Source of the DNA: an uncultured Thermoleophilia bacterium
Lineage (GTDB): Bacteria > Actinomycetota > Thermoleophilia > Gaiellales > Gaiellaceae
Length of the DNA: 64,000 bases
NCBI GenBank assembly: GCA_963792455.1
Contig: CAWBWA010000005.1
Location: 10,010 to 74,009 of the forward strand
Reading direction: 5' to 3'
In this document: positions 1 through 64,000 of the stretch, one piece after another
Layout of the letters: every line of letters starts with the position of its first letter
Numbering within the stretch: the stretch's first letter is position 1
The notes under the pieces: model-generated
Told to the model about the DNA's origin: nothing
Databases searched by the model: none
The model's input: the letters and a program-made list of their open reading frames with translations, nothing else
Program-made: the position numbers and the translations under genes

Positions 1-597
1 GGCGATCGCGGCTGCCGTGTGCTCGATCCGCCCGAGGGGCCGGAGACCGACGCGCACGAGCCAGAGGCCGAGCACGAAGACCGCTCCGAGAACCGAGAGA
101 GCGACGACGATCTCGACGAGGAGCAACTGATGCAGCGTGTCGTCGACCTCGTCCAGCGGTGCCGCGACGACGAGGAGCTGGCCGGCGCCGAACGGCTCGA
201 GCTTGACCCTGAAGCGTGTCCCACCCGTCACGGCAGCGACCGTGAACGGATGCCTGCCGCCTGCCGCGGCAGTCGCCTGCTTGGCGGAAAGACCGGGCTG
301 CGGCAACGGTGTCTCTCCGGGCCGGGTCCCGATCGCGGCCCAGCGGACGGTGCCGTCCGCGTCGACCGACCCGACGTAGATCCCGGGGTTCGCCTCGCCG
401 ATCGCGTCGAGGCCGGCAGGGCCGGCCCTGCCCCGCTCGAGCGAGCGCTCGATCGCCTGGGCGCTTCCCGTCACCGTGCGATCGACACGGTCGACCAGGA
501 AGGAGCGGAGCGATGCGTAGGTCGCGATGCCCGCGACGACCAGCCCGAGCGCCGTGAGCGACACGAGGACCGTGAGGAGACGAGCCCTCAGCGACAT
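1..597 (-). CDS. Sensor histidine kinase, N-terminal part (TM-extracellular-TM-HAMP); runs off the window edge
   Basis: Not in the ORF track. My minus-strand translation from ATG 597 gives MSLRARLLTVLVSLTALGLVVAGIATYASLRSFL...LWLVRVGLRPLGRIEHTAAAIA. Lies downstream of an OmpR-family regulator. Confidence 0.9.
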   Translation of the reverse strand, partial: MSLRARLLTVLVSLTALGLVVAGIATYASLRSFLVDRVDRTVTGSAQAIERSLERGRAGPAGLDAIGEANPGIYVGSVDADGTVRWAAIGTRPGETPLPQPGLSAKQATAAAGGRHPFTVAAVTGGTRFRVKLEPFGAGQLLVVAAPLDEVDDTLHQLLLVEIVVALSVLGAVFVLGLWLVRVGLRPLGRIEHTAAAIA

Positions 598-673
598 GCC
601 GCGAGCTGTCCGACAGCGGATGGTCGGGCGCACCAAGCGAGTGCAGAAGCCGATGGCCGCGGGCGGACGGGCG

Positions 674-747
674 AGCCCGGCGACCGGCTGAAGCCGGGCG
701 CCACGCCCAACCGCAAGCCCGGCGACCGGCTGAAGCCGGGCGCCACG
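674..747 (+). repeat. Two tandem REP-like hairpins (42-bp period)
   Basis: agcccggcgaccggctgaagccgggcgccacg at 674-705 and 716-747, in the gap between regulator and kinase. Confidence 0.85.
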
Positions 748-775
748 GCGAAGGAGGGCGCGGCCGGTGACACGC

Positions 776-1483
776 CTACGACTCGCGCAGCGCGTAGCCG
801 ACGAGCCGCACCGTGTGGATCAGCGGCGGGCCGAGCGGATCGAGCTTCTTGCGCAGGTAGCTGACGTACGTCTCGACGACGTTCGCATCGCCGCCGAAGT
901 CGTAGTGCCAGACGTTGTCGAGGATCTGGCGCTTGGTCAGCACCCGCCGCGGGTTCAGCATCAGGAACCGGAGCAGCTCGAACTCGGTGCGCGTCAACTC
1001 GATCGGCTGGTCGCCGCGCCGCACCTCGCGCGTCTCCTCGTCGAGGGAAAGGTCGGCGAAGCGCATGGCACCGTCCGTCCCGTCCTCGTCGCCACGCGTG
1101 CGCCGCAGCACCGCCTGCACCCGAGCCACGATCTCGGCCAGGCTGAAGGGCTTGGTGACGTAGTCGTCGGCGAGCGCGAGCCCCGCCACCTTGTCCTCCG
1201 TCGCATCCTTCGCCGTCAGGAAGATCACGGGGACGCGCTGGTTTCCGTCCCGCAGCCGCCGGGCGATCGCGAAGCCGTCGAGATCGGGCAGCATCACGTC
1301 GAGCACGATCAGGTCGGGCCGGAACTCGTCGATCGCCGTCTCGGCCGCCCGGCCGGCGCCAACCTCCATCGTCTCGTAGCCCTCGTAGCGGAGGGCGGTC
1401 GCGACCGCGTCCGTGATCGACGGCTCGTCGTCGACGACGAGCACGCGGCCGGCGGTCGCGGGAAGGGCTGCTGTCTCGGCCAT
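776..1483 (-). CDS. OmpR/PhoB-family response regulator (PhoP/TcrX/MprA-like)
   Basis: VLVVDDE, LDVMLPDLDG, FLTAKD, DDYVTKPF receiver motifs; wHTH with NVVETYVSYLRKKL...IHTVRLVGY. Confidence 0.97.
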   Translation of the reverse strand: MAETAALPATAGRVLVVDDEPSITDAVATALRYEGYETMEVGAGRAAETAIDEFRPDLIVLDVMLPDLDGFAIARRLRDGNQRVPVIFLTAKDATEDKVAGLALADDYVTKPFSLAEIVARVQAVLRRTRGDEDGTDGAMRFADLSLDEETREVRRGDQPIELTRTEFELLRFLMLNPRRVLTKRQILDNVWHYDFGGDANVVETYVSYLRKKLDPLGPPLIHTVRLVGYALRES

Positions 1484-2127
1484 CGGTCGTAGACTGCCAG
1501 CAGTTCCTGTGAACCGCCTGAGAGTCGGCTGTGACTCGAAGCGAATCGGCGGCGATTCGCCCTCCGGGTCGAGCGGCCGCTACCTCGTCCAGATCGATCC
1601 TCCGAAGAACCCGACCGACGTGACGCCGGGCGGGAGCGGAAGACGGCGAGCGAGGTGCGGGTGAGTGACTCCGCCTGCTCGAGCTGGGAGAGGACGGAGG
1701 TCTTGCGGGCGCGGCGAAGGTCGAGCTTGAGGAAGCCGCTGCGGTTCAGCTCTCGCTCGACCGTGGCCGAGAGACCGCGCGCGGTGCGAAGCGACGAGGT
1801 CGGGGAGAGCAGGAGCATCTGCCTGCGCCACCCGGAGAGCTGCTTCATGGTGCGCGCGGCACGACCCGCCGGGTCGCCCTTGTACCGCAGCGCCTCCTCC
1901 AGGTTGGCGCCGATCCAGTTGACGATCGGCGCTCCCGCGAGCTGGATCAGAAGCCCTTGCGGGCTGACGTGGAGCACCGTACGGGCGAGCCAGTTGACCG
2001 CGAGTCGCTCGACCTGGAAGCGCACCTGCTGCTTCAACGGCACGTCGAGCGCGATCGAGAGGCCGGTCGCGTTCGTGATCGCCCGCTCGGCCTGCGAGCG
2101 CACCCTGGTCGTCAACGCCTGACGCAA
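1309..2127 (-). CDS. Hypothetical protein or gene fragment; true 3' end probably near 1580
   Basis: Protein-like composition for about 160 aa, then R/S-rich off-frame text overlapping the regulator; weak TTG start. Confidence 0.35.
   Translation of the reverse strand: MRQALTTRVRSQAERAITNATGLSIALDVPLKQQVRFQVERLAVNWLARTVLHVSPQGLLIQLAGAPIVNWIGANLEEALRYKGDPAGRAARTMKQLSGWRRQMLLLSPTSSLRTARGLSATVERELNRSGFLKLDLRRARKTSVLSQLEQAESLTRTSLAVFRSRPASRRSGSSEDRSGRGSGRSTRRANRRRFASSHSRLSGGSQELLAVYDRWPRQQPFPRPPAACSSSTTSRRSRTRSRPPSATRATRRWRLAPAGRPRRRSTSSGPT
1507..1534 (-). promoter_or_regulatory. PhoP/MprA-type direct-repeat box
   Basis: Minus strand reads tcacag-N5-tctcag-N5-tcacag just upstream of the regulator start. 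Confidence 0.8.
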
Positions 2128-2195
2128 GCGGTCGACGCGAGAGGAGCGCGGTCAGGCGCAGCGCCTCCGGCGGCGGGCGCGACAGGAGCGTCCGG

Positions 2196-2867
2196 TCAGG
2201 CGTCGGCCGCCGCTGCGCGACGGGCAGCACAGCTCCGACTGCGTCTCCCACGCTCGACCGATCCGCGGGCCGGACCACGTCGGCGTTCAGCGCGATCCGG
2301 CCGCGGAACCGGCGCCCGATGTCCTTCAGCACCTCGGGATCACGCTCGAGCGTGTCCGGGTCGACGGTCGTCATCGGGCAACGGGCGCGCAGCGAATCGA
2401 GCCGGATCACGGCGTCGCCGACGTGAAGCTCTGCCCCCTCCCACCCGCGCTCGGCGAGGCCCTCGACTCCGCCGACGACGATGTTCGGCCGGAGCCTCCG
2501 CACGTCGCGGCCGAAGGCGGCAACGGCACCGTCGGTCGCCACGAGGAGCGGGAGAATGTCGAAGCGGGCGAGCCCGTCGAACGCCGCGAGCTCGGCGTCG
2601 TCGCCGGCTGCCGCCCGCACGAGCGCGAGCGCCTCGGGTGAGTCCCACGCAGTGTCCGTCGACGAGCGGGCGCCCCGCCGGGTCGAGCGTCCCGTGCAGG
2701 CCGAGCAGGTGGTGCTGACGGCGCGACGTGCGGACGCCCTCGGGGCCGCGGACGTGGACGATCCGGTCGCCGGGAATCCCGTTGGCGGTCAGCTCGGCCG
2801 TCTCGAGGCGCTCGCCGGCGAGCGTCTTCACCGGGTAGCGCCAGAGCTGCTCGACGAAGAGGCTCAT
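2196..2867 (-). CDS. MOSC domain protein (frameshifted)
   Basis: LWRYPVKTLAGE in ORF 2340-2867; RRLRPNIVVGG, RARCPMTTVDP, GRIALNADV in ORF 1580-2620; end approximate. Confidence 0.88.
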
Positions 2868-3445
2868 CGTGCGGCCCCGAGCAGGACGGACGCCGCGGCG
2901 CGCGCCGCGTCGATCGGCTCACGCGAGGAGAGAACGGCAGCCTCGACCATGGCACCGTCGAGGAGCACGCCGATCATCCGGCCGAGCCGCTCGGGGTGGG
3001 CGTAGCCACCCTCGTGCGCGAGTGAGCTGAGATACCTCAGAAGATCCTCCTTGTGGCCGGCGATGATCCGCCGGTGGGTGTCGTCGATCTCGGTCGTCTC
3101 GGCCGCGGTGTTGACGAAGGCGCAGCCCCGGTAGCCGGGCGAGGCGGCCCATTCGGCGAGCGCGTCGAAGGTCGCGAGGAGAGGCTCCCCGCCGGCGCCG
3201 CAGAGCCGCTCGGTCGCTCCCTCGAACCACTCCATCCAGGTCGTGTGGCGGGCCGTCAACCAGGCGGCGACGAGATCGCTCTTCGAGGGATAGAGCCCGT
3301 AGAGCCGTCGCAACGAGACGCCGGAGTCGTCGCGAATGTCGGCCATCCCGACGCCTGCGACGCCGCGGGCATAGAAGACCGCATCGGCCGAGCGAAGCAC
3401 GGCCGAGCGCGCCGCGTCGTCGTCGAGGGTCGCGGCGGGGCTCAT
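2864..3445 (-). CDS. TetR-family regulator
   Basis: [43 protein letters not shown]; YRGCAFVN; ATG 3445 overlaps upstream stop. Confidence 0.93.
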
Positions 3446-3900
3446 CGGAGCGGGATCCCGCTGTCGTCGCCCTCGGGGCGGGGGCCGAGGATCCGCCGCT
3501 CGGACTCGTCGATCGCGACGTCGTTGATGCTGGCCTCGCGCCGCCGCATCAGCCCGTCGGCGTCGAACTCCCAGAGCTCGTTGCCGTAGGAGCGGAACCA
3601 GTTGCCGTCTGCGTCGTGCCACTCGTACTGGAACCTGACCGCGATCCGGTCGGGGCCGAACGTCCAGAGATCCTTGCGCAGCGCGTAGTCGAGCTCGCGC
3701 TCCCACTTGCGCGCGAGGAAGGCCCTGATCTCCTCGCGGCCGCTGACGAACTCGTCGCGGTTCCGCCACTCCGAGTCGACGGTGTAGGCCGCCGCGACCC
3801 GGTCGGGGTCGCGCGTGTTCCAGGCGGCCTCGGCGGCGAGGACTTTCTGGCGGGCAGTGGCGGCGTCGAACGGGGGCACGGGCGGGCGGGCGACGGACAC
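3442..3900 (-). CDS. DUF1348 / SnoaL-NTF2-like protein
   Basis: [54 protein letters not shown]. Confidence 0.93.
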
Positions 3901-3913
3901 GACGGGCTCCTTG

Positions 3914-3960
3914 TGAGAATGACCGTTCTCATACTACGAGAACGATCGTTCTCATGTCAA
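3914..3960 (-). promoter_or_regulatory. Sigma70-type promoter overlapped by two palindromic operators
   Basis: -35 TTGACA (3960-3955), -10 TAGTAT (3936-3931); palindromes gagaacgatcgttctc (3938-3953) and tgagaatgaccgttctca (3914-3931). Confidence 0.85.
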
Positions 3961-3966
3961 GCCCGT

Positions 3967-5031
3967 TTACGCGAACGCGCGGCGCAGCTGGACGAAGAGC
4001 GCATCGAGCCAGAGGCCCGGATTGACGTTGAACTCCTCTGCCCTGCGCCACGCCTGGCGCACCAGAGCCGCGGCGCGCTCCGGCGCCCGGCCGAGGTCGC
4101 GCGCCACGTCGGCCCGGAGATCGTCGAGCCGGTCGGCGTGGATCGTGGCGCTCTCGGCACCGCTGGCGACGACCACGAGATCGCGATACCAGGCGGCAAG
4201 CTCCTCGAGCTGGGCGAGCAGCTCCTCGCGCTCGGCGCCCCGCTGCACCCGCTTGACCCGCTGCTCGGCTTCCTTCTCCGACAGGTCGAGCCCCGCCACG
4301 ACCAGCTCCTCCCTCTCCTTGGCGGTCGCCCCGCGGAGGGCGACCGCGTCGAGCAGCGCGCGCGACGCGTCGACCGGCTGGAACGCCGGGTCGAGGTAGG
4401 GGCCGCGCGCGGCGGCGATGATCGCCGCGCGCCGCTCACGCACGTCGGGGTCGATCAGCCGGCGTGCCCGGTCGAGGCGCCCGCCGGCGACGCGCGCGAG
4501 CGCCGTCGTCTCCGCCTCCCCGAGCTCCGGCGCCTCCACGGCGAGCCATTCGCGCACGGCGCGCTCGGAGAGCCGCCGGAACGGGATCGGCTGGCAGCGC
4601 GAGCGGATCGTCTCGGGGATCGGGCCCAGCGTGTCCGCGACCAGCACGATCGTGGCGTAGAGCGGCGGCTCCTCGAGATCCTTGAGCAGCTTGTTGGCCG
4701 CTTCGACGTTGAGCAGGTGCGCCCCGAGCAGGAGGTACACGCGACGGTCGGCCTCGAAGGGGCGGAGGTGAAGATCGTGGTGGAGAACGTCGATCTCCTT
4801 GATCCGGATCATCTCTCCGAGCGGCTCGATCACCATCAGATCGGGGTGGGTTCGCTCCAGGACCCGGCGTGCGTCGCCGAGCTGGGCTCCCGCGAAGGCG
4901 AACGCCGCCGCGGTCTTGCCGACGCCGGCGGGGCCGTGAAAGAGAAACGCGTGCGCGTCGCCCTCGCCGAGCGCGGCCGTCAGCAGTCGCTTCGCCTCGT
5001 GCTGCTCAGGAACCGCTGCGAACGGCTGCAT
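3967..5031 (-). CDS. holB: DNA polymerase III subunit delta'
   Basis: HAFLFHGPAGVGK, HPD, AANKLLKDLEEPP, TIRSRC; directly downstream of tmk. Confidence 0.93.
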   Translation of the reverse strand: MQPFAAVPEQHEAKRLLTAALGEGDAHAFLFHGPAGVGKTAAAFAFAGAQLGDARRVLERTHPDLMVIEPLGEMIRIKEIDVLHHDLHLRPFEADRRVYLLLGAHLLNVEAANKLLKDLEEPPLYATIVLVADTLGPIPETIRSRCQPIPFRRLSERAVREWLAVEAPELGEAETTALARVAGGRLDRARRLIDPDVRERRAAIIAAARGPYLDPAFQPVDASRALLDAVALRGATAKEREELVVAGLDLSEKEAEQRVKRVQRGAEREELLAQLEELAAWYRDLVVVASGAESATIHADRLDDLRADVARDLGRAPERAAALVRQAWRRAEEFNVNPGLWLDALFVQLRRAFA

Positions 5032-5605
5032 GAATCTCCTCTGCGATCGTCTCGGGGGGCGCAGTGCCGTCGATCGTGACGTACCGCGCGGGGAAGCGCC
5101 GCGCGAGCTCGCGGTAGGCGTCGGCGACCCGGGTGCGGAAGCTGTCGCCCTCGCGCTCGATCCGGTCGAGGTCGCCCCCCATTCTCGCAGCGGCCTCGGC
5201 GACGCCGATCTCGAGCAGGATCGTCCGGTCGGGCATCAGCCCCTCGACCGCCGCCAGGTTGAGCTCGAGCACGCGCTCGAGCCCGAGACCGCGGGCGATT
5301 CCCTGATAGGCGACCGACGAGTCGACGTAGCGGTCGCAGATGACGGTCGCGCCGCGCGCGAGCGCAGGCCGGATCAGCTGCTCCACGTGCTGGGCACGCG
5401 ACGCGGCATAGAGCGCCGCCTCGGCCCAGGGGGCGACGTCACCGCCGTGCAGCACCAGGTCGCGGATCTCCTCCCCGAGCGGCGTGCCTCCGGGCTCGCG
5501 TGTGAGGACGACCTCGTGGCCCTCGGCCTCGAGGCGGGCGCCGAGCAGGCGAGCCTGGGTGGTCTTGCCGGAGCCGTCGAGGCCCTCGAGTGTGACGAAC
5601 ATCAT
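5006..5605 (-). CDS. tmk: Thymidylate kinase
   Basis: MFVTLEGLDGSGKTTQ, TREPGGT, CDRYVDSSVAYQG; start ATG 5605 or 5602. Confidence 0.97.
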   Translation of the reverse strand: MMFVTLEGLDGSGKTTQARLLGARLEAEGHEVVLTREPGGTPLGEEIRDLVLHGGDVAPWAEAALYAASRAQHVEQLIRPALARGATVICDRYVDSSVAYQGIARGLGLERVLELNLAAVEGLMPDRTILLEIGVAEAAARMGGDLDRIEREGDSFRTRVADAYRELARRFPARYVTIDGTAPPETIAEEIHAAVRSGS

Positions 5606-5621
5606 CGAGTAGATTACGGCG

Positions 5622-6533
5622 ATGACGATCCTCGTCACCGGCGGTGCCGGTTTCATCGGCTCGCACGTCGTCGAGGCACTGCTCGCGCGGGGCGACGCCG
5701 TCCACGTCGTCGACGACCTCTCGAAGGGCGTGCGCGAGAACGTACCGGCCGCCGCGACCCTCCACGTCCACGACGTCCGCGAGCCGTTCGACGCGATCGT
5801 CCGCGAGGCCGGCGCCCGCGCGATCGTCCATCTCGCGGCGCAGGCCGACGTGCGCGTCTCGGTCTCGGAGCCCGCGCGAGACGGCGCGATCAACGTGCTC
5901 GGCACCGTGAACGCGCTCGAGGCGGCGCGGCACGTCGGCGCCCGCGTCGTCTTCGCGTCCACCGGCGGAGCAATCTACGGCGAGTGCGAGCGACCCGCGC
6001 GCGAGGACGATCCCTGCCTGCCTCTCTCTCCGTACGGCGCCGCGAAGCTCGCGGGCGAGGGCTACCTCGGCGCATTCGCGCGGCTCTACGAGACGAAGCA
6101 CGTCGCACTGCGGTTCGGCAACGTCTACGGGCCGCGCCAGGATCCCCACGGCGAGGCCGGGGTCGTCGCGATCTTCCTCGGCCGGCTCCTCGACGGCGAG
6201 CCGTGCCGGATCTTCGGCGACGGCTCCCAGAGCCGGGACTACGTCTACGTGGGCGACGTCGCGCGGGCGACGCTCTCGGCCCTGGACGGTGACGTCGGCG
6301 GCGTCCTGAACATCGGCACGGGCATCGCAACCTCGGTGCTCGACCTCTACGAGGTCTGTCGCTGGGTTGCCGGTTCGGATGCGGAGGCCGTCCACGAGGC
6401 GGCGCGCGCCGGCGAGCTCGGACGAAGCGTGCTCGACTGCGAGCGCGCCGCGGCCGAGATCGGCTTCCGGGCCGAGACGTCGCTCGCGACCGGTGTCGCG
6501 TCGACGTGGCAGTCACTGCAGCCGGCCCGCTGA
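5622..6533 (+). CDS. NDP-sugar 4-epimerase (GalE-like extended SDR)
   Basis: TGGAGFIGSH, HLAAQ, STGGAIYG, YGAAK, NVYGPRQ, RDYVYVGD. Confidence 0.93.
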   Translation: MTILVTGGAGFIGSHVVEALLARGDAVHVVDDLSKGVRENVPAAATLHVHDVREPFDAIVREAGARAIVHLAAQADVRVSVSEPARDGAINVLGTVNALEAARHVGARVVFASTGGAIYGECERPAREDDPCLPLSPYGAAKLAGEGYLGAFARLYETKHVALRFGNVYGPRQDPHGEAGVVAIFLGRLLDGEPCRIFGDGSQSRDYVYVGDVARATLSALDGDVGGVLNIGTGIATSVLDLYEVCRWVAGSDAEAVHEAARAGELGRSVLDCERAAAEIGFRAETSLATGVASTWQSLQPAR

Positions 6534-6579
6534 CCACACCCGAGAAGGAGCCCGGCGACCGCGGGCGAACGTCAGTGTC

Positions 6580-7104
6580 GTGGACGTCTCACTTCAGCAC
6601 GCCGACCGGCAGATCCGGCCGTGGCGCACGGCGGCACTCGTGGCGGCGGCCGTGGCGGCCGTCGAGCTGCTCGTGCTCGTCGTCGTCGGCGGCGCGCTGA
6701 TCGCGAAGCCCTCGACCGGCACCGCCTCCCGGCCCGTCGCCAAGACCGCCGCGGCCAAGTCGGCGAAGAAGGCCGCTCCGGTGAAGGTGCATCGCGTCGC
6801 CGCGGTACCGGCCGCGCAGCTCCGGCGCGGGAAGGTCACCGTGCTCGTTCTGAACGGCAACGGCCGCCAGGGCGCCGCAGCGTCGACGGCCTCGCGTGTC
6901 TCGCGCCGCGGCTATCGCATCGGCGGCGTCGCCAATGCGCCGCGCTCCGACTTCACGCGGAGCCTCGTGATGTACCGCAAGGGCTTCGAGGGAGAGGGTC
7001 GCCGGCTCGGCCGCGACCTCGGCATCGGCATCGTCGGCCCTCTCGACGGCCTGCGCACGTCGCAGCTGCACGGCGCCCACGCGGTCGTCGTCGTCGGCTC
7101 CTGA
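6580..7104 (+). CDS. Membrane-anchored LytR C-terminal domain protein
   Basis: TM segment, K/A-rich linker, VLVLNGNGRQGAA...VANA...VVVVG; GTG 6580 in frame. Confidence 0.8.
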   Translation: MDVSLQHADRQIRPWRTAALVAAAVAAVELLVLVVVGGALIAKPSTGTASRPVAKTAAAKSAKKAAPVKVHRVAAVPAAQLRRGKVTVLVLNGNGRQGAAASTASRVSRRGYRIGGVANAPRSDFTRSLVMYRKGFEGEGRRLGRDLGIGIVGPLDGLRTSQLHGAHAVVVVGS

Positions 7105-7135
7105 GCGGCGACCGGCTTCAGCCGGTCGTCCGGGC
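7105..7135 (-). repeat. REP-like hairpin (reverse orientation) between convergent genes
   Basis: Reverse complement is gcccggacgaccggctgaagccggtcgccgc. Confidence 0.85.
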
Positions 7136-7139
7136 AGAT

Positions 7140-9114
7140 CTACCGCCCGCAGGCCGGATTCTCCGGGTCGTCGACCGCGGCCCGCGCGACATCCAGCGGC
7201 CCGCCCGCCGAGAAACGGCTGCCGCGCGGATCGAGCGTGTAGGCGGCATTGAACGCGAAGTAGGCGCTGCACTGGTTGCCCAGGGCGAGCTGGCGGAAGA
7301 GGCCGAGCTCCCACCACGTGTCCGGGTTCTCCGGCTGCAGTCGCGTCGCCTGTTCGTAGGAACGCTCTCGGCCGCGCGCCGGTCACCGCGAGTCGTATGC
7401 GATCGCTGCACGGGCGAACAGCGGCTCGGGGGAGAGCGGGTTCAGGCTCTGAGCGCGGCGGGCGGAGACTGCGGCGGCCTTCAGGTCACGCGAGTCGATC
7501 TGCCGGTAGGCGGCGTCGACCGAGCGGGTCGCGAGCGCCGGCGCGACCAGCACCCAGATCGCCGCTCCCGCGCCGAGCACGGCGCCGGCCGAGACGAGCC
7601 CTCTCGAGCGCGCGACCGCGGCCGGGCGGCCGGCGCCGAGCAGCGCCGCCGAGACGAGTGCGGTCGGCGCGGCGACGGCGAGGAAGTCGAGGTCGTAGTC
7701 GACGAGCGCGTGCAGGCCGAACGCGACGGGTAGCGCGAGCAGCCCGACGGCTGCGGCACGCTCGCCCGGCTCGAGCCGCCCGACCGTGGCCCGGAGCCCG
7801 AGCCCGAGCGCGGCCACGAACGCGAGCCCGAGGACGAGTCCCGGCAGGCCCGTCTCGGAGAGCAGCTGGAGCGGCACGCTGTGCGGCTCGGTCACGTTCC
7901 GCGCGTCGTCGCGAACCCGCTTGCGCGCGATCTCGAACGTGCGGGCACCCGTGCCCCCGGCCGGATTGGCGCGGAAGATCTGCCACGACTCTCCCCACCA
8001 GGCGGTGCGGTTGTTCGTCTCGAGGCTGCCGAAGCGGCCCGGGTCGTTCACGACCGCTCCCGAGCCTTCGATCTGGTCTGCCGCCCAGGTGAGCGGATTG
8101 CCGACGCTGAGAACGAGCGCGGCCAGCCCGAGTGCGCCGACGACCGCGACCGTGCCGACGAGGCCGCGAACGACCTCGCGCCGTCGGCCCGCGACGAGGC
8201 GCTCGACCGGGACGAGCGCCACGAGCGCGAGGACGACCGCGGCGCCGATCACGATCCCCAGGCCGAGCAGGGCGCCGTCGGAGACACGATCCGCACGCGC
8301 ACCGCCGTCCTCGACGAGGGCCGGGCGCGTGAACGCCCACCCGGCCACGAGGATCGCAGGGCCGGTCGCAAGCAGCGCCTGGAGCGACGCCTCGACCCTC
8401 CGCTCGCCGAGCCAGAGCGAGAGAGCGACAACCGCGAGCCCGGCGAGGAGACCGGCGCGGGACTGGGTCAGGAGGATCACGAGCGTGGCCGCATAGAGGA
8501 GCAGCGCGCCCGAGGGGCGGCCGAAGCGGTCGCGCACCGAGGCGACCAGCCAGAGGCCGAGGCCGAGCGCAGCGCCCGCGAGGAGGGCGAGCGCGTTCCA
8601 GTAGCCGACCGCTCCCTTCAGTCGCGCGACGCGACCCGCATCGTCCGGGCCGAGCGACGGGATCGCCTTGCCGAGGAGCGCCCAGAGCGAGGACAGCGCC
8701 GAGCAGGGCGGCGAGGAGCAGCGCGAGCGAGCGCACGGGCCGCCGCCCGGGCAGGCAGGCGGCCGCGAGGCCGACGACGCCGAAGGCGAGGAGGACGATT
8801 CCCTTGGCGAGCGCATCCCAGGAGCGGTCGCCCGCGATCGACCACCACACGGTCAGCCCGGTCCACGCGACGAGCGCGATCGCGGCCGCTCCGGCAACGG
8901 TGCCCGCGCGATCGAGGCGGGGGAGGGTCACGAGGCCGCGCGACCACCCGACGACCAGCAGGGCAGCCACGATCACGGCAGCCGTCCCGAGCGATGCCGT
9001 TGCCCCCGTGCCAGACGCGCCGCCTGCGAAGAGCGCCCAGCCCAGAAGGACGGCGGCGGCCACAAGCACGGCACCGGCGAGACCTGATCGCGTCGCGCGT
9101 GGGGCCGCGTCCAT
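7140..9114 (-). CDS. O-antigen ligase-like (Wzy_C) polytopic membrane protein with C-terminal TPR (frameshifted)
   Basis: RLKGAVGYWNAL, LLTQSRAG, R..WW.ES...GGTGARTF, PHSVPLQLLSETGLPG, HALVDYD; pieces in ORFs 7486-9159 and 7383-8816. Confidence 0.85.
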
Positions 9115-9256
9115 GGCGGGCCACGGTACCACCACGACGACCGGTTCCCGTGACACCAAGACTTACAATTCGTTTACCCTGCACACACCGCCGCCTCAAT
9201 GGCAGCCGAGAGACTTGCCACACTCCCCGGCACCCCCTTCTCCGCCCGCCAGCACC

Positions 9257-9877
9257 GTGCATCGACCTCCCACATCTCATCGCGCCCTGCGGCTCGGCCT
9301 CGCGCTCGTTTCCGTGGTGCTGCTCTCGGCCCTCGCGGGCGGCCCGGCCTTCGCGAAGAGCGCGTCGTGCGCGGACCAGGTGGTCGCCGACTGGTACGAC
9401 GACGGCCGCGTCGGCAAGATCTACCCGCTCGAGTGCTACCGCCAGGCGATCAAGATCCTGCCGCCCGACGTCCTCGACTACTCGAACGCGAAGGAGGAGA
9501 TCGGCCGCGCACTCGCCTTCGCGAAGCAGGGGAAGCCCGACCCGGGCGGCGAGGATCCGACGCCTCCGGCGACCACCTCGACCGGGACGACGAAGACGGA
9601 GACGACCAAGACGAGCACGACCAAGACGAGCACGACCAAGACCGAGCACGACCAAGACGAGCACGACCAAGACCGACACGATCGAGACCGACACGACCGA
9701 ACGAGCACGACCGACACGAGCACGACCGACACCTCGGGCCCGTCGTCGGTACCGGTGCCGCTGCTCGTGCTCGGAGGGCTCGCGGTGCTGCTCCTCGCGG
9801 CCGGCTCGGCCGGCTATCTCCGCCGCCGGATGGACGGCGACGGCGACGGCGACGGCACACCGCCGACCACGACGTAG
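9257..9877 (+). CDS. Secreted/surface protein: signal peptide, two-Cys domain, Thr-rich linker, C-terminal TM+RRR
   Basis: LGLALVSVVLLSALAGGPAFA; CADQVVADWYDDG..YPLECY; (TTKTS)n; SSVPVPLLVLGGLAVLLLAAGSAGYLRRR. Confidence 0.8.
   Translation: MHRPPTSHRALRLGLALVSVVLLSALAGGPAFAKSASCADQVVADWYDDGRVGKIYPLECYRQAIKILPPDVLDYSNAKEEIGRALAFAKQGKPDPGGEDPTPPATTSTGTTKTETTKTSTTKTSTTKTEHDQDEHDQDRHDRDRHDRTSTTDTSTTDTSGPSSVPVPLLVLGGLAVLLLAAGSAGYLRRRMDGDGDGDGTPPTTT
9589..9735 (+). repeat. 15-bp coding tandem repeat (about 9 imperfect units)
   Basis: acgagcacgaccaag / acgagcacgaccgac units. Confidence 0.85.
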
Positions 9878-9917
9878 ATGGCCCGGCCGGTAAACTGCGG
9901 AGACGGGCCCGGCCCGG

Positions 9918-9944
9918 CATTTTCCTGCAAATTGCAGGAAAATG
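9918..9944. promoter_or_regulatory. Perfect AT-rich 13-bp inverted repeat upstream of nrdJ
   Basis: cattttcctgcaa-a-ttgcaggaaaatg; function unknown. Confidence 0.55.
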
Positions 9945-10081
9945 ACGTGTTCTTCCCGTGCAAGCAGGCGGTCGTGGGCACCGTCCGACGCACCTCCTAG
10001 CATCCCGAATCCCTCCCAGCGTCACGACCCGCGGGACGGAGGACTCATTTTTCTGAATCGACGGACGGCCGGGAGGCAGGC

Positions 10082-12864
10082 ATGGCAACCACGAAGGCGA
10101 CACCAGAGTCAGTGACGCGACCGCGACCGCAGCGAAGGACGACTACGTCAACGCGGTGATCGACGAGCGTGCGAGCGTCACCCCGCAGAGGTTCTTCACG
10201 ATCCCCGGCCGCGACCCGTTCGACGAGATCGAGTGGGAATCGCGCCACGCCCTGATCCCCGGCAAGGACGGCCCGGCCTTCGATCAGAAGGACGTCGAGT
10301 TTCCCCGCTTCTGGTCGCAGACGGCGACGAACATCGTCGCGCAGAAGTACTTCCGCGGCCGCATGAGCTCACCCGAGCGCGAGCGCTCGGTGAAGCAGAT
10401 GATCGGCCGGGTCGTCGACACGATCGGCGGCTGGGGCCGGCAGGGGTCGTACTTCGCGACCGACGAGGAGGCCGAGACGTTCGAGGCCGAGCTGAAGGCG
10501 ATCCTCGTCAACCAGATCGCCTCGTTCAACTCGCCCGTCTGGTTCAACGTCGGCTTCGAGGAGAAGCCGCAGTGCTCCGCCTGCTTCATCCTCTCGATCG
10601 ACGACTCGATGGACTCGATCCTCGACTGGATCCGCCGCGAGGGCGTCATCTTCCGCGGTGGCTCGGGCTCGGGCATCAACCTGTCGCGCCTCCGCTCGTC
10701 GCAGGAGCAGCTCTCGAAGGGCGGCTACGCCTCCGGCCCCGTCTCGTTCATGCGCGGCGCCGACGCCTCGGCGGGCACGATCAAGTCGGGCGGCAAGACG
10801 CGCCGGGCCGCGAAGATGGTCGTGCTCGACATCGACCATCCGGACGTCGACGAGTTCATCTGGTGCAAGGCGAAGGAGGAGCGCAAGGCGCGCGTGCTCG
10901 AGCAGGCGGGCTACGACATGTCGCTCGACTCGCCCGACTGGGGCTCGATCCAGTACCAGAACGCGAACAACTCGGTGCGCGTCACGGACGCCTTCATGGA
11001 GTCGGTCGTCGAGGGCAAGGAGTGGAACCTGACCGCACGCACCGACGGCTCCGTCGTCCGCACGGTCGACGCGCGGGAGCTCCTGAAGGACATCGCCGAG
11101 GCCTCGTGGCAGTGCGCCGACCCGGGCGTGCAGTACGACACGACGATCAACCAGTGGCACACGAGCCCGAACACGGGGCGGATCAACGCGTCGAACCCGT
11201 GCTCGGAGTACATGCACGTCGACGACTCGGCCTGCAACCTCTCGTCGCTGAACCTGATGAAGTTCCGCAAGGAGGACGGCGAGTTCGACGTGCCGATGTT
11301 CGAGCACGCGGTCGACGTGATGTTCCTCGCGCAGGAGATCATCGTGGGTTACTCGTCGTACCCGACGCCGGAGATCGGCCGCAACGCGCTCAAGTTCCGC
11401 CAGCTCGGCCTCGGCTATGCCAACCTCGGCGCCCTGCTGATGGCCCGTGGCCTCCCGTACGACTCCGACGAGGGCCGCGCCTACGCAGCGGCGATCACCG
11501 CGATCATGACGGGGCGCGGCTACCGCAAGTCGGCCGAGATCGCGAAGCGGATGGGCCCGCACGCAGGCTACGCGGAGAACGCCGCCGCGATGCTCGGCGT
11601 GATCTCGAAGCACCGCGCGGCGGTCGGCAACATCCAGCACACCGACTCGGTGCCGGCGGACATGCTGTCGGCGGCCCGCAAGGCGTGGGACGACGCGCTC
11701 GACCTGGGCGAGGTCGCGGGCTTCCGCAACGCGCAGGCGACGGTGCTCGCGCCGACCGGGACGATCAGCTTCATGATGGACTGCGACACGACCGGCGTCG
11801 AGCCCGACTTCTCGCTCGTCAAGTCGAAGAAGCTCGTCGGCGGCGGCGAGCTGACGATCGTCAACAAGACGGTGCCGATGGCGCTCGGCGAGCTCGGCTA
11901 TGCGACCCGCGAGGTCGAGGAGATCGTGGCCTACATCGACGAGCGGGGCAGCGTGATCGGCGCACCGCACCTGAAGCACGAGCACTACCCGGTGTTCGAC
12001 TGCGCCATCGGCGAGCGCGCGATCCACTACATGGGTCACGTGAAGATGATGGGCGCGGTGCAGCCGTTCATCTCGGGCGCGATCTCGAAGACGGTCAACC
12101 TGCCCGAGCAGACGTCGGTCGACGAGGTGGCGCAGCTGCTGATCGAGGCCTGGCAGCTCGGCGTCAAGGCGATCGCGATCTACCGCGACAACTGCAAGGT
12201 GGCGCAGCCGCTCTCGGGCTCGAAGGACACGTCCGAGGAAGGGCGGATCGCGCAGATCCATGCACTCGGCGGCGTCGTCGCGGCACCGAAGCGGCGCCGG
12301 CTGCCGGACGACCGCACCGAGGTCGGCCGCAAGTTCAAGGTCGGCGAGTACGAGGGGTACATCCACGTCGGCCTCTTCGAGGACGGCACGCCGGGCGACA
12401 TCTTCGTGGACATCGCGAAGGAGGGCACGACGCTCGCCGGCCTGATGAACTCGTTCATGATCTCGGTCTCGCTCGGCCTCCAGTACGGGGTGCCGCTCGA
12501 GGTGTACGTCTCGAAGTTCAGCCACATGCGCTTCGAGCCGAGCGGGATGACGAACGACGCCGACATCCGGATCGCGAAGTCGATCGTCGACTACATCTTC
12601 CGCTGGATGGGCAAGAAGTTCCTCACCGCCGACCAGCAGGAGGAGGCCGGGATCCTGACGCCCGAGGTGAAGGCGCGGCTCGCCGCGGCCTACGCCGCCG
12701 GCGAGGCGCAGGCTCCGTCGCACGAGGCCCCGCCGCCGGGCCAGACGGCGCTCTTCAACAGCTGGGAGGATGCGGTCGAGTGCTCGAAGTGCGGCGGCCG
12801 CATGGTGCGAACCGGCAGCTGCTACACGTGCCGCGACTGCGGCACGAACACCGGCTGCAGCTGA
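10082..12864 (+). CDS. nrdJ: Vitamin B12-dependent (class II) ribonucleotide reductase
   Basis: FNSPVWFN, QCSACFI, NPCSE, ACNL, APTGT, ISKTVN, TSCPD-like domain, C-terminal CxxC..CxxC ribbon. Main ORF 10156-12864; ATG 10082 with RBS is out of frame by an indel. Confidence 0.96.
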
Positions 12865-13052
12865 CTGATTGCGCTCAGCGCGGTGTGCAACCTGGCGTCC
12901 GCGTTCCGATCCACGGCCGTCCGCAAGGGCGGCCCGAGGTGTCACCACCTCGGTGCAGCGCGTCACCGCGGGAAGCTCCTCACCGGTGCGGAGGCGGATG
13001 TCGCCGTCGCGAAGTCGGCGCCCACAGGGCGCAATGGCTGTTCGAACGACCG

Positions 13053-16029
13053 TCACGGATCACTGCGCGGCGGTCGGATGACGACGACGCGATCGACGAC
13101 GAACTCACCATCCTGCACGCGAAGGATCGTGATCGGCGACTCGAGGAGATCGCCCTGCGCGTCCCAGCCGATGTCCCCGAGGATCCCCTTCGTCACGACG
13201 GTGCGGCGTGACCTCGTCGAGGACCGACCTCGCGTGTCCCGTCGGAGCGCGCGATGGCGTCGAGCAGGATCTCGGCGGCCTGCGCGCCGTACGCCGCTGC
13301 GCAGGTCGGGGCCGGGGTCGCCCCCGTTCGCGGCGGCGAAGCCGCGGAGGAACTGCCGTCCCCTCGGCGGGAGCCGGTCGTTCGGGATGCCGTAGTTCGT
13401 GACGTACAGCCCCTCTGCCGCGGCGCCGGGGAGCTTCTCGAGCTCGTCGAGCGGGAACCCGTCGGGCGCGCTGATCGCGACGTCGGGGCCGAGCGCCGCC
13501 CGAAGCCCGCGCACGAGCGCCGCCGACCCCGGGCTCAGGACATCGACGATCGCAATGGACTCGGGCCTGCTCCGGGCGACACGGCGGACGAGCGCCGCGA
13601 CGGACTCGTCCTCGGGGTCGAACCGGGCGCTCCCTACGACCGCGACCCCTCGGAGCTTCGCGTGCGCACGCAGGTCCCGGATGTAGCCGGCGCCGTACTC
13701 GCCCGAATCGAGCACGAAGAGCCGGTCGTGGCCCAGCTCCTTCGCAAGCTCCACCTGCGCGGGGCCCTGGAGGCGATTGAGCGCGGCGAGCCGGAAGAAG
13801 CTCCGCGTCCCGGACGGGTAGAGATCGTCGTCTTCGGTCAGCCGCTCGATCGTGTTCGACGGGCTGATCATCACGAGCGGTCCGCCCGGGGCCTGGTTCG
13901 TGATCGGGATCTGCAGGTACGAGCAGAACGACTGGTACGAGCCGATGACGCCGACGACGCGCTCGTTGCGCGAGAACGCCTTTGCGTTCGTGCCGCAGCG
14001 GAAGAAGTCCTCCGCGCCGGCCTGCGCCGTCGAGGAGTCGCACGCCTGGAAGCCGACCGAGAACCCGCCGGCCTCGAAGCCGCGCTGCTCGAGAACGAGA
14101 CGGATGCCACCGACCATGGACTCGCGCTATGGCGCGGCTGTCGCCCTGGAGCGGGAGGCTCGACACGAGCAGGAGGTCCGGTCTCCCGACACCGCCCGAC
14201 TGGACGTCGCCGCAGACCGCCCGCGGGAGAGCCGCCTCCCGCGACGGCGGCGGTAGCGCCGTCACCCAGACCTCGCCCTCGCCCGCGTCGACGTCGCGGG
14301 GCGACGCGTCGGTGGCGATGCGCTCGGTCTCGCTCGTCCGCGGGTCGATGCGATGGATCTCGTCGGTGATCTCGTTCGTCGCCCACACCGCTCCTTCGCC
14401 GTAGGCGAGACCGGCGACCCACTTCTCGAGCGGGACGGCTCGCGCTGCGAGCCGCCGGCCGGTGTCGACGCGCCACACGTTGCCGCTCTCGGGATCGGTC
14501 GCCCACACCGCGCCTCCGCCGATCGCGATGTCCACGAGGAACCCTGCGTCGAGCGTCAGTCGTCGCGCGACCGCGTTCGTGGCGCTGTCGATCTCGGTGA
14601 CGGTGTTGCCCTCGGTGACCCAGACGTCGCCGTCGCCCGCTGCGATGTTCTCGGCCCGGACCTTCCTGACCCGGGCGACGATCCGGTTCGATCGCGGGTC
14701 GATGCGCGAGACGGTGAGATCGGGATTGATCACCCAGACGGCATCCGGCGCGACGGCGATGTGCTGTCGGCTGCTCCCCGGGAACACGTTCGCCGGCCCG
14801 CCGATCCGCGCGGGCGGGAGCTCGATCGTCTCGACGAGACGACCCGACTCGGGGTCGACGCGGAACACGCTGCTCGGGATGACGCCGCCGGCCGACGTCG
14901 TGCTGCCGATCCAGACCCCCCCGGCGCCCACCGCGATGTCGGTCGGCGTCGAGGAGGTGCTGAAGGTCCGGACGACGGCTCGCGTCTCCGGGTCGATCTG
15001 CGACACGGTCCTGTCGTCGGCGTCGAGCACCCAGACGCCCCCCTCGCCCACGCTGACGGCGGACGGCGCAGTGCCGAGCGGAACGCTCGCGACCACGTCG
15101 CCAGAGACGGGATCGAGTGCGCGCACGCCCGCCTCCTCGACCACGCGTGTCGCCGCGAGTGGCCTGGTAGGCGGCCGCTCCGACCGCGACAGCGAGCAGG
15201 AGCACGCCGACCGCCACGATCGTCCGCGGCTGCCGCCACAGCGCTCGCGACCCTGTTCGCAGCCTCGCAGGAGGCTCAGGCGCGGCGAGCGTCGGGTCCT
15301 GGTCGAGGATCTGACGCTCGAGCCGCCGCAGGTTCTCGCTCGGCTCGAGGCCGAGCTCCTCCGCGAGCGCGCGGCGTCCCTCCTGGTAGGTCTGCAACGC
15401 CTCCGCCTGCCGACCCGAGCGGTAGAGGGCGAGCATCAGCTGCCCCCGGGGCCGTTCGCGCAGAGGATGCTCGACGACGAGCGCCTCGAGCTCGACGACG
15501 AGCTCCTGGTGGCGTCCGAGCTCGAGATCGGCCTCGATCCGCTCCTCCTGGGCGGCGAGGCGGAGCTCGTCGAGGCGCGCGATCTCGGCCTGAGCGAAGT
15601 CCGCGTATCGGAACTCCGGCAGCGCGGGGCCGCGCCAGAGCGCGAGCGCCTGCCGCAGCTGCTCCGACGGCGAGCTCGGGCTCACCGCGCGCGCGAGCGC
15701 GCCGTGCGTCCTCGAGCGAGTCCCGAAAGATGTCTGCGTCGAGCTCGCCGCTCTCGAGGCGGAGGCGGTAGCCGTGGCCATGCGACTCGAGCGCTCCACC
15801 GGCCGAGCCCAGCGTCGCTCGCAGCCGTGAGACGAGCGCCTGCAGCGTCTTCAGCGCGGACGCGGGAGGCGTCTCGCCCCAGAGCCCGTCGATGAGCCTG
15901 TCCGCAGACACGACTCTCGTTCGCGTGGATCAGCAGGATCGCGAGGAGCTCGCGCTGCTTTCCGCCGGGGATCTCGATGCGCTCGCCCTCGACGACGACT
16001 TCGAGAGGGCCGAGGATCTTCGCTTTCAT
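13053..16029 (-). CDS. Transmembrane SARP-family regulator: wHTH-BTAD-TM-beta-propeller-LivJ-type solute-binding domain (about 990 aa, several frameshifts)
   Basis: MKAKILGPLEV..GGKQRELLAILL; ADRLIDGLWGETPP..VSRLR; LALWRGP..HPLRER..MLALYRSGRQAEAL..ELGLEPS; TM IVAVGVLLLAVAVGAAAY; GEGGVWV/GAGGVWI/GGGAVWA blades; VSSLPLQG, VVGVIGSYQS, MISPSNT. Confidence 0.88.
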
Positions 16030-16047
16030 CGCGCTCCTCGCTCGTGG

Positions 16048-16086
16048 TGCAGCCGACTGTGGCTGATCTGCAGCCGCAGTGCAACC
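16048..16086 (+). promoter_or_regulatory. SARP/OmpR-type heptamer direct repeats
   Basis: tgcagcc 16048, tgcagcc 16069, tgcaacc 16080, degenerate tgtggct 16058. Confidence 0.65.
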
Positions 16087-16147
16087 AGCTCGCAGCACGG
16101 TGCTCCCGACCCGACCGCACGAGGCGGTCGACGACGGAAGGAGAATC

Positions 16148-16695
16148 ATGAAGCGGTTCGCGTATCTCGTGGCTCTGGTGGCGTCGTTCACGCTCTTCAC
16201 CGGCACCACCGCCGCGATCGCCGGAACCCACCCCGACGACCGTGCGACACACGGTCCGGGCGCGGTCACGCTCGAGCAGCAGAGTGGCGTCGTTCGTCCC
16301 GACGACCGGGCGACCCACGGGCCGGGCGCAGTCACCGTCTCGGCGGTCGACCGACGTCGTTCGTCCCGACGACCGAGCGACCCACGGGCCGGGCGCGGTC
16401 GACGCTCGAGCAGCAGAGCGACGCCGTTCGTCCCGACGACCGAGCGACCCACGGGCCGGGCGCGATCGCGCTCGAGCAGGTGACTCGGGCCGGGCAGGTT
16501 CCCGTCATCGCCCCGGGCGGATCGGAGACAGCGCGCGTCGACGGCTTCGACTGGCTCGACGCCGGCATCGGCGCCGCTGCCGCGCTCGGTCTCGGCCTGA
16601 TCTTCGTGGGCGGCGTGGTGCTCGCGCTTCGCCGAACCCCTTCACCCAACGGCTTGCCGTCTCTTTCCCCGGGTGGGACCGGAGGCACGAGCTGA
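16148..16695 (+). CDS. Secreted repeat protein (4 x 22 aa, core PDDRATHGPGA) with C-terminal FDWLDAGIG-TM-RR tail; two +1 indels
   Basis: RBS aaggag, signal peptide MKRFAYLVALVASFTLFTGTTAAIA; the repeats continue across ORFs 16079, 16242 and 15892; about 181 aa after correction. Confidence 0.82.
16229..16480 (+). repeat. 66-bp coding tandem repeat, 4 copies
   Basis: cccgacgaccg.gcgac.cacgg.ccgggcgc at 16232, 16298, 16365, 16432. Confidence 0.92.
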
Positions 16696-16820
16696 ACACG
16701 ACACAGCGGGCGTTGGCGACACTCCTTGCGGCGTCGGCACCGAGTTCGAGTCGGTCGGGAAAGCGCAGGACGTCTGCGCCATGATCGCCTGATCCGGACT
16801 GGAACAACGACCACGTCGTG

Positions 16821-16855
16821 TCTCGGGGAGGCCCGCGCTGCGGGCCTCCCCGAGA
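16821..16855. terminator. GC-rich hairpin, probable terminator
   Basis: ctcggggaggcccgc-gct-gcgggcctccccgag. Confidence 0.6.
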
Positions 16856-17039
16856 GGTACCGAGTCGAGGCGGACCGAACCTCGAGTACCGCCCTAGCTC
16901 GCGTCTGGCGAAGGGCTCACGTCCAGCCCTCTCGGAGAGTTCGGCCTTCGTCCGACCGGCTCGAGTCGTGCGACGCTGAAGCTCGCCTCTGGGTGCCCTC
17001 GCACATCACCCCTCGGGGCGTGGTTCCCGGGCGCGCAAT

Positions 17040-17057
17040 CGTGTAGCTAGCAACACG
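17040..17057 (+). promoter_or_regulatory. 7-4-7 inverted repeat (NarL-type site)
   Basis: cgtgtag-ctag-caacacg, 105 bp before the hydrolase start. Confidence 0.65.
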
Positions 17058-17144
17058 TCACAGGCGTGGCAGCCGCCTTTTCGCCCGTTCAGGGTCCCGC
17101 GAGTCTTGGGTGCACTTCGACTCGACTCGTCAAGGAGGACTCTC

Positions 17145-18572
17145 GTGAGCACCATCGACCGGATCCTGATCATCGTCACCCTCGTGGCCGCGCTGTGGTG
17201 GGCTATCTCGCGGCGTCGTCGTCCGGGCGCGCTTGCGGCGCTGTCGGTTGGCGCACTCGTTGTGGCTGCCGCAACGTTCGCACTCGAGGGGTCTGTCTGG
17301 CAACTCGTGCCGTGGCAGCTTCTTGCCGTCGCGGTGGCGGGTGCGGCGGCGCTTCGGCGTTGGCGCCCGGGCTCCTCGCGCCGCTGGCACAGGCTCATCG
17401 GGCGAACCGTGCTCATGATCGGTCTAGCGCTCGGCGGAATCGCGCTCCTGACCGCGTTTGTGCCGACAATGCCAGAGCCATCAGGGCCGCACGACGTCGG
17501 CAGTGAGATCTTCCGCTGGACGGACGCGCGCCGCGCGGAGACGTTCACCGCCGACCCCTCGGATCGCCGGCAGGTGATCGCGCAGGCCTGGTACCCGACC
17601 GACGTTCGCGAGGGGCCGGCAGTCCCCTACTTCGAGGCGCAGGGCCGTCTGCCGGGATCCATCTCCGGGCTGCCGTCCTTCATGTTCGCGTCGTTCGGTG
17701 GCATCGAGACTCATGCGATCAGCGGCGCAGCGGTCAGCGGCAGGCGGCGGACCTGGCCCGTGCTGCTCTTCTCACCGGGCTTGTCGATCCCGCGCGAGCA
17801 GTACACGGCTCTCTGCACCGACCTCGCCAGCCGCGGCTTCGTTGTCGTCGCGCTGAGCGTGCCGTATGAATCATCGGTTTCGGTCCTTGCCGGCGGCAAG
17901 ATCGTCGGTCAGACGATCCATCCCGATGTGATGGGACCGCCGCCCCATCCGGCGCTCGAACGGCTGATCGCGATCCGCGCCGCCGACAGCCGGTTCGTGC
18001 TCGACCAGCTCGAGCGGCTTGCTCGGATCGAGCCGGGGTCACCGATCGCCGGGCATCTTGACTTGCAGCACGTCGGGATCGTCGGCCACTCACTGGGCGG
18101 CGCGACCGCTGTTCAGGCGATGGCGGGCGACCCGCGGTTCAGGGTCGGCGTCAACCTCGACGGCAAGCTCTTTGGCAGCGAGCCCGACGCGCGCCTTGAG
18201 CGGCCGTTCCTCTGGATCCAGTCCGATGTCACGCAGACCGCGGAGTACACGGACACGCGCGACCGGTTTCTCGCTTCCCAGCGGGACAACGGGGCGCTAC
18301 TGACCATCCGCAAGAGCATGCACCTGGGGTTCACCGACGATCCGTCGTACCTGACGCCGCTCGGACGTGACCTCCTCGGCGAGGCAGGCGGCATGGGGTC
18401 GATCTCGCTCGCCGACATGACGACGATGACAGGTGACGCGATCGCCGCCTTCGTGGCCCCGGCCCTCGGGGTCAGGACAGAACGCGGTCTCGACGAAGTC
18501 GTCGCCGGCCACCCGGGTATCCGCTCGGAGTCATCCAGCTCGCTCAGCGGAGCGGCAGCTCGGCCCGAATGA
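17145..18572 (+). CDS. Membrane-anchored alpha/beta hydrolase (PAF-acetylhydrolase-like)
   Basis: RBS aaggagg, N-terminal TMs, PSGPHDVG, AWYP, PVLLFSPG, LASRGFVV, GHSLGG, NLDG, HLGFTD. Confidence 0.9.
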   Translation: MSTIDRILIIVTLVAALWWAISRRRRPGALAALSVGALVVAAATFALEGSVWQLVPWQLLAVAVAGAAALRRWRPGSSRRWHRLIGRTVLMIGLALGGIALLTAFVPTMPEPSGPHDVGSEIFRWTDARRAETFTADPSDRRQVIAQAWYPTDVREGPAVPYFEAQGRLPGSISGLPSFMFASFGGIETHAISGAAVSGRRRTWPVLLFSPGLSIPREQYTALCTDLASRGFVVVALSVPYESSVSVLAGGKIVGQTIHPDVMGPPPHPALERLIAIRAADSRFVLDQLERLARIEPGSPIAGHLDLQHVGIVGHSLGGATAVQAMAGDPRFRVGVNLDGKLFGSEPDARLERPFLWIQSDVTQTAEYTDTRDRFLASQRDNGALLTIRKSMHLGFTDDPSYLTPLGRDLLGEAGGMGSISLADMTTMTGDAIAAFVAPALGVRTERGLDEVVAGHPGIRSESSSSLSGAAARPE

Positions 18573-19704
18573 CCGTTCCGCTGCCCTCGCCACTCTCCAG
18601 CCGAAGCTCTCCTCCGAGGGCCTCGACACGGTCGGCGAGCCCTCGCAGTCCGGTGCCGCCCGTCGGGTCTGCGCCGCCGCTCCCGTTGTCTCGGATCTCG
18701 ACGATGACGGCGTCGGTCGTCGTCGAGAGCTCGACGAAGGCTTCGGAGGCGCCGGCGTGCTTCGCCGCGTTGGTGAGGCTTTCGGCGACCACGTAGTAGA
18801 CGGCGGCTTCGACTGCTTCGGGAAGACGGGCCGGCGCGCCACCGGCGACCTCGACCGGGAACGGGGCGCGGGTGGCGAGCGACTGCAGGGCGGGGACGAG
18901 CCCGCGGTCTGTGAGGATCGCCGGGTGCAGGCCACGAGCGAGCTCCTGGAGCTCTTCGAGCGCGCGTTTCAGATCCTCGCCAACGCCCTCGAGCAGTGCC
19001 TCTGCCGCCGCCGGGTCCTCGCGCACGCACTCCTGGGCCATCCGCAGGTGAAGAGAGAGGGTGACGAGACGCTGCTGAGCGCCGTCGTGAAGGTCGCGTT
19101 CGAGTCGCCGGCGCTCCGCGACACTGGCCTCGACGATGCGCGCACGTGAGGCCGTCAACTGATCGTGTGCCTCGGCGCTCTCGAGGGCGAGCGCAACGAG
19201 CTGCGTGAAGTCGGCGAGACGCTGCTCCGCGTTCGGTGGGAAGTAGTTGGCGCGCGCCGAGAAGACGAAGAGGGCACCCCAAAGCCGGCCGCCCGCGGTA
19301 ATCGGTGCCACGACCGAAGATCGGTAGCCGGCGAGGCGGGTGAGCCGTGCCGCTTCGCCCGGGACGTCCGAGTAGTCGTCGATGCGGCCCCCCTGATGTG
19401 ACGCGCGGTTCACCGGGCTTCCCTGGGCGCTGTACGGAACCTTCGTTCCGACTTCGATCCCGGCGCCTTCGCCGTCGTTCCAGGACCCGACGATGAGGCC
19501 GCAATCCGGCTCCCATCGAACGGTGGCGGCGGTCCGCGCTCCGAGGAGCCGCCCGGCCTCCTCGGCAACCGTCTGGAACACCTCCTCCGGCGTGGCGCCG
19601 GACGCGACGAGAGTCGCCACCCGACGGAGCGCGGCCTGCTCATCGGCGAGATGACTCGGAGCACGACGGTTCATCACGCTGACCCTAACGCCCGCCTCTC
19701 CCAT
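18544..19704 (-). CDS. Soluble GAF-HisKA_3-HATPase histidine kinase
   Basis: EQAALRRVATLVA, ERRRLERDLHDGAQQRL, ESLTNAAKHA, DNGSGG, GTGLRGLADRV; start may be ATG 19674. Confidence 0.94.
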   Translation of the reverse strand: MGEAGVRVSVMNRRAPSHLADEQAALRRVATLVASGATPEEVFQTVAEEAGRLLGARTAATVRWEPDCGLIVGSWNDGEGAGIEVGTKVPYSAQGSPVNRASHQGGRIDDYSDVPGEAARLTRLAGYRSSVVAPITAGGRLWGALFVFSARANYFPPNAEQRLADFTQLVALALESAEAHDQLTASRARIVEASVAERRRLERDLHDGAQQRLVTLSLHLRMAQECVREDPAAAEALLEGVGEDLKRALEELQELARGLHPAILTDRGLVPALQSLATRAPFPVEVAGGAPARLPEAVEAAVYYVVAESLTNAAKHAGASEAFVELSTTTDAVIVEIRDNGSGGADPTGGTGLRGLADRVEALGGELRLESGEGSGTVIRAELPLR

Positions 19705-19727
19705 CCACGTCGGAGCCGGAAGAAAAG

Positions 19728-19745
19728 AGTCGGGCTAGCCACACT
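19728..19745. promoter_or_regulatory. Degenerate 7-4-7 site between kinase and receiver genes
   Basis: agtcggg-ctag-ccacact. Confidence 0.5.
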
Positions 19746-19778
19746 GCGCACAGCCGCCCACGCAGGCAGGATCCTCGT

Positions 19779-20141
19779 ATGCGCCGACGGATTCTCGTCA
19801 TTGACGACAACACCGCGTTCCGCGCCGCGGTGGGTCAGCTACTTGCGACGGACAACTTCGTTGTCGTGGCTGGGGCCGCAACCGGCGCAAGTGGCGTCCA
19901 GCTTGCGAGCGAACACAAACCCGACCTGGTGATCGTCGACGTGCAGCTACCGGACACCGACGGGTTCGACGTCGCGGAGCAACTCGCTCAGCTCGAGCCG
20001 GGTCTCGAAGTGATCCTCACCTCGAGCCTCGACAGCAGCGATCTCGGAGCGCTCGTGACGGAGAGCTCCGCGCGTGGCTTCATCCCGAAGGCCGAGCTCT
20101 CGGCCCCGGCGATCGAAGCACTCCTCGCGCCGACACGGTAA
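19779..20141 (+). CDS. Stand-alone receiver-domain protein
   Basis: ILVIDDN, VDVQLPDTDG, ILTSS, GFIPK; no output domain. Confidence 0.92.
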   Translation: MRRRILVIDDNTAFRAAVGQLLATDNFVVVAGAATGASGVQLASEHKPDLVIVDVQLPDTDGFDVAEQLAQLEPGLEVILTSSLDSSDLGALVTESSARGFIPKAELSAPAIEALLAPTR

Positions 20142-20189
20142 CGGGAGCTCACGCTCACAGAAGGCGCTATTTCGGGAACAATACGCGGC

Positions 20190-20876
20190 GTCGACGTCGA
20201 ACACCCCGATCCCGAGCACGTCCAGGCACCGATTCGCGTCGCCCTCGCCGAGGACTCGGTGCTCCTGCGTGAGGGCATCGCCCGTCTGCTGACGGACAAG
20301 GGATTCGAGATCGTCGGGCAAAGCGGCACGGCCGAGGATCTGCTGCTGAAGGTCCGCTCGTACAACCCCGACATCGCGATCGTGGACATCAAGATGCCGC
20401 CGACGCACACCGACGAAGGTCTGCGCGCGGCAAAAGAGATCCGCGAAAAGCACCCCGGCACTGCGGTGCTCGTCCTCTCCCAGTACGTCGAGGAAGGCTA
20501 CGCGCTCGAGCTCCTCCAGACGAGCACCGAAGGCGTCGGCTACCTCCTGAAAGACAGGGTCTACGACCTGACCGACTTCGTCGCCGCAGTCAAGCGTGTG
20601 GCCGAAGGTGGCTCCGCGCTCGACCCGAGCGTTGTCTCCCAGCTCGTGGGCCGGCGACGCCGCGACGACCCGATCGGCGACCTGAGCCCTCGCGAGCGAG
20701 AGGTTCTGGCACTGATGGCAGAAGGACTCTCGAACTCGGCGATCGCCGCCCGCGTGTTCCTGACAGAGCGGGGCGTCGAGAAGCACGTCACGAGCATCTT
20801 CCAGAAGCTGCGCCTTCCCGTGGCCGCCGACACGCACCGGCGCGTTCTCGCCGTCGTCGCCTTCCTGCAGTCCTAG
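20190..20876 (+). CDS. NarL/LuxR-family response regulator (start uncertain)
   Basis: IRVALAEDSVLLREG, DIKMPP, GYLLK, LSPREREVLALMAEGLSN..VEKHVTSIFQKL. Confidence 0.94.
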   Translation, partial: VDVEHPDPEHVQAPIRVALAEDSVLLREGIARLLTDKGFEIVGQSGTAEDLLLKVRSYNPDIAIVDIKMPPTHTDEGLRAAKEIREKHPGTAVLVLSQYVEEGYALELLQTSTEGVGYLLKDRVYDLTDFVAAVKRVAEGGSALDPSVVSQLVGRRRRDDPIGDLSPREREVLALMAEGLSNSAIAARVFLTERGVEKHVTSIFQKLRLPVAADTHRRVLAVVAFLQS

Positions 20877-20884
20877 CCGGCACC

Positions 20885-20995
20885 GAAACGGTGTGGGCAG
20901 CCACACCAAAGCCGCGAGCGAGCCTCATTTCCGATCGGCGCGCCGGAGTGCGAGCGTGCACTCGTACCCAGAACCCCAAGAAGGAGCCGGAAATG
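20885..20995 (+). promoter_or_regulatory. Promoter-leader module, copy 1
   Basis: Perfect ggtgtgg-gcag-ccacacc, then gcgagcgagcctcatttccg, gagtgcgagcgtg and aaggagccggaaatg. Confidence 0.8.
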
Positions 20996-22093
20996 AAGGA
21001 ATTCACTGAGACCAACCCGAACCAGGGCGACCTCGACCGCATCAGCCCCTCAGCAGAGAACGCGCAACCGACGGCGACAGGGTCGCTGGCCGGGCAGCGG
21101 ATGCTGGCGATTGTCCAGAAGGAGTACGGCACGGCGGACGTGTTGGCTCTGGCCGAGATCGAGCGACCGACGATCGCAGCCGACGAGGTGCTGGTGCAGG
21201 TCCACGCCGCCGGCCTCGATCGAGGAACCTGGCACCTGATGGCCGGCATGCCCTATGCCGCCCGCCTGATGGCTGGACTGCGCGCGCCGAAGAACCCTGT
21301 TCCTGGCCTCGATGTGGCGGGAGTGGTGGTCGCGGTCGGCAGTGAGGTCACGCGCTTCCAGCCTGGAGACGAGGTCTTCGGTGTCAGCAAGGGCTCGTTT
21401 GCCGAGTTCGCCGCCGCCCGCGAGGACAAGCTGGCGCCCAAACCGTCGAGGCTGACCTTCGAACAGGCGGCTGCCGTACCGGTTTCCGGGATGACCGCGC
21501 TGCGCGGACTCAGCGACGTCGGCACGACTCGAGGCCGGACAGAAGGTGCTGATCGTCGGCGCGTCGGGCGGTGTCGGCAGCTACGCCGTGCAGATCGCCA
21601 AGGCACTTGAAGCGGAAGTCACCGGTGTTTGCAGCACGAGCAAGCTCGACCTGGTGCGCTCGATCGGCGCAGACCACGTGGTCGACTACAGCAAGGACGA
21701 CTTCGCCGACGGGGAGACGACGCTACGACCTGATCCTCGACATCGGCGGCAACTCAGCGCTCTCGCGGTTGCGTCGGGCGCTCGCTCCCAAGGGCACGCT
21801 CGTCATCGTCGGCGGCGAAGGTGGAGGCAACTGGATCGGAATGAGTCGGCAACTGCGAGCGCTCGCACTCTCACCGTTCGTCGGCCAGCGACTGACCATG
21901 CTCGTGCCCAAAGGAGCACTACACGTTCCTCGAACGCCTGACCGAACTGATCGAGAATGACCAACTGGTGCCGGTCATCGAACAGATCTACTCGCTCGGT
22001 GAGATGCCTGACGCGATGCGACAGCTCGTAGCGGGACGTGCACGTGGCAAGCTCGTCATCACCATCATCGATCCGACCGCGCGAACCAGCTGA
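20993..22093 (+). CDS. MDR-family NAD(P)-dependent oxidoreductase (quinone reductase-like; frameshifted)
   Basis: VLVQVHAAG, PGLDVAGVV, GASGGVG, GADHVVDY, YDLILDIGG, ARGKLVI across ORFs 20891, 21546 and 21571. Confidence 0.9.
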
Positions 22094-22205
22094 TAGTCGG
22101 TCGGGGCGGCATGCCGTGACCGCGCGCGCTCGCGTGCTGCACCGGCTGAGTACTGACTACCGACGCGCCGCGGTCAGGGTGGTGCGAGTTCGGCGAGCGC
22201 AGGCA

Positions 22206-22232
22206 TCCCGGAAACAGCAACGTTTCTTGTCG
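22206..22232 (+). promoter_or_regulatory. Shared operator/promoter motif, copy 1
   Basis: tcccggaaacagcaacgtttcttgtcg; matches 24121-24147. Confidence 0.7.
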
Positions 22233-22261
22233 TGGCCGTGCTGTACGGGCAGTCTCGGCTT

Positions 22262-23203
22262 ATGACTGATTTCGATGTTCTTGTTGTGGGCGGCGGAGCG
22301 GCTGGTTTGTCGGCGGCGTTGGTTTTGTCGCGTGCTCGCCGTCGCGTTCTCGTCGTAGATGGCGGGATGCCGAGGAACGCGCCGGCATCCCAGATGCACG
22401 GCTTCCTTTCGCGTGATGGCTTCTCGCCGAGCGAGCTTCTTGAGCTCGGCCGCGAAGAGGTGGCTGGCTACTGCGGTCAGGTCGTTGATGCTTCCGTCGC
22501 CGGGGTCGAGAGCCACACCACTGGGTTTCGCGTCGCTCTTGACAGTGGCCTCTCGGTTTCCTCCCGACGGCTGCTTGTCGCCACCGGCCTTCGGGATGAG
22601 CTGCCTGAGATCCCGGGCTTGCGAGAGCGGTGGGCGCGAGATGTGCTCCATTGCCCCTACTGCCACGGCTTCGAGGTTCGCGACCAGGTTCTCGGAGTTC
22701 TCGGCTGGGCGCCTGGAGCGGCCGGTTATACGCAGATCGTTCGTCAGTGGTCAGAAGACGTCGTCTTCCTGGCCTCCGACGGAACCCTGACTGAGGCGGA
22801 GCGCGAAGGACTGACTGCTCGTTCGATCGCCGTTGTTGACGGGGCAGTCGAGCGGGTTCTCGCTCCTGATGATCGGCTGCTTGGCGTCCAGCTCAAAGAC
22901 GGTCGGACCGTTGAGTTCGACGCTCTGTTCGTGCCGCCGCGCTTTGTTCCAAACGATGCGCTGCTCGTCGAGCTTGGCTGCGACCTGGACGATAACGGCT
23001 GGGCTGTCATAGACAGCAACGGCCGGACGAGCGTCGCGGGCGTGTGGGTCGCCGGCAACGTCGCGAACGCGCGCGCGCAGGTGATCACCGCGGCCGGCGA
23101 AGGATCGGCGGCGGCGATTGCGCTCAACGCGGATCTCGTCGCCGACGACGTCGCTCGTGCCCTCACAGCCCCTGAGCCTGCTTCCCGAATCAAGACCTAC
23201 TGA
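22262..23203 (+). CDS. TrxB-like FAD oxidoreductase (CPYC; GliT/HlmI-like)
   Basis: GGGAAGLSAA, PRN, LLVATG, HCPYCHG, TSVAGVWVAGN. Confidence 0.92.
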   Translation: MTDFDVLVVGGGAAGLSAALVLSRARRRVLVVDGGMPRNAPASQMHGFLSRDGFSPSELLELGREEVAGYCGQVVDASVAGVESHTTGFRVALDSGLSVSSRRLLVATGLRDELPEIPGLRERWARDVLHCPYCHGFEVRDQVLGVLGWAPGAAGYTQIVRQWSEDVVFLASDGTLTEAEREGLTARSIAVVDGAVERVLAPDDRLLGVQLKDGRTVEFDALFVPPRFVPNDALLVELGCDLDDNGWAVIDSNGRTSVAGVWVAGNVANARAQVITAAGEGSAAAIALNADLVADDVARALTAPEPASRIKTY

Positions 23204-23231
23204 ACAACTTCAACTGACTGGAGGAATTGTG

Positions 23232-23483
23232 ATGACGACCACTGAGAACGTTCAACCAAAGATCGCCGGGCCCCCGAGCCGGCACCAGCTTGCGCTGATG
23301 ATCTGGCTCTGCGTCTTCCCGACGCTGACCGTGATCAACCTGCTGCTCGGCAGCTGGTTGGGAACACTCTCACCTGTTGTGCGCACGTTCGTGCTCGCGA
23401 CGATCGCAGTGCCGATCGTGATCTACGGGCAGATGCCCCACGTGCAGCGGCTCCGCCAGCGTCTGATCGCCCGCCAGCGCTAA
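23232..23483 (+). CDS. Small two-TM membrane protein
   Basis: RBS ggagg; PPSRHQLALMIWLCVFPTL...VPIVIYGQMP. Confidence 0.75.
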   Translation: MTTTENVQPKIAGPPSRHQLALMIWLCVFPTLTVINLLLGSWLGTLSPVVRTFVLATIAVPIVIYGQMPHVQRLRQRLIARQR

Positions 23484-23490
23484 CACGCGA

Positions 23491-24096
23491 TCACGAACCG
23501 TGGCTGTGGCTGCCACCCTCGCGTGGCTTGGCGCGAACGTGCGGGTGGTGGCCGTCGCGGTTGTGAAGACTGAGAACCTCGACGGGCTGGTCGTCGGCCG
23601 GGCCGAACCAGTGAGGAAGCTTCGTGTCGAACTCAGCAACCTCACCGGCGCCCATCGTGATGTCGTGCTCACCGAGGATTAGCCGCATCCGTCCGCTGAG
23701 GACGTACAGCCATTCGTAGCCACCGTGGATACGGAGCTCGGGCTCGCCCTTCTCGGGAGGGATCAGGACCTTCCAGGCGTTGACGCCGGTGTTGCTCTCG
23801 CTGAGCGGGATGACAATACGACCGTTGCGCTTCCGGGCTTTCGGCCTGATCCGCGGATCTCCGATCTCGGTGGCGCCGACGAGCTCGTCGAGCGGCACGC
23901 GATGCGCTTTAGCGATCGGTAACAGCAGCTCGAGGCTCGGTTTGCGCTGGCCGGTTTCGAGTCGCGAGAGCGTGCTCTTCGAAATGCCTGTGATCGCGGC
24001 GAGGTCGGTGAGTGTCACTCCACGATGCGTCCGCAGCCGTTTCAGCCGCGACCCGACCTCTGCAAGGACGGCTGTTATGTCCGCTGAGGACTCCAT
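23491..24096 (-). CDS. XRE-family HTH-cupin regulator
   Basis: RLKRLR..TLTDLA..TGISKSTLSRLETGQRKPSL; HGGYEWLYVLSG; FDTKLPHW. Confidence 0.94.
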   Translation of the reverse strand: MESSADITAVLAEVGSRLKRLRTHRGVTLTDLAAITGISKSTLSRLETGQRKPSLELLLPIAKAHRVPLDELVGATEIGDPRIRPKARKRNGRIVIPLSESNTGVNAWKVLIPPEKGEPELRIHGGYEWLYVLSGRMRLILGEHDITMGAGEVAEFDTKLPHWFGPADDQPVEVLSLHNRDGHHPHVRAKPREGGSHSHGS

Positions 24097-24120
24097 CTCC
24101 CCGTCCAGTCAACCACCTCG

Positions 24121-24147
24121 TCCCGGAAATGGCAACGATTCTTGTTG
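24121..24147 (+). promoter_or_regulatory. Shared operator/promoter motif, copy 2
   Basis: tcccggaaatggcaacgattcttgttg, between the divergent XRE and MMPL genes. Confidence 0.7.
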
Positions 24148-24204
24148 GTCGCGAGGAGGTGCCGCAGGGTGGTTCAGACAACGTGTGTCCACTCGAAGGA
24201 GAGA

Positions 24205-26353
24205 ATGATGACCCGTCTCGCCGATCTGATTCTCAACCATAAGCGCCTCGTCGTTGCCTTCTGGGCGCTCGTCACCGTCGCCGCCTTCGTCGCGGTCGGC
24301 CCTGCAGGAAACTCGCTCTCACAGGAGTTCAACATCCCCGGTCGCGAAGGCTTCGAGACCAACCGTGAGATCGCCGAGGTCTACGGCAACGGCGGCGACG
24401 TCGCACCGCTCGTCCCCGTCGTCACACTGCCGAAGGGAACGACAGTCGACTCTGCTGGTGTCACTGCGGAGCTCGCCGTCGCCCTCGCGAAGGTCAAGCA
24501 GGCGATGCCGAACGTTCGGATCGCCTCCTATGCCTCCACGCACGACCGCGCCTTCGTCTCGAAGGACGGCCGCACCACGTTCGCACTCGTCTACCACCCG
24601 GCCGTCGGCGGCGTTGACCCCGGCCAGGTCGAGGCCCGGCAGGCGGAGGCCGCGCTCACCGGCGTCACCGTCGGCGGATCGGCCGTTCGGGTCACAGGCC
24701 TGAACGCGCTCCGTGCCTCGGCTGCCGAGAACCGCGGCGGCACAGGCGTTCTCTTGGAGACACTGCTCGGAGCTCTCGGGGCGTTGCTTGTCCTCGTCTT
24801 CGTATTCCGGTCATTTATGGCGCTCGTGCCGATGCTGATGGCCGCAGTCGCGATTCCGACCACCTTCCTCCTGATCTGGCCTATCGCATCGGTCACCGAT
24901 GTCTCCGTGATCGTGCAGTTCCTCGTCGCTCTGATCGGGCTCGGGATCGCGATCGACTACGCGCTCCTCGTTGTCGTCCGCTGGAGGGAAGAGCGAATGG
25001 GCGGCGCCGTCGCGAACGAGATCGCCGTTCGCAACGCGATGAAGCACGCCGGCTCCTCCGTCGTCTTCAGCGGCACGACCGTGGCGATCTCGCTGCTCTC
25101 CCTGCTTGCCCTGCCGATGCCAGCGCTGCGCAGCATCGGCATCGCCGGCCTCCTGATCGCACTCGTCAGCGTCGCTCTCGCCAACACGCTTCTGCCTGTT
25201 GTTCTGGCGACGGTTGGCCCGCGGCTCGACTGGCCCCGCTCGACCCGAGACCACAGCGCAAGCCGCGCCTGGTCAGCGTGGGCCCGAATAATCGTCCGCC
25301 ACCGCTACCTGGCTGCGATCGCTTCGACCGCTGTTCTCGCCGCACTCGTCGTCGCGGCGTCGCACGATCCAGCTCGGAAACCCACAGGCCGACTCGCTGG
25401 CCCAGAAGGGTGCTGCCCGTGTCGGACTCGAACAGCTGAAGGACTCCGGCATCGGCACCGGGCCGATCTCACCCTTCGAGGCGCTCGTCCATTCCGGTAA
25501 CCCGGCCGCGGTCGCCGTCGCGATCGCAAAGGTCGACGGCGTCCAGAGCACCGCCATCCCGACCGAGTGGCGCCGCAACGGCACCGCGATCGTGACCGTG
25601 ATCCCGACAGAGGACGGCAACTCGGCGGCCGGCCGGGCGACACTCGAGCGGATCAGGGCAGCGAACATCGAGAACGCAACCGTCGGCGGCGAGGCGGCAC
25701 AGAGCGCCGACTTCCTCGACGCCGTTTACGGCAACTTCCCGCTGATGATCCTCGCGATCAGCGTGCTCACCTTCATCCTCCTCGCCCGCGCCTTCCGCTC
25801 GATCATCCTGCCGCTGAAGGCCGTCCTCCTCAACCTCCTCTCGGTCGCTGCTGCGTGGGGACTGACGGTGCTCGTCTGGCAGGACGGCTTCGGCTCGAAC
25901 GCGATCTGGGGCATCGAAGCGACCCAGGCGATCAACGTCGAGATGCCGATCGTGATCTTCGCCTTCCTGTTCGGTATCTCGATGGACTACCAGGTCTTCA
26001 TCATCAGCCGGATGCGCGAGGCCTACGACCGCACCGGTTCGACCGAGACCGCCGTAGTCGAAGGGATCGGACGCACCGGCCGGCTCGTCACCAGTGCCGC
26101 CCTGATCCTGTTCCTCGCCTTCGTCGCCTTCAGCGCATCGCCCGGCACCGAAGCGAAGATGTTCGCGACTGCGCTCGGCGGCGGCATCCTGATCGACGCG
26201 ACGATCATCCGCGGCGTCCTCGCCCCGGCCGCCGTCGCGATGCTCGGACGCTGGAACTGGTGGCTCCCCGCCTGGGCCGCCTGGCTCCTGCGCGTCGAGT
26301 CCTCCGAAATCACACAACCGGCCGAGCCTGACGCCATCACGCAAGCCGCCTAG
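24205..26353 (+). CDS. MMPL-family (RND) transporter (frameshift near 25360)
   Basis: GLGIAIDYALLVVVRWREE, FSGTTVAIS, FGISMDYQVFIISRMRE, GRLVTSAA, IDATIIR, WNWWLP. Confidence 0.93.
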
Positions 26354-26368
26354 TCGACCCATCTCACC

Positions 26369-26400
26369 GAGGGAGCGGGCGAACACCAGCCCGCTCCCTC
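26369..26400 (+). terminator. Hairpin terminator
   Basis: gagggagcgggc-N8-gcccgctccctc, 15 bp after the MMPL stop. Confidence 0.75.
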
Positions 26401-26446
26401 AAACCGACGCGCGCTAGCGAGCGCGCCCCGTTAGGAGGACGAAGCA

Positions 26447-26776
26447 ATGACCAGCCCATCAACCACACGGCAACCCGGAAATGCGCGCGGGGGATGCTCG
26501 ATCTCGCGGTCGCCAATCCATATCCGTCGCAGCCGCATCACCGATCTACCCCAGCTACGGAAAATGGCACGACGTCAGGGACGGGAACTTCCAGACGGAA
26601 TTTTCCTGGTCGCCGAGATCAGCAGCACCATCGTCGCCGCCGCCCCAGTCGACAAAGGTGATCTCGCATTCGGGAGCCCAGACCCCTGCAGCGAACAGCT
26701 CCAGGAGTTACTGCGTCGCAGCTACACGGGAGCTACGCCGCTGCCAGCGAGCGGTACCGAGCGAGGCTCGTGCTGA
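26447..26776 (+). CDS. Small hypothetical protein (partial GNAT-like)
   Basis: RBS aggagg; IRRSRITDLPQL...FLVAEISSTIVAA. Confidence 0.55.
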   Translation: MTSPSTTRQPGNARGGCSISRSPIHIRRSRITDLPQLRKMARRQGRELPDGIFLVAEISSTIVAAAPVDKGDLAFGSPDPCSEQLQELLRRSYTGATPLPASGTERGSC

Positions 26777-27032
26777 TCGACCAGATGACGAGTGCTAGGA
26801 CGCCGGGGAAGAAGCCAAAGCCGTAGAGACTGTCTTCACCGAGACCCGCGATGAGGGTGAGGAACGTGATCAGGAACGACACGGCGCCGACGATCGCGAC
26901 GATGCCGATCCAGCGCGCGAAGACGCCGCTGCGAAGGATCAGCAACCCGGCAGCCATCAGCAGCGTGGCGAACCCCATCGCGGAAACCAGGAACGGCCCG
27001 GCCGAGGTTGTCGCGACCGCGCGACTCACCAC
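26733..27032 (-). pseudogene. C-terminal remnant of a membrane protein (DUF4386-like)
   Basis: GLLILRSGVFARWIGIVAIV...LALVIWSI; no RBS, and the 5' part is cut off near the copy-2 promoter. Confidence 0.55.
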
Positions 27033-27078
27033 AGGATCGACGTCTTCCCCTTCGGAGGTCGGAAGAGGTCAAGCCTCG

Positions 27079-27190
27079 GAAACGGTGTGGCCAGCTACAC
27101 CGAATGCGCGAGCGAGCCTCATTTCCGTTTAGCCGACTGAGTGCGAGCGTGAGGTCATACCCGAAACCCTCCCAGAAGGAGCCGGAAATG
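27079..27190 (+). promoter_or_regulatory. Promoter-leader module, copy 2
   Basis: ggtgtgg-ccag-ctacacc, gcgagcgagcctcatttccg, gagtgcgagcgtg, aaggagccggaaatg; colinear with 20885-20995. Confidence 0.8.
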
Positions 27191-28747
27191 ACCGCACGCA
27201 GCCACACTCCCACGTCCGTCCTGAAGCGAATGACGGCCATGCATCACGGAAGGAAGACTTCTCCAACGACATCTGTAACAGACCGCAGGTCACCGCCACG
27301 AGCATCGACCCGGTGACTCCGAGTCGCCGGCCGGCAAGGGCCGTGGCGTCCTCCTGTTCGTGCTGCTGATCGCCCAGCTGATGGTGATCCTCGACATCAC
27401 GGCCGTGAACATCGCGCTGCCGAGCCTCGCCCGGGATCTCCAGCTGAGTGGGTCGACGGTCAGCTGGACGATCACGAGCTACTCGCTCGTCTTCGGCAGC
27501 CTGCTCCTCTTCGGCGGCCGGTTGGCCGACCTGGTGGGCCGCAAGCGCATGTTCCTGACCGGCCTCGGCGTATTCACCGTCTCGTCGGTCGCCTCCGCCC
27601 TGGCAGGCACCGCCGCGGCACTGTTCGCAGCACGGGCCGGCCAGGGCCTCGGCGCCGCAATGCTCTCGCCGGCCGCCCTGTCCATCATCACGACGGCCTT
27701 TCAGGGCAAGCAGCGCGCGAAGGCGCTCGCTGCCTGGGGTGCGGTCGGCGGCGCCGGCGCCGCCATCGGCGTCCTCGTCGGCGGCCTCCTCACCGAAGTG
27801 GCCGACTGGCGCCTCATCTTCTACGTGAACATCCCCGTCGCAATCGGGCTCGCAGTCGCCGCACTGAAGGTCATCCCGCGCGACGTCTCCAAGCCGCGCT
27901 GGCGCGGCCTCGACCTGCCGGGCGCCGCTGCTCGGAACCGCCAGCCTCGCCACGCTCGTCTACGCGATCACCCAGGCAGACCACGCCGGCTGGGGCTCGA
28001 CCCAGACGATCGGGCTCGCAACGCTTGGCCTCGTGGGGCTCGGCAGCTTCGCAGCCTGGGAACGCCGGACCGAGAAGCCCCTGCTGCGGGTCGAGCGACT
28101 CGCCGACCGCGCCGTCGGCGGCGGCCTGTTCCTGATGCTCGTCGCGGCCGGCTCGATCTTCGGCCTCTTCCTCCTCTGCTCGCTCTACCTGCAAAACGTG
28201 CTCGGCACGAACCCGCTGATGACCGGCCTCGCCTTCATCCCGCTCGCCCTCTCGGCCGGGCTCGGCGCCCACGCCTCCGCCCACATCGTCGGGCGCCACG
28301 GCGTCCGCATGCCGCTCGCCTCGGCATTCCTGATCTCCGCCACCGGAATGGCTCTCCTCGCCCACGTCGGCGAGAACGGCACCTACCTCCGCAACGTCCT
28401 CCCCGGGATGCTCGTCGCCGGCTTCGGGCTCGGAATCGCCGTCGTCTCCGTCTCGATCGCAATCCTGACCGGCTCCCGCGAGGACGAATCCGGAATGATC
28501 TCCGGCCTCAACTCGACCGGCCACGAGATCGGCGGCACGATCGGGATCGCCATCTTCTCGACGATCGCAGCCGGCGCCACCGGAGCACTCGGCGGCGCGC
28601 ACGCCGCCTCCGGGCATCGCTCACGCCTTCGTGGCAGCCGGAGTCCTCACTGGTGTCGCAAGCCTGGTCGCATTCGCGATCCTCCCGCACGCTCGCGACT
28701 TCGTGCCCAAGCTCCGCCTCAACCCCCAGACGATGCCGATCCACTGA
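27188..28747 (+). CDS. DHA2 (EmrB/QacA) MFS transporter (frameshifted)
   Basis: LDITAVNIALP, GGRLADLVGRKR, RAGQGLG, WRLIFYVNIP, SLYLQ, GGTIGIA. Confidence 0.92.
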
Positions 28748-28880
28748 GATCACGCAGAGCACGACTCCCGCGCCGGCGCCGCCGGCGCCTGACGCAGACA
28801 CGAGCGTCGCGGCAATCCTCGCCGCGGCGCTCGATTTCGTGGCGCGAACGCCAGCGATCGAGTCGGGCCCTTCTCGACGC

Positions 28881-31101
28881 CTACGTCGGCAGCGCGTGCC
28901 TGGGTGGTGTGGGCGACTGCTCGCCCTCCGCCGTGATCGTGGGCAGCCATTCGAGCCACCGCGGCAGGTACCAGTTCCATTCGCCGAGCAGCTTCATGGT
29001 CGAGGGGACGAGGACGGCCCGGACGACGGTGGCGTCGATCAGGACGGCGATCGCCAGCCCGAAGCCCATCTGCTGCATCATGATCAGGCTCAGGCTCGCG
29101 AAGAGCCCGAAGACGGCGACCATGATGATCGCGGCGCTCGTGACGGTGCCGGCGGTGCGGGTGATGCCGAGCCGGATCGCGTCGTCGGTCGTCGCGCCTG
29201 CGTCGTGCAGCTCCTTGATGCGGCTGAGGATGAAGACGTGGTAGTCCATCGAGAGGCCGAAGAGGACGACGAAGAGGAACAGCGGTAGCCAGCTGACGAC
29301 TGCGCCGTTGGTCTGGAAGCCGAGCAGCCCTGCGAACCAGCCGTGCTGGAAGACGGCGACGAGGATGCCGTAGGCGGCCCCGACGGACAGCAGGTTCAGC
29401 ACGACGGCCGTCGCGGCGATCACGAGCGACCTGAACGTGAGCAGGAGGAGCGAGAACGCCAGCCCGAGCACGAACAGGAAGACCCACGGGAGCCTCGACA
29501 GCATCTGGTGGTTGAAGTCGTACGTCCCGGCCGTCACGCCCGTGACGGCCACCTCGGTGCCGGGGAGGGTCCGGGCGATCGGGGGGATCACCTCGTCGCG
29601 CAGGGTGTGGAGCGCGGCGAAGGACGCCTTGTCGTCGCCGTTGCCGGCGATCGCGAAGTCGATCCGGGCGACCGTCTTGTCGGGGTTCATGCTGACGGTG
29701 AAGGGCGCGAACAGCTTGCCGCTCGCGACGGCCCGCTGCCGGAAGAGGGTGAAGGCGCGCTGCATCTCCGGCGTGTCGACACGGGGAGCCTTGACGACGA
29801 CCACGGCCGGGGTCTGCGAGCCGGGGAAGGCCTGCTGCAGCCGGTCGTAGGTCCGCACGATCTTGAGGTCGTGCGGCAGGTCGGTCAGGTTCGGGAGCTT
29901 GGTGTGCATCTGGAGCGCGGGCAGGGCCAGCAGGAGCAGCGCTCCCGCCGAGACGAGCATCGCCGTCCAGGGCCGCCGCAGGACACGGTGATGAACCGTG
30001 CCCACCGCCCGTCGTCGCGGGAGCCGCCGCCCGAGTAGCGGGACCCGGCCCCAGTCGACCTTGTCGCCCAACCGGGAGAGCACGGCCGGGAGCACCGTCA
30101 GCGAGCCGACCATCGCCGCGAGGACGACGATCATCGTGCCGAGCCCGATCGTCGCGAACAGCGAGTTGCCCGAGACGAACATCCCGGCCATCGCGATCAG
30201 GACGGTCGCCCCGGAGATCAGCACCGCCTGCCCCGACGTGCACGCCGCGCGGAGCAGCGCCTGGCGCGACGAGCGGCCCGCATGTCGCTCCTCGCGCTCC
30301 CGGCGCAGGTAGAACAGCGAGTAGTCGATCCCCACCGCCATCCCGATCATCAGGATGATCGCGCTGAGCGTCTGCTGGTCGGTCGGAACGACGTGGCTGA
30401 CGAGGCTGTTGAGGCCGGTCGCCGCGAGCACGGCGGAGAAGGCCAGGATCACCGGCAGTCCCGCCGCGACGAGCGCGCCGAAGGCCACGATCAGGATCGC
30501 CACCGTCAGCGGCAGCGAGGTCAGCTCGGCCCGGCGCATGTCCCGCTCGAAGCGCTCGCCGACCTGGTAGTCGGCCGATGCCTGACCGAACTCCTCCACG
30601 ACCATGCTCGGGTGGGCCGACTGGACGCCGTCGATCGCCGCCAGGATGGGCGCGATCTTGTCCTTCGCCTCGTCGGCCTTCCCCTTGACGTCGAACTGGA
30701 CGAGCACCGAGCGCCGGTCGCGTGAGATCAGGCCGGCGTTCGGGTGGTCGATCGGGGAGACGATCGCGGCGACGTCCGGCTGCTGCGAGAGCTCCAGCAC
30801 GACGCTGCCCACCGCCGCCGAGAACTCCGCCTGCTGATCGACCGTCCCGGTCGCAGACTGCACCAGCACGCTCTCGCGCGCCGGGATCTTGAAGTTGCCC
30901 TCGTCGAGGATCTGCTCTGCACGCCGCGACTCCCCGTTCGCGATCGCCCAGTCCTTCATCTCGCGTCGCGCCCACGGCGCCGCCGATCACCACGGCGAGG
31001 ACGGCGAACGCGATCCATCCGAACGCCGCCCGCTTCCAGTGCGACGCACTCCAGCGCCCCGCGCGGCCGGCGAGATTCGTGTCGTCCACGATGACCTCCA
31101 T
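28881..31101 (-). CDS. MMPL-family transporter (frameshift near 30960)
   Basis: NLAGRAGRWSASHWK, GMAVGIDYSLFYLRREREE, FGLSMDYHVFILSRIKE, WNWYLPRWL. Confidence 0.94.
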
Positions 31102-31218
31102 ATCCGAGCCTGACCACTCAATGATCTCTCCCAACGGCCGCTCCCGCATCACGGAAAGCCGTGGCCTGTGGTGGAAAAACCCTGATCCGCAGGCCCCGTC
31201 GACCGCTCACATGCTGCG

Positions 31219-31881
31219 TCAGCGAACGACGGTCAGAGCGAACGGCGCGCCGGGTCGCTGCGGCGGCGTGAGCTCGCAGCGAAACGCCTCGGACACGACA
31301 TCGGCGAGCTCGGCCGCCGTACGCGGCCGGGCACCCGAGACGAGCAGGTGGCGCGCCACCTCGCCGCGCGTCTTCTTGGCCATGTGCGAGACCACCCGCC
31401 GGATACCTCCCCGCTCCTCGACCACGACCACCTGCACCCTTGCTGATGCGGCGGCGCCGGACGGTCGCCAGGCCGCCACGTACGTGGCCGAGCGGCAATC
31501 CAGGACCACGCGCCCGGCGGCGGCCTCGTCCAGCGGTACGCGCAAGCCCGCCCGCCAGTAGGCAGCGTCCAGCACGCGCCGGTACGCGGGGATCCGATCC
31601 GAGGCTCGCAGCGCCCCGAACTGCGCCGAGACGATCACCAGCGCCCGAGGCGCTCCGGCAGGAAGCGTGGCGATGTCGAGCGCCGCGTACAGCACCCCCG
31701 TGTAGAGACGGGCAGCCGTGGTCGTCGGAGCACGGCGAAGATCGTCGTCGAGGAGTGCCTCGCGGAGCAGCGTCAGCGACGGGAACGAGAGCGTCGCCAG
31801 GTCGAGCGGTTTGCCACGCGACGGCTCGTGCTTCGTCTCGCTCGGCGGTAACAGGACGAGAGGTTGTCGACGAGGCGCCAT
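31219..31881 (-). CDS. yaaA: Peroxide-stress protein YaaA (DUF328)
   Basis: LLPPSETK, YTGVLYAAL, IPAYR, DCRSATY, VSHMAKKTRG. Confidence 0.88.
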   Translation of the reverse strand: MAPRRQPLVLLPPSETKHEPSRGKPLDLATLSFPSLTLLREALLDDDLRRAPTTTAARLYTGVLYAALDIATLPAGAPRALVIVSAQFGALRASDRIPAYRRVLDAAYWRAGLRVPLDEAAAGRVVLDCRSATYVAAWRPSGAAASARVQVVVVEERGGIRRVVSHMAKKTRGEVARHLLVSGARPRTAAELADVVSEAFRCELTPPQRPGAPFALTVVR

Positions 31882-31922
31882 CGGCGCCCATCGTGCCAGG
31901 CGTGGGAGAATCGGGGATAGCG

Positions 31923-33596
31923 ATGCCGGGAGCGAACAAGCAGCCGCAGCGGAGCCAGGCCGACGCCATCGTCGTCGGGGCCGGACTCGCGGGCCTCGTC
32001 GCCACCGCCGAGCTGGCGGCGGCCGGTCGGCGCGTGATCCTCGTCGACCAGGAGCCGGAGCAGTCGCTCGGCGGCCAGGCGTTCTGGTCGTTCGGAGGCC
32101 TGTTTCTGGTCGACAGCCCGGAGCAGCGGCGGCTGCGGATCAGGGACTCGCGCGAGCTCGCCTGGCAGGACTGGCTGGGCACGGCCGGGTTCGACCGGCC
32201 CGAAGACGAGTGGCCGCGCCGCTGGGCGGAGGCCTACGTCGACTGGGCTGCCGGGGAGAAGCGGTCGTGGCTGCACGCGAGGGGCATCCGCTTCCTGCCG
32301 AACGTCGGCTGGGCCGAGCGCGGCGGCCAGCTCGCCAACGGCCCGGGCAACTCGGTCCCCCGCTTCCACGTCACCTGGGGAACGGGACCGGGCCTGATCG
32401 AGCCGTTCGTCGCACTCGTCCGCGAGGCGCAGCGCAACGGCCTCGTCGAGCTGCGCTGCCGTCACCGCGTCGACCGGCTGACCACCAAGGACGGGACGGT
32501 CGACGGCGTTGCGGGAGTCGTGCTCGCGCCCGACGCCTGCGACCGCGGCCGCTCCAGCTCGAGAGAGGTCGTCGGCGAGTTCGAGCTCGCGGCCGGCGCC
32601 GTCGTCGTCAGCTCGGGCGGGATCGGCGGCAACGAGGAGCTCGTCCGTCGCAGCTGGCCCGCTCGTCTCGGCACGGCACCGACCCGGATGCTCTCCGGCG
32701 TGCCCGCCCACGTCGACGGACGCATGATCGAGATCGCCGTGGCCGCCGGCGCGAACGTGATCAACCCCGACCGGATGTGGCATTACACGGAGGGGATCGA
32801 GAACTGGGATCCGATCTGGCCGCGGCACGGCATCCGCATCCTCCCCGGCCCCTCGTCGCTCTGGCTCGACGCCACAGGACGGCGACTGCCGCCGCCGTTC
32901 TTCCCCGGCTTCGACACGCTCGGCACGCTGCAGCACATCATGGGGACCGGCCACGAGCACACCTGGTTCGTGCTCACGCAGAAGATCGTCGAGAAGGAGT
33001 TCGCGCTCTCCGGCTCGGAGCAGAACCCGGACATCACGAGCAAGTCGGTTCGCGCGGTGCTGAAGGCGCGTGTGGCGAAAGGCGCCCCGGCGCCGGTGGA
33101 GGCGTTCAAGCGCAACGGAGCGGATTTCGTCGTCGAGAACGATCTGCGCGCGCTCGTCGACGGGATGAACGCCCTGACGGAGCAGCCGCTGCTCGCCTTC
33201 GAGCAGGTCGAGCGCGAGGTTCTCGCCCGTGACCGCGAGGTGGCGAACGCCTACTCCAAGGACATGCAGATGGTCGCCGTTCGCGGGGCCCGCGCGTACC
33301 TCGCCGACCGCATCACGCGTGTCGCCGCACCGCACCGCCTGCTCGACCCGAAGGCCGGGCCGCTGATCGCCGTGCGCCTCCACCTGCTCACGCGCAAGAC
33401 CCTCGGCGGCCTGCAGACGGACCTCTCGAGCCGCGTGCTCGGTGCGGACGGCAGCCCGCTGCCCGGTCTCTTCGCGGCGGGCGAGGCAGCCGGCTTCGGC
33501 GGCGGCGGCATGCACGGGTACCGCTCCCTGGAAGGCACATTCCTCGGCGGTTGCCTCTTCTCCGGTCGTAGCGCGGGCCGCGCAGCCGCAGACTGA
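31923..33596 (+). CDS. FAD-binding dehydrogenase (KsdD-like, Rv0785-type)
   Basis: GAGLAGL, GGQAFWSFGG, GNSVPRFHVTWGTGPG, MWHYTEG, TRKTLGG, LEGTFLGGC. Confidence 0.94.
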   Translation: MPGANKQPQRSQADAIVVGAGLAGLVATAELAAAGRRVILVDQEPEQSLGGQAFWSFGGLFLVDSPEQRRLRIRDSRELAWQDWLGTAGFDRPEDEWPRRWAEAYVDWAAGEKRSWLHARGIRFLPNVGWAERGGQLANGPGNSVPRFHVTWGTGPGLIEPFVALVREAQRNGLVELRCRHRVDRLTTKDGTVDGVAGVVLAPDACDRGRSSSREVVGEFELAAGAVVVSSGGIGGNEELVRRSWPARLGTAPTRMLSGVPAHVDGRMIEIAVAAGANVINPDRMWHYTEGIENWDPIWPRHGIRILPGPSSLWLDATGRRLPPPFFPGFDTLGTLQHIMGTGHEHTWFVLTQKIVEKEFALSGSEQNPDITSKSVRAVLKARVAKGAPAPVEAFKRNGADFVVENDLRALVDGMNALTEQPLLAFEQVEREVLARDREVANAYSKDMQMVAVRGARAYLADRITRVAAPHRLLDPKAGPLIAVRLHLLTRKTLGGLQTDLSSRVLGADGSPLPGLFAAGEAAGFGGGGMHGYRSLEGTFLGGCLFSGRSAGRAAAD

Positions 33597-33643
33597 GCTT
33601 CTCCCGGCAGCGTTCGCCGCCCCGCGAAGTGCAGAATGCAACG

Positions 33644-34396
33644 ATGAGTCCCCGGGGCCAGACGTCAACCGGCGGTCAGGCGCTCGTTCGCAACGAGTCC
33701 CTCCGCCGTGGCCTGCTGGTGCTGCGCGCCCTGGCAAGGGCCGGGTCGCCGATCACCGCCGCCGAGCTGGCCCGGCAGACGGGGATCCCGGGACCGACTG
33801 TCGCACGTCTCCTCGTCACGCTCGAGGACGACGGGATGGCTGCGCGCGACACCGGTGGCGGTTGGCGGCCGGGAGCGGGAATCGCAGAGCTGGCGGGGGC
33901 CGCCGGTGAGCTTGCCACGCTCGTCGCCGGAGCCGGCACGGTGTTGCGTACGCTCGCGAACAAGACGGGCGAGACGGCACTTCTCAGCCGCGTTCTCCTC
34001 CCCGACGTCTCGGAGGTGCTGGTGCAGGAGGACGCCGACCGGTTGCTCGGCGCGACCGACTGGGTCGGGCGGACGTTCGACGCCCATCGTTCTGTCGCCG
34101 GCTGGGTCGTGGCGGCCGAGCTCGACGACGACGACGTCGCGGAGATGGGGAGCGAGGACGCCGAGATGCGCGAGCGCTGGCTGGCCGATGTCGCCGAGAC
34201 GAGATCGCGGGGCTACGCCGTCGACGTCGGCGGCCTGGAAGCGGGCCTGACCTCGATCGCCGTCGTCGTCCCGGGCGGGCTCGGGCTGGCGGTCGGGATG
34301 GCCGGGCCCTCGGCGCGACTGACACCGAAGCGCGCGGCAACGATGATCCCACGGCTCCGGAAGGCGGCCGCTGCGCTCGTGATGCTCACTGAATGA
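33644..34396 (+). CDS. IclR-family regulator
   Basis: SLRRGLLVL..ELARQTGIPGPTVARLL; TGETA; RGYAVD; GPSARL. Confidence 0.9.
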   Translation: MSPRGQTSTGGQALVRNESLRRGLLVLRALARAGSPITAAELARQTGIPGPTVARLLVTLEDDGMAARDTGGGWRPGAGIAELAGAAGELATLVAGAGTVLRTLANKTGETALLSRVLLPDVSEVLVQEDADRLLGATDWVGRTFDAHRSVAGWVVAAELDDDDVAEMGSEDAEMRERWLADVAETRSRGYAVDVGGLEAGLTSIAVVVPGGLGLAVGMAGPSARLTPKRAATMIPRLRKAAAALVMLTE

Positions 34397-34397
34397 C

Positions 34398-34433
34398 TTG
34401 CATGCCATTCATCTAGTGAGTAGAGTGCGCGCA
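34398..34433 (+). promoter_or_regulatory. Leaderless promoter
   Basis: TTGCAT-N17-TAGAGT-N6-ATG. Confidence 0.6.
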
Positions 34434-34990
34434 TGGCCATCATCGAACGAGAGCCACGGATCCCTGCGGACGCTCTCCTCCAGAGCGCTGCAGACACGAT
34501 CGAGAGCCTCGTCCCTGATCACGACCGCGTTCTGTTGCCCGCCGAGTGCGAGCGGATCGCCGTCGAGATCGCCGGACGCGGGCTCTGGGAAGGCGTCGAG
34601 CTGACGCCCACCGAGTCGCACACGCGGGCCTACGCCCTCCTCTACGAGGACGAGCGGATGGAGATGTGGCTCCTCTCCTGGCGGCCCCATCACTCCACGG
34701 GCTTTCACGATCACGGCGAGTCCAACGTCGGCTTCTGCGTCGCGCAGGGGACGATCGTCGAGCAGCAGCTGCGCTTTGCGGGGCCGCCCTCCGAGTCGAG
34801 GCTCGAGGCCGGCGCCACCCGCTCAGCCGGCAGGGACTACATCCACTGCCTGGAGTGGGAGTCGGGCTCCCCGGCGCTCTCGGTGCACGTCTACTCCCCA
34901 CCGCTCACGGTGGTCGGCCAGTACCGCTACGACGACGGCGTCCTGCGTCGCGAGACCCAGGCCGGCCGCGACGAGCTCACCAAGGACTGA
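34433..34990 (+). CDS. Cysteine dioxygenase-like cupin
   Basis: WLLSW, TGFHDHG, YIH, SVHVYSPPL. Confidence 0.88.
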   Translation: MAIIEREPRIPADALLQSAADTIESLVPDHDRVLLPAECERIAVEIAGRGLWEGVELTPTESHTRAYALLYEDERMEMWLLSWRPHHSTGFHDHGESNVGFCVAQGTIVEQQLRFAGPPSESRLEAGATRSAGRDYIHCLEWESGSPALSVHVYSPPLTVVGQYRYDDGVLRRETQAGRDELTKD

Positions 34991-35029
34991 GCCTCACCTC
35001 GCACCTGCTGTTCGCATCCGGATCAGCGG

Positions 35030-35677
35030 TCAGGCGGCCGACGCTGCCACCGCGAGTCGCCGCCCGAGCGCTAGCCGCGCGCGATCGATCGGCTCCGATT
35101 CGCCGCTGATCACGAACTGGGCGTTCGCGAGCAGCAGGTAGGCGTCGAGCTCGAAGGCGAGCTGCGTCGCATCCTCGGACGGATCGAGCTCGCCCTCGGC
35201 CTGCGCGTCGCGCACGGCTGCGACGAGCAGCCCGAACCACTCTTCGACGACCCGCATCGCGAGGTCGCGAACCGGCCCGGGATGCGTGTCGAGCTCGGCG
35301 GCCACGGACGCGAAGAAGCAGCCGCCGGGAAAGACGCCGTCCTCGACGTGACGTAGGAAGTTCTCAGCCAACGCCTGCAGCCGCCCGAGGCCCGTCGGTG
35401 CGACTATCGCTGGCGCGACCACGGTGTCCGTGAACACGGCCTCCGCGGTCTCGATCGTCGCGAGCTGGAGCTCCTCCTTGGAGCCGAAATGCGCGAAGAG
35501 GCCACTCTTGCTCATGCCCACGGCCTCGGCCAGCCGGCCGATCGAGAGCCCGCCGAGGCCCTCGACGGTCGCGAGCTGCGCCGCCTCGTGAAGGATCGCG
35601 CTGCGGCTCCGCTCACCGTCGCTGCGCCGCCGCCGCACGGGGCTCTCGGGCTCGGGGTGAGTGTGCGTCTCGCTCAT
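35030..35677 (-). CDS. TetR-family regulator
   Basis: SIGRLAEAVGMSKSGLFAHFGSKEELQ; FPGGCFF. Confidence 0.94.
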   Translation of the reverse strand: MSETHTHPEPESPVRRRRSDGERSRSAILHEAAQLATVEGLGGLSIGRLAEAVGMSKSGLFAHFGSKEELQLATIETAEAVFTDTVVAPAIVAPTGLGRLQALAENFLRHVEDGVFPGGCFFASVAAELDTHPGPVRDLAMRVVEEWFGLLVAAVRDAQAEGELDPSEDATQLAFELDAYLLLANAQFVISGESEPIDRARLALGRRLAVAASAA

Positions 35678-35680
35678 CAC

Positions 35681-35737
35681 TTGACAAGTTAGCACGAACG
35701 GTCGTATACTCCCCGAACTTCGCACGAACGATCGTGC
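35681..35737 (+). promoter_or_regulatory. Promoter with two TetR-type operators
   Basis: TTGACA 35681, TATACT 35705; gcacgaacggtcgtat (35692) and gcacgaacgatcgtgc (35722). Confidence 0.85.
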
Positions 35738-35760
35738 TATCTACGAGAGAAAGGTACTCC

Positions 35761-36576
35761 ATGACCTCTGCACCAGCCCTTGATCTGACAGCCGTCAAGG
35801 CCCGCCAGCAGGCGACCTGGGCGAGCGGCGACTTCGCCGAGATCGCAACCCTGATCGTCCCCGTCGCCGAGCGCCTCTGCGACGCAGCAGACCTGCACGC
35901 CGGCTCGACCGTGCTCGACGTCGCCGCCGGGAGCGGCAACGCCGCCATCGCCGCCGCCCGCCTCGGCTGCGACGTGACCGGCATCGACTACGTCCCCGCG
36001 CTCCTCGAGCGCGGCCGCGAGCGGGCAGCGGCCGAGCGACTCGGCCTCGACCTCCTCCACGGGGACGCCGAGGAGATCCCGTTTCCGGACGAGTCGTTCG
36101 ACGCCGCCGTGTCGGTGTTCGGGTCGATGTTCGCGCCCGACCACCCGCGCGCGGCGGCAGAGCTGGCCCGCGTCGTGCGACCCGGCGGCACGATCGCGCT
36201 CGCGAGCTGGACGCCCGACGGCTTCGTCGGCGCGATGTTCCGGACGGTCGCCGCACATGTCCCGCCGCCTGCAGGGCTCGCCTCACCGATGCTGTGGGGG
36301 ACCGAGGAGCACCTCGCTGCGATCTTCGGTGAGGACGTGTCGTGGAGGCACCGCGAGCGCACGTTCACGTTCCGCTTCACCTCGGCGGACGCGTTCGTCG
36401 AGACCTTCGCCGCGTACTACGGGCCAACCCTGAAGGCGCTCGAGACAGCCGGTGCCGCCCGTGCTGCGCTTGCGAATGACCTCCGCGACCTCGCGCTCTC
36501 CTGGAACCGCCTCGACGGAACCGGCCCCATCGCGGTCCCGGCCACGTACCTCGAATCGGTCGGCGTCCGAGGCTGA
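35761..36576 (+). CDS. Class I SAM-dependent methyltransferase
   Basis: VLDVAAGSGN, GDAEEIPFPDESFD, RVVRPGG. Confidence 0.94.
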   Translation: MTSAPALDLTAVKARQQATWASGDFAEIATLIVPVAERLCDAADLHAGSTVLDVAAGSGNAAIAAARLGCDVTGIDYVPALLERGRERAAAERLGLDLLHGDAEEIPFPDESFDAAVSVFGSMFAPDHPRAAAELARVVRPGGTIALASWTPDGFVGAMFRTVAAHVPPPAGLASPMLWGTEEHLAAIFGEDVSWRHRERTFTFRFTSADAFVETFAAYYGPTLKALETAGAARAALANDLRDLALSWNRLDGTGPIAVPATYLESVGVRG

Positions 36577-36634
36577 CATGGCGCCCAGAAACCTTCTCCG
36601 CCGCGCCCACCTACACCGAACAAAGGAGCACTCG

Positions 36635-37054
36635 ATGCACAAGGACGACGTTCGCACGATCCCCCTCCTCGAGACCGTCCCCCGGTCTCCGCCGTCGCCG
36701 AGGTCGCACGCGCGGCCGATCGGCTCACCGTCTCGGCGGGGCGTGTCGTGATCCGACAAGGGCGAGCTCGCTCACGAGTTCTTCGTGATCCTCGACGGCG
36801 TCGCCGACGTGATCCGTGACGGCCGGCCCGTGGCCACCCTCGGCTCCGGCGACTTCTTCGGCGAGATCGCGCTCGTCGGCCCGCCGTTCCGAACCGCCAC
36901 CGTTGTCGCCCGCTCGGAGCTCGATCTCGCGGTCGTCGCGCGCCGGGAGTTCCGCACCCTGCTGAGGCGATTCCCGGACCTCGCCGCCACCGTGCTCGGG
37001 GCCGGGCGAATGAGGGTCGTCTCGACCCTGAGGGAGGTCGAGGCCCGGTCGTGA
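36635..37054 (+). CDS. Stand-alone cyclic-nucleotide-binding protein (frameshifted)
   Basis: RBS aaggag, MHKDDVRTIPL; EFFVILDG, GDFFGEIAL...RTATV. Confidence 0.85.
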
Positions 37055-38431
37055 CCCGATCCCCGTCGTCCGGCCTCTGGCTCCTGTGCGCCGCACACTT
37101 CATGACCGTCCTCGACCTCACGGTCGTGAACGGCGCGCTGGAGCCGGTCGGGCGCGACCTGGGGGCGTCGCGAGCGACGCTGCAGTGGGTGATCGGCGCC
37201 TACGCAGTCGCCTTCGGCGGCTTCCTGCTCGCCGGCGGCAGGACTGCCGACATCCTCGGCCCGCGGCGGATATTCGCCGCAGGCTCGCTCGGATTCGCGC
37301 TCGCCTCGCTTGCGTGCGCCGCCGCACCCGGCGCGATCTCGCTCGTCGCCGCCCGTGGCGCGCAGGGGCTCTCGGCAGCCTTCCTCGAGCCTGCGGCGGT
37401 CGCCCTGCTGGCGCTCCTCTATCCCGCAGGACGTGAGCCGGATCCGGGCTCTCGCCGTCTGGGGCTCCGTCGGCGGCCTCGGCGCCGTGTCCGGCATGCT
37501 CATCGGCGGCACGACGGCGCAGCTTCTCGACTGGCGCGCCATCTTTCTCCTCAACGTCCCGGTCGGGCTGTCCGGTCTCGTCCTCGCGACGCGACTCCTG
37601 CCGACCGCGGTTCGACGCGAGGGGCCGCGCGTCGACCTGCTGGGCGCCGCCCTGCTCACGGCCGGGATCTCCGGGCTCTCTCTGCTCGTCGGCACCGCCA
37701 ACGGCGGCGTCTCCGCCGCATCGTCCGCGGGTGCTGCGATCGCCGCCGCCGGCCTCCTGGGGTTCGCGCTCCACCACCCCCGGACGCCCGCGCCGCTCGT
37801 GCCGCGCGGCTTCGTCCGACGCTCCGGCGTCGTCCTTCCTGCCGCCACCGGTTCTGTGCAAGGCGCGGTCATGCTCGGGACGCTACTCCTGCTCGCCGTG
37901 ACGTTCGTCGACGTGATGCGGCTCGGGCCGATCGAGGCAGGCGTCGCGATGCTCGGGATGCGCGCAACGCAGGCGGGGTGGGCACGGATCGCGGGCCTCG
38001 TCGTGAACCGGATCGGCCTCCGGCACGCACACCTCGTGGGGCTGGCCGGAATGGCTGCCGGCTGCGCGTCGTTCGTCCGACTCGGGGAAGGCCCGTCGTA
38101 CGTCGCCGACATCCTCCCCGGTCTCGTCGTGCTCGGCCTCGCGGCCCCGTTCGTCTTCGTGTCCGGCTCGGCGCTGGCACTCCAGTGCGTCCGGTCGGCC
38201 GACGTCGGGCTCGCATCGGGGATCCTCGGCGCCTCGCAGTGGCTGGGCGGCTCGCTCGGCGTCGCCGCAGTCTCGGCGCTGCTCGCAACGTTCGGGGACG
38301 GAGGCACGACCGGCATCCGCGCCGGCTTCGGGCTCTGCGCAGCTGTCGCGGCGACTGCGATGGTGCTCGCCGGGCTCGCCACCCGCGGCCGACCTGCTGC
38401 CTGCCGCATCAAGCCTCTAGCAACGGCCTGA
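37051..38431 (+). CDS. DHA2-type MFS transporter (frameshift near 37430)
   Basis: LDLTVVNGAL, GGRTADILGPRR, ARGAQG, WRAIFLLNVP. Confidence 0.88.
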
Positions 38432-38455
38432 CCGCCCTCGCGCGGCCGCGGGGCG

Positions 38456-38887
38456 TCAGACGGCCGAGTCGGCGGCGTACTCGGCCAGGCGCTCCGCGAG
38501 CGCCTGCATCACCTTCCGCTCGATGCTCCGGTTCTCGTCGAGCACGCGCCGGAAGTCGCCGCGCATCAGGATCAGGCAGCGGACCGGCGTCGCCGCCCGC
38601 ACGGTCGCGGTGCGCCTCGTCTCGGTGAGCAGCGCGATCTCGCCGACGAAGTCTCCTGCTCCCCGCGTCGCGATCTGCTTGCCGCCGCGCGTCACGTCCA
38701 CCGTGCCCTCGACGAGCACGAAGAACTCGCGACCGAGGGTGTCCTCCTTGCAGAGCACCGTGCCCGCAGGAACCTGGAGATCGTCGGTCACGCGTACGAG
38801 CTCGAGCAGCTCCTTCTTCGACAGCCCTTCGAAGAGCGGCGCCGCACGGAGCGCGTCGGCCTTCTTGCTCTGAGTCAGCCCGCGCAC
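38456..38887 (-). CDS. Stand-alone cyclic-nucleotide-binding protein
   Basis: PLFEGLSKKEL, EFFVLVEG, GDFVGEIAL..RRTATV; GTG 38887. Confidence 0.92.
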   Translation of the reverse strand: MRGLTQSKKADALRAAPLFEGLSKKELLELVRVTDDLQVPAGTVLCKEDTLGREFFVLVEGTVDVTRGGKQIATRGAGDFVGEIALLTETRRTATVRAATPVRCLILMRGDFRRVLDENRSIERKVMQALAERLAEYAADSAV

Positions 38888-38936
38888 GGGGGCAAGTCTA
38901 CAACGGCGCAGGGCCGCAAATGCGAAACTGCCCTCC

Positions 38937-40271
38937 GTGCCGGCGGAGACGAAGTATGCGAAGAGCGGCGACCTCAACATCGCCTACCAGGTGCTCGGCG
39001 ACGGGCCGATCGACTTCGTCTTCACGCCCGGCTACATGTCGCACCTCGAGCAAAACCAGTGGTGGCCGCCGTACAGGAACTTCCTGGAGCGGGCCGCCGC
39101 GTTCTCGCGCTTCATCGTGTTCGACCGGCGCGGGACCGGGCTCTCGGACCGCATCCTCACGCTCGGCTCCTTCGAGGAGATGATGGACGACATTCGCGCC
39201 GTGATGGACGCGGTGGGCTCGGAGCGGGCCGCGCTGCTCGGCGGAGCGGAAGGCGGCCCGATCTGCGCGCTGTTCGCCGCCACGTTCCCGGAACGGACGT
39301 CGGCGCTCGTCCTCGTCGGGTCGTACGCACGGCGGACGTGGGCGCCCGACTACCCCTGGGGGCTCGACGAGGAGACGCAGCAGCGGATTCTCCTCGGGTA
39401 CGAGAAGCACTGGGGGCAGAAGGACTTCGGCCTCAGCTCCCTCGCGCCGTCCGCGATCGGCGACGAGCGATTTGCGGAGTGGTACGCGCAGGCCTGCCGT
39501 TTCGCGGGGACTCCCTCGTCCGCGCTCGCGTGGTTCAAGGTCACGATGGAGATCGACATCCGCGACGTCCTGCCCGCGATCCGCGTGCCGACGCTCGTGA
39601 TCCAGCTGGCGGGCGACCGGGTGATCCCGGTCGAGTCCGGCCGCTACCTCGCTGCGCACATCCCGAACGCGAAATACGTCGTTCTGGAGGGCATCGACCA
39701 CCTTCCGGTCACCGCGGGCGCCGGGGCCGTCGTCGACGAGATCGAGGAGTTCCTCACCGGCTCGCGCAGCACCCGGGAGCCGGATCGCGTGCTCGCGACC
39801 GTGCTCTTCACCGACATCGTCGGCTCCACCGAGCGCGCCGCCGAGCTTGGCGACCGGGACTGGACAGCTCTCCTGAGCGAGCACCACGCCATCGTCCGGG
39901 AGCAGCTGGAGCGGTTCCGCGGCAAGGAGGTCCGGATCTCCGGCGACGGCTTCCTGGCGACGTTCGACGGTCCCGCCCGCGCGGTCCGGTGCGCGTGCGC
40001 AATGCGCGATGCGGTGCGCGGGATCGGCCTCGAGATCCGCGCTGGGCTCCACACGGGCGAGATCGAGCTCACCGACACGGGCGTCGAGGGCATCGCCGTC
40101 CACCTCGGCGCCCGGATCTCGGCTCTCGCGGGAGCGAACGAGGTGCTCGTCTCGAGCACCGTCAAGGATCTCGTCGTCGGCTCGGGAATCGGATTCGAGG
40201 AGCGCGGGAGACACGAGCTCAAGGGCGTGCCGGGGGCCTGGCATGTCCATCTCGTCACCGCGGCCGGCTGA
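38937..40271 (+). CDS. Alpha/beta-hydrolase-class III nucleotidyl cyclase fusion (LipJ/Rv1900c-like)
   Basis: IAYQVLG, FDRRGTGLSD; LFTDIVGST, GDGF, RAGLHTGE, AVHLGAR, LKGVPG. Confidence 0.95.
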   Translation: MPAETKYAKSGDLNIAYQVLGDGPIDFVFTPGYMSHLEQNQWWPPYRNFLERAAAFSRFIVFDRRGTGLSDRILTLGSFEEMMDDIRAVMDAVGSERAALLGGAEGGPICALFAATFPERTSALVLVGSYARRTWAPDYPWGLDEETQQRILLGYEKHWGQKDFGLSSLAPSAIGDERFAEWYAQACRFAGTPSSALAWFKVTMEIDIRDVLPAIRVPTLVIQLAGDRVIPVESGRYLAAHIPNAKYVVLEGIDHLPVTAGAGAVVDEIEEFLTGSRSTREPDRVLATVLFTDIVGSTERAAELGDRDWTALLSEHHAIVREQLERFRGKEVRISGDGFLATFDGPARAVRCACAMRDAVRGIGLEIRAGLHTGEIELTDTGVEGIAVHLGARISALAGANEVLVSSTVKDLVVGSGIGFEERGRHELKGVPGAWHVHLVTAAG

Positions 40272-40326
40272 GCCTGCACGTCGCGAGACCCGGTCGGAGG
40301 CCGAAGCCCCCTGACCGGCGATCGGC

Positions 40327-41478
40327 TCAGCTACCGAACCAGCGCTGCAGGTGCTCGGTCTCGAAGGCGGCCTTCTCGGCGGCATACCGAGCACTCGGCC
40401 CGGCAATCGTGACGACGGGCTCGGGCTCTGCGTACCAGCTCCCCTCGACGAGCGCGGCCGAGCCCGAGCCGATCTCGACCGGGCAGAAGCCGCTGCCGCC
40501 AAACGGGGCGGGCGGCTCCTCTCCGCGCAGCTCGGCCGCGATCGCGCGCGCGACGCGCAGCCCTTGCAGCTCGGCCATCACACCTGCCTTCGGCAGCGGC
40601 AATCCGTTGGAGAGCGGAATCAGGTTCACGTCCCCGACCGCGTAGACGCCTGCGTGGGTGGTCGCGAGCGTGCCCGGATCGACGCCGATCCAGCCGTGCC
40701 CCGCGGTCAGCCCACTCTCGCTGACGACGGCGGGCGGCCGGTGCGGTGGCACCGCGATGAGCAGGTCGAACGGCTCCTCCCCGCCGTCGGCGAGCACGAC
40801 GCGCCCGGCTTCGACATGCTCGGCCTTCGCACCGATGCGCTGCGAGATGCCTCGCTCGGCGAGCTGTCCGGCCATCCATTCGGAGCCCGCCCGGCCGGCG
40901 TTCGGCATCAGCATCGGCTGCAACGTGACGACGGCGAGCTCGGTCCGGTCCCGGAGGCCACGCGCCCGCAGGTGCTCGTCGAGGTGGAAGGCGCACTCGT
41001 ACGGGGCCGGCGGGCACGGATACGGGGCGCCGGCAATCAAGATCAGCAGCCGGCCGCCGTCGAAGCGGGCGAGTGCCTCGGCCGCCGCTGCGACCCCCGC
41101 GAAGGCCCAGACGTCGTGCCCGTGCTCGGCCAGCCCGGGCACGAGATCCGGCCGGGAGACCGCACCGAGCGCGATCCCGAGGTGGTCGCCGTCGAGCCGC
41201 CCGCCGGTGGTCTCGACCGCCCGCGCAGCAGGGTCGATCGACACGATCTCCTCCTGGACGATGCGGATCCCGTGCCGGTCGAGCAGCGAGCGGTTCCGGC
41301 TGCCCTCCGCGATCGTGCCGTGGCCGACGAGCTCCCACAGCTTGCGGAGCCCCATCGTGAACTCCGGCTTGCGATCGACGAGGACGACCTCGAGGTCGTC
41401 GCCGAGCAGCCGCTTCAGCTCGACGGACGCGGCGATGCCGCCGAAGCCACCGCCGAGGACGAGTGCGCGCGAAGTCAC
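40327..41478 (-). CDS. Sulfide:quinone oxidoreductase-like flavoprotein
   Basis: LGGGFGG, CPPAPYE, YAVGD, PKAG, GFCPVE; GTG 41478. Confidence 0.88.
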   Translation of the reverse strand: MTSRALVLGGGFGGIAASVELKRLLGDDLEVVLVDRKPEFTMGLRKLWELVGHGTIAEGSRNRSLLDRHGIRIVQEEIVSIDPAARAVETTGGRLDGDHLGIALGAVSRPDLVPGLAEHGHDVWAFAGVAAAAEALARFDGGRLLILIAGAPYPCPPAPYECAFHLDEHLRARGLRDRTELAVVTLQPMLMPNAGRAGSEWMAGQLAERGISQRIGAKAEHVEAGRVVLADGGEEPFDLLIAVPPHRPPAVVSESGLTAGHGWIGVDPGTLATTHAGVYAVGDVNLIPLSNGLPLPKAGVMAELQGLRVARAIAAELRGEEPPAPFGGSGFCPVEIGSGSAALVEGSWYAEPEPVVTIAGPSARYAAEKAAFETEHLQRWFGS

Positions 41479-41792
41479 GATCCGGCCGTCACGCGCGCGA
41501 CCACTTCGGTCTCGGTCGGCGCGAACGTGTCGACGTGGTCCTGCACCAGGCTCATCCGCTGCTTGAACTCGCGGTGCGCCTTCCAGCTCTGGATCGCCTC
41601 GAGGCTCTCCCACGGAAGAAAGCTGACGAATCGGCCGGGATCCCGGAGGTCGCGGACGAGCACTGCCTCGCCTGCCGCACCCGGCAGCGCCACAGCCCAG
41701 CCGGAGAACTCCTTCCAGGCCTCGAGGAACGGCTCCTCCTGGCCGGCGTGCGGCAGCCACGAGCCGGTGGAGTAGAAGGCCGGGCCGCTCAC
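41475..41792 (-). CDS. ABM-family (antibiotic biosynthesis monooxygenase-like) protein
   Basis: GQEEPFLEAW, RFVSFLPWESLEAIQSW; overlaps the start of the SQR-like gene. Confidence 0.8.
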   Translation of the reverse strand: MSGPAFYSTGSWLPHAGQEEPFLEAWKEFSGWAVALPGAAGEAVLVRDLRDPGRFVSFLPWESLEAIQSWKAHREFKQRMSLVQDHVDTFAPTETEVVARVTAGS

Positions 41793-41834
41793 GACGCCAA
41801 GTATGGCGACGCGCCACGATCCGTGACAACCCGC

Positions 41835-43820
41835 CTAGCGCGACGGCGCGGCCGGGGGAGGGCTCTGCGGGAACGCGACCCAGCCGTTGTCGGCGAAGCT
41901 CGCGAGGCTTGTCGCCTCGACGCCACCGTCCGAGACGGTGTAGAGCGAGCCGCGGACGACGAGTGAGCGGCGAATCGGCATCTCTCCGCTCCGGACTCCC
42001 GACGGCACGCCGGGCTCCCCGGTGTGCGTGACGCGCCCCACCTCGTCGATGCCGCTGCGCCCGACGCGGAAACCGATCGCTCCGGCGAACGGCTTGTCGG
42101 CGTACGCCTGCACCGGCAACACAGCGAGCCGCGTAGGCCCCCACCAGAGGAACGCGTGGTGGTCGCTCTCGGCCTCCGACCAGGATGATCCGAGCGCCTG
42201 CGCCCTGACTCGCACCGGGTGACGCAGGTCCGAGACGTCGAACAGCGAGAGCTGCATGCCGAGCACGCGTCCCTCTTCCGAGATGTCCCGCCCGATCCCG
42301 AGCAGCAGGTCGTCGCCGACGGGGTGGAGGTAGGCCGAGTAGCCGAGGAGCTTCAACTCGCCGAGCACCCTCGGCCGCGCCGGCGTCGAGAGGTCGAGGG
42401 TATAGAGCGGGTCGACCTGCCGGAAGGTGACGACGTAGCCGGTGTCGCCGATGAAGCGGACGGCATAGACGCGCTCGCCCTGGCCGAGCCCTCCCACCTG
42501 GCCGACCTTGACGAGAGCCCCGCCTTGCTCGCGCAATGTCGTGACGAGGCTCGCGCTCTGCTCGCGTGGGCCGGGATTCCACCACGTCGGCTCTTCGGTG
42601 CTGGCGACGCGGAGGACGCCCTTGTACTCCGACAGCGACCACTGGCTCATGAGGTAACCCGGGACCGTGCCGCTGCCGCGGTAGTGCGTCGCTTTCGGGT
42701 CGGAGACGTCGAACTTGTGGATCGTGGTCGTCGTCTTCGGCGGGTCGGTGTCGCCGGCCGCGACCGGCTGCGCGAACCAGCGCTGGGTTGCGACGTAGAG
42801 GCTCTCCTGCGACCCGTAGACGGTCTGGCCGCCGGCGAGCACGGAGCTCGAGTCGACCAGAGCGAGCCCCTTGTCGAGATCGATGGTGAGGACCGTGAGC
42901 AGGCCGAGCCCGGAGTAAACGACCGGTCGGCGCACGTCCCGGCAGTTGACGAGGGAGCGCTTCGCCAGCGTCTCGCCGCGCCGGCCCTTAACTGCGTACG
43001 ACGGCAACCAGCTCGTGATACGAGATGTACGAACGACGGCGCGGTTCTTTGCGAGCGCCGCGGCGGCCGCCGCAGGCGTCGTCTCGTCGGGAGCGACGAA
43101 CGGCAGCTGCTGCGGCATCGAGGAGGCGGTCACCACTCGTACGACCGACCCGACGAGCCGGGCGGAGACGTAGTCTGCGTCGAGCACCATGCTGCGGACG
43201 ATCCGTAGCTCCGAGGGGTTTCGCACGTCGATCTCGATCAGGCTCGACTGCGGGGCGGAGAACGGCAGCGACCGCGTCGCACCGGCCTGCGGTGGCACGT
43301 CGACGGCAACACGCCCGCCGTGCGAGAGAACGAGGAGGCGGTTGCCGTGGAGCAGGAGCTCATAGCCGTACCCCGCGGGTAGCTGCACCGAGCCTGCGAG
43401 CTTCGGCCGGAGCCCACGGACGTCGACGGCGAAGAGCCGGTCGGAGCGGACGGCGAAGAGATGCGAGCCGTCGGACTTGACGATGTCGGGCTCGTCGACG
43501 CCCTCCTCCTGCACGTTCGTGGTCGAGTAGTCCACACCCGCCGAGCCGGACGACTTCGCGTCGCCCGCTGCCGGCGCCCCGACGGTCTGAGCATCGCCTA
43601 CACCGCCCGTCGAGCCGCCGAGCCCCCACGACCCGACGAGCGGCAGCGCGTGCTGCTTCGCGTAGCTCAGGAGCCGTGGGCACGTCCCGAAGGACTGGAG
43701 CCGCGCCCCGCTTCCAGCGGCGGCCGTGGCGCTCGCCTCGGCCGAGCGACCTCCGGTCGCGCCGACCAGCGCCGACAACAGCGCCGCGGCGAGGACGAGC
43801 AGGAGGGTGCGATTTCTCAT
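41835..43820 (-). CDS. Secreted Beta_propel-family protein
   Basis: Signal peptide; STTNVQEEGVDEPDIVKSDG; ERVYAVRF; VVTFRQVDPL; GELKLLGYSAYLHP. Confidence 0.92.
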   Translation of the reverse strand: MRNRTLLLVLAAALLSALVGATGGRSAEASATAAAGSGARLQSFGTCPRLLSYAKQHALPLVGSWGLGGSTGGVGDAQTVGAPAAGDAKSSGSAGVDYSTTNVQEEGVDEPDIVKSDGSHLFAVRSDRLFAVDVRGLRPKLAGSVQLPAGYGYELLLHGNRLLVLSHGGRVAVDVPPQAGATRSLPFSAPQSSLIEIDVRNPSELRIVRSMVLDADYVSARLVGSVVRVVTASSMPQQLPFVAPDETTPAAAAAALAKNRAVVRTSRITSWLPSYAVKGRRGETLAKRSLVNCRDVRRPVVYSGLGLLTVLTIDLDKGLALVDSSSVLAGGQTVYGSQESLYVATQRWFAQPVAAGDTDPPKTTTTIHKFDVSDPKATHYRGSGTVPGYLMSQWSLSEYKGVLRVASTEEPTWWNPGPREQSASLVTTLREQGGALVKVGQVGGLGQGERVYAVRFIGDTGYVVTFRQVDPLYTLDLSTPARPRVLGELKLLGYSAYLHPVGDDLLLGIGRDISEEGRVLGMQLSLFDVSDLRHPVRVRAQALGSSWSEAESDHHAFLWWGPTRLAVLPVQAYADKPFAGAIGFRVGRSGIDEVGRVTHTGEPGVPSGVRSGEMPIRRSLVVRGSLYTVSDGGVEATSLASFADNGWVAFPQSPPPAAPSR

Positions 43821-43910
43821 GGCACCCCTGATACGCCGCCGGTCGGGCAAGACGTCACACCTCCTCTGCCGAAACGGATGCTACCGACCGGAAGAGCGGC
43901 CTGCGGTCGG

Positions 43911-45491
43911 TCAGGAGCTCTCGCCGGGGCCGGCGCGATCGAGCTCGAGCCGGCGGAGCTCGATGCGGCGGATCTTCCCGGTCAGCGTCTTCGGTAGGTC
44001 GGGCACGAACTCGACGAGCCGCGGGTAGGCGTAGGCCGAGAGCCGCTCGCGGACGAACGCCTTGATCTCCGCGGCGAGCTCCTCCGAGGGCGAGTAGTCG
44101 TCGGCGAGGACGATGAACGCCTTGACCACGTTGCCGCGCAGCTCGTCGGGCGAGGCGACCGCAGCGGCCTCCCGCACCGCAGGGTGCTCGAGACAGGCGG
44201 ACTCGACCTCGAACGGCCCGATCCGGTAGCCGGCGGCGATGATCACGTCGTCGGCACGGCCGACGTACCAGTAGTAGCCCTCCTCGTCCTGGACGGCGGC
44301 GTCCTTCGTGTGGAACCAGTCGCCGCCGAACGTCTCCTCGCCTGCCTCGTCGTTGCGCCAGTAGCCGAGCGGGTAGTGCGGGTTCGAGCGGGCGCGCAGG
44401 CAGATCTCGCCCCGCTCCCCCTGTGCAACCGGTTGTTCGTCCTCGTCGAGGATCTGCACGTCCCAGCCCGGCGCCGGCTTGCCCATGGAGCCCTCGCGGA
44501 CCTCCATGAAGGGGTAGTTGGCGACGAGCGGATACGACTCCGTGAGCCCGTAGAAATCGAGCACGGTCACCCCGTACTGCTGGCGGAACCAGCGGATCGC
44601 CTCGGGGTTGAGCGGCTCGCCCGCCGAGCAGACGCGGCGGAAGGCCTGCGGGTAACGCGTTCCTGCGTCCTCGATCGCCATCATCGAGCGCATCGCAGTC
44701 GGGGTCGTGAACACGTTCGTGACCCGGTGGCGGCTGAGGAAGGCGAGCTGCCGGTTCGGGTCGAAGCCGCCCTCGCGCCGGTAGACGCACTGCACCGCCC
44801 CGAGCCGCCAGGGACCGAGCAGCGGGGCGATCCCGGCCGCCCACGCCCACTCGCCCATTCCGTGAAAGCGCTCGCCGTCCTGCACCTCGTGGCAGTAGAC
44901 GAACTCCTCGTGCGCGAGGATGTAGCGGTGCGCGTGGACGATCCCCTTCGCAAGCCCGGTCGTCCCTGACGTGTAGTAGAGCTGGGCCGGGTCGTCGGCC
45001 GACGTGTCGACGCAGACGAAGTCCGTCGGGGCGCTGCCGAGCGTTCCCTGCTCGAGCACGAGGACGTCCGGCGCCCACGGCCGGTCGAACCGCGACGCGT
45101 TCTCGGCATCGGTGACGAGGAGCCGTGCCTCGGAGTCGGAGAGGCGGTGCTCGATCCCGTCGTCGCCGTAGAGCACCGACATCGAGAGCAGGATCGCGCC
45201 GAGCTTCCAGACGCCGAAGAAGATCGCCGCCGCCTCGGGCGTCGGGGGCAGGACGACGGCGACGCGGTCACCCCGCGCCACGCCGCGCGCCGCCAGCGCG
45301 TGTGCCGCCTGGTTCGCCAGGTCCTGCAGCTCACCCCACGCGAGCTCGCGCACCGAGCCGTCGAAGCTCTCCCAGATCATCGCGGCCTTGTCGCGCGGAT
45401 GCTTGTCGCAGACGTCGGCGGCGATGTTGTAGCGCTCCGGCACCTCCCAGCGATGGGATGCGCACAGCTCCTCGTAGCTGGATTCGCTCAT
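43911..45491 (-). CDS. Acyl-CoA synthetase (AMP-forming)
   Basis: YTSGTTGLAKG, SAGEP, YGLTE, GRADD, YRIGPFEVE, LPKTLTGKI. Confidence 0.96.
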   Translation of the reverse strand: MSESSYEELCASHRWEVPERYNIAADVCDKHPRDKAAMIWESFDGSVRELAWGELQDLANQAAHALAARGVARGDRVAVVLPPTPEAAAIFFGVWKLGAILLSMSVLYGDDGIEHRLSDSEARLLVTDAENASRFDRPWAPDVLVLEQGTLGSAPTDFVCVDTSADDPAQLYYTSGTTGLAKGIVHAHRYILAHEEFVYCHEVQDGERFHGMGEWAWAAGIAPLLGPWRLGAVQCVYRREGGFDPNRQLAFLSRHRVTNVFTTPTAMRSMMAIEDAGTRYPQAFRRVCSAGEPLNPEAIRWFRQQYGVTVLDFYGLTESYPLVANYPFMEVREGSMGKPAPGWDVQILDEDEQPVAQGERGEICLRARSNPHYPLGYWRNDEAGEETFGGDWFHTKDAAVQDEEGYYWYVGRADDVIIAAGYRIGPFEVESACLEHPAVREAAAVASPDELRGNVVKAFIVLADDYSPSEELAAEIKAFVRERLSAYAYPRLVEFVPDLPKTLTGKIRRIELRRLELDRAGPGESS

Positions 45492-45628
45492 GTTTCACCT
45501 TCCCGTGCCGGTAGCGCCGAGCCGCCGCCAGGGATCATCTCACGCCGGAGCCGGAATCCGGTACTTCCCGCTACCCACTCGGTGTCACCCCGGATGCATC
45601 GGCGTCAGCCGGCAGCAACGCTGGCAGT

Positions 45629-46729
45629 GTGGTCCCCGTTGCCCGACGCAATCTCCTGGGGGAGAAGGGCCGGCTCGCAATGTCGGTGGCAGGCTCTGCC
45701 TGTGCGGTCCTCCTGATCCTCCTCGTCGCAAGCCTGTACCGCGGGTGGAGCACGGCGTCGAGCATCCTGACCCGTCTGCCGGGTGACGTCTGGGTCGCGC
45801 AGGCAGGCACCCGCGACCCGTTTCGCTCCATGTCCATGCTTCCGTCCGGCGCAGCCGGTCGCCTCGAGCAGATCTCCGGCGTCCGGCTCGCGATCCCGGT
45901 CTTCGCGCGCCGCATCGCGTTCACGCAGGACGGCAGAGATCTCGACGTCTACTTCATGTCGCTCGACGTTCCGACCGGCCGACAGTGGCCCGCGGCCGTT
46001 CGCTCGAGCTTCCTGCCACCGCGCGGTGGGGTCGCAGTGGACCAGGCTCTCGCGCGGAAAGCCGGCCTGCACGTCGGCGACGAGCTCGACGTCCTGGGCC
46101 GGAAACTGCGCATCACGGGGATCCGGCCCGGAGGAAATCCGCTCTACCAGCTCGCGTTCGTCAACGGCGCCGACGCCCAGGAGGTGCTGCGGCTCGGCGA
46201 CGTCACGAGCTTCTACCTGCTGTCGGTGACGGACGGAGCGAACGTCGCCGCCGTGGCCCGGGCATCCGAGGCGGCGCTGCCGGGAACCGAAGCCAGCACG
46301 AGCGCCGCGTTCGCCGCTGCGACGGCGCGGCTCGTCAACGAGGGCTTCCTGCCCGTCGTCGGCGCACTCGTCGCGATCGGCTTCCTGGTCGGAGGAGCGG
46401 TGATCGGTCTCACGACCTACACCGCCACGATCGAGAAGGCTCGGGACTTCGGCGTCCTGAAGGCTCTCGGCGCCTCCGACGGGTTCCTCTACCGGATCGT
46501 CGTCCAGCAGAGCCTGATCGTCGGGGTGGCGGGAGCAACCCTGGGGATCGGAGCATCCGCGCTCGCGGCCTCCCTGATCGAGCGGCGCGTTCCGGAGTTC
46601 GTGACCGAGCTCCGGATCGGCGACGCCGCCGGAGTGTTCGCCATCACCCTGCTCGTCTCGCTGGTCGCCGCCTATCTTCCGGCCCACAGGATCAACCACA
46701 TCGACCCGGCGATCGTGTTCCGGGCATGA
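45629..46729 (+). CDS. ABC permease, MacB/FtsX family
   Basis: ARRNL, extracellular domain, FGVLKALGA, DPAIVFR. Confidence 0.92.
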   Translation: MVPVARRNLLGEKGRLAMSVAGSACAVLLILLVASLYRGWSTASSILTRLPGDVWVAQAGTRDPFRSMSMLPSGAAGRLEQISGVRLAIPVFARRIAFTQDGRDLDVYFMSLDVPTGRQWPAAVRSSFLPPRGGVAVDQALARKAGLHVGDELDVLGRKLRITGIRPGGNPLYQLAFVNGADAQEVLRLGDVTSFYLLSVTDGANVAAVARASEAALPGTEASTSAAFAAATARLVNEGFLPVVGALVAIGFLVGGAVIGLTTYTATIEKARDFGVLKALGASDGFLYRIVVQQSLIVGVAGATLGIGASALAASLIERRVPEFVTELRIGDAAGVFAITLLVSLVAAYLPAHRINHIDPAIVFRA

Positions 46730-47421
46730 CCGGCCGCACCTCACTCCTGCAGGTCGCCGACCTGACCAAGGTCTTCGGCGCCGGTCGCACCGAGGTGCGG
46801 GCCGTCGACGGTGTCTCCTTCACGACGGGGGCGGGTGAGATCACGCTCGTGATGGGCCCGTCGGGCTCGGGCAAGACGACCCTGCTGACGCTGATCGGCG
46901 GCCTTCTCCGCCCGTCGTCGGGACGCGTCGTCATCGAGGGCGTCGAGATCACCTCCCTGCCTTCCCGGGAGCTGCCACGCGTTCGGCGCGAGTCCGTGGG
47001 CTTCGTGTTCCAGACGTTCAACCTCCTCGAGTCCCTGACGACGCTCGAAAACGTCGAGGTCGCCCTGAACGTGGCGGGTGTGAAAGGCACCGAAGCGCGG
47101 GCGCGCGCCACCGAACTGCTCGTCGCAGCCGGGCTCGAGACACGACTCGCGTTCCGCGCCCGGGATCTCTCGGGCGGCGAGAAGCAGCGTGTCTCGATCG
47201 CGCGTGCGCTCGCAAACCGGCCGGCGCTGCTCCTCGCCGACGAGCCGACCGCGAACCTCGATTCGCTCCACGGGGGCGAGGTGATGGACGTCCTGCGCAA
47301 CCTCGTCAAGGAAGACGACCGGGCCGCCGTCGTCGTCTCGCACGACGTGCGACTCCAGAGGATCGCGGACCGGGTGCTGCGGCTCGAGGACGGTCGGCTC
47401 CGGGCCGTGGCGGCCGCCTGA
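46726..47421 (+). CDS. ABC ATP-binding protein (LolD/MacB type)
   Basis: GPSGSGKT, LSGGEKQR, LLADEPT, VSHD; tail of ORF 45985-47421. Confidence 0.95.
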   Translation: MTGRTSLLQVADLTKVFGAGRTEVRAVDGVSFTTGAGEITLVMGPSGSGKTTLLTLIGGLLRPSSGRVVIEGVEITSLPSRELPRVRRESVGFVFQTFNLLESLTTLENVEVALNVAGVKGTEARARATELLVAAGLETRLAFRARDLSGGEKQRVSIARALANRPALLLADEPTANLDSLHGGEVMDVLRNLVKEDDRAAVVVSHDVRLQRIADRVLRLEDGRLRAVAAA

Positions 47422-47492
47422 GGCGGGCAGGCTTGGCGTAAGGGTTCCGTGAAGGAACCCAACCTCGCCCCGTCTCCCGCGTCTCTCTCTGC

Positions 47493-47753
47493 ATGGGCGC
47501 TGAAGACGACACCATCGGGGCGGAGGTCGTCTACCTGCTCGCCGAGCTCCGCTCGGACGAGAGGGGGCCGGTGCACGAGATCGGCTCGCGTGCCCGGGTG
47601 CTCGGCGCCGACGGCGACCGGCTGACGCTCGCAGTCGCCTGCGGCAGCAGGGAAGACGTCGTCACCTGCCCGCGCGGCCACGTCGCGCACCGTCGGCGGC
47701 CGCTCCCGTCCCGCCCCCGGTTCAGGCGCGCGGACCTCCCTCCCGCCGCCTGA
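47493..47753 (+). CDS. Hypothetical protein
   Basis: 86-aa ORF filling the intergenic gap, with plausible beta-rich composition. Confidence 0.5.
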   Translation: MGAEDDTIGAEVVYLLAELRSDERGPVHEIGSRARVLGADGDRLTLAVACGSREDVVTCPRGHVAHRRRPLPSRPRFRRADLPPAA

Positions 47754-47798
47754 CCCATCTGACCCGTCTAGGCGACGCTCCCTCCCCCGGGAGCCCGC

Positions 47799-48161
47799 CT
47801 ACTCGGGTCGGTGGCAGACCGCCTCGATGTTGTTGCCGTCCGGGTCGTAGACGAACGCGGCGTAGTACGACGGGTGGTAGTGCGGACGGAGCCCCGGCCG
47901 GCCGTTGTCGTGGCCGCCGGCCGCCAGTGCCGCCTCGTAGAACGCATCGACGGTTGCCCGGTCGGGACTGGTGAACGCGACGTGGACCGGACCCGAGAGC
48001 TCACGGTCGGCGATCCAGAAAGCCGGCTTGCCGTCCTTGCCGTAGCCGACGCCATGCGGCATTGCCATCACGACACCCATCCCGAGCGCGGCGAGCGCCT
48101 GCTCGTAGAACGCACTGCAGGCCTCCAGGTCGTCGACCCCGATGATGATGTGGTCGATCAT
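47799..48161 (-). CDS. VOC/glyoxalase-family protein
   Basis: MIDH, HVAF, DNGRPGLRPHY, YAAFVYDPDGNNIEAV. Confidence 0.94.
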   Translation of the reverse strand: MIDHIIIGVDDLEACSAFYEQALAALGMGVVMAMPHGVGYGKDGKPAFWIADRELSGPVHVAFTSPDRATVDAFYEAALAAGGHDNGRPGLRPHYHPSYYAAFVYDPDGNNIEAVCHRPE

Positions 48162-48345
48162 GACGCGCCTCCTCACTTCCGGGTGTGCGAGCGCCTGAGG
48201 GACTGCTGGCCGGCGCCGGCTCTCACCGCCAGTCTCGACCCCGTGCGGCCCGCGGGCATCGGTATTCCGAGGCGGGCCGCGTCCGTAGTCACCCCCGATC
48301 CGGGCATCGTGCGCTATCTTGTTGCGTGCTCAATCAATCGCACAC

Positions 48346-49392
48346 ATGGAACTTGGCCTCTACACCTTCGCGGAGCTCACGCCCGACCCGGCCACGGGGC
48401 AGGCGATCTCGCCCGCGCAGCGTCTGCGCAACCTGATCGAGGAGGCGACGCTCGCCGACGAGGTCGGGCTGGACGTCTTCGGAGTCGGCGAGCACCATCG
48501 CCCCGACTTTGCCGTCTCCGCTCCGGCCGTCGTGCTGGCTGCCGTCGCCGAGAGGACGCGGCGCGTCCGGCTGACGAGTGCGGTCAGCGTCCTCAGCTCG
48601 GAAGACCCCGTCCGAGTGTTCCAGCAGTTTGCCACCCTCGACCTGATCGCGGGCGGGCGGGCGGAGATCATGGCCGGGCGCGGCTCGTTCATCGAGTCGT
48701 TCCCGCTCTTCGGCTACGACCTCGCCGACTACGACGATCTCTTCTCCGAGAAGCTCGACCTTCTTCTGCGCCTCCGGGAGGCCGAGCGAGTCACCTGGTC
48801 GGGACGCCTGCGCTCCCCACTCGCGGATGCCGGCATCTATCCACGCCCGACGCAGGACCCGCTGCCGGTGTGGATCGCCGTCGGGGGAAACCCGGCGTCG
48901 GCTGCCCGGGCCGGAGCGCTCGGCCTTCCCATGGCGCTCGCGATCATCGGCGGGATGCCAGAGCGATTCGCCCCCTTCGCGGAGATCCACCGCCGCGCGG
49001 CGTTCGAGACCGGCCACGACGCCCTACCGCTCAGCATCAACTCGCACGGCTTCATCGCCGACACCTCGCAGGCGGCGGCCGACGCGTCATGGCCCCAGTT
49101 CAACGCGATGATGACCAAGATCGGGCAGGAGCGAGGCTGGCCGCCGATGAGCCGGGACGACTTCGAGACGACACGCACCCTCCGCGGCGCGAACTTCGTC
49201 GGGAGCCCGCAGGAGGTCGTCGAGAAGATTCTCTTCCAGCACGAGATCTTCGGCCACCAACGCTTCCTCCTCTACCTGAGCAGCCTCGATCACGCGAAGA
49301 CGATGCGGGCGATCGAGCTGTACGGGACAGAGGTTGCGCCCGCGGTCCGGGCCGAGGTGGCGCGGCGGGCATCGATTACGCTGCCCGTGTGA
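48346..49392 (+). CDS. Luciferase-like (LLM) flavin-dependent oxidoreductase
   Basis: [31 protein letters not shown]. Confidence 0.95.
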
Positions 49393-50570
49393 CTGACGTC
49401 GTCGAGCGCTACCTGACGCTCGGGCTGCGGCTCGGGCGCCACGTCGACGGCCTCGTCGACGCCTACTACGGGCCGGCCGGGCTCGCGCAGGCGGTCGACA
49501 CCGAGGCGCTGGTCGCCGCGCCCGAGCTCGTGGCCGAAGCGGAACGGCTGGGCGCCGATCTCGAGGTCTCCGACCTCGAGCCGCAGCGCCAGGCGTGGCT
49601 CGCCGACCAGGTCGACGGGCTCCGCGCCTACGCAGGGGTGCTGGCCGGAGAGAGCATCTCGTACGTCGAAGAGGTGGCGCGGTGCTACGGCGTCAGGCCC
49701 GAGCCCGTCCCCGAGGACGCCTATCGCGAGGCGCACGCCCGCCTCGACGAGCTTCTGCCCGGCACCGGATCGCTCGTCGAGCGCTACGACGGCTGGCGCC
49801 AGGGCCGCCGGGTCTCCTCCGAGCGGATGATCCCGGCGCTGACCGCGCTCGTGGAGCTGCTGCGGGCGCGGACCCTGCGGCTGCTCGAGCTTCCCGAGGG
49901 AGAGGCCGTAGTCGTCGAGGAGGTGCACGACGAGCCGTGGTGGGCCTTCAACTACTACCAGGGTGGCCTCCGCAGCCGCGTGGTCGTGAACGCGGACACG
50001 CTGACGACCCCGTTCGATCTCGTCGCGCTCGCCGCGCACGAGGTCTACCCGGGCCACCACACCGAGCACGCCGTGAAGGAGCAGTTGCTCACCCGTGACC
50101 GCGGCTGGCTGGAGGAGACGATCCAGCTCGTGCCCACGCCTCAGGCCGTGGTCAGCGAGGGGATCGCCGAGATCGGCCTCGACCTGCTGCTCGACGGGGT
50201 GCTCGAGGGAGAGATCGGGGACGTGCTGGCGGCGCACGGGCTCGAGGACGACCTCGACCTGGCACGCGAGGTCGCCAGCGCACGACGGCCGACCCGAGGC
50301 CTCGGCCTGGATGCGGCGCTGATCGTCCACGAGCGCGGCGGCACGGTCGCGGAGGCCCAGGCCCACGTCGAGCGCTGGGGCCTGCGAACGCCCGAGCAGG
50401 CCGCGCAGACGGTGCGGTTCGTGACCGATCCCACCTGGCGGGCCTACGTCGTCACCTACGCGGCGGGACAGGAGCTCTGCGGCGCCTACGTGGGCGGCGA
50501 TCCGGCCCGGTTCCGCACGCTCCTGACCGAGCAGGTGCGCGTCGCCGACCTGATCGGCGCGCTTCCGTAA
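49389..50570 (+). CDS. DUF885-like putative metalloprotein
   Basis: [35 protein letters not shown]; GTG 49389. Confidence 0.85.
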
Positions 50571-50573
50571 GGG

Positions 50574-51272
50574 ATGAGACCGGCCGACGATGTGCGGGCG
50601 CAGGTGGACCGGGCGCTCGAGCTGTGCGACGACGACCCCGAGCAGGCACTCGCCATCTTCGACGACATCGACCGTCGCTACGGGGAGTCAGTCGATCCCG
50701 CGACGCGACGCGAGGTGGCACGGGCGCTCAACTGCAAGGCAACGGGGCTCTGGGAATACTGGTGGGGTAATCCCGAGCTGCGTCTCGCCATCTTCGACGA
50801 CATCGACCGTCGCTACGGAAAGTCAGTCGATCCCGCGACGCGACGCGAGGTCGCGCAGGCGCTGACGGGCAAGGGGGCGCTCCTCGGGAGCTACGAGGTC
50901 CAGCGATACGAGGAGAGCCTGGCTGCCTTCGACGAGGCGGTGAGTCGCTTCCAGGACGAGACCGATCCCGGCCTCGTGGCTGAAGTCGCCTTCGCGCGAC
51001 TCGGGCGGGCGGAGGCCTTCGGCGAACTCGGGCGCCACGAGGAAGCGGTGGAGGCCACCGACGAGGTGATCGAGCGGTACGACGGCGAGGCCGCTCTCGG
51101 GCTCCGGGAGTTGGTGGCCGACGCCCGCGTCAGGCGTGGTTGGTTCCTCCATGAGCTCGGGCGCGACGACGAGGCGATCGCGGCTGCCGACCACGCGACG
51201 GGCGAGGCCGACTGCGTCTGTGCCGGCAGCTCGTCTCGGGCGAGCTCGCCCCGATCCCCGGGGCATGGGTGA
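50574..51272 (+). CDS. TPR-like helical repeat protein (3' end probably frameshifted)
   Basis: Repeated A..FD....R....P......VA.AL..KG units. Confidence 0.8.
   Translation: MRPADDVRAQVDRALELCDDDPEQALAIFDDIDRRYGESVDPATRREVARALNCKATGLWEYWWGNPELRLAIFDDIDRRYGKSVDPATRREVAQALTGKGALLGSYEVQRYEESLAAFDEAVSRFQDETDPGLVAEVAFARLGRAEAFGELGRHEEAVEATDEVIERYDGEAALGLRELVADARVRRGWFLHELGRDDEAIAAADHATGEADCVCAGSSSRASSPRSPGHG
50649..50855 (+). repeat. Near-identical ~70-bp direct repeat, 135-bp period
   Basis: ctcgccatcttcgacgacatcgaccgtcgctacgg..agtcagtcgatcccgcgacgcgacgcgaggt at 50649 and 50784. Confidence 0.9.
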
Positions 51273-51437
51273 TCTCGCTCCTCGATCACGACCTCTCGGG
51301 CGGTGACTCACGCGGCATCTTCTTCGAGGTCGTCGGGCAGCGTCGCGCGCGATGAGTCCCGTCGGCCGAGCTGATCGCGGAGGTCGAAGCCGAAATCACC
51401 CGACGAGCTCGCCGCGTGGTAAAGCGCCTCGAAGGGC

Positions 51438-52386
51438 CTAACCCGACCGAACCAGGCGTCGGCGATGCTCGCGACGTGGCGATGATCGGTGCCGCAGCAG
51501 CCGCCGAGCACGGTCAGGTGCGGGCAGCCGCTCGCCGATCTCGAGGTAGCTCGGCGCGCGAGCTCGACCGGGTCGCCGTCGTCGAGCACCTCCGACTCGT
51601 CGAGCTCGGCGTGGCTCTTCGTCGAGGCGTTCGCGCGGATGCCCGAGGATGCGATCCCAGGGCCCGGCTCGTCGAGCACCGAGAGGAAGTGGGTCGGGTG
51701 GGCGCAGTTGACCATGAAGTAGGCGACGACGCCCCCCGTCTCGCTGTCGACCTGCGTCGATCGCCTCCGCGAGCGGCTGCCCGCTCGGCAGCCGGCCGTC
51801 CGTCTCGACCGTGAAGGAGATCACGGCGGGGAGCCCCGCGGCGGTCGCGGCGCGCACGATCCCGATCGCCTCCTCGACGTAGGTGATCGTCATGCCCGAC
51901 GATGCTGTCGGCCGCCGTGTCGGCGAGGACGCCGACCTGCCACGAGTGGAACGCCTCCGCCTCGTCGGCCGTCATGTGGCGTCCGGGATCGTACGCGTCG
52001 TCCTCCGGACCCGATCGGGGCGCTGATCACGAACGGGGCGGCCCGGTTCCTCCTCGCGTTCGCGGATCTCCTCGACGAAGCGCGATGCAGCGCCGGTTCG
52101 CCTCGGCGAGCTCGTCGAGGGAGTAGCCGAGCTGCGCGCCCCAGGATGGGTTCGCCCGCCACGTGTTGGCCTCGAGCACGAAGCCGGTGCCGTGACGGCG
52201 CGCGACGTCGAGATACGGCTCGAAGTACCGCGCCATCGCCATCCGCCCCTCCTCGCTGCTCGAGCAGCGGGAACGAGGCGAAGCACGGCAGCTCGAAGCC
52301 GTCGTCGAAGACAGCGACGTCTCCATGCCGCCGTCGGTGAGCAGCAGCGTCCCGTCGAGCTGCGGCAACGCGTTCCGGTAGCGCAC
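51438..52386 (-). CDS. Homocysteine S-methyltransferase-family protein (many frameshifts)
   Basis: YRNALPQL, TDGGMET, NTWRAN, SFTVETDGRL, NCAHPTH, GGCCGTD. Confidence 0.88.
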
Positions 52387-52450
52387 GACTCGGGATCGTA
52401 GAACCCTGCGGGAAGGGATGCAACATGCGGCCCGGCCGTACACTCGCCCC

Positions 52451-54848
52451 ATGCGAGAGCACGACCTCGAACTGCTCGAGCTCCCCGCGGTGCTGGCCCG
52501 GCTGGCCGGTGCAGCGGCGAGCGAGCCAGGAGCCCTGCTCGCCGAAGCCCTCCGCCCGTCGGCGGACGCAGAGGAGGTCGCGGCTGCCGCCAGCAGCAGA
52601 CGACCGAGGCGATCTCGCTGCTCGACGAGGCGGCCGAGCCCGACCTCGGCGGCGCAGCCGACGTGAGCGAGGCGGCCGACCTCGCGGCCCGCGGCAGCAC
52701 GCTCGACACTCGCTCTCTGGCGCAGATCGAGCGCACGATTCGCGCCGGGGTGACGGCGCGCCGCGCGCTCGGCGAGCGGGGCGAGATCCCGATGCTGATG
52801 GAGCTCGTGGCAGGGATCGACCCGGCGCTGCTCTCCGTGGCCGAGGAGATCGGGCGGGCGGTCGAGGAGGACGGCTCCGATCTGAAGGACTCGGCCTCGC
52901 CGCCGCTGCGCCGCCTGCGCCGCGAGCTGCGCGAGGGCAGGGGGCGGCTGGCCGAGCGCCTGCGCAAGATCGCGCACGACCCGGCGATCGCCGAGCATCT
53001 CCAGGACGACTTCGTCACCGAGCGCGGCGGCCGCCCCGTCCTGGCGCTGAAGGCCTCGGCCCGGGGGCGCGTGCCCGGCATCGTTCACGACTCCTCCGGC
53101 TCGGGCCAGACGCTGTTCGTCGAGCCTCTGGCGGCGGTCGACGACTCGAACCGCCTGCGCGAGGCCGAGGTCGCCGAGCGCGACGAGGTCTCCAGGATCC
53201 TGCGCAACCTCTCGTCGCTCGTCGCCGCACAGGCCGAGGCGCTCGTGGCGCTCGTCGACGCCACCGCAGCGCTCGACCTCGCCATCGCCCGCGGCAGCCT
53301 CTCGCGCGGCTGGCGGGGCGCGCTCGTGGCTCAGAGCCACAAAGTCGTGCTGCTCGGGGCGCGCCACCCGCTGCTCGACCGGGCCTCGGCGGTCCCGATC
53401 GACCTCGAGCTCGGCTCGCTGCGCGCGCTCGTGATCAGCGGGCCGAACACCGGCGGCAAGACCGTGGCCCTGAAGACGCTCGGGCTCGCGGCCGTCCTCC
53501 ACCAGTGCGGCCTGCGCCCGCCGGCGGACGAGGCGGCGCTGCCCGTCTTCGACGAGATCCTCGTCGACATCGGCGACGAGCAGTCGATCGCGATGAGCCT
53601 CTCGACCTTCTCGGCGCACGTGCAGAACCTCGTGGGCATCCTCGAGACGGCGACCGAGGAGCTCTCTCGTGCTCCTCGACGAGATCGCGGCCGGCACCGA
53701 CCCGGTCGAGGGCGCCGCGCTGGCGGAGGCGCTCCTCGGGCGCCTCGCGACCCAGGCCCGGCTCACGGTGACGACGAGCCACTACGCCGAGCTGAAGGAG
53801 TGGGCGAGCGCCGCCGACGGTGCCGCGAACGCCGCCACCGGGAGTCGATCCCGACACGTACGAGCCGCTCTACACGATCACGCTCGGCCGGCCCGGGACG
53901 TCCCACGCGCTGCAGACGGCAGAGCGGCTCGGCCTGCCGGCACCGATCGTGGCGACCGCGCGGAGCCGGATCGCACCCGAGCGGCTGCTCGTCGCCGAGC
54001 TCGTCACCGAGGCCGAGGCAGCCGCGCGCGAGGCACAGACGGCGCTCTCGGCCGCGACTGCGGAGCAGCGGGACGCCGAGGCGGCGCGGCTGCAGGCCCA
54101 GAGCGCGGCCGAGGGCCTCCAGGAGGAGATCGAGAGAGTCAGGGCGTCCGCCGCCGCCGAGCGGCAGCGCGCGCTGGCGGAGGCCGGGGAGGAGCTGTCT
54201 GCCGTGCGGGCCGAGCTCGAGGAGCTGCGCGCCGAGATCCGGGCGGCGCGCAAGCTCGAGCGGGAGCGCGGCCGCGCTGCGACCCCGGTCGCGCAGAAGA
54301 AGGAGGCCGAGCGCGATCGCAGGCTGGGCGAGGCCTCAACGCGCGCCGTTCGCGCGTCCCGCTCGCTCGCGCGGCTCGACGAGCCTCTGCCGCTGGTGGC
54401 GCCGCTCGCCGCAGGCGATCCGGTCGTCGCTCCGTCGATCGGGGTCAGGGGCACGATCACCGAGATCGTCGGTGACGAGGCGACGGTGCTCGGCAGGGGC
54501 GGCCTCCGGGTGCGTGTTCCCGTCGATCGCCTGATCCCCGACCGCGACGCCGGGCGGACGGACGAGCCGGCCGCCGCGGCCGTGACCGTGCGCGCCATGG
54601 CCCAGCCCGACCTCTCCGACGAGATCGACCTGCGCGGGCGCACCGCCCAGGAGGCCCGGGAGGCCGTACGCGACCTGGTCGACGCGGCCGCGCTCGCCGG
54701 CCTGCCGGAGGTGCGCGTGATCCACGGCCGCGGCACCGGCGCGGTGCGCAAGGCGGTGCGCGACGAGCTCGCGAAGCATCCGCTCGTCGAGGAGCAGGTG
54801 TCGGATTCGGCGGACGGGGCGACCCTGGTGCGGCTCGGCGGAAGCTGA
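52451..54848 (+). CDS. mutS2: MutS2 with C-terminal Smr domain (frameshifted)
   Basis: GIVHDSSGSGQTLFVEP, ARHPLL, SGPNTGGKT, DIGDEQS, STFSAH, LLDE..GTDP.EG, TSHY, IHGRGTG. Confidence 0.94.
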
Positions 54849-54856
54849 GGGCTGTC

Positions 54857-54891
54857 GGAGCCCGGACGACAGGCTGAAGCCTGTCGCCGCC
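54857..54891 (+). repeat. REP-like hairpin
   Basis: ggagcccggacgacaggctgaagcctgtcgcc. Confidence 0.9.
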
Positions 54892-55017
54892 GCATCCGGT
54901 CGTCACGCGATCGATACATCGTGTACCCAAGTTGGCGGCAACGCCCGTTCCGGACGGTGTTAGGGTGGAACGGCAGGCTGCGGGATGAGCCCGCCGCCAC
55001 GATCAGGGGGTGGGACG

Positions 55018-58000
55018 ATGAGACTGGTGCAGAGAAACGCGGACGCTTCTCGGGCTCGGTGTCATCGTCTTGCTCGTGCTGATCGTGGGGGCGCTGCCGG
55101 CGACGGCGAACCCGACGGCTCGGGCACTCGTTGATCAGCCAGGTCTACGGGGGTCGGCGGCAACAGCGGCGCGACGTACCACGCAACGACTATCGTCGAG
55201 ACATTACAACCCCACCGGCGTCGAGCCGTCAGCCTCTCGGGGTGGTCTGTGCAGTACACGAGCGCGACGGGCAACGGCAACTCGGCACGATCACGACACG
55301 CTCAGCGGGCCTGCCGACGTCAGATCGCCGCCCGGCCAGTACTGCCTGGTCCAGGAGGCCTCGAACGGAGCCGGTGGGACGCCCCGCTACCGACTCCTCA
55401 ACTCGACACGACGGAAGCCCGATCGCGATGAGCCGCGACCGCCGGGAAGATCGCTCTGACGAACACCACGACACCGCCGGTTGCACGCAGGTCACGCGCG
55501 CAGTGCCGCGCAGCTCGCAGCGATCGTCGACTCTCGTCGGCTACGGCACGGCGCGACCGAAGCCAACTCTCGAAGACGCACGTCCGGCAGCGCCACGCTC
55601 TGCGCAACACTACGGCCGCGCTCCGTAGGTCCAGCGAGCGGCTGCACGGACACGGACGACAACAGCGCCGACTTCGCGTCGGCGTCACCGACATCCGCGG
55701 AACACGCGCCCGCACCGGATCCCGGGATCAACCTCTCGGTCAACGACGTCTCGCAGAACGAGGGCAACGCGGGCACGACGACCTTCACGTTCACGGTGAG
55801 CCTCTCCTCGCCGGCGGGCGCGGGCGGGGTCACCTTCGACATCGCGACGGCCGACAATTCCGCAACCTCGCCGAGCGACTTCACGGCGAACACGCTCACG
55901 GGCCAGTCGATTGCCGCAGGGCAACTCGACGTCCACCTTCAACGTGCTCGTCAACGGCGACACGGACGTTCGAGCCGGACGAGACGTTCTTCGTCAACGT
56001 CACGAACGTCACCGGCGCGAACGCATCGACCGACGGCCAGGGGCAGGGGACGATCCACGAACGACGACGTCGGACTGCGCGGCAGTCGTTCACGCCGATC
56101 TACGCGATCCAGGGCAGCGGGCGGCCGACGCCGATCCCCGGACGTCGTCACGACCAAGGGCGTCGTCGTCGGCGACTACGAGGGCCCGTCGCCGGCGCTG
56201 CGCGGCTTCTACCTCCAGGACGCCGACGCGGCGACGGCGAACCCGGCGACCTCCGACGGCATCTTCGTCTTCAACGGCAGCAACAACACCGTCAGCGCTC
56301 GGAGACATCGTCTACGTGCACCGGAACCGCCGGCGGAGTTCCAGGACCAGACCCAGATCAGCACCGTCACGTCCGATCGTGCAACTGCGGCACCGGGCAC
56401 CGTGACGCCGACCGACGTGACCTTCCCGGTCGCCTCGCGCGACGTTCCTCGAGCAGTACGAGGGCATGCTCGTCGCGCCTGCCGCAGACGATGTTCGTGA
56501 CCGAGCACTTCCAGCTCGGGCGGTTCGGCCAGGTGGTGCTGTCCTCGGGCGGCCGTCTCCAGCAGCCGACGAACGTCGTCGCACCCGGTGCCCCGGCGCT
56601 CGCACTGCAGGCCGCGAACAACCTGAACCGGATCATCCTCGACGACGCCTCGCAGGCGCAGAACCCGGATCCGATCCTCTTCGCGCGCGGCGGCCTGCCG
56701 CTGAGCGCCGCCAACACGCTCCGCGGCGGTGACACGGCGACGGGCATCGTCGGCGTGATGACGTACACGTGGGCGGGGAACGCCGCGAGCGGGAACGCCT
56801 ACCGGGTGCGCCCGATCAACGCGCTGGGCGGCACGTACAGCTTCCTGCCGGCCAACCCGCGGCCCACGAGCGCGCCTGCAGTCGGCGGGACGCTCAAGGT
56901 CGTGGGCATGAACCTGCTCAACTTCTTCAACACGTTCGACGGCCTGCCCGACACCGTCGACAACTGCGCCTTCGGCGTCGGCGGCGCTGCCGCCGACTGC
57001 CGCGGGGCCGACACGCAGGCCGAGTTCGACCGCCAGTGGCCGAAGACCGTGGCTGCGATCCTCGCGATGAATCCCGACGTGTCGGCGTCAACGAGATCGA
57101 GAACGACGGCTACGGGCCGACGAGCGCGATGCAGTTCCTGGTCGACCGGCTGAACGCGGCCACGGCGCCGGGCACCTACGCGTTCATCGACGTCGACGCG
57201 AACACCGGCCAGGTGAACGCGATGGGCACGGACGCGATCAAGGTCGGGCTTCTCTACAAGCCCGCCGCCGTCACTCCCGTCGGCCAGACGGCTGCGCTGA
57301 ACACGGTGGCCTTCGTGAACGGCGGCGACGGGGCACCGCGGAGCCGGCCGTCGCTCGCCCAGGCGTTCCAGGAGAACGCCACCGGCGCGAGGTTCATCGT
57401 CGACGTCAACCACCTCAAGAGCAAGGGCTCCGCCTGCGATCTCTCCCGATCAGGGCGACGGCCAGGGCAACTGCAACCAGGTCCGGGTCAACGCGGCGAA
57501 CGAGCTGATGAGCTGGCTCGCCACCGACCCGACCGGTACCGGCGACCCGGACATCCTGCTGGTCGGCGACTACAACTCGTACGCCATGGAGGACCCGATC
57601 ACGGCGATCAAGAACGCCGGCTACACCAACCTGATCGCGTCACTCCTCGGGCCGGACGCGTACTCGTACGTCTTCGACGGCCAGTGGGGCTACCTCGACC
57701 ACGCGCTCGCGTCTGCGTCGATGACGTCGCTCAGGTCGCCGGCGTCGGCGAGTACCACATCAACTCCGACGAGCCGTCGCGTGCTCGACTACAACACCGA
57801 CTTCAAGACGCGCGAACCTCCAGACCACCCTGTACGCGCCCGACGAGTTCCGGGTGTCCGACCACGACCCGGTCATCGTCGGCCTCAGCCCGAACCGGCC
57901 CCGACGGTCGACGCCGGCGGGCCGTACTCGGTCTTCGCCGGCTTCTCGGTCGCCGTGAGCGCGAGCGGGAGCGACCCGGACGGCGGCTCGCTCACGTACG

Positions 58001-58389
58001 CGTGGGATCTCGACAACAACGGGAGCTTCGAGACCCCGGGCCAGAGCGCGACGTTCTCGGCCGCGTCGATCAGCACGCCAGGCCCACGGACGATCAAGGT
58101 GCGCGTGACCGACGCCGGGGGCCTCACGGCCGTCGACACGGCAACGGTCAACGTCGTCGTCACCTACGACAGCCTCTGCGCCCTCACGGAGGCGCTCGTC
58201 ACGAAAGCGAGCATCGCGCACGCCCTGTGCGTGAAGCTCGAGAACGCAGAAGCCGCCGCGGCCCGCGGCAACCTGAACGCCCGCGACGGGATGTTGAAGG
58301 CGTACCGCAACCAGCTCGACGCCCAGACCGGCAAGTCGGTCTCGGCCGCGGATGCCGCGCTGCTGAAGGCGCTCTCGCTCGCGTTGTAG
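55018..58389 (+). CDS. ExeM/NucH-family extracellular nuclease (LTD, Calx-beta, OB, EEP, PKD-like, FIMAH-like; many frameshifts)
   Basis: ISQVYGG, EGNAGTTTFTFTV, GFYLQD..TSDGIFV, NLLNFFN, NHLKSKG, GDYNSY, SYVFDGQWGYLDH, SDHDP, YAWDLDNNG. Confidence 0.9.
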
Positions 58390-58397
58390 GGATCGAC

Positions 58398-58430
58398 CCG
58401 GTTGGGGGCAGGCTGGCCTGCCCCCGCCGG
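58398..58430 (+). terminator. Hairpin terminator
   Basis: gggggcagg-ctgg-cctgccccc, 14 bp after the nuclease stop. Confidence 0.65.
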
Positions 58431-58555
58431 CGTCACTCGGCCGCGGCCCGCCGGAGCGGAGGTCGGAGCGCCTCGCGCTCCTCGGGCGACTACAGCCGAC
58501 CGAGCGCCGTGATGGCCCCGAGCGGGTGGTCGACCTCGCGGAGCACGAGCGTGCG

Positions 58556-58590
58556 GGAGCCCGGACGACAGGCTGAAGCCTGTCGCCGGC
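58556..58590 (+). repeat. REP-like hairpin
   Basis: ggagcccggacgacaggctgaagcctgtcgccggc. Confidence 0.9.
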
Positions 58591-58627
58591 GCCCGGCGTC
58601 CTCCGCTACCCGTATCCTGAAAGGTTC

Positions 58628-61554
58628 GTGTCCGCACCCGAGCCGATCGCGCACCACCCCACCCCCGAGCGGGCCACGCTCGAGATCCTGTGGCAGCAGG
58701 ACGTCAGCGCGACCGTGCTCGCACGCAGCCGCGACGGCTCGCTCTCGGCCGGCGGGTTGCAGGTCGGGATTCCCGCGGTCTCGGATCTGGCGGAGCTCGG
58801 GCACGGCGCGAGCGCCCGCCGGGTCGGCCTCTCGGAGCTGATCGCCCTCGCACCAGGAGCCGCCCGCCGAGCTCGAGCTCGGCGGCTCCGCGCGCGCAAC
58901 CTTCGCCGTGCTCGAGCTCGCCGCGCGATCCGTCACCGAAGGCCTCCTCCACCCGCAGCTCCAGCACGGTGGGCGCACGTGGCTCGCCTACTGGGGCGCC
59001 ACGATCGACCAGCCGGTGCAGGAGGCGCTCGACGCAATCGCTGCCGCGCTGCCGGCCGTCTGCGCCGACGCGTTCGACGGCGACCGCGACGCGCTCGTGC
59101 ACGACCTCTACGCCTGCGCCGTCGACCAGATCGCCCGCGACCGCCTCCGCACGGCGGGCGTGCGGCTCGGCAACCGGCTCCTGCGCAACCGGCCGAGCGC
59201 ACCCGAGCTGTTCCTCGACGGCCTCACCTCGGTCGAGCCCGAGCTGCCGCCGCATGCGGGGCTGGGTGCGCTCGAGCGGCGGCTCACCGACTGGGTCGAC
59301 CGCGGCCTCGAGCGCCGCTCCAGCGCACCGTGGCTCCTCAGCCTCCGGCTCGACGAGCGCGACACGAGCGAGCGCGAGCCCGGCAACTCGTCCACCGTCG
59401 TGCTCGAGCTGTGGCTGCAGGCGGCCGACGATCCGACCCTGGCCCTCCCCACCTCCCTCCTGCACGACGGCGGTGACGCGGTCTTCGGCTTCCTCCGCTC
59501 GGCCGATCCGCGGATCGCCGTGCAGCGCCAGCTCGGGCTGATCGAGCCCGTCCTCGCCGAGGGCGGCCTCGCCTTCGACCCGGTCGAGCCGACCACGCTC
59601 GAGCTCGGCGACGACGACGTTCGCTTCGTGCTCCGCACCGCGATCCCGAGGCTGGAGGAGATCGGCGTGCCCGTGCTGCTGCCGCGCAACTGGGTCAGCT
59701 CGGCCGGCAGGCTGCGCGTCAACCTCACCGCGACGAGCGCGCCCCGCACGTCGAGCGGACTGCTCACGACCGACGCCCTCGCACGGTTCGACTGGAAGCT
59801 CGCGATCGGCGACACGACCCTCACCGAGGAGGAGCTGACCGAGCTCGCGGCCGCCAAGGAGCCGTTGATCCGCATCCAGGGCCGCTGGCACGCGTTGCGC
59901 CGCTCCGAGGTCGAGAAGGCCCTGCTCTTCCTCGACCGCAGGCGCGAGGGATCCGTCGTCGACCTCGTCCGGGCGGTCTCGGGTATCGAGCTGGAGGATG
60001 CGGGTCTCGAGCTCGGCGAGGTCACGCTCGACGACGCGCTCGGCGCGTTGCTCACGGGCGGCGACGAGCGGCGCTACGAGCCCCTCGGCACCCCCGCCGC
60101 GATGACGCAGCCGCTCTTCCCGTTCCAGGAGCGCGGCCACGGCTGGCTGCGGCTGCTCGGCGACATGGGGATCGGCGCCATCCTCGCCGACGACATGGGG
60201 CTCGGCAAGACCGTGCAGGCGATCGCGATGCTGACCTCCGAGCGGGAGCAGTTCGGCGCCGAGGCGTTCGGCCCCACCCTCGTCGTCTGCCCGATGAGCG
60301 TCACGCGCCAGTGGGCCCGCGAGATCGAGCGGTTCGCGCCGTCGCTCCGCGTGCACCTGCACCACGGCGGCGAGCGGCTGAGCGGCGAGGAGCTGGCGGC
60401 GGTCGCCCGCGCCAGCGACGTCGTCATCACCTCGTACGACATCGCGACGCGCGACGTCGACACACTCGCGGCGGTCACCTGGGACCGGCTCCTGCTCGAC
60501 GAGGCCCAGGACGTCAAGAACCCAGCCACGAAGCGGGCCCGCGCCCTGCGGCGGCTCGCACGCGCACCGCACGCTCGCCATGACCGGGACGCCGATCGAG
60601 AACCGCCTCGACGAGCTGTGGGCGATCATGGACATCGTCAACCCGGGCCTGCTCGGCTCGCGCGAGCGGTTCCAGCGCACCTTCGCGCGGCCGATCGAGG
60701 CACACGGCGACAGCCGGTCGCTCGAGCGTCTGCGGGCGATGGTGCAGCCGTTCATCCTGCGACGGCCCAAGGACAGCCCCGAGGTGGAGCTCGAGCTGCC
60801 GGAGATCACGGTCACGAAGGAGTACTGCCGGCTCACGCTCGAGCAGGCGAGCCTGTACCGCGCCACCGTCGACCGCTGGATGCCGCGGATCGAGGAGCAC
60901 GAGAAGAGCTTCGGCCGCCGCGGCGCCGTGCTCGCGATGCTGAGCCAGCTGAAGCAGGTGTGCAACCACCCCGAGATGGTGCTCGCCACCGGCCGTCCGC
61001 TCGCGGGTCGCTCGGGCAAGCTCGAGCGCCTCGTCGAGCTGCTCGAGGCGATGCCGCGCGACGACAAGGCGCTCGTCTTCACCCAGTACCCCGGCTTCGA
61101 CCGGATCGTGCCGCACCTGCACGAGCGCCTCGGCCGCGAGATCGGCTTCTTCCACGGCGGCCTGCCGGCGCGGCAGCGCGACGAGCTCGTGGCGTCGTTC
61201 ACCGAGCCCGACGGGCCGTCCGTGCTCGTGATCTCGATCCGGGCCGGCGGTCGCGGCCTCAACCTCCCGGCCGCGAACCACGTCTTCCACTTCGACCGCT
61301 GGTGGAACCCCGCGGTCGAGCAGCAGGCGACCGACCGCGCGTACCGCTTCGGCCAGCACAAGGACGTCTTCGTCCACAGCCTCATCTGCACCGCGACGCT
61401 CGAGGAGCGGATCGACGAGTTGCTCGACTCGAAGCGCGAGCTCGCGGAGAAGGTCGTCGCCGGCCGGGCCGACGACTGGCTCGGCGAGCTCGATCTCGAC
61501 GCGATCCGTGCGGCCGTCTCGTTGTCGGACACCTCGGTCGAGGAGGCGGCGTGA
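58628..61554 (+). CDS. SNF2-family helicase (frameshifted)
   Basis: LADDMGLGKT, DEAQDVKN, TGTPIEN, LKQVCNHP, GLNL, DRWWNPAVEQQATDRAYRFGQ. Confidence 0.95.
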
Positions 61555-62295
61555 CGGTGCTGAACGACGGCCGGCCCGTCTTCGTGGACGGCGACGACGA
61601 CCGCATCGGCCGCGGGCCGTGGGCACGCTGGCTCGCGACGTCGATCGTCCCCGACGAAGGCTCGCCCCGCGCCGAGCGCGGCCGGATCCTCGCCCGCACC
61701 GGCCACGTGCACAGCGTGTCCGTCGTCGAGGGCGCGATCACGGCCCAGGTGATCGGGTCGGGTGGCGCCGAGTACCGGGTCGGGCTCGCAGCCGACCCCG
61801 TCTCGCCCCGCGTCTGGGCCGCGGTGATCGGGTCGCCGCGGGGGCGCACGCTCTTCGAGGCCGCGGTCGCCGGACGCGATCAGTCCCTCCAGCTCGAGCA
61901 TGCGATGACCGTCGACTGGGAGGAGCCACTGATCCCGCCGGGTCGTTCCGTGCGCCGGTCGTGCACCTGCCCGGACGCCGACTACAGCGGTGCCTGCAAG
62001 CACGTGATCGCGCTCGCCTACGTGGTGGCCGACGCGATCGACACCGACCCGTCGCTCCTCCTCGCGTGGCGCGGCTGCACCGCCCGAGACGACCGGGGAG
62101 CGGGTGCCGCTCGCGGCAGCCCTCTCGGGCGATCCGTGGGCAGCCGGGACGCTGCCCGAGCTCGGGCCGGCGCGCGCGCTGCCCGTGGGCTCCGTGCTGA
62201 AGCGGCTCGGCGCGAGCGGGCTCGTCGTCGACGGTGTCGATCTCCGTGACGCGCTCGAGCCCGCGTACGCGGCGTTCGCGGGCACGCCTCTCTGA
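61551..62295 (+). CDS. SWIM zinc-finger protein (frameshift near 62090)
   Basis: My translation from GTG 61551 gives RAERGR, AQVIGS, SCTCPD....ACKH, DPSLLLAWRG. Confidence 0.88.
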
Positions 62296-62300
62296 TCAGA

Positions 62301-62336
62301 CGGCGGCGAGGGGCGCCGTCGCGCCCCTCACCGCCG
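62301..62336. terminator. Hairpin between convergent genes
   Basis: cggcggcgaggggcg-ccgtcg-cgcccctcaccgccg. Confidence 0.65.
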
Positions 62337-62365
62337 ATCGGGTGAGTATTCGAACCTCGCTGTGG

Positions 62366-63005
62366 TTACGCGAACGCGAGCGAGGCCGTTGTCGTCGAGG
62401 ACGATGCTCCGTCCGTCGGAGGCGCGAGGCCGAGGCCCGGCCCCATGCCCATCCCGTGACCACCGTGTCCGCCTGGCCCACCGTGATGGCCCATGCCCCC
62501 GGCGCCGAAGCCGGGGAACGTGGCGGCGTCGATCTTGCGCCTTCAGCTCGGTGGCGTACTTCTCGGTGATGTTCCCGGCCTTGAGGGCCTCGTCGACACG
62601 GGCCTTCGCCTGCGCCTTCTGCGCGTCGCTGTAGGCGGCATTCAGCTTCGCCTCCGTGGTGCCGAGCGCCTTCGCGACACCGGCAGCCGTTGCCAGCCGC
62701 ATCGCCGGCATTCCGTCGGCGAGGGCGTCCTTCAGGGTCGCTGCTTCCGTCGCCGTGATCTCGTCGGCGGCGAGCGCCGCGTCGATGCGGGCGATTGCCG
62801 CGGCCTTGACCGCCGCGTTGAGCTTCGCCGTCGTGGTGCCGAGGTTCTTCGCCACCGCGGCGTCCATACTGGCCCGGTCTGCGATCCGGGCGGCCTCCTG
62901 CTTCAGGCCGCCGCCACCCGTCGCCGCAATCGCCGAGCCGACGCCCACCATCAGAGCGAGCGCCGCTGCCGTCGCGAACACCATCCGTACCTTCGTGAGT
63001 CTCAT
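62366..63005 (-). CDS. Secreted Ala-rich helical two-repeat protein with a Gly/His/Met-rich tail (frameshifted)
   Basis: RBS aaggag; signal peptide; two VAK.LGTT.AKLNAA...ARID.AL.A..IT units; shifted tail GGMGHHGGPGGHGGHGMG. Confidence 0.8.
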
Positions 63006-63058
63006 CGTTCCGTCTCCTTTCGGGAGATTTCGAGGTACCCACATCGAAGCGCCGCGGT

Positions 63059-63097
63059 CTGGGAGCAGCCTGTGGCGGAGGTAGGAGGTTCGTGTGA
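63059..63097 (-). promoter_or_regulatory. PhoP/MprA-type direct-repeat box
   Basis: Minus strand tcacac-N5-tcctac-N5-ccacag-N5-tcccag, exact 11-bp period. Confidence 0.65.
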
Positions 63098-63109
63098 GTG
63101 GAACGAGAC

Positions 63110-63143
63110 GAGCCCGGACGACAGGCTGAAGCCTGTCGCCGGC
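63110..63143 (+). repeat. REP-like hairpin
   Basis: gagcccggacgacaggctgaagcctgtcgccggc. Confidence 0.9.
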
Positions 63144-63151
63144 GACGCCGT

Positions 63152-63847
63152 TCAGCCGTGGAGGATGTTGACCGCCCGGGCGGCCACGATCAGCACCGTG
63201 ACCGCTGCGACGAGCGACTCGATCGCCATGGACAGCTTCGCCCGGTGGGTCAGTGGCATCGCATCGGTGGGGCTGAAGGCGATCGAGTTGGTGACCGCGA
63301 CGTACAGGTAGTCCTTCAGGACCGGCGTCCAGCCTGCCCGTGCGAGCGAGGGATTCTCGTCCTGGGGGAACTGGAAGTCGGGCACGACACGGTGATCGGC
63401 GAGTGCCCGCGCAACCGGGCCACCAGAGTCGATCTCCCAGAAGATGAGCGCGAAGGTGATCACGTTCACGACCAGGACGACGGCGGCACTCGCGAGCAAC
63501 TGCGGGCCGGTCATGTCGCCGCCGCCGGAAACGAGCGACCCCAGCACGAGACCAACCGCGACCAGGTTCGCGACCGCCAGAATGCCCAGCAGGCCCACGG
63601 CAGCCTTCCGCCGGTGCCGGCTCGAGACGCCCATGCGGCCGAGCCCGAGGAGAAAGACGAGGGCGAGCACCAGGGCCGGCAGGGCGAGCACAAGCCAGAC
63701 CCACCAGTCGTTGGCGGCGTAGAGCCGCCAGTCGCGCGAGGCGCTGTTCGCCGCCAGGAGCACGTCGACCAGCACGATGACGAAGACGAAGGGCGCGGCC
63801 TCGCGTCGCGCGACGTGCTGGACATCCTCGAGACGGTTGTTCCGCAC
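63152..63847 (-). CDS. DUF1345-like membrane protein
   Basis: FWEIDSGGP, PDFQFPQ, DYLYVAVTNSIAFSPTDAMPL. Confidence 0.88.
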   Translation of the reverse strand: MRNNRLEDVQHVARREAAPFVFVIVLVDVLLAANSASRDWRLYAANDWWVWLVLALPALVLALVFLLGLGRMGVSSRHRRKAAVGLLGILAVANLVAVGLVLGSLVSGGGDMTGPQLLASAAVVLVVNVITFALIFWEIDSGGPVARALADHRVVPDFQFPQDENPSLARAGWTPVLKDYLYVAVTNSIAFSPTDAMPLTHRAKLSMAIESLVAAVTVLIVAARAVNILHG

Positions 63848-63895
63848 GGCTGACCGTTCGCCGTCGGAGTGCCCACACCTACGACGGCCGACCAA

Positions 63896-63923
63896 CCCCG
63901 GCGACAGGCTGAAGCCTGTCGCC
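63896..63923 (+). repeat. REP-like hairpin
   Basis: ggcgacaggc-tgaa-gcctgtcgcc, perfect 10-bp stem. Confidence 0.9.
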
Positions 63924-63929
63924 CGCCCT

Positions 63930-64000
63930 CTAGGCCACGATCTCGTCGATCGCGTCGAGCTCGGCCTGCGAGAACCCGAGCTGCTCGAGCGCTGCGAGGT
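63930..64000 (-). CDS. C-terminus of a probable aldo/keto reductase (partial)
   Basis: LAALEQLGFSQAELDAIDEIVA-stop; only 22 aa visible. Confidence 0.55.
   Translation of the reverse strand, partial: LAALEQLGFSQAELDAIDEIVA

Follow-up and report, generated by a model that had tools for sequence, protein, structure and literature searches.

A conserved divergent pairing of a membrane SARP receptor with a small repeat-protein gene in the Gaiellales

The locus described here (positions 13053..16695 of the window, that is, of the whole stretch of 64,000 nt analysed from contig CAWBWA010000005.1, assembly GCA_963792455.1, of an uncultured member of the Thermoleophilia; Gaiellales; Gaiellaceae) carries a membrane SARP receptor gene and a divergent small repeat gene, in a layout that is real and conserved. 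The receptor is considered likely to bind a small, probably amino-acid-like molecule and to switch on the repeat gene, the repeat protein being the output and not the ligand, a reading to which a probability of about 0.58 is given. All counts were drawn from related genomes, and four loci of unpublished genomes (L308, L318, L336 and L344) were excluded from all locus counts. The features of the locus are the following:

13053..16029, minus strand: receptor gene, about 989 aa after allowing for seven extra bases; SARP head, TM helix, propeller and LivJ-type PBP6 domain
15300..16029, minus strand: cytoplasmic SARP head, OmpR-type wHTH and BTAD (Pfam PF00486, PF03704)
15167..15220, minus strand: single TM helix preceded by basic residues (hydropathy; conserved in orthologues)
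14250..15141, minus strand: seven-bladed YVTN-like beta-propeller, outside (AF2 model of the orthologue L017; Foldseek)
13056..14230, minus strand: LivJ/LivK-type periplasmic-binding (Venus flytrap) domain (PF13458; conserved Cys, pocket Ser/Thr)
16048..16086, plus strand: four heptamer boxes TGCAGCC, TGTGGCT, TGCAGCC and TGCAACC, spacing 10/11/11; predicted SARP operator
16096..16101, plus strand: putative -10 element CAnnnT, 9 bp past the last box, with equal spacing in L009 and L010
16113..16129, plus strand: conserved leader hairpin, directly before the Shine-Dalgarno sequence (16136-16143)
16148..16695, plus strand: predicted small exported repeat protein, about 181 aa after allowing for two extra bases
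16148..16222, plus strand: predicted Sec signal peptide with A-x-A end (sequence; pattern conserved in the alignment)
16229..16464, plus strand: four [HR]PDDRATHGPGA repeats in 22-aa units, predicted disordered (AF2 pLDDT about 50 in the orthologue)
16543..16635, plus strand: GFDWxDAGIG motif, TM helix and basic residues, the family-wide C-terminal anchor (81 tails; AF2 helix)

The single fused receptor proposed by the first-pass annotation is borne out by intact orthologues of about 990 aa, in which one ORF joins SARP head, TM helix, propeller and LivJ-type domain (L009/L010, and P0271-P0276 with 70-82% identity). Pieces of the window gene matched, in successive frames, the Pfam domains Trans_reg_C, BTAD (E 2e-43), propeller and Peripla_BP_6 (E 2e-14), and the N-terminus of an intact orthologue is that of the SARP family, with an OmpR-type wHTH (PF00486, E 6e-12) and a BTAD (PF03704, E 4e-48). 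A Kyte-Doolittle scan found a hydrophobic segment after the BTAD in all intact orthologues, which places the DNA-binding domain and the TM helix in one chain. In the AF2 model of L017 the propeller has 28 strands (pLDDT 95) and is matched by 1l0q (Foldseek, E 1e-16), and the fold of propeller and LivJ/LivK domain was predicted at pTM 0.94. The described SARP classes (C-terminus absent, NB-ARC, NB-ARC with TPR, and LAL; small, medium, large and SARP-LAL in the passages cited from PMC10972967) were not matched, the C-terminus consisting instead of TM helix, propeller and PBP6. With the propeller piece as query, a weak search of longer proteins gave no match.

The best PDB matches of the PBP6 domain are Leu/Ile/Val binders, and S406 and T/S432, which we take to be pocket residues with the same role as in LivJ, are found in 96% and 98% of the aligned rows. 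The domain combines a type I PBP fold with the residues of an amino-acid pocket. It is not the stand-alone exported protein of an ABC operon, being fused, and no permease gene adjoins the locus; its homologue in the same genome is an ABC binding protein encoded upstream of Liv-type permease genes. Propeller-only SARPs, counted where at least 1 kb downstream was available, have an SBP gene next door in 26 of 33 cases, as compared with 0 of 30 cytoplasmic SARP controls, the signal coming from about two clades. These 26 neighbours comprise 15 BMP and 9 SBP5 genes in convergent orientation and 2 SBP5 genes on the same strand; BMPs with a signal peptide stand at seven TM receptors and signal-less BMPs at six TM-less ones. 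Since propeller-only receptors adjoin an SBP gene, propeller and SBP together are likely the sensor, and the ligand is probably a small molecule. The recruitment of three different SBP families to the propeller suggests that ligand diversity matters.

The receptor ATG and that of the divergent gene (16148) are separated by 118 bp. The first-pass annotation had placed heptamers with an 11-bp period between the genes; four boxes are indeed present, starting at 16048, 16058, 16069 and 16080, but their exact spacing is 10/11/11 bp. They agree with the consensus at 24 of 28 positions, a value reached by none of 3000 shuffles, and the four-box operator is conserved across 12 aligned promoters, orthologues included, so that the heptameric direct repeats with a period of about 11 bp that mark SARP target promoters are found here. 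Box sequence changes along with the SARP recognition helix. From this covariation and the conservation of the operator we infer, as had been proposed, that the SARP activates the repeat gene through the heptamers. The leader hairpin occurs in 25 of 46 leaders of repeat genes, as compared with 1.7% of random windows, and a scan for sigma-70 promoters and terminators found no site.

The small protein had been described as made almost entirely of repeats. This description did not hold: the four 12-mers, perfect copies beginning at 16229, 16295, 16362 and 16429, make up 48 of about 181 aa, and are followed by an anchor that had been overlooked (GFDWLDAGIG, TM helix and RR in the window). Across 81 tails the anchor is conserved (F 91%, W 93%, A 87%, G 91%), with a helix predicted confidently by AF2. 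The family comprises at least 1,324 clusters at 90% identity, and 145 of 401 Gaiellales genomes contain matches; among the 120 clusters listed, none has a Pfam domain or any label other than "hypothetical". The ESM Atlas returned only unnamed clusters, with a recognition value under the mark, and no NCBIfam model matched at E 1. The shape of the anchor (motif, TM helix, basic cluster) is PEP-CTERM-like; its own genome holds only 2 matches, and the proteins seen are small. Repeat types differ between receptor clades. In a second repeat family (ALxRSxALN), a SARP lies divergent to the repeat gene at 20 of 29 loci, and these SARPs are all propeller- or TM-bearing, none being AAA or USP-like. Other SARP divergons have small secreted folded proteins, lipoproteins or TolB-like proteins as partners.

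The pairing of receptor and repeat gene is non-random, and the layout is kept in orthologues. A literature search, within which subscription papers were outside the scope, found this layout in no paper, and the class is apparently undescribed: modular one-component SARP receptors in the membrane, predicted to drive genes of displayed repeat proteins whose family has no name. Its logic would resemble that of AfsR/afsS of Streptomyces, in which, in the passages cited, a SARP activates an adjacent small gene via promoter direct repeats, the product being built of 2-5 short repeats (in S. coelicolor, three of 12 aa each; PMC10832544, PMC10972967, PMC6988585). Here too a SARP adjoins a small repeat-protein gene, which it is predicted to activate. 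As described in those passages, AfsR is cytoplasmic, with ATPase and TPR domains and under kinase control, whereas the window receptor has a TM helix and carries its propeller-PBP6 outside; AfsS acts on AfsR within the cell, whereas the window protein has a signal peptide and a TM anchor.

Transmembrane transcription regulators (TTRs) of the ToxR/CadC type likewise have an OmpR-type wHTH inside, one TM helix and a sensor outside. In the survey of Demey et al. (PMC10269533), the supplement counts 213 TTRs with a BTAD, and neither SARP nor propeller occurs in the main text; the sole Peripla_BP_6 TTR of the table is an HTH_3-NB-ARC protein, and 32 of its 214 BTAD rows include one WD40, one PQQ_2 and no SBP. 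LivJ/LivK binding proteins and Venus flytrap receptors (3td9, 4q6b, 2liv, mGluR) have the fold and the pocket Ser/Thr in common with the window domain; LivJ/LivK serve a permease, whereas the PBP6 follows a propeller in one chain with a transcription factor. In RRNPP peptide quorum sensing (Rap/Phr, PlcR/PapR) a small signal-peptide gene lies beside a regulator with TPR-like repeats. Unlike those systems, the window protein is TM-anchored and multi-repeat, the receptor has an outside sensor, and no one-to-one pairing of peptide and receptor was found.

The comparison of repeat proteins (cargo) with the receptors that they face bears on what the repeats do. RPDD-type loci (n=47, all non-training, each with at least two P[DN][DN][RHQ] motifs) comprise 25 with a divergent SARP and 22 without; the 25 SARPs are 19 cytoplasmic, 5 TM-propeller and 1 unclassified. 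The cytoplasmic partners include SARP-AAA and USP-like SARPs, some with the identical four-box operator and leader hairpin. The heads of RPDD-TM loci group with those of RPDD-AAA loci in a single clade of 21 rows (SH-aLRT 95), with a common operator. Weighing against this mixing, tree tests did not reject monophyly of the AAA16 heads (p-AU 0.082) and rejected that of the TM-PBP6 heads only marginally (0.036). Loci L054 and L059 are 90% identical in the head, 89% in the cargo and 35% in the sensor. Cyclases (58%) and Ser/Thr kinases (54-61%) also carry the ectodomain; the four SARP ectodomains that come closest without being orthologues (50-53%) have unrelated neighbours and no RPDD gene nearby, and a tail gene lies upstream in 0 of 7 cyclase-headed loci. 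By these sequence comparisons, cargo would be independent of sensor and ectodomain independent of cargo. The evolving unit appears to be head, operator and small secreted gene, and the sensor attached to it (propeller with PBP6, SBP5 or BMP; AAA-TPR; USP-like) an exchangeable module.

A cargo that follows head and operator and not sensor would also be explained if the SARP-induced protein tuned its own regulator through a part common to all partners, an unlikely alternative. The route would be a TM or juxtamembrane contact, for which MgrB and CpxP are models, or a re-imported peptide on the TPR-like BTAD, as in AfsS or RRNPP systems. Within the cargo, conservation is highest in the FDW-TM anchor, and AfsS binds AfsR through its 2-5 repeats, with a Kd of 4.7 uM in the passage cited (PMC10832544). 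However, the repeats lie between signal peptide and TM helix and are therefore outside, the head being inside, and the RPDD motif accompanies several head clades and operators that are unrelated to one another, and is present in the 22 genes that lack a divergent SARP.

Distinctly unlikely is a kinase-free peptide language of the Gaiellales, in which repeat cores from FDW-anchored precursors would be read by SARP receptors, each divergon forming an autoinduction or kin-recognition loop. Dozens of interchangeable cores (RPDDR, ALxRSxALN, GYKS, DLRSPD and others) would be displayed or shed, and, under the same reading, propeller-SBP ectodomains would read them outside and cytoplasmic SARPs after import.

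The first-pass annotation had favoured peptide autoinduction or kin recognition, in which the shed or displayed repeat would be the ligand of its own receptor, at the propeller or the flytrap, in a kinase-free positive loop. Of its interpretation the fusion, the pairing and, by inference, SARP activation through heptamers stand; the repeat as ligand of the ectodomain is poorly supported, and such a loop is judged improbable. In its favour, all 7 distinct loci with the exact core PDDRATHGPG have a TM-propeller-PBP6 receptor as neighbour, a clade restriction that is confounded by kinship, as all 7 are kin; RPDD cargo stands at 11 of 17 TM-propeller-PBP6 SARPs (the row of propeller SARPs without TM has n=7), the ALN family faces propeller or TM SARPs only, repeat types vary by receptor clade as specificity codes would, and AfsS repeats bind AfsR (same passage of PMC10832544). 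Against it, repeats face cytoplasmic SARPs more often, near-identical ones standing opposite AAA (L182, L237) and USP-like SARPs (L151, L165, L248), and the receptor L227, 72% identical to L017, faces repeats without the HGPG half; exclusive pairing of peptide and receptor was not found across genomes. The nearest ectodomains have other neighbours or heads, the partner of the propeller is an SBP, the closest solved relatives of the ectodomain fold bind small molecules, and no conserved gene, protease and transporter included, lies 3' of the cargo at 22 loci (21 and the window). A co-fold of the L017 ectodomain with cargo residues 25-110 scored 0.00 in two runs (controls not folded) and weighs on neither side.

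That the flytrap has lost metabolite binding, that propeller and SBP sense a protein partner or the state of the envelope, and that the cargo is a surface protein of envelope stress would fit the kinds of protein, named above, that other SARP divergons drive, but is very improbable given the conserved pocket Ser/Thr and the three SBP families recruited by the propeller.

The seven extra single bases of the receptor gene were placed by DNA alignment to the intact orthologue L017 (989 aa; 2528 of 2977 bases identical), with +1 insertions near 15911, 15668, 15144, 14123 and 13298 and net two further within 13238-13208. Short-read contigs of relatives, as distinct from reads of this organism, lack the extra base at 15914, 15667, 14121/3 and 13301/4 among the matches listed, where one 739-nt contig also spans the propeller-PBP6 junction. 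The repeat spacing of 66/67/67 nt indicates two extra bases in the repeat gene, one of them missing from relatives' contigs. No sequencing run covers half of the stretch (best share 0.14), and one RNA run gave only pieces of at most 168 nt, with 22 differences. This low share and nine frameshifts within 3.6 kb could suggest a decayed pseudogene pair or separate domain genes, which is hardly credible, as all nine are single-base gains, five of them absent from relatives' contigs, orthologues are intact, and further genes of the same assembly are frameshifted as well.

For the preferred reading, in which the repeats are probably output rather than sensed signal, the starting point is the fusion and fold, established by sequence and predicted structure. 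The ligand would close the flytrap, and propeller and TM helix would relay this closure and cluster the heads; judging from conservation and known SARP behaviour, these would bind the four heptamers, which would overlap the -35 region, and recruit RNA polymerase to the divergent promoter. The exported product, held by its FDW-TM anchor, would display the disordered repeats at the cell surface or shed them, and this array would serve partners other than the receptor.

The Gaiellales are abundant soil bacteria that have barely been cultured, and the locus reveals in them a modular one-component design (SARP, cyclase or kinase output, TM helix, propeller, and SBP fused or next door) as well as a family of small repeat proteins, predicted to be displayed, that has no name. 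Ligand screens and reporters are easy to set up, since a predicted operator and a predicted target accompany every receptor, and biosensors that need no kinase might be built on the swappable SBP sensor. Were the repeats signals after all, they would constitute a new peptide-signalling system, an exported counterpart of AfsS.

The divergent pair consists of the following two genes.

13053-16029, minus strand: receptor gene, encoding a SARP head (wHTH and BTAD), a TM helix, a propeller and a LivJ-type Peripla_BP_6 (PBP6) domain.
16148 (start), plus strand: divergent cargo gene, whose product has a signal peptide and [HR]PDDRATHGPGA in four copies, then an FDW motif followed by a TM helix and basic residues.

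In a six-frame reading of the window, which belongs to assembly G000 (3.58 Mb, 12 contigs, 82% complete), the receptor gene runs from 16029 to 13053 with seven frame changes, its successive pieces matching Trans_reg_C, BTAD, propeller families and Peripla_BP_6. Intact orthologues are single ORFs of 989-1006 aa, which establishes the one fused receptor proposed by the first-pass annotation; many receptor-like proteins of ~990 aa (70-82% identity) carry automatic domain names only. Orthologous receptor-cargo pairs occur in other genomic contexts, so the two-gene unit looks mobile. A record titled "proteobacterium" (L238), probably a label issue, holds a pair 89% identical to that of the intact orthologue locus L017. 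The large ORF converging on the receptor gene (10156-12864) is presumably, as recognised from its sequence, a class II ribonucleotide reductase.

The cargo had been described as almost entirely repeats, with 11-bp-period heptamers between the genes. Its four copies and the heptamers stand, but the protein also has the FDW motif, TM helix and basic residues, and the four heptamers are spaced 10/11/11 (0 of 3000 shuffles reached the same score). For a cargo orthologue, AF2 predicted only the two end helices, and the repeats scored a pLDDT of about 50. The cargo protein had no match in Pfam or NCBIfam, and has at least 1,324 unnamed relatives. A conserved 17-nt leader hairpin (16113-16129), located 17-25 nt 5' of the start codon in many cargo leaders and common to several cargo types with G-U-type variants, is likely a 5' stabilising stem-loop; those of loci L096 and L100 are identical to the window's. 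By eye, in the intergenic regions of L011-L124, the recognition helix and box sequence (types TGCAACC, TTACC, TTTAGC, CTGAAAC and TGACAGC) change together, possibly reflecting a SARP DNA-recognition code. Repeat modules of different families are mixed within single chains at L076, L153, L155, L174 and L217, and G228:C5:281063-291258 (L142, L166, L167) holds three RPDD-type cargo genes in 10 kb, two of them near-duplicates. Elsewhere in the window, an ORF with a C-terminal TM (8804-9877; MprA-tail match weak and below threshold) contains a Thr/Lys-rich 15-nt tandem array at 9587-9727, and a 135-nt tandem repeat (2.2 copies) lies at 50639-50935.

The L017 ectodomain (694 aa) was predicted by AF2 from a 115-row alignment (pLDDT 95, pTM 0.94) as a seven-bladed propeller, matched by PDB 1l0q, and a type I binding domain; top PDB matches were LivK/LivJ proteins, aromatic-acid binders and mGluR/GABA-B. 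Conserved cysteines fit an outside location. Pocket residues Ser406 (96%) and Thr/Ser432 (98%) are conserved, at positions that serve amino-acid binding in LivJ, and G000's own Liv-type ABC binding protein is homologous to the binding domain, sharing its Cys linker.

Best matches to the receptor of L009, another intact orthologue locus, were collected in 110 genomes of the genus (123 of 150 examined, 393 more beyond), a set biased to this architecture by its origin. Signal-peptide genes were divergent from 44/60 membrane and 23/51 cytoplasmic SARPs, tail genes from 24/60 and 10/51, and RPDD repeats from 11/60 and 8/51; since both classes have them, small secreted divergent genes are a general habit of SARPs in the genus. 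Head trees place the RPDD-TM-PBP6, RPDD-AAA16 and GYKS-SBP5 loci together in a single clade (SH 96; SH-aLRT 95 in another tree), whose TM and AAA members have a common, conserved operator. AU tests rejected TM-less propeller heads as one clade (p 0.00016), marginally rejected TM-PBP6 heads (0.036) and did not reject AAA16 heads (0.082). Modules are swapped: L054 and L059 are 90% identical in head and 89% in cargo versus 35% in sensor.

Among 91 long ectodomain matches (best 150 representatives), 68 had a SARP head, most others starting with cyclase or Ser/Thr kinase domains (ectodomain identity up to 58-61%). Among SARP ectodomains that are not orthologous (401 family genomes), the four closest (50-53%) have opposite them a gene for a TolB-like protein, a cupin or a kinase, or no gene that could be detected. 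Within the 500-1200 nt examined upstream, tail genes preceded 4/11 SARP-headed and 0/7 cyclase-headed loci. An SBP gene lies directly downstream of 26/33 propeller-only SARPs versus 0/30 cytoplasmic controls (these leave out 16 AAA16 loci, which were too short). BMP identity was confirmed; BMP partners were signal-less beside TM-less receptors (6/6) and signal-bearing beside TM receptors (7/7 scored). The propeller thus most likely docks an SBP, fused in the window receptor and separate elsewhere. TM-less SARP-propeller proteins (L053, L059, L060, L064, L066, L072 and others) each have a convergent BMP-family gene without signal peptide and apparently form cytoplasmic sensors with it; their propellers are 80-94% alike, their heads only 52-65% between clades.

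Our preferred reading, to which we give a probability of roughly 58% as a whole chain, is that a small, probably amino-acid-like ligand would close the flytrap, that propeller and TM would bring SARP heads into clusters switching on the divergent promoter, and that the repeat protein would be exported and displayed as output.

Matches to the cargo profile were found in 145/401 genomes of the order and 4/301 across the phylum. After removal of 6 training loci from the 90 best loci inspected, 47 of 84 had at least two P[DN][DN][RHQ] motifs; a divergent SARP faces 25 of these 47 (5 TM-propeller, 8 AAA16, 10 USP-like, 1 cyclase-AAA and 1 unclassified, TMs checked) and none faces 22. As G000 has 6 SARP genes, cargo neighbourhoods are strongly enriched for SARPs; they are not enriched for ectodomains. 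When 80 GTDB loci were scanned with a closer alignment, most matches were the TM-PBP6 orthologues again, with additional tail genes in Solirubrobacterales and Thermoleophilales. In G000, the paralogue L001 (G000:C11:1101502-1103833; SARP-TM-propeller, 617 aa) lies opposite a secreted ALxRSxALN...YGLG-repeat protein without TM tail, with TTACC-type boxes, and L002 (G000:C11:888320-888673) is an orphan RPDDR/PNDR-repeat gene with a tail of the window cargo's type and no adjacent SARP.

Feedback of the cargo on its own regulator is unlikely, if the best-placed alternative; AfsS repeats bind AfsR according to the available part of PMC10832544. That the repeats are signals at all is somewhat less probable, and autoinduction, with the repeat acting through its own receptor's ectodomain, is doubtful. 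Two results speak in its favour: the exact core PDDRATHGPG adjoins TM-PBP6 receptors at all 7 distinct loci, and the ALN family has a SARP opposite in 20/29 loci, never AAA or USP-like, the loci being kin in both cases. The first-pass annotation, which proposed this circuit, is confirmed in its observation with two corrections and supported in part in its interpretation. Sensing of something other than a metabolite is improbable, given the pocket. Decay of the locus in this genome is least probable: alignment to L017 placed +1 insertions at about 15911, 15668, 15144, 14123 and 13298, and net two further extra bases within 13238-13208, and at four of the insertion sites the base is missing from relatives' contigs.

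In the available part of PMC10972967, which classes SARPs as small, medium, large and LAL, the word "membrane" does not occur. The available part of PMC10269533 catalogues 213 BTAD-bearing TTRs, so SARP plus TM is already listed computationally; its sole Peripla_BP_6 entry has another architecture, and none of the 32 BTAD rows examined, of 214, has an SBP. In the literature, no description was found of a window-type receptor, the propeller-SBP module or the cargo family. Functionally, the receptor resembles one-component membrane regulators of the ToxR type, with a SARP as its output; its target, from a family without a name, is afsS-like in logic (AfsR-afsS is described in the accessible part of PMC6988585).

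Follow-up and report, generated by a model that had tools for sequence, protein, structure and literature searches.

A repeat-bearing small protein with a family-defining membrane tail, encoded opposite a transmembrane SARP regulator in a Gaiellaceae bacterium

The window, by which we mean the whole stretch of 64,000 nucleotides analysed from an uncultured bacterium of the Gaiellaceae, contains a small precursor gene whose product consists, in order, of a signal peptide, four PDDR repeats, a linker, an FDW motif, a transmembrane (TM) helix and a basic tail. Divergent from it lies a regulator gene, referred to here as the receptor, in which a SARP is joined through a TM helix to a beta-propeller and a LivJ-like domain. 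The features of the locus are as follows.

13053 to 16029, minus strand: divergent receptor gene, encoding an OmpR-type HTH and a BTAD domain (SARP), a TM helix, a beta-propeller and a LivJ-like Peripla_BP_6 (BP6) domain
16048 to 16097, plus strand: four heptamer direct repeats, TGCAGCC, TGCAGCC, TGCAACC and CGCAGCA, at a spacing of 21/11/11; predicted SARP boxes
16112 to 16130, plus strand: 7-5-7 inverted repeat, 17 nt 5' of the ATG; folding energy unexceptional (z 0.33)
16138 to 16143, plus strand: Shine-Dalgarno-like AAGGAG, from the sequence
16148 to 16695, plus strand: precursor gene of about 182 codons, read across two probable assembly insertions with the help of the P0090 alignment
16148 to 16222, plus strand: predicted Sec signal peptide ending in AIA, from sequence, hydropathy and the N-terminal helix of a homolog model; putative cleavage site at its end
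16232 to 16264, plus strand: core 1, PDDRATHGPGA
16298 to 16330, plus strand: core 2, PDDRATHGPGA
16365 to 16397, plus strand: core 3, PDDRATHGPGA, in frame +1 of the assembly
16432 to 16464, plus strand: core 4, PDDRATHGPGA, in frame +2 of the assembly
16543 to 16635, plus strand: family-defining tail, comprising GFDWLDAGIG, a TM helix (16573 to 16629) and Arg-Arg
16821 to 16855, plus strand: strong GC-rich hairpin 3' of the gene (folding energy z -5.1)

A preliminary description of this DNA had reported 66-bp units and a gene ending at 16480. The cores are in fact spaced by 66/67/67 bp and occupy three reading frames, so that the ATG at 16148 does not share a frame with core 3 or core 4 and a single protein across the precursor requires two +1 frameshifts; the gene itself reaches 16695, taking in GFDWLDAGIG, the hydrophobic helix and the two arginines. 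Neither the frameshifts nor this FDW-TM-basic tail, the most conserved part of the family, had featured in that account. When the assembly is set against contigs from other public runs, which contain related and not necessarily identical strains, one base is absent at 16341/16342 (X5, X8), and at position 16402 one base is absent in the X2 contig, the X5 contig instead having a base added. The receptor gene changes frame at four places (14121, 15148, 15667 and 15914-15916), where other runs' contigs again lack a base. Intact homologs exist for both genes, namely P0090 for the precursor, a single ORF of 169 aa that matches at 91% over residues 1-65 and 68% over 90-166, and P0336 and P0333 for the receptor, at 83% and 82% identity. 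As other contigs miss these bases and intact homologs exist, the frame changes in both genes are likely to be assembly insertions. A true pseudogene is disfavoured, since the six frame changes in two adjacent genes coincide with bases missing elsewhere and near-identical homologs are intact. The stretch from 13053 to 22000 is rich in frame changes, which affect the receptor, the precursor and a zinc dehydrogenase gene (20891-21960), and a ribonucleotide reductase-like ORF of 902 aa at 10156-12864 is intact; we read the local polishing of the assembly as poor.

All four cores translate to PDDRATHGPGA, as first described, and the synonymous codon differences reported between them are borne out, the four 33-nt copies having four variable sites with five changes, every one of them synonymous and in the third position (p ~0.002, with 28% of possible single changes being synonymous). 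The hydrophobic N-terminus finishes in AIA exactly where cleavage had been predicted, which places core 1 three residues beyond it. An AlphaFold model of a precursor homolog has an N-terminal helix, a low-confidence middle without a folded domain and a C-terminal helix; in the window protein, this hydrophobic tail helix is 19 residues long and rich in Gly and Ala. The GC-rich hairpin beyond the gene is probably a terminator or stabiliser, although a T-run terminator scan did not call it, and a scan for sigma-70 promoters and T-runs was without result. Among the sequencing runs listed as containing this DNA none was of RNA, a result with no bearing on expression. The gene that follows (17145-18572) encodes a membrane-anchored alpha/beta hydrolase with a PAF-AH_p_II match, in keeping with the earlier remark that no modifying enzyme or protease is adjacent, and is not recurrent beside homologous genes.

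A homolog search returned 107 proteins, those carrying names being Gaiella or Gaiellaceae hypothetical proteins, with one, two, three or four repeats in 4, 49, 50 and 4 proteins, respectively; variation in copy number had been anticipated. Across their 268 repeat units, R-P-D-D-R is 96-100% conserved and every other position 19-71%, the unit count being anchored on the P-D-D-R columns. Outside this anchoring bias, the preceding Arg is conserved at 97% and the columns are invariant in a 40-sequence alignment. The proposal that selection acts on the peptide core thus holds for R-P-D-D-R and fails for the full eleven residues: the invariant 11-mer is a property of the window copy, with P0090 carrying four different cores and the exact 11-mer occurring in 25 of the 268 units. 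These counts also bear on the suggestion that the repeats bind metal at the surface through Asp-Asp and His, both of which are present in every core of the window copy. The His position is occupied by His in 131 units and by Arg in 134, other subfamilies lack His, and metal genes are not recurrent nearby. With Arg replacing His in half of the units, metal binding is barely plausible as the function.

Beyond these close homologs, a 44-column profile of the tail alone matches 4,527 clusters at 50% identity, among which some weak matches will be false. The best 150 of them are mostly signal-peptide proteins with interchangeable short repeats and a median length of 127.5 aa; 142 are of at most 200 aa, 143 have the motif within the last 75 aa, and the one that exceeds 300 aa matches in 15 scattered stretches. 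A search for tail-bearing proteins of 297-2000 aa found none, which is weak evidence. The middles of family members vary widely (DLRSPDARDA, VRPNPDEQ, GEPKNxxPF, CSEACSGGGY and other repeats), cargo is near-absent in P0122 and P0232, minimal members having some 15 residues between signal peptide and tail, and the tail is the sole feature common to the whole family. It occurs in 45 of 101 genomes of the order, with at most six matches per genome, and hosts with names among the family matches are nearly all Thermoleophilia. In a sample of the phylum, one of 200 genomes matched at E <= 1e-5, belonging to the same class, and no sampled genome from another class did. A GTDB scan turned up 128 relatives, from which 79 loci were retained, titled Thermoleophilaceae, Solirubrobacterales/-aceae, Gaiellaceae, unclassified actinobacteria and, in one case, a 'Spirillospora' bin. 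That locus (L166, Spirillospora sp.) carries a Thermoleophilaceae-type cassette and is probably a naming or binning error. Two further arrangements are seen within the family: in one genus group, tandem pairs of FDW genes that have a Crp-family regulator divergent to them (L074, L078, L045-L048), and a minus-strand paralog (L128; G000:C11:888180-888700) whose three repeats are of PDDRAG/PNDRAG type and whose tail is degenerate, reading GIDWADP, then a TM helix and HHRH. This paralog has a divergent DUF427 gene and no SARP detected within 5 kb upstream.

Pfam and NCBIfam gave no match above cut-off for the precursor and up to 47 homologs, AfsS families included; against NCBIfam, 47 members gave weak matches alone, to CTERM models and WGxxGxxG_fam, and the ESM Atlas matches to the precursor are solely unnamed Actinomycetota clusters. 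The tripartite sorting signals (LPXTG, PEP-CTERM, GlyGly-CTERM, MYXO-CTERM and the orphan WGxxGxxG-CTERM) also combine a motif, a TM helix and a basic cluster, and the FDW tail likewise sits on otherwise unrelated signal-peptide proteins with no more than six matches per genome. In contrast to those systems, however, the FDW cargo consists of short repeats rather than enzymes, and no cognate processing enzyme was found nearby.

The receptor is best seen in the model of an intact homolog (L111; pLDDT 88.7), which comprises a SARP (residues 1-247), a helix (273-296), an all-beta domain (306-596) and a LivJ fold (624-998), and which matches AfsR structures in its SARP domain (8k60, 8hvr; 45-46% identity) as well as LivJ/LivK folds. 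In the BP6 domain, S705 is conserved in 104 of 104 sequences and T731 and D862 in 103 of 104 each, which we take to be the LivJ-type backbone-binding positions. Their retention favours an amino-acid-type ligand for this domain, and the receptor could have no ligand besides such an amino acid.

One way to read the locus is that an amino acid or another small molecule is the signal to which the receptor responds by inducing a small, disordered, membrane-anchored surface protein that acts elsewhere, for example in envelope stress, adhesion or the binding of another surface protein, its repeats never contacting the receptor and its FDW tail being an orphan C-terminal sorting or anchoring signal. 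Besides the conserved BP6 pocket, this reading is favoured by the tail itself, which shows attributes 1-7 of tripartite sorting signals as set out in section 5 of bioRxiv 10.1101/2023.06.07.544157, by FDW genes lying under many regulator types, by receptors that exist without a precursor and by the varied secreted proteins that SARPs face in these genomes. It leaves unexplained the association of one repeat motif with one receptor class and the retention of the precursor beside a kinase receptor in rearranged operons, both described below, and the cargo is never a folded domain among the best 150 tail matches. On balance we consider it somewhat unlikely.

A second possibility places the activity in the FDW-TM helix, which would bind the receptor or a membrane enzyme within the bilayer as a small membrane modulator, the repeats being optional. 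MgrB and SafA provide a model for such logic. A tail that alone is common family-wide, minimal members with so little between signal peptide and tail, and the Gly/Ala-rich helix would all fit, yet the identical tail also accompanies cytoplasmic regulators lacking a TM helix, the TM segment is the least conserved part of the receptor (0.59 vs 0.69-0.75) and the repeats are under purifying selection. We regard this as very unlikely.

In the intergenic region, the 21/11/11 spacing of the heptamers corresponds to SARP-site geometry as described in PMC10936776. Over 23 intergenic regions, which were left from 27 after the removal of four near-duplicate or uncertain ones, the 4-mer autocorrelation is highest at lag 11 (z = 9.5) and peaks again at 21-22 and 32; taken region by region, the lag-11 signal reaches p <= 0.05 in 7 of 23. 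About half of these regions also contain an inverted repeat of the type GAYCGC-N5-GCGRTC, 17-22 nt 5' of the start codon, and at several loci a CGATCCT-like word lies further upstream than this repeat. The inverted repeat, the word or both are possibly a 5' hairpin, an operator or a -10 element.

The pairing of precursor and regulator extends well beyond the window. A divergent SARP starts within 1.5 kb at 32 of 80 Gaiellales loci, a set made up of 69 of the 94 tail-match places in other genomes, 10 loci from a separate search and one paralog; since 25 places, mostly near-duplicate Crp-linked loci and the weakest matches, were left out, this share could drop to 30%. In the GTDB set, the same arrangement is found at 18 of 72 loci with sufficient upstream DNA. 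With 3-10 BTAD matches per 3-4 Mb genome in five genomes, such adjacency would arise by chance in well under 1% of cases. Among the 35 BTAD matches of these five genomes, 8 face a detected FDW gene and two more face probable diverged members; the 20 others that were fetched lie mostly opposite unrelated genes, and varied secreted proteins are among the partners of SARPs in these genomes. A second recurrent SARP partner is a gene for a tiny CECG-motif protein, presumably DUF1059-like (L145, L147, G000:C11 near 1051463, L240). The linkage is further supported by sixteen precursor and sixteen receptor matches whose longest contigs are of identical length. A full-length receptor query over the class matched 4 of 121 genomes and was too strict to inform.

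Custom HMMs parsed 153 of 159 loci into classes, namely propeller+BP6 (41), propeller+SBP_bac_5 (14), propeller only (6), other SARP or kinase (5), SARP-STAND (12), LuxR-STAND (16), Crp (5), kinase/response regulator (8) and none (46). Precursor and receptor are linked in divergent, convergent and tandem gene orders. In Thermoleophilaceae, the precursor gene is flanked on one side by a SARP gene and on the other by a gene for a Ser/Thr kinase-propeller-BP6 protein. Such SARP, FDW precursor and Ser/Thr kinase-TM-propeller-BP6 operons (L155, L161, L171, L177, L186, L196, L204 and others) are often tandem, and their SARP has an unannotated C-terminal domain. Propeller+BP6 or propeller+SBP5 ectodomains are also found fused to a cytoplasmic domain that we label cyclase-like on the basis of a motif, Pfam giving BP6 alone (L234, L236, L239, L246). 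From their sequences, the propeller-bearing receptors appear to be a modular family with SARP, kinase or cyclase outputs.

The repeats themselves track the receptor class to some extent. An xPDxx motif is present at 32 of 41 propeller+BP6 loci, at 1 of 14 with propeller+SBP_bac_5 and at 16 of the 112 loci outside the propeller+BP6 class, a pattern that was picked after inspection of the data and counted over related loci that are not independent. When precursors are grouped at 50% identity, the association is 12/18 vs 12/90 (p 8e-6), at 40% it is 2/4 vs 6/55 (p 0.08), and at 33% the signal is gone as the groups collapse. Ectodomain trees give one cross-order pairing, of L090 with Solirubrobacterales SPDA loci (support 0.92), and no strict one-to-one map of repeat subtype on ectodomain clade; for want of such mapping, cassette co-inheritance explains part of the motif match. 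In the reverse direction, a precursor lies beside 12 of 21 propeller+BP6 receptors selected by hand, including 12 of the 15 that are SARP-linked, and beside none of the three stand-alone kinases or three cyclase-like fusions among them.

The idea that the gene is a pheromone or RiPP precursor divides along these lines, a signalling peptide being supported by the divergent transmembrane SARP receptor and its family-wide linkage. As a multi-core RiPP precursor, it would depend on enzymes from other loci to modify and excise its cores, and the FDW tail would act as a follower. In multi-core RiPP precursors such as those of cyanobactins and fungal dikaritins, a leader or signal peptide precedes the repeated cores. 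The FDW genes resemble them in their signal peptide, in a conserved repeated core of variable copy number (1-4) and in a conserved C-terminus, and cores that are hypervariable over thousands of clusters would also fit. However, no maturase is recurrent among 767 neighbour coding segments at 159 loci, and no transporter, dedicated protease or metal gene recurs there either: the largest non-receptor neighbour clusters cover 7 loci each and are housekeeping genes, and a scan of 25 cluster representatives turned up two 3-locus clusters of peptidases, one of M20 and the other of trypsin-PDZ type. Rhomboid, sortase and Rce1-like proteins are each matched once in the source genome. The repeat units of the family share no cleavage or recognition motif flanking the cores, the TM tail sets them apart further, and Sec export would part the cores from cytoplasmic enzymes. 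As no maturase or protease recurs nearby, the RiPP reading is unsupported, and we hold it to be highly improbable.

Our preferred, still tentative reading is that the precursor is an exported peptide ligand, tethered to the membrane and possibly shed from it, that signals back to the transmembrane SARP receptor encoded next to it, an explanation to which we give not quite an even chance. It draws on the anatomy, the family, the receptor linkage, the 11-bp-phased repeats and the co-occurrence of xPDxx with propeller and LivJ-like domains. In this scheme, the SARP would bind the predicted boxes and activate the precursor gene, signal peptidase would cut the N-terminus and the disordered repeats would stay on the outer side of the membrane, anchored by the tail. 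The FDW tail would be recognised by a housekeeping factor, which might be an intramembrane protease freeing the repeats; a general host factor is suggested because the tail is constant across very different regulators. The R-P-D-D-R units would then dock on the ectodomain of the receptor, its propeller being the likeliest site, at an avidity set by copy number, and the LivJ-like domain would sense an amino-acid-type second signal. Several findings count against the repeats being a ligand, namely that no precursor was detected close to 9 of the 21 propeller+BP6 receptors, all six stand-alone kinase and cyclase-like fusions included; that FDW genes lie beside cytoplasmic regulators (the SARP-STAND, LuxR-STAND and Crp classes) or beside none (46/153); that the xPDxx association loses significance at coarser grouping; that P0122 and P0232 have almost no cargo; that no dedicated protease is linked; and that other SARPs face unrelated genes.

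The overall scheme would be the Streptomyces AfsR/AfsS logic shifted to the cell exterior. AfsS is a small AfsR target with 2-5 repeats, through which it binds AfsR, and no export or anchor is reported for it in the part of PMC10832544 to which we refer. The window gene is likewise a SARP-linked small gene with short internal repeats, four in number, and has direct repeats upstream at a spacing of 21/11/11, comparable to the 11/22-bp phasing of the known system; moreover, FDW loci with a SARP and a Ser/Thr kinase resemble the AfsK/AfsR/AfsS trio. Unlike AfsS, the window protein combines a signal peptide with a TM tail, which predicts an extracellular position for its repeats, and where AfsR is SARP-NOD-TPR, the window regulator is SARP-TM-propeller-BP6, STAND partners occurring at 12 of 153 family loci. 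Likening the precursor to an extracytoplasmic AfsS analogue, with receptor binding as a prediction, is thus an analogy that stands a little short of even likelihood. Given the differences in export, anchor and regulator type, the precursor is outside AfsS, and it is also outside the named CTERM families and the RiPP classes.

Peptide pheromone systems of Gram-positive bacteria, such as the RRNPP systems (PlcR/PapR, Rap/Phr) and two-component autoinducing peptides, offer another comparison, made here by description. In both cases an exported precursor adjoins a regulator, autoinduction is probable for the FDW system, some of its STAND partners bear TPRs and the receptor to which its precursor is linked carries an extracellular sensor. 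It differs in its multiple cores, its C-terminal anchor and its transmembrane SARP or Ser/Thr kinase receptor. Taken to its furthest extent, the idea would amount to class-wide peptide signalling in Thermoleophilia, with thousands of tethered multi-core precursors. A housekeeping intramembrane protease would shed these at their shared FDW tail, and interchangeable propeller receptors, either one-component SARPs or Ser/Thr kinases, would read them, channel identity depending on the repeat sequence and gain on copy number; this would be a bacterial parallel to shed EGF-type ligands, and we think it unlikely.

Thermoleophilia are abundant, mostly uncultured bacteria of soil and sediment. In the section of a 2016 review that we draw on, quorum-sensing reports for this class are absent (PMC4748050), and a literature search outside subscription journals and bioRxiv supplements found no published description of the FDW family or of its SARP pairing in Gaiellales, though the supplementary model list of the sorting-signal preprint could affect the tail's unnamed status. 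Some 4,500 protein clusters are now defined as one unnamed family and tied to transmembrane SARP and kinase receptors, with intact receptor-peptide pairs, e.g. L110 and L111, available as direct test material. If our preferred reading is true, the AfsR/AfsS feedback principle reaches an extracellular signal; if the protein is instead a simple output of the receptor, the FDW tail is still a new candidate C-terminal sorting signal.

Two other repeat-bearing stretches were noted in the window. At 9400-9870 (plus strand), a small secreted-type ORF has 15-bp Thr/Lys-rich repeats (TTKTS / TTKTE), a TM helix and an RRR tail, its ending PxSVPVPLLVLGG... being another tripartite tail, unrelated to FDW. 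At 50639-50935 (plus strand), 135-bp repeats encode 45-aa TPR-like units (AIFDDIDRRYG.SVDPATRREVA.AL..K).
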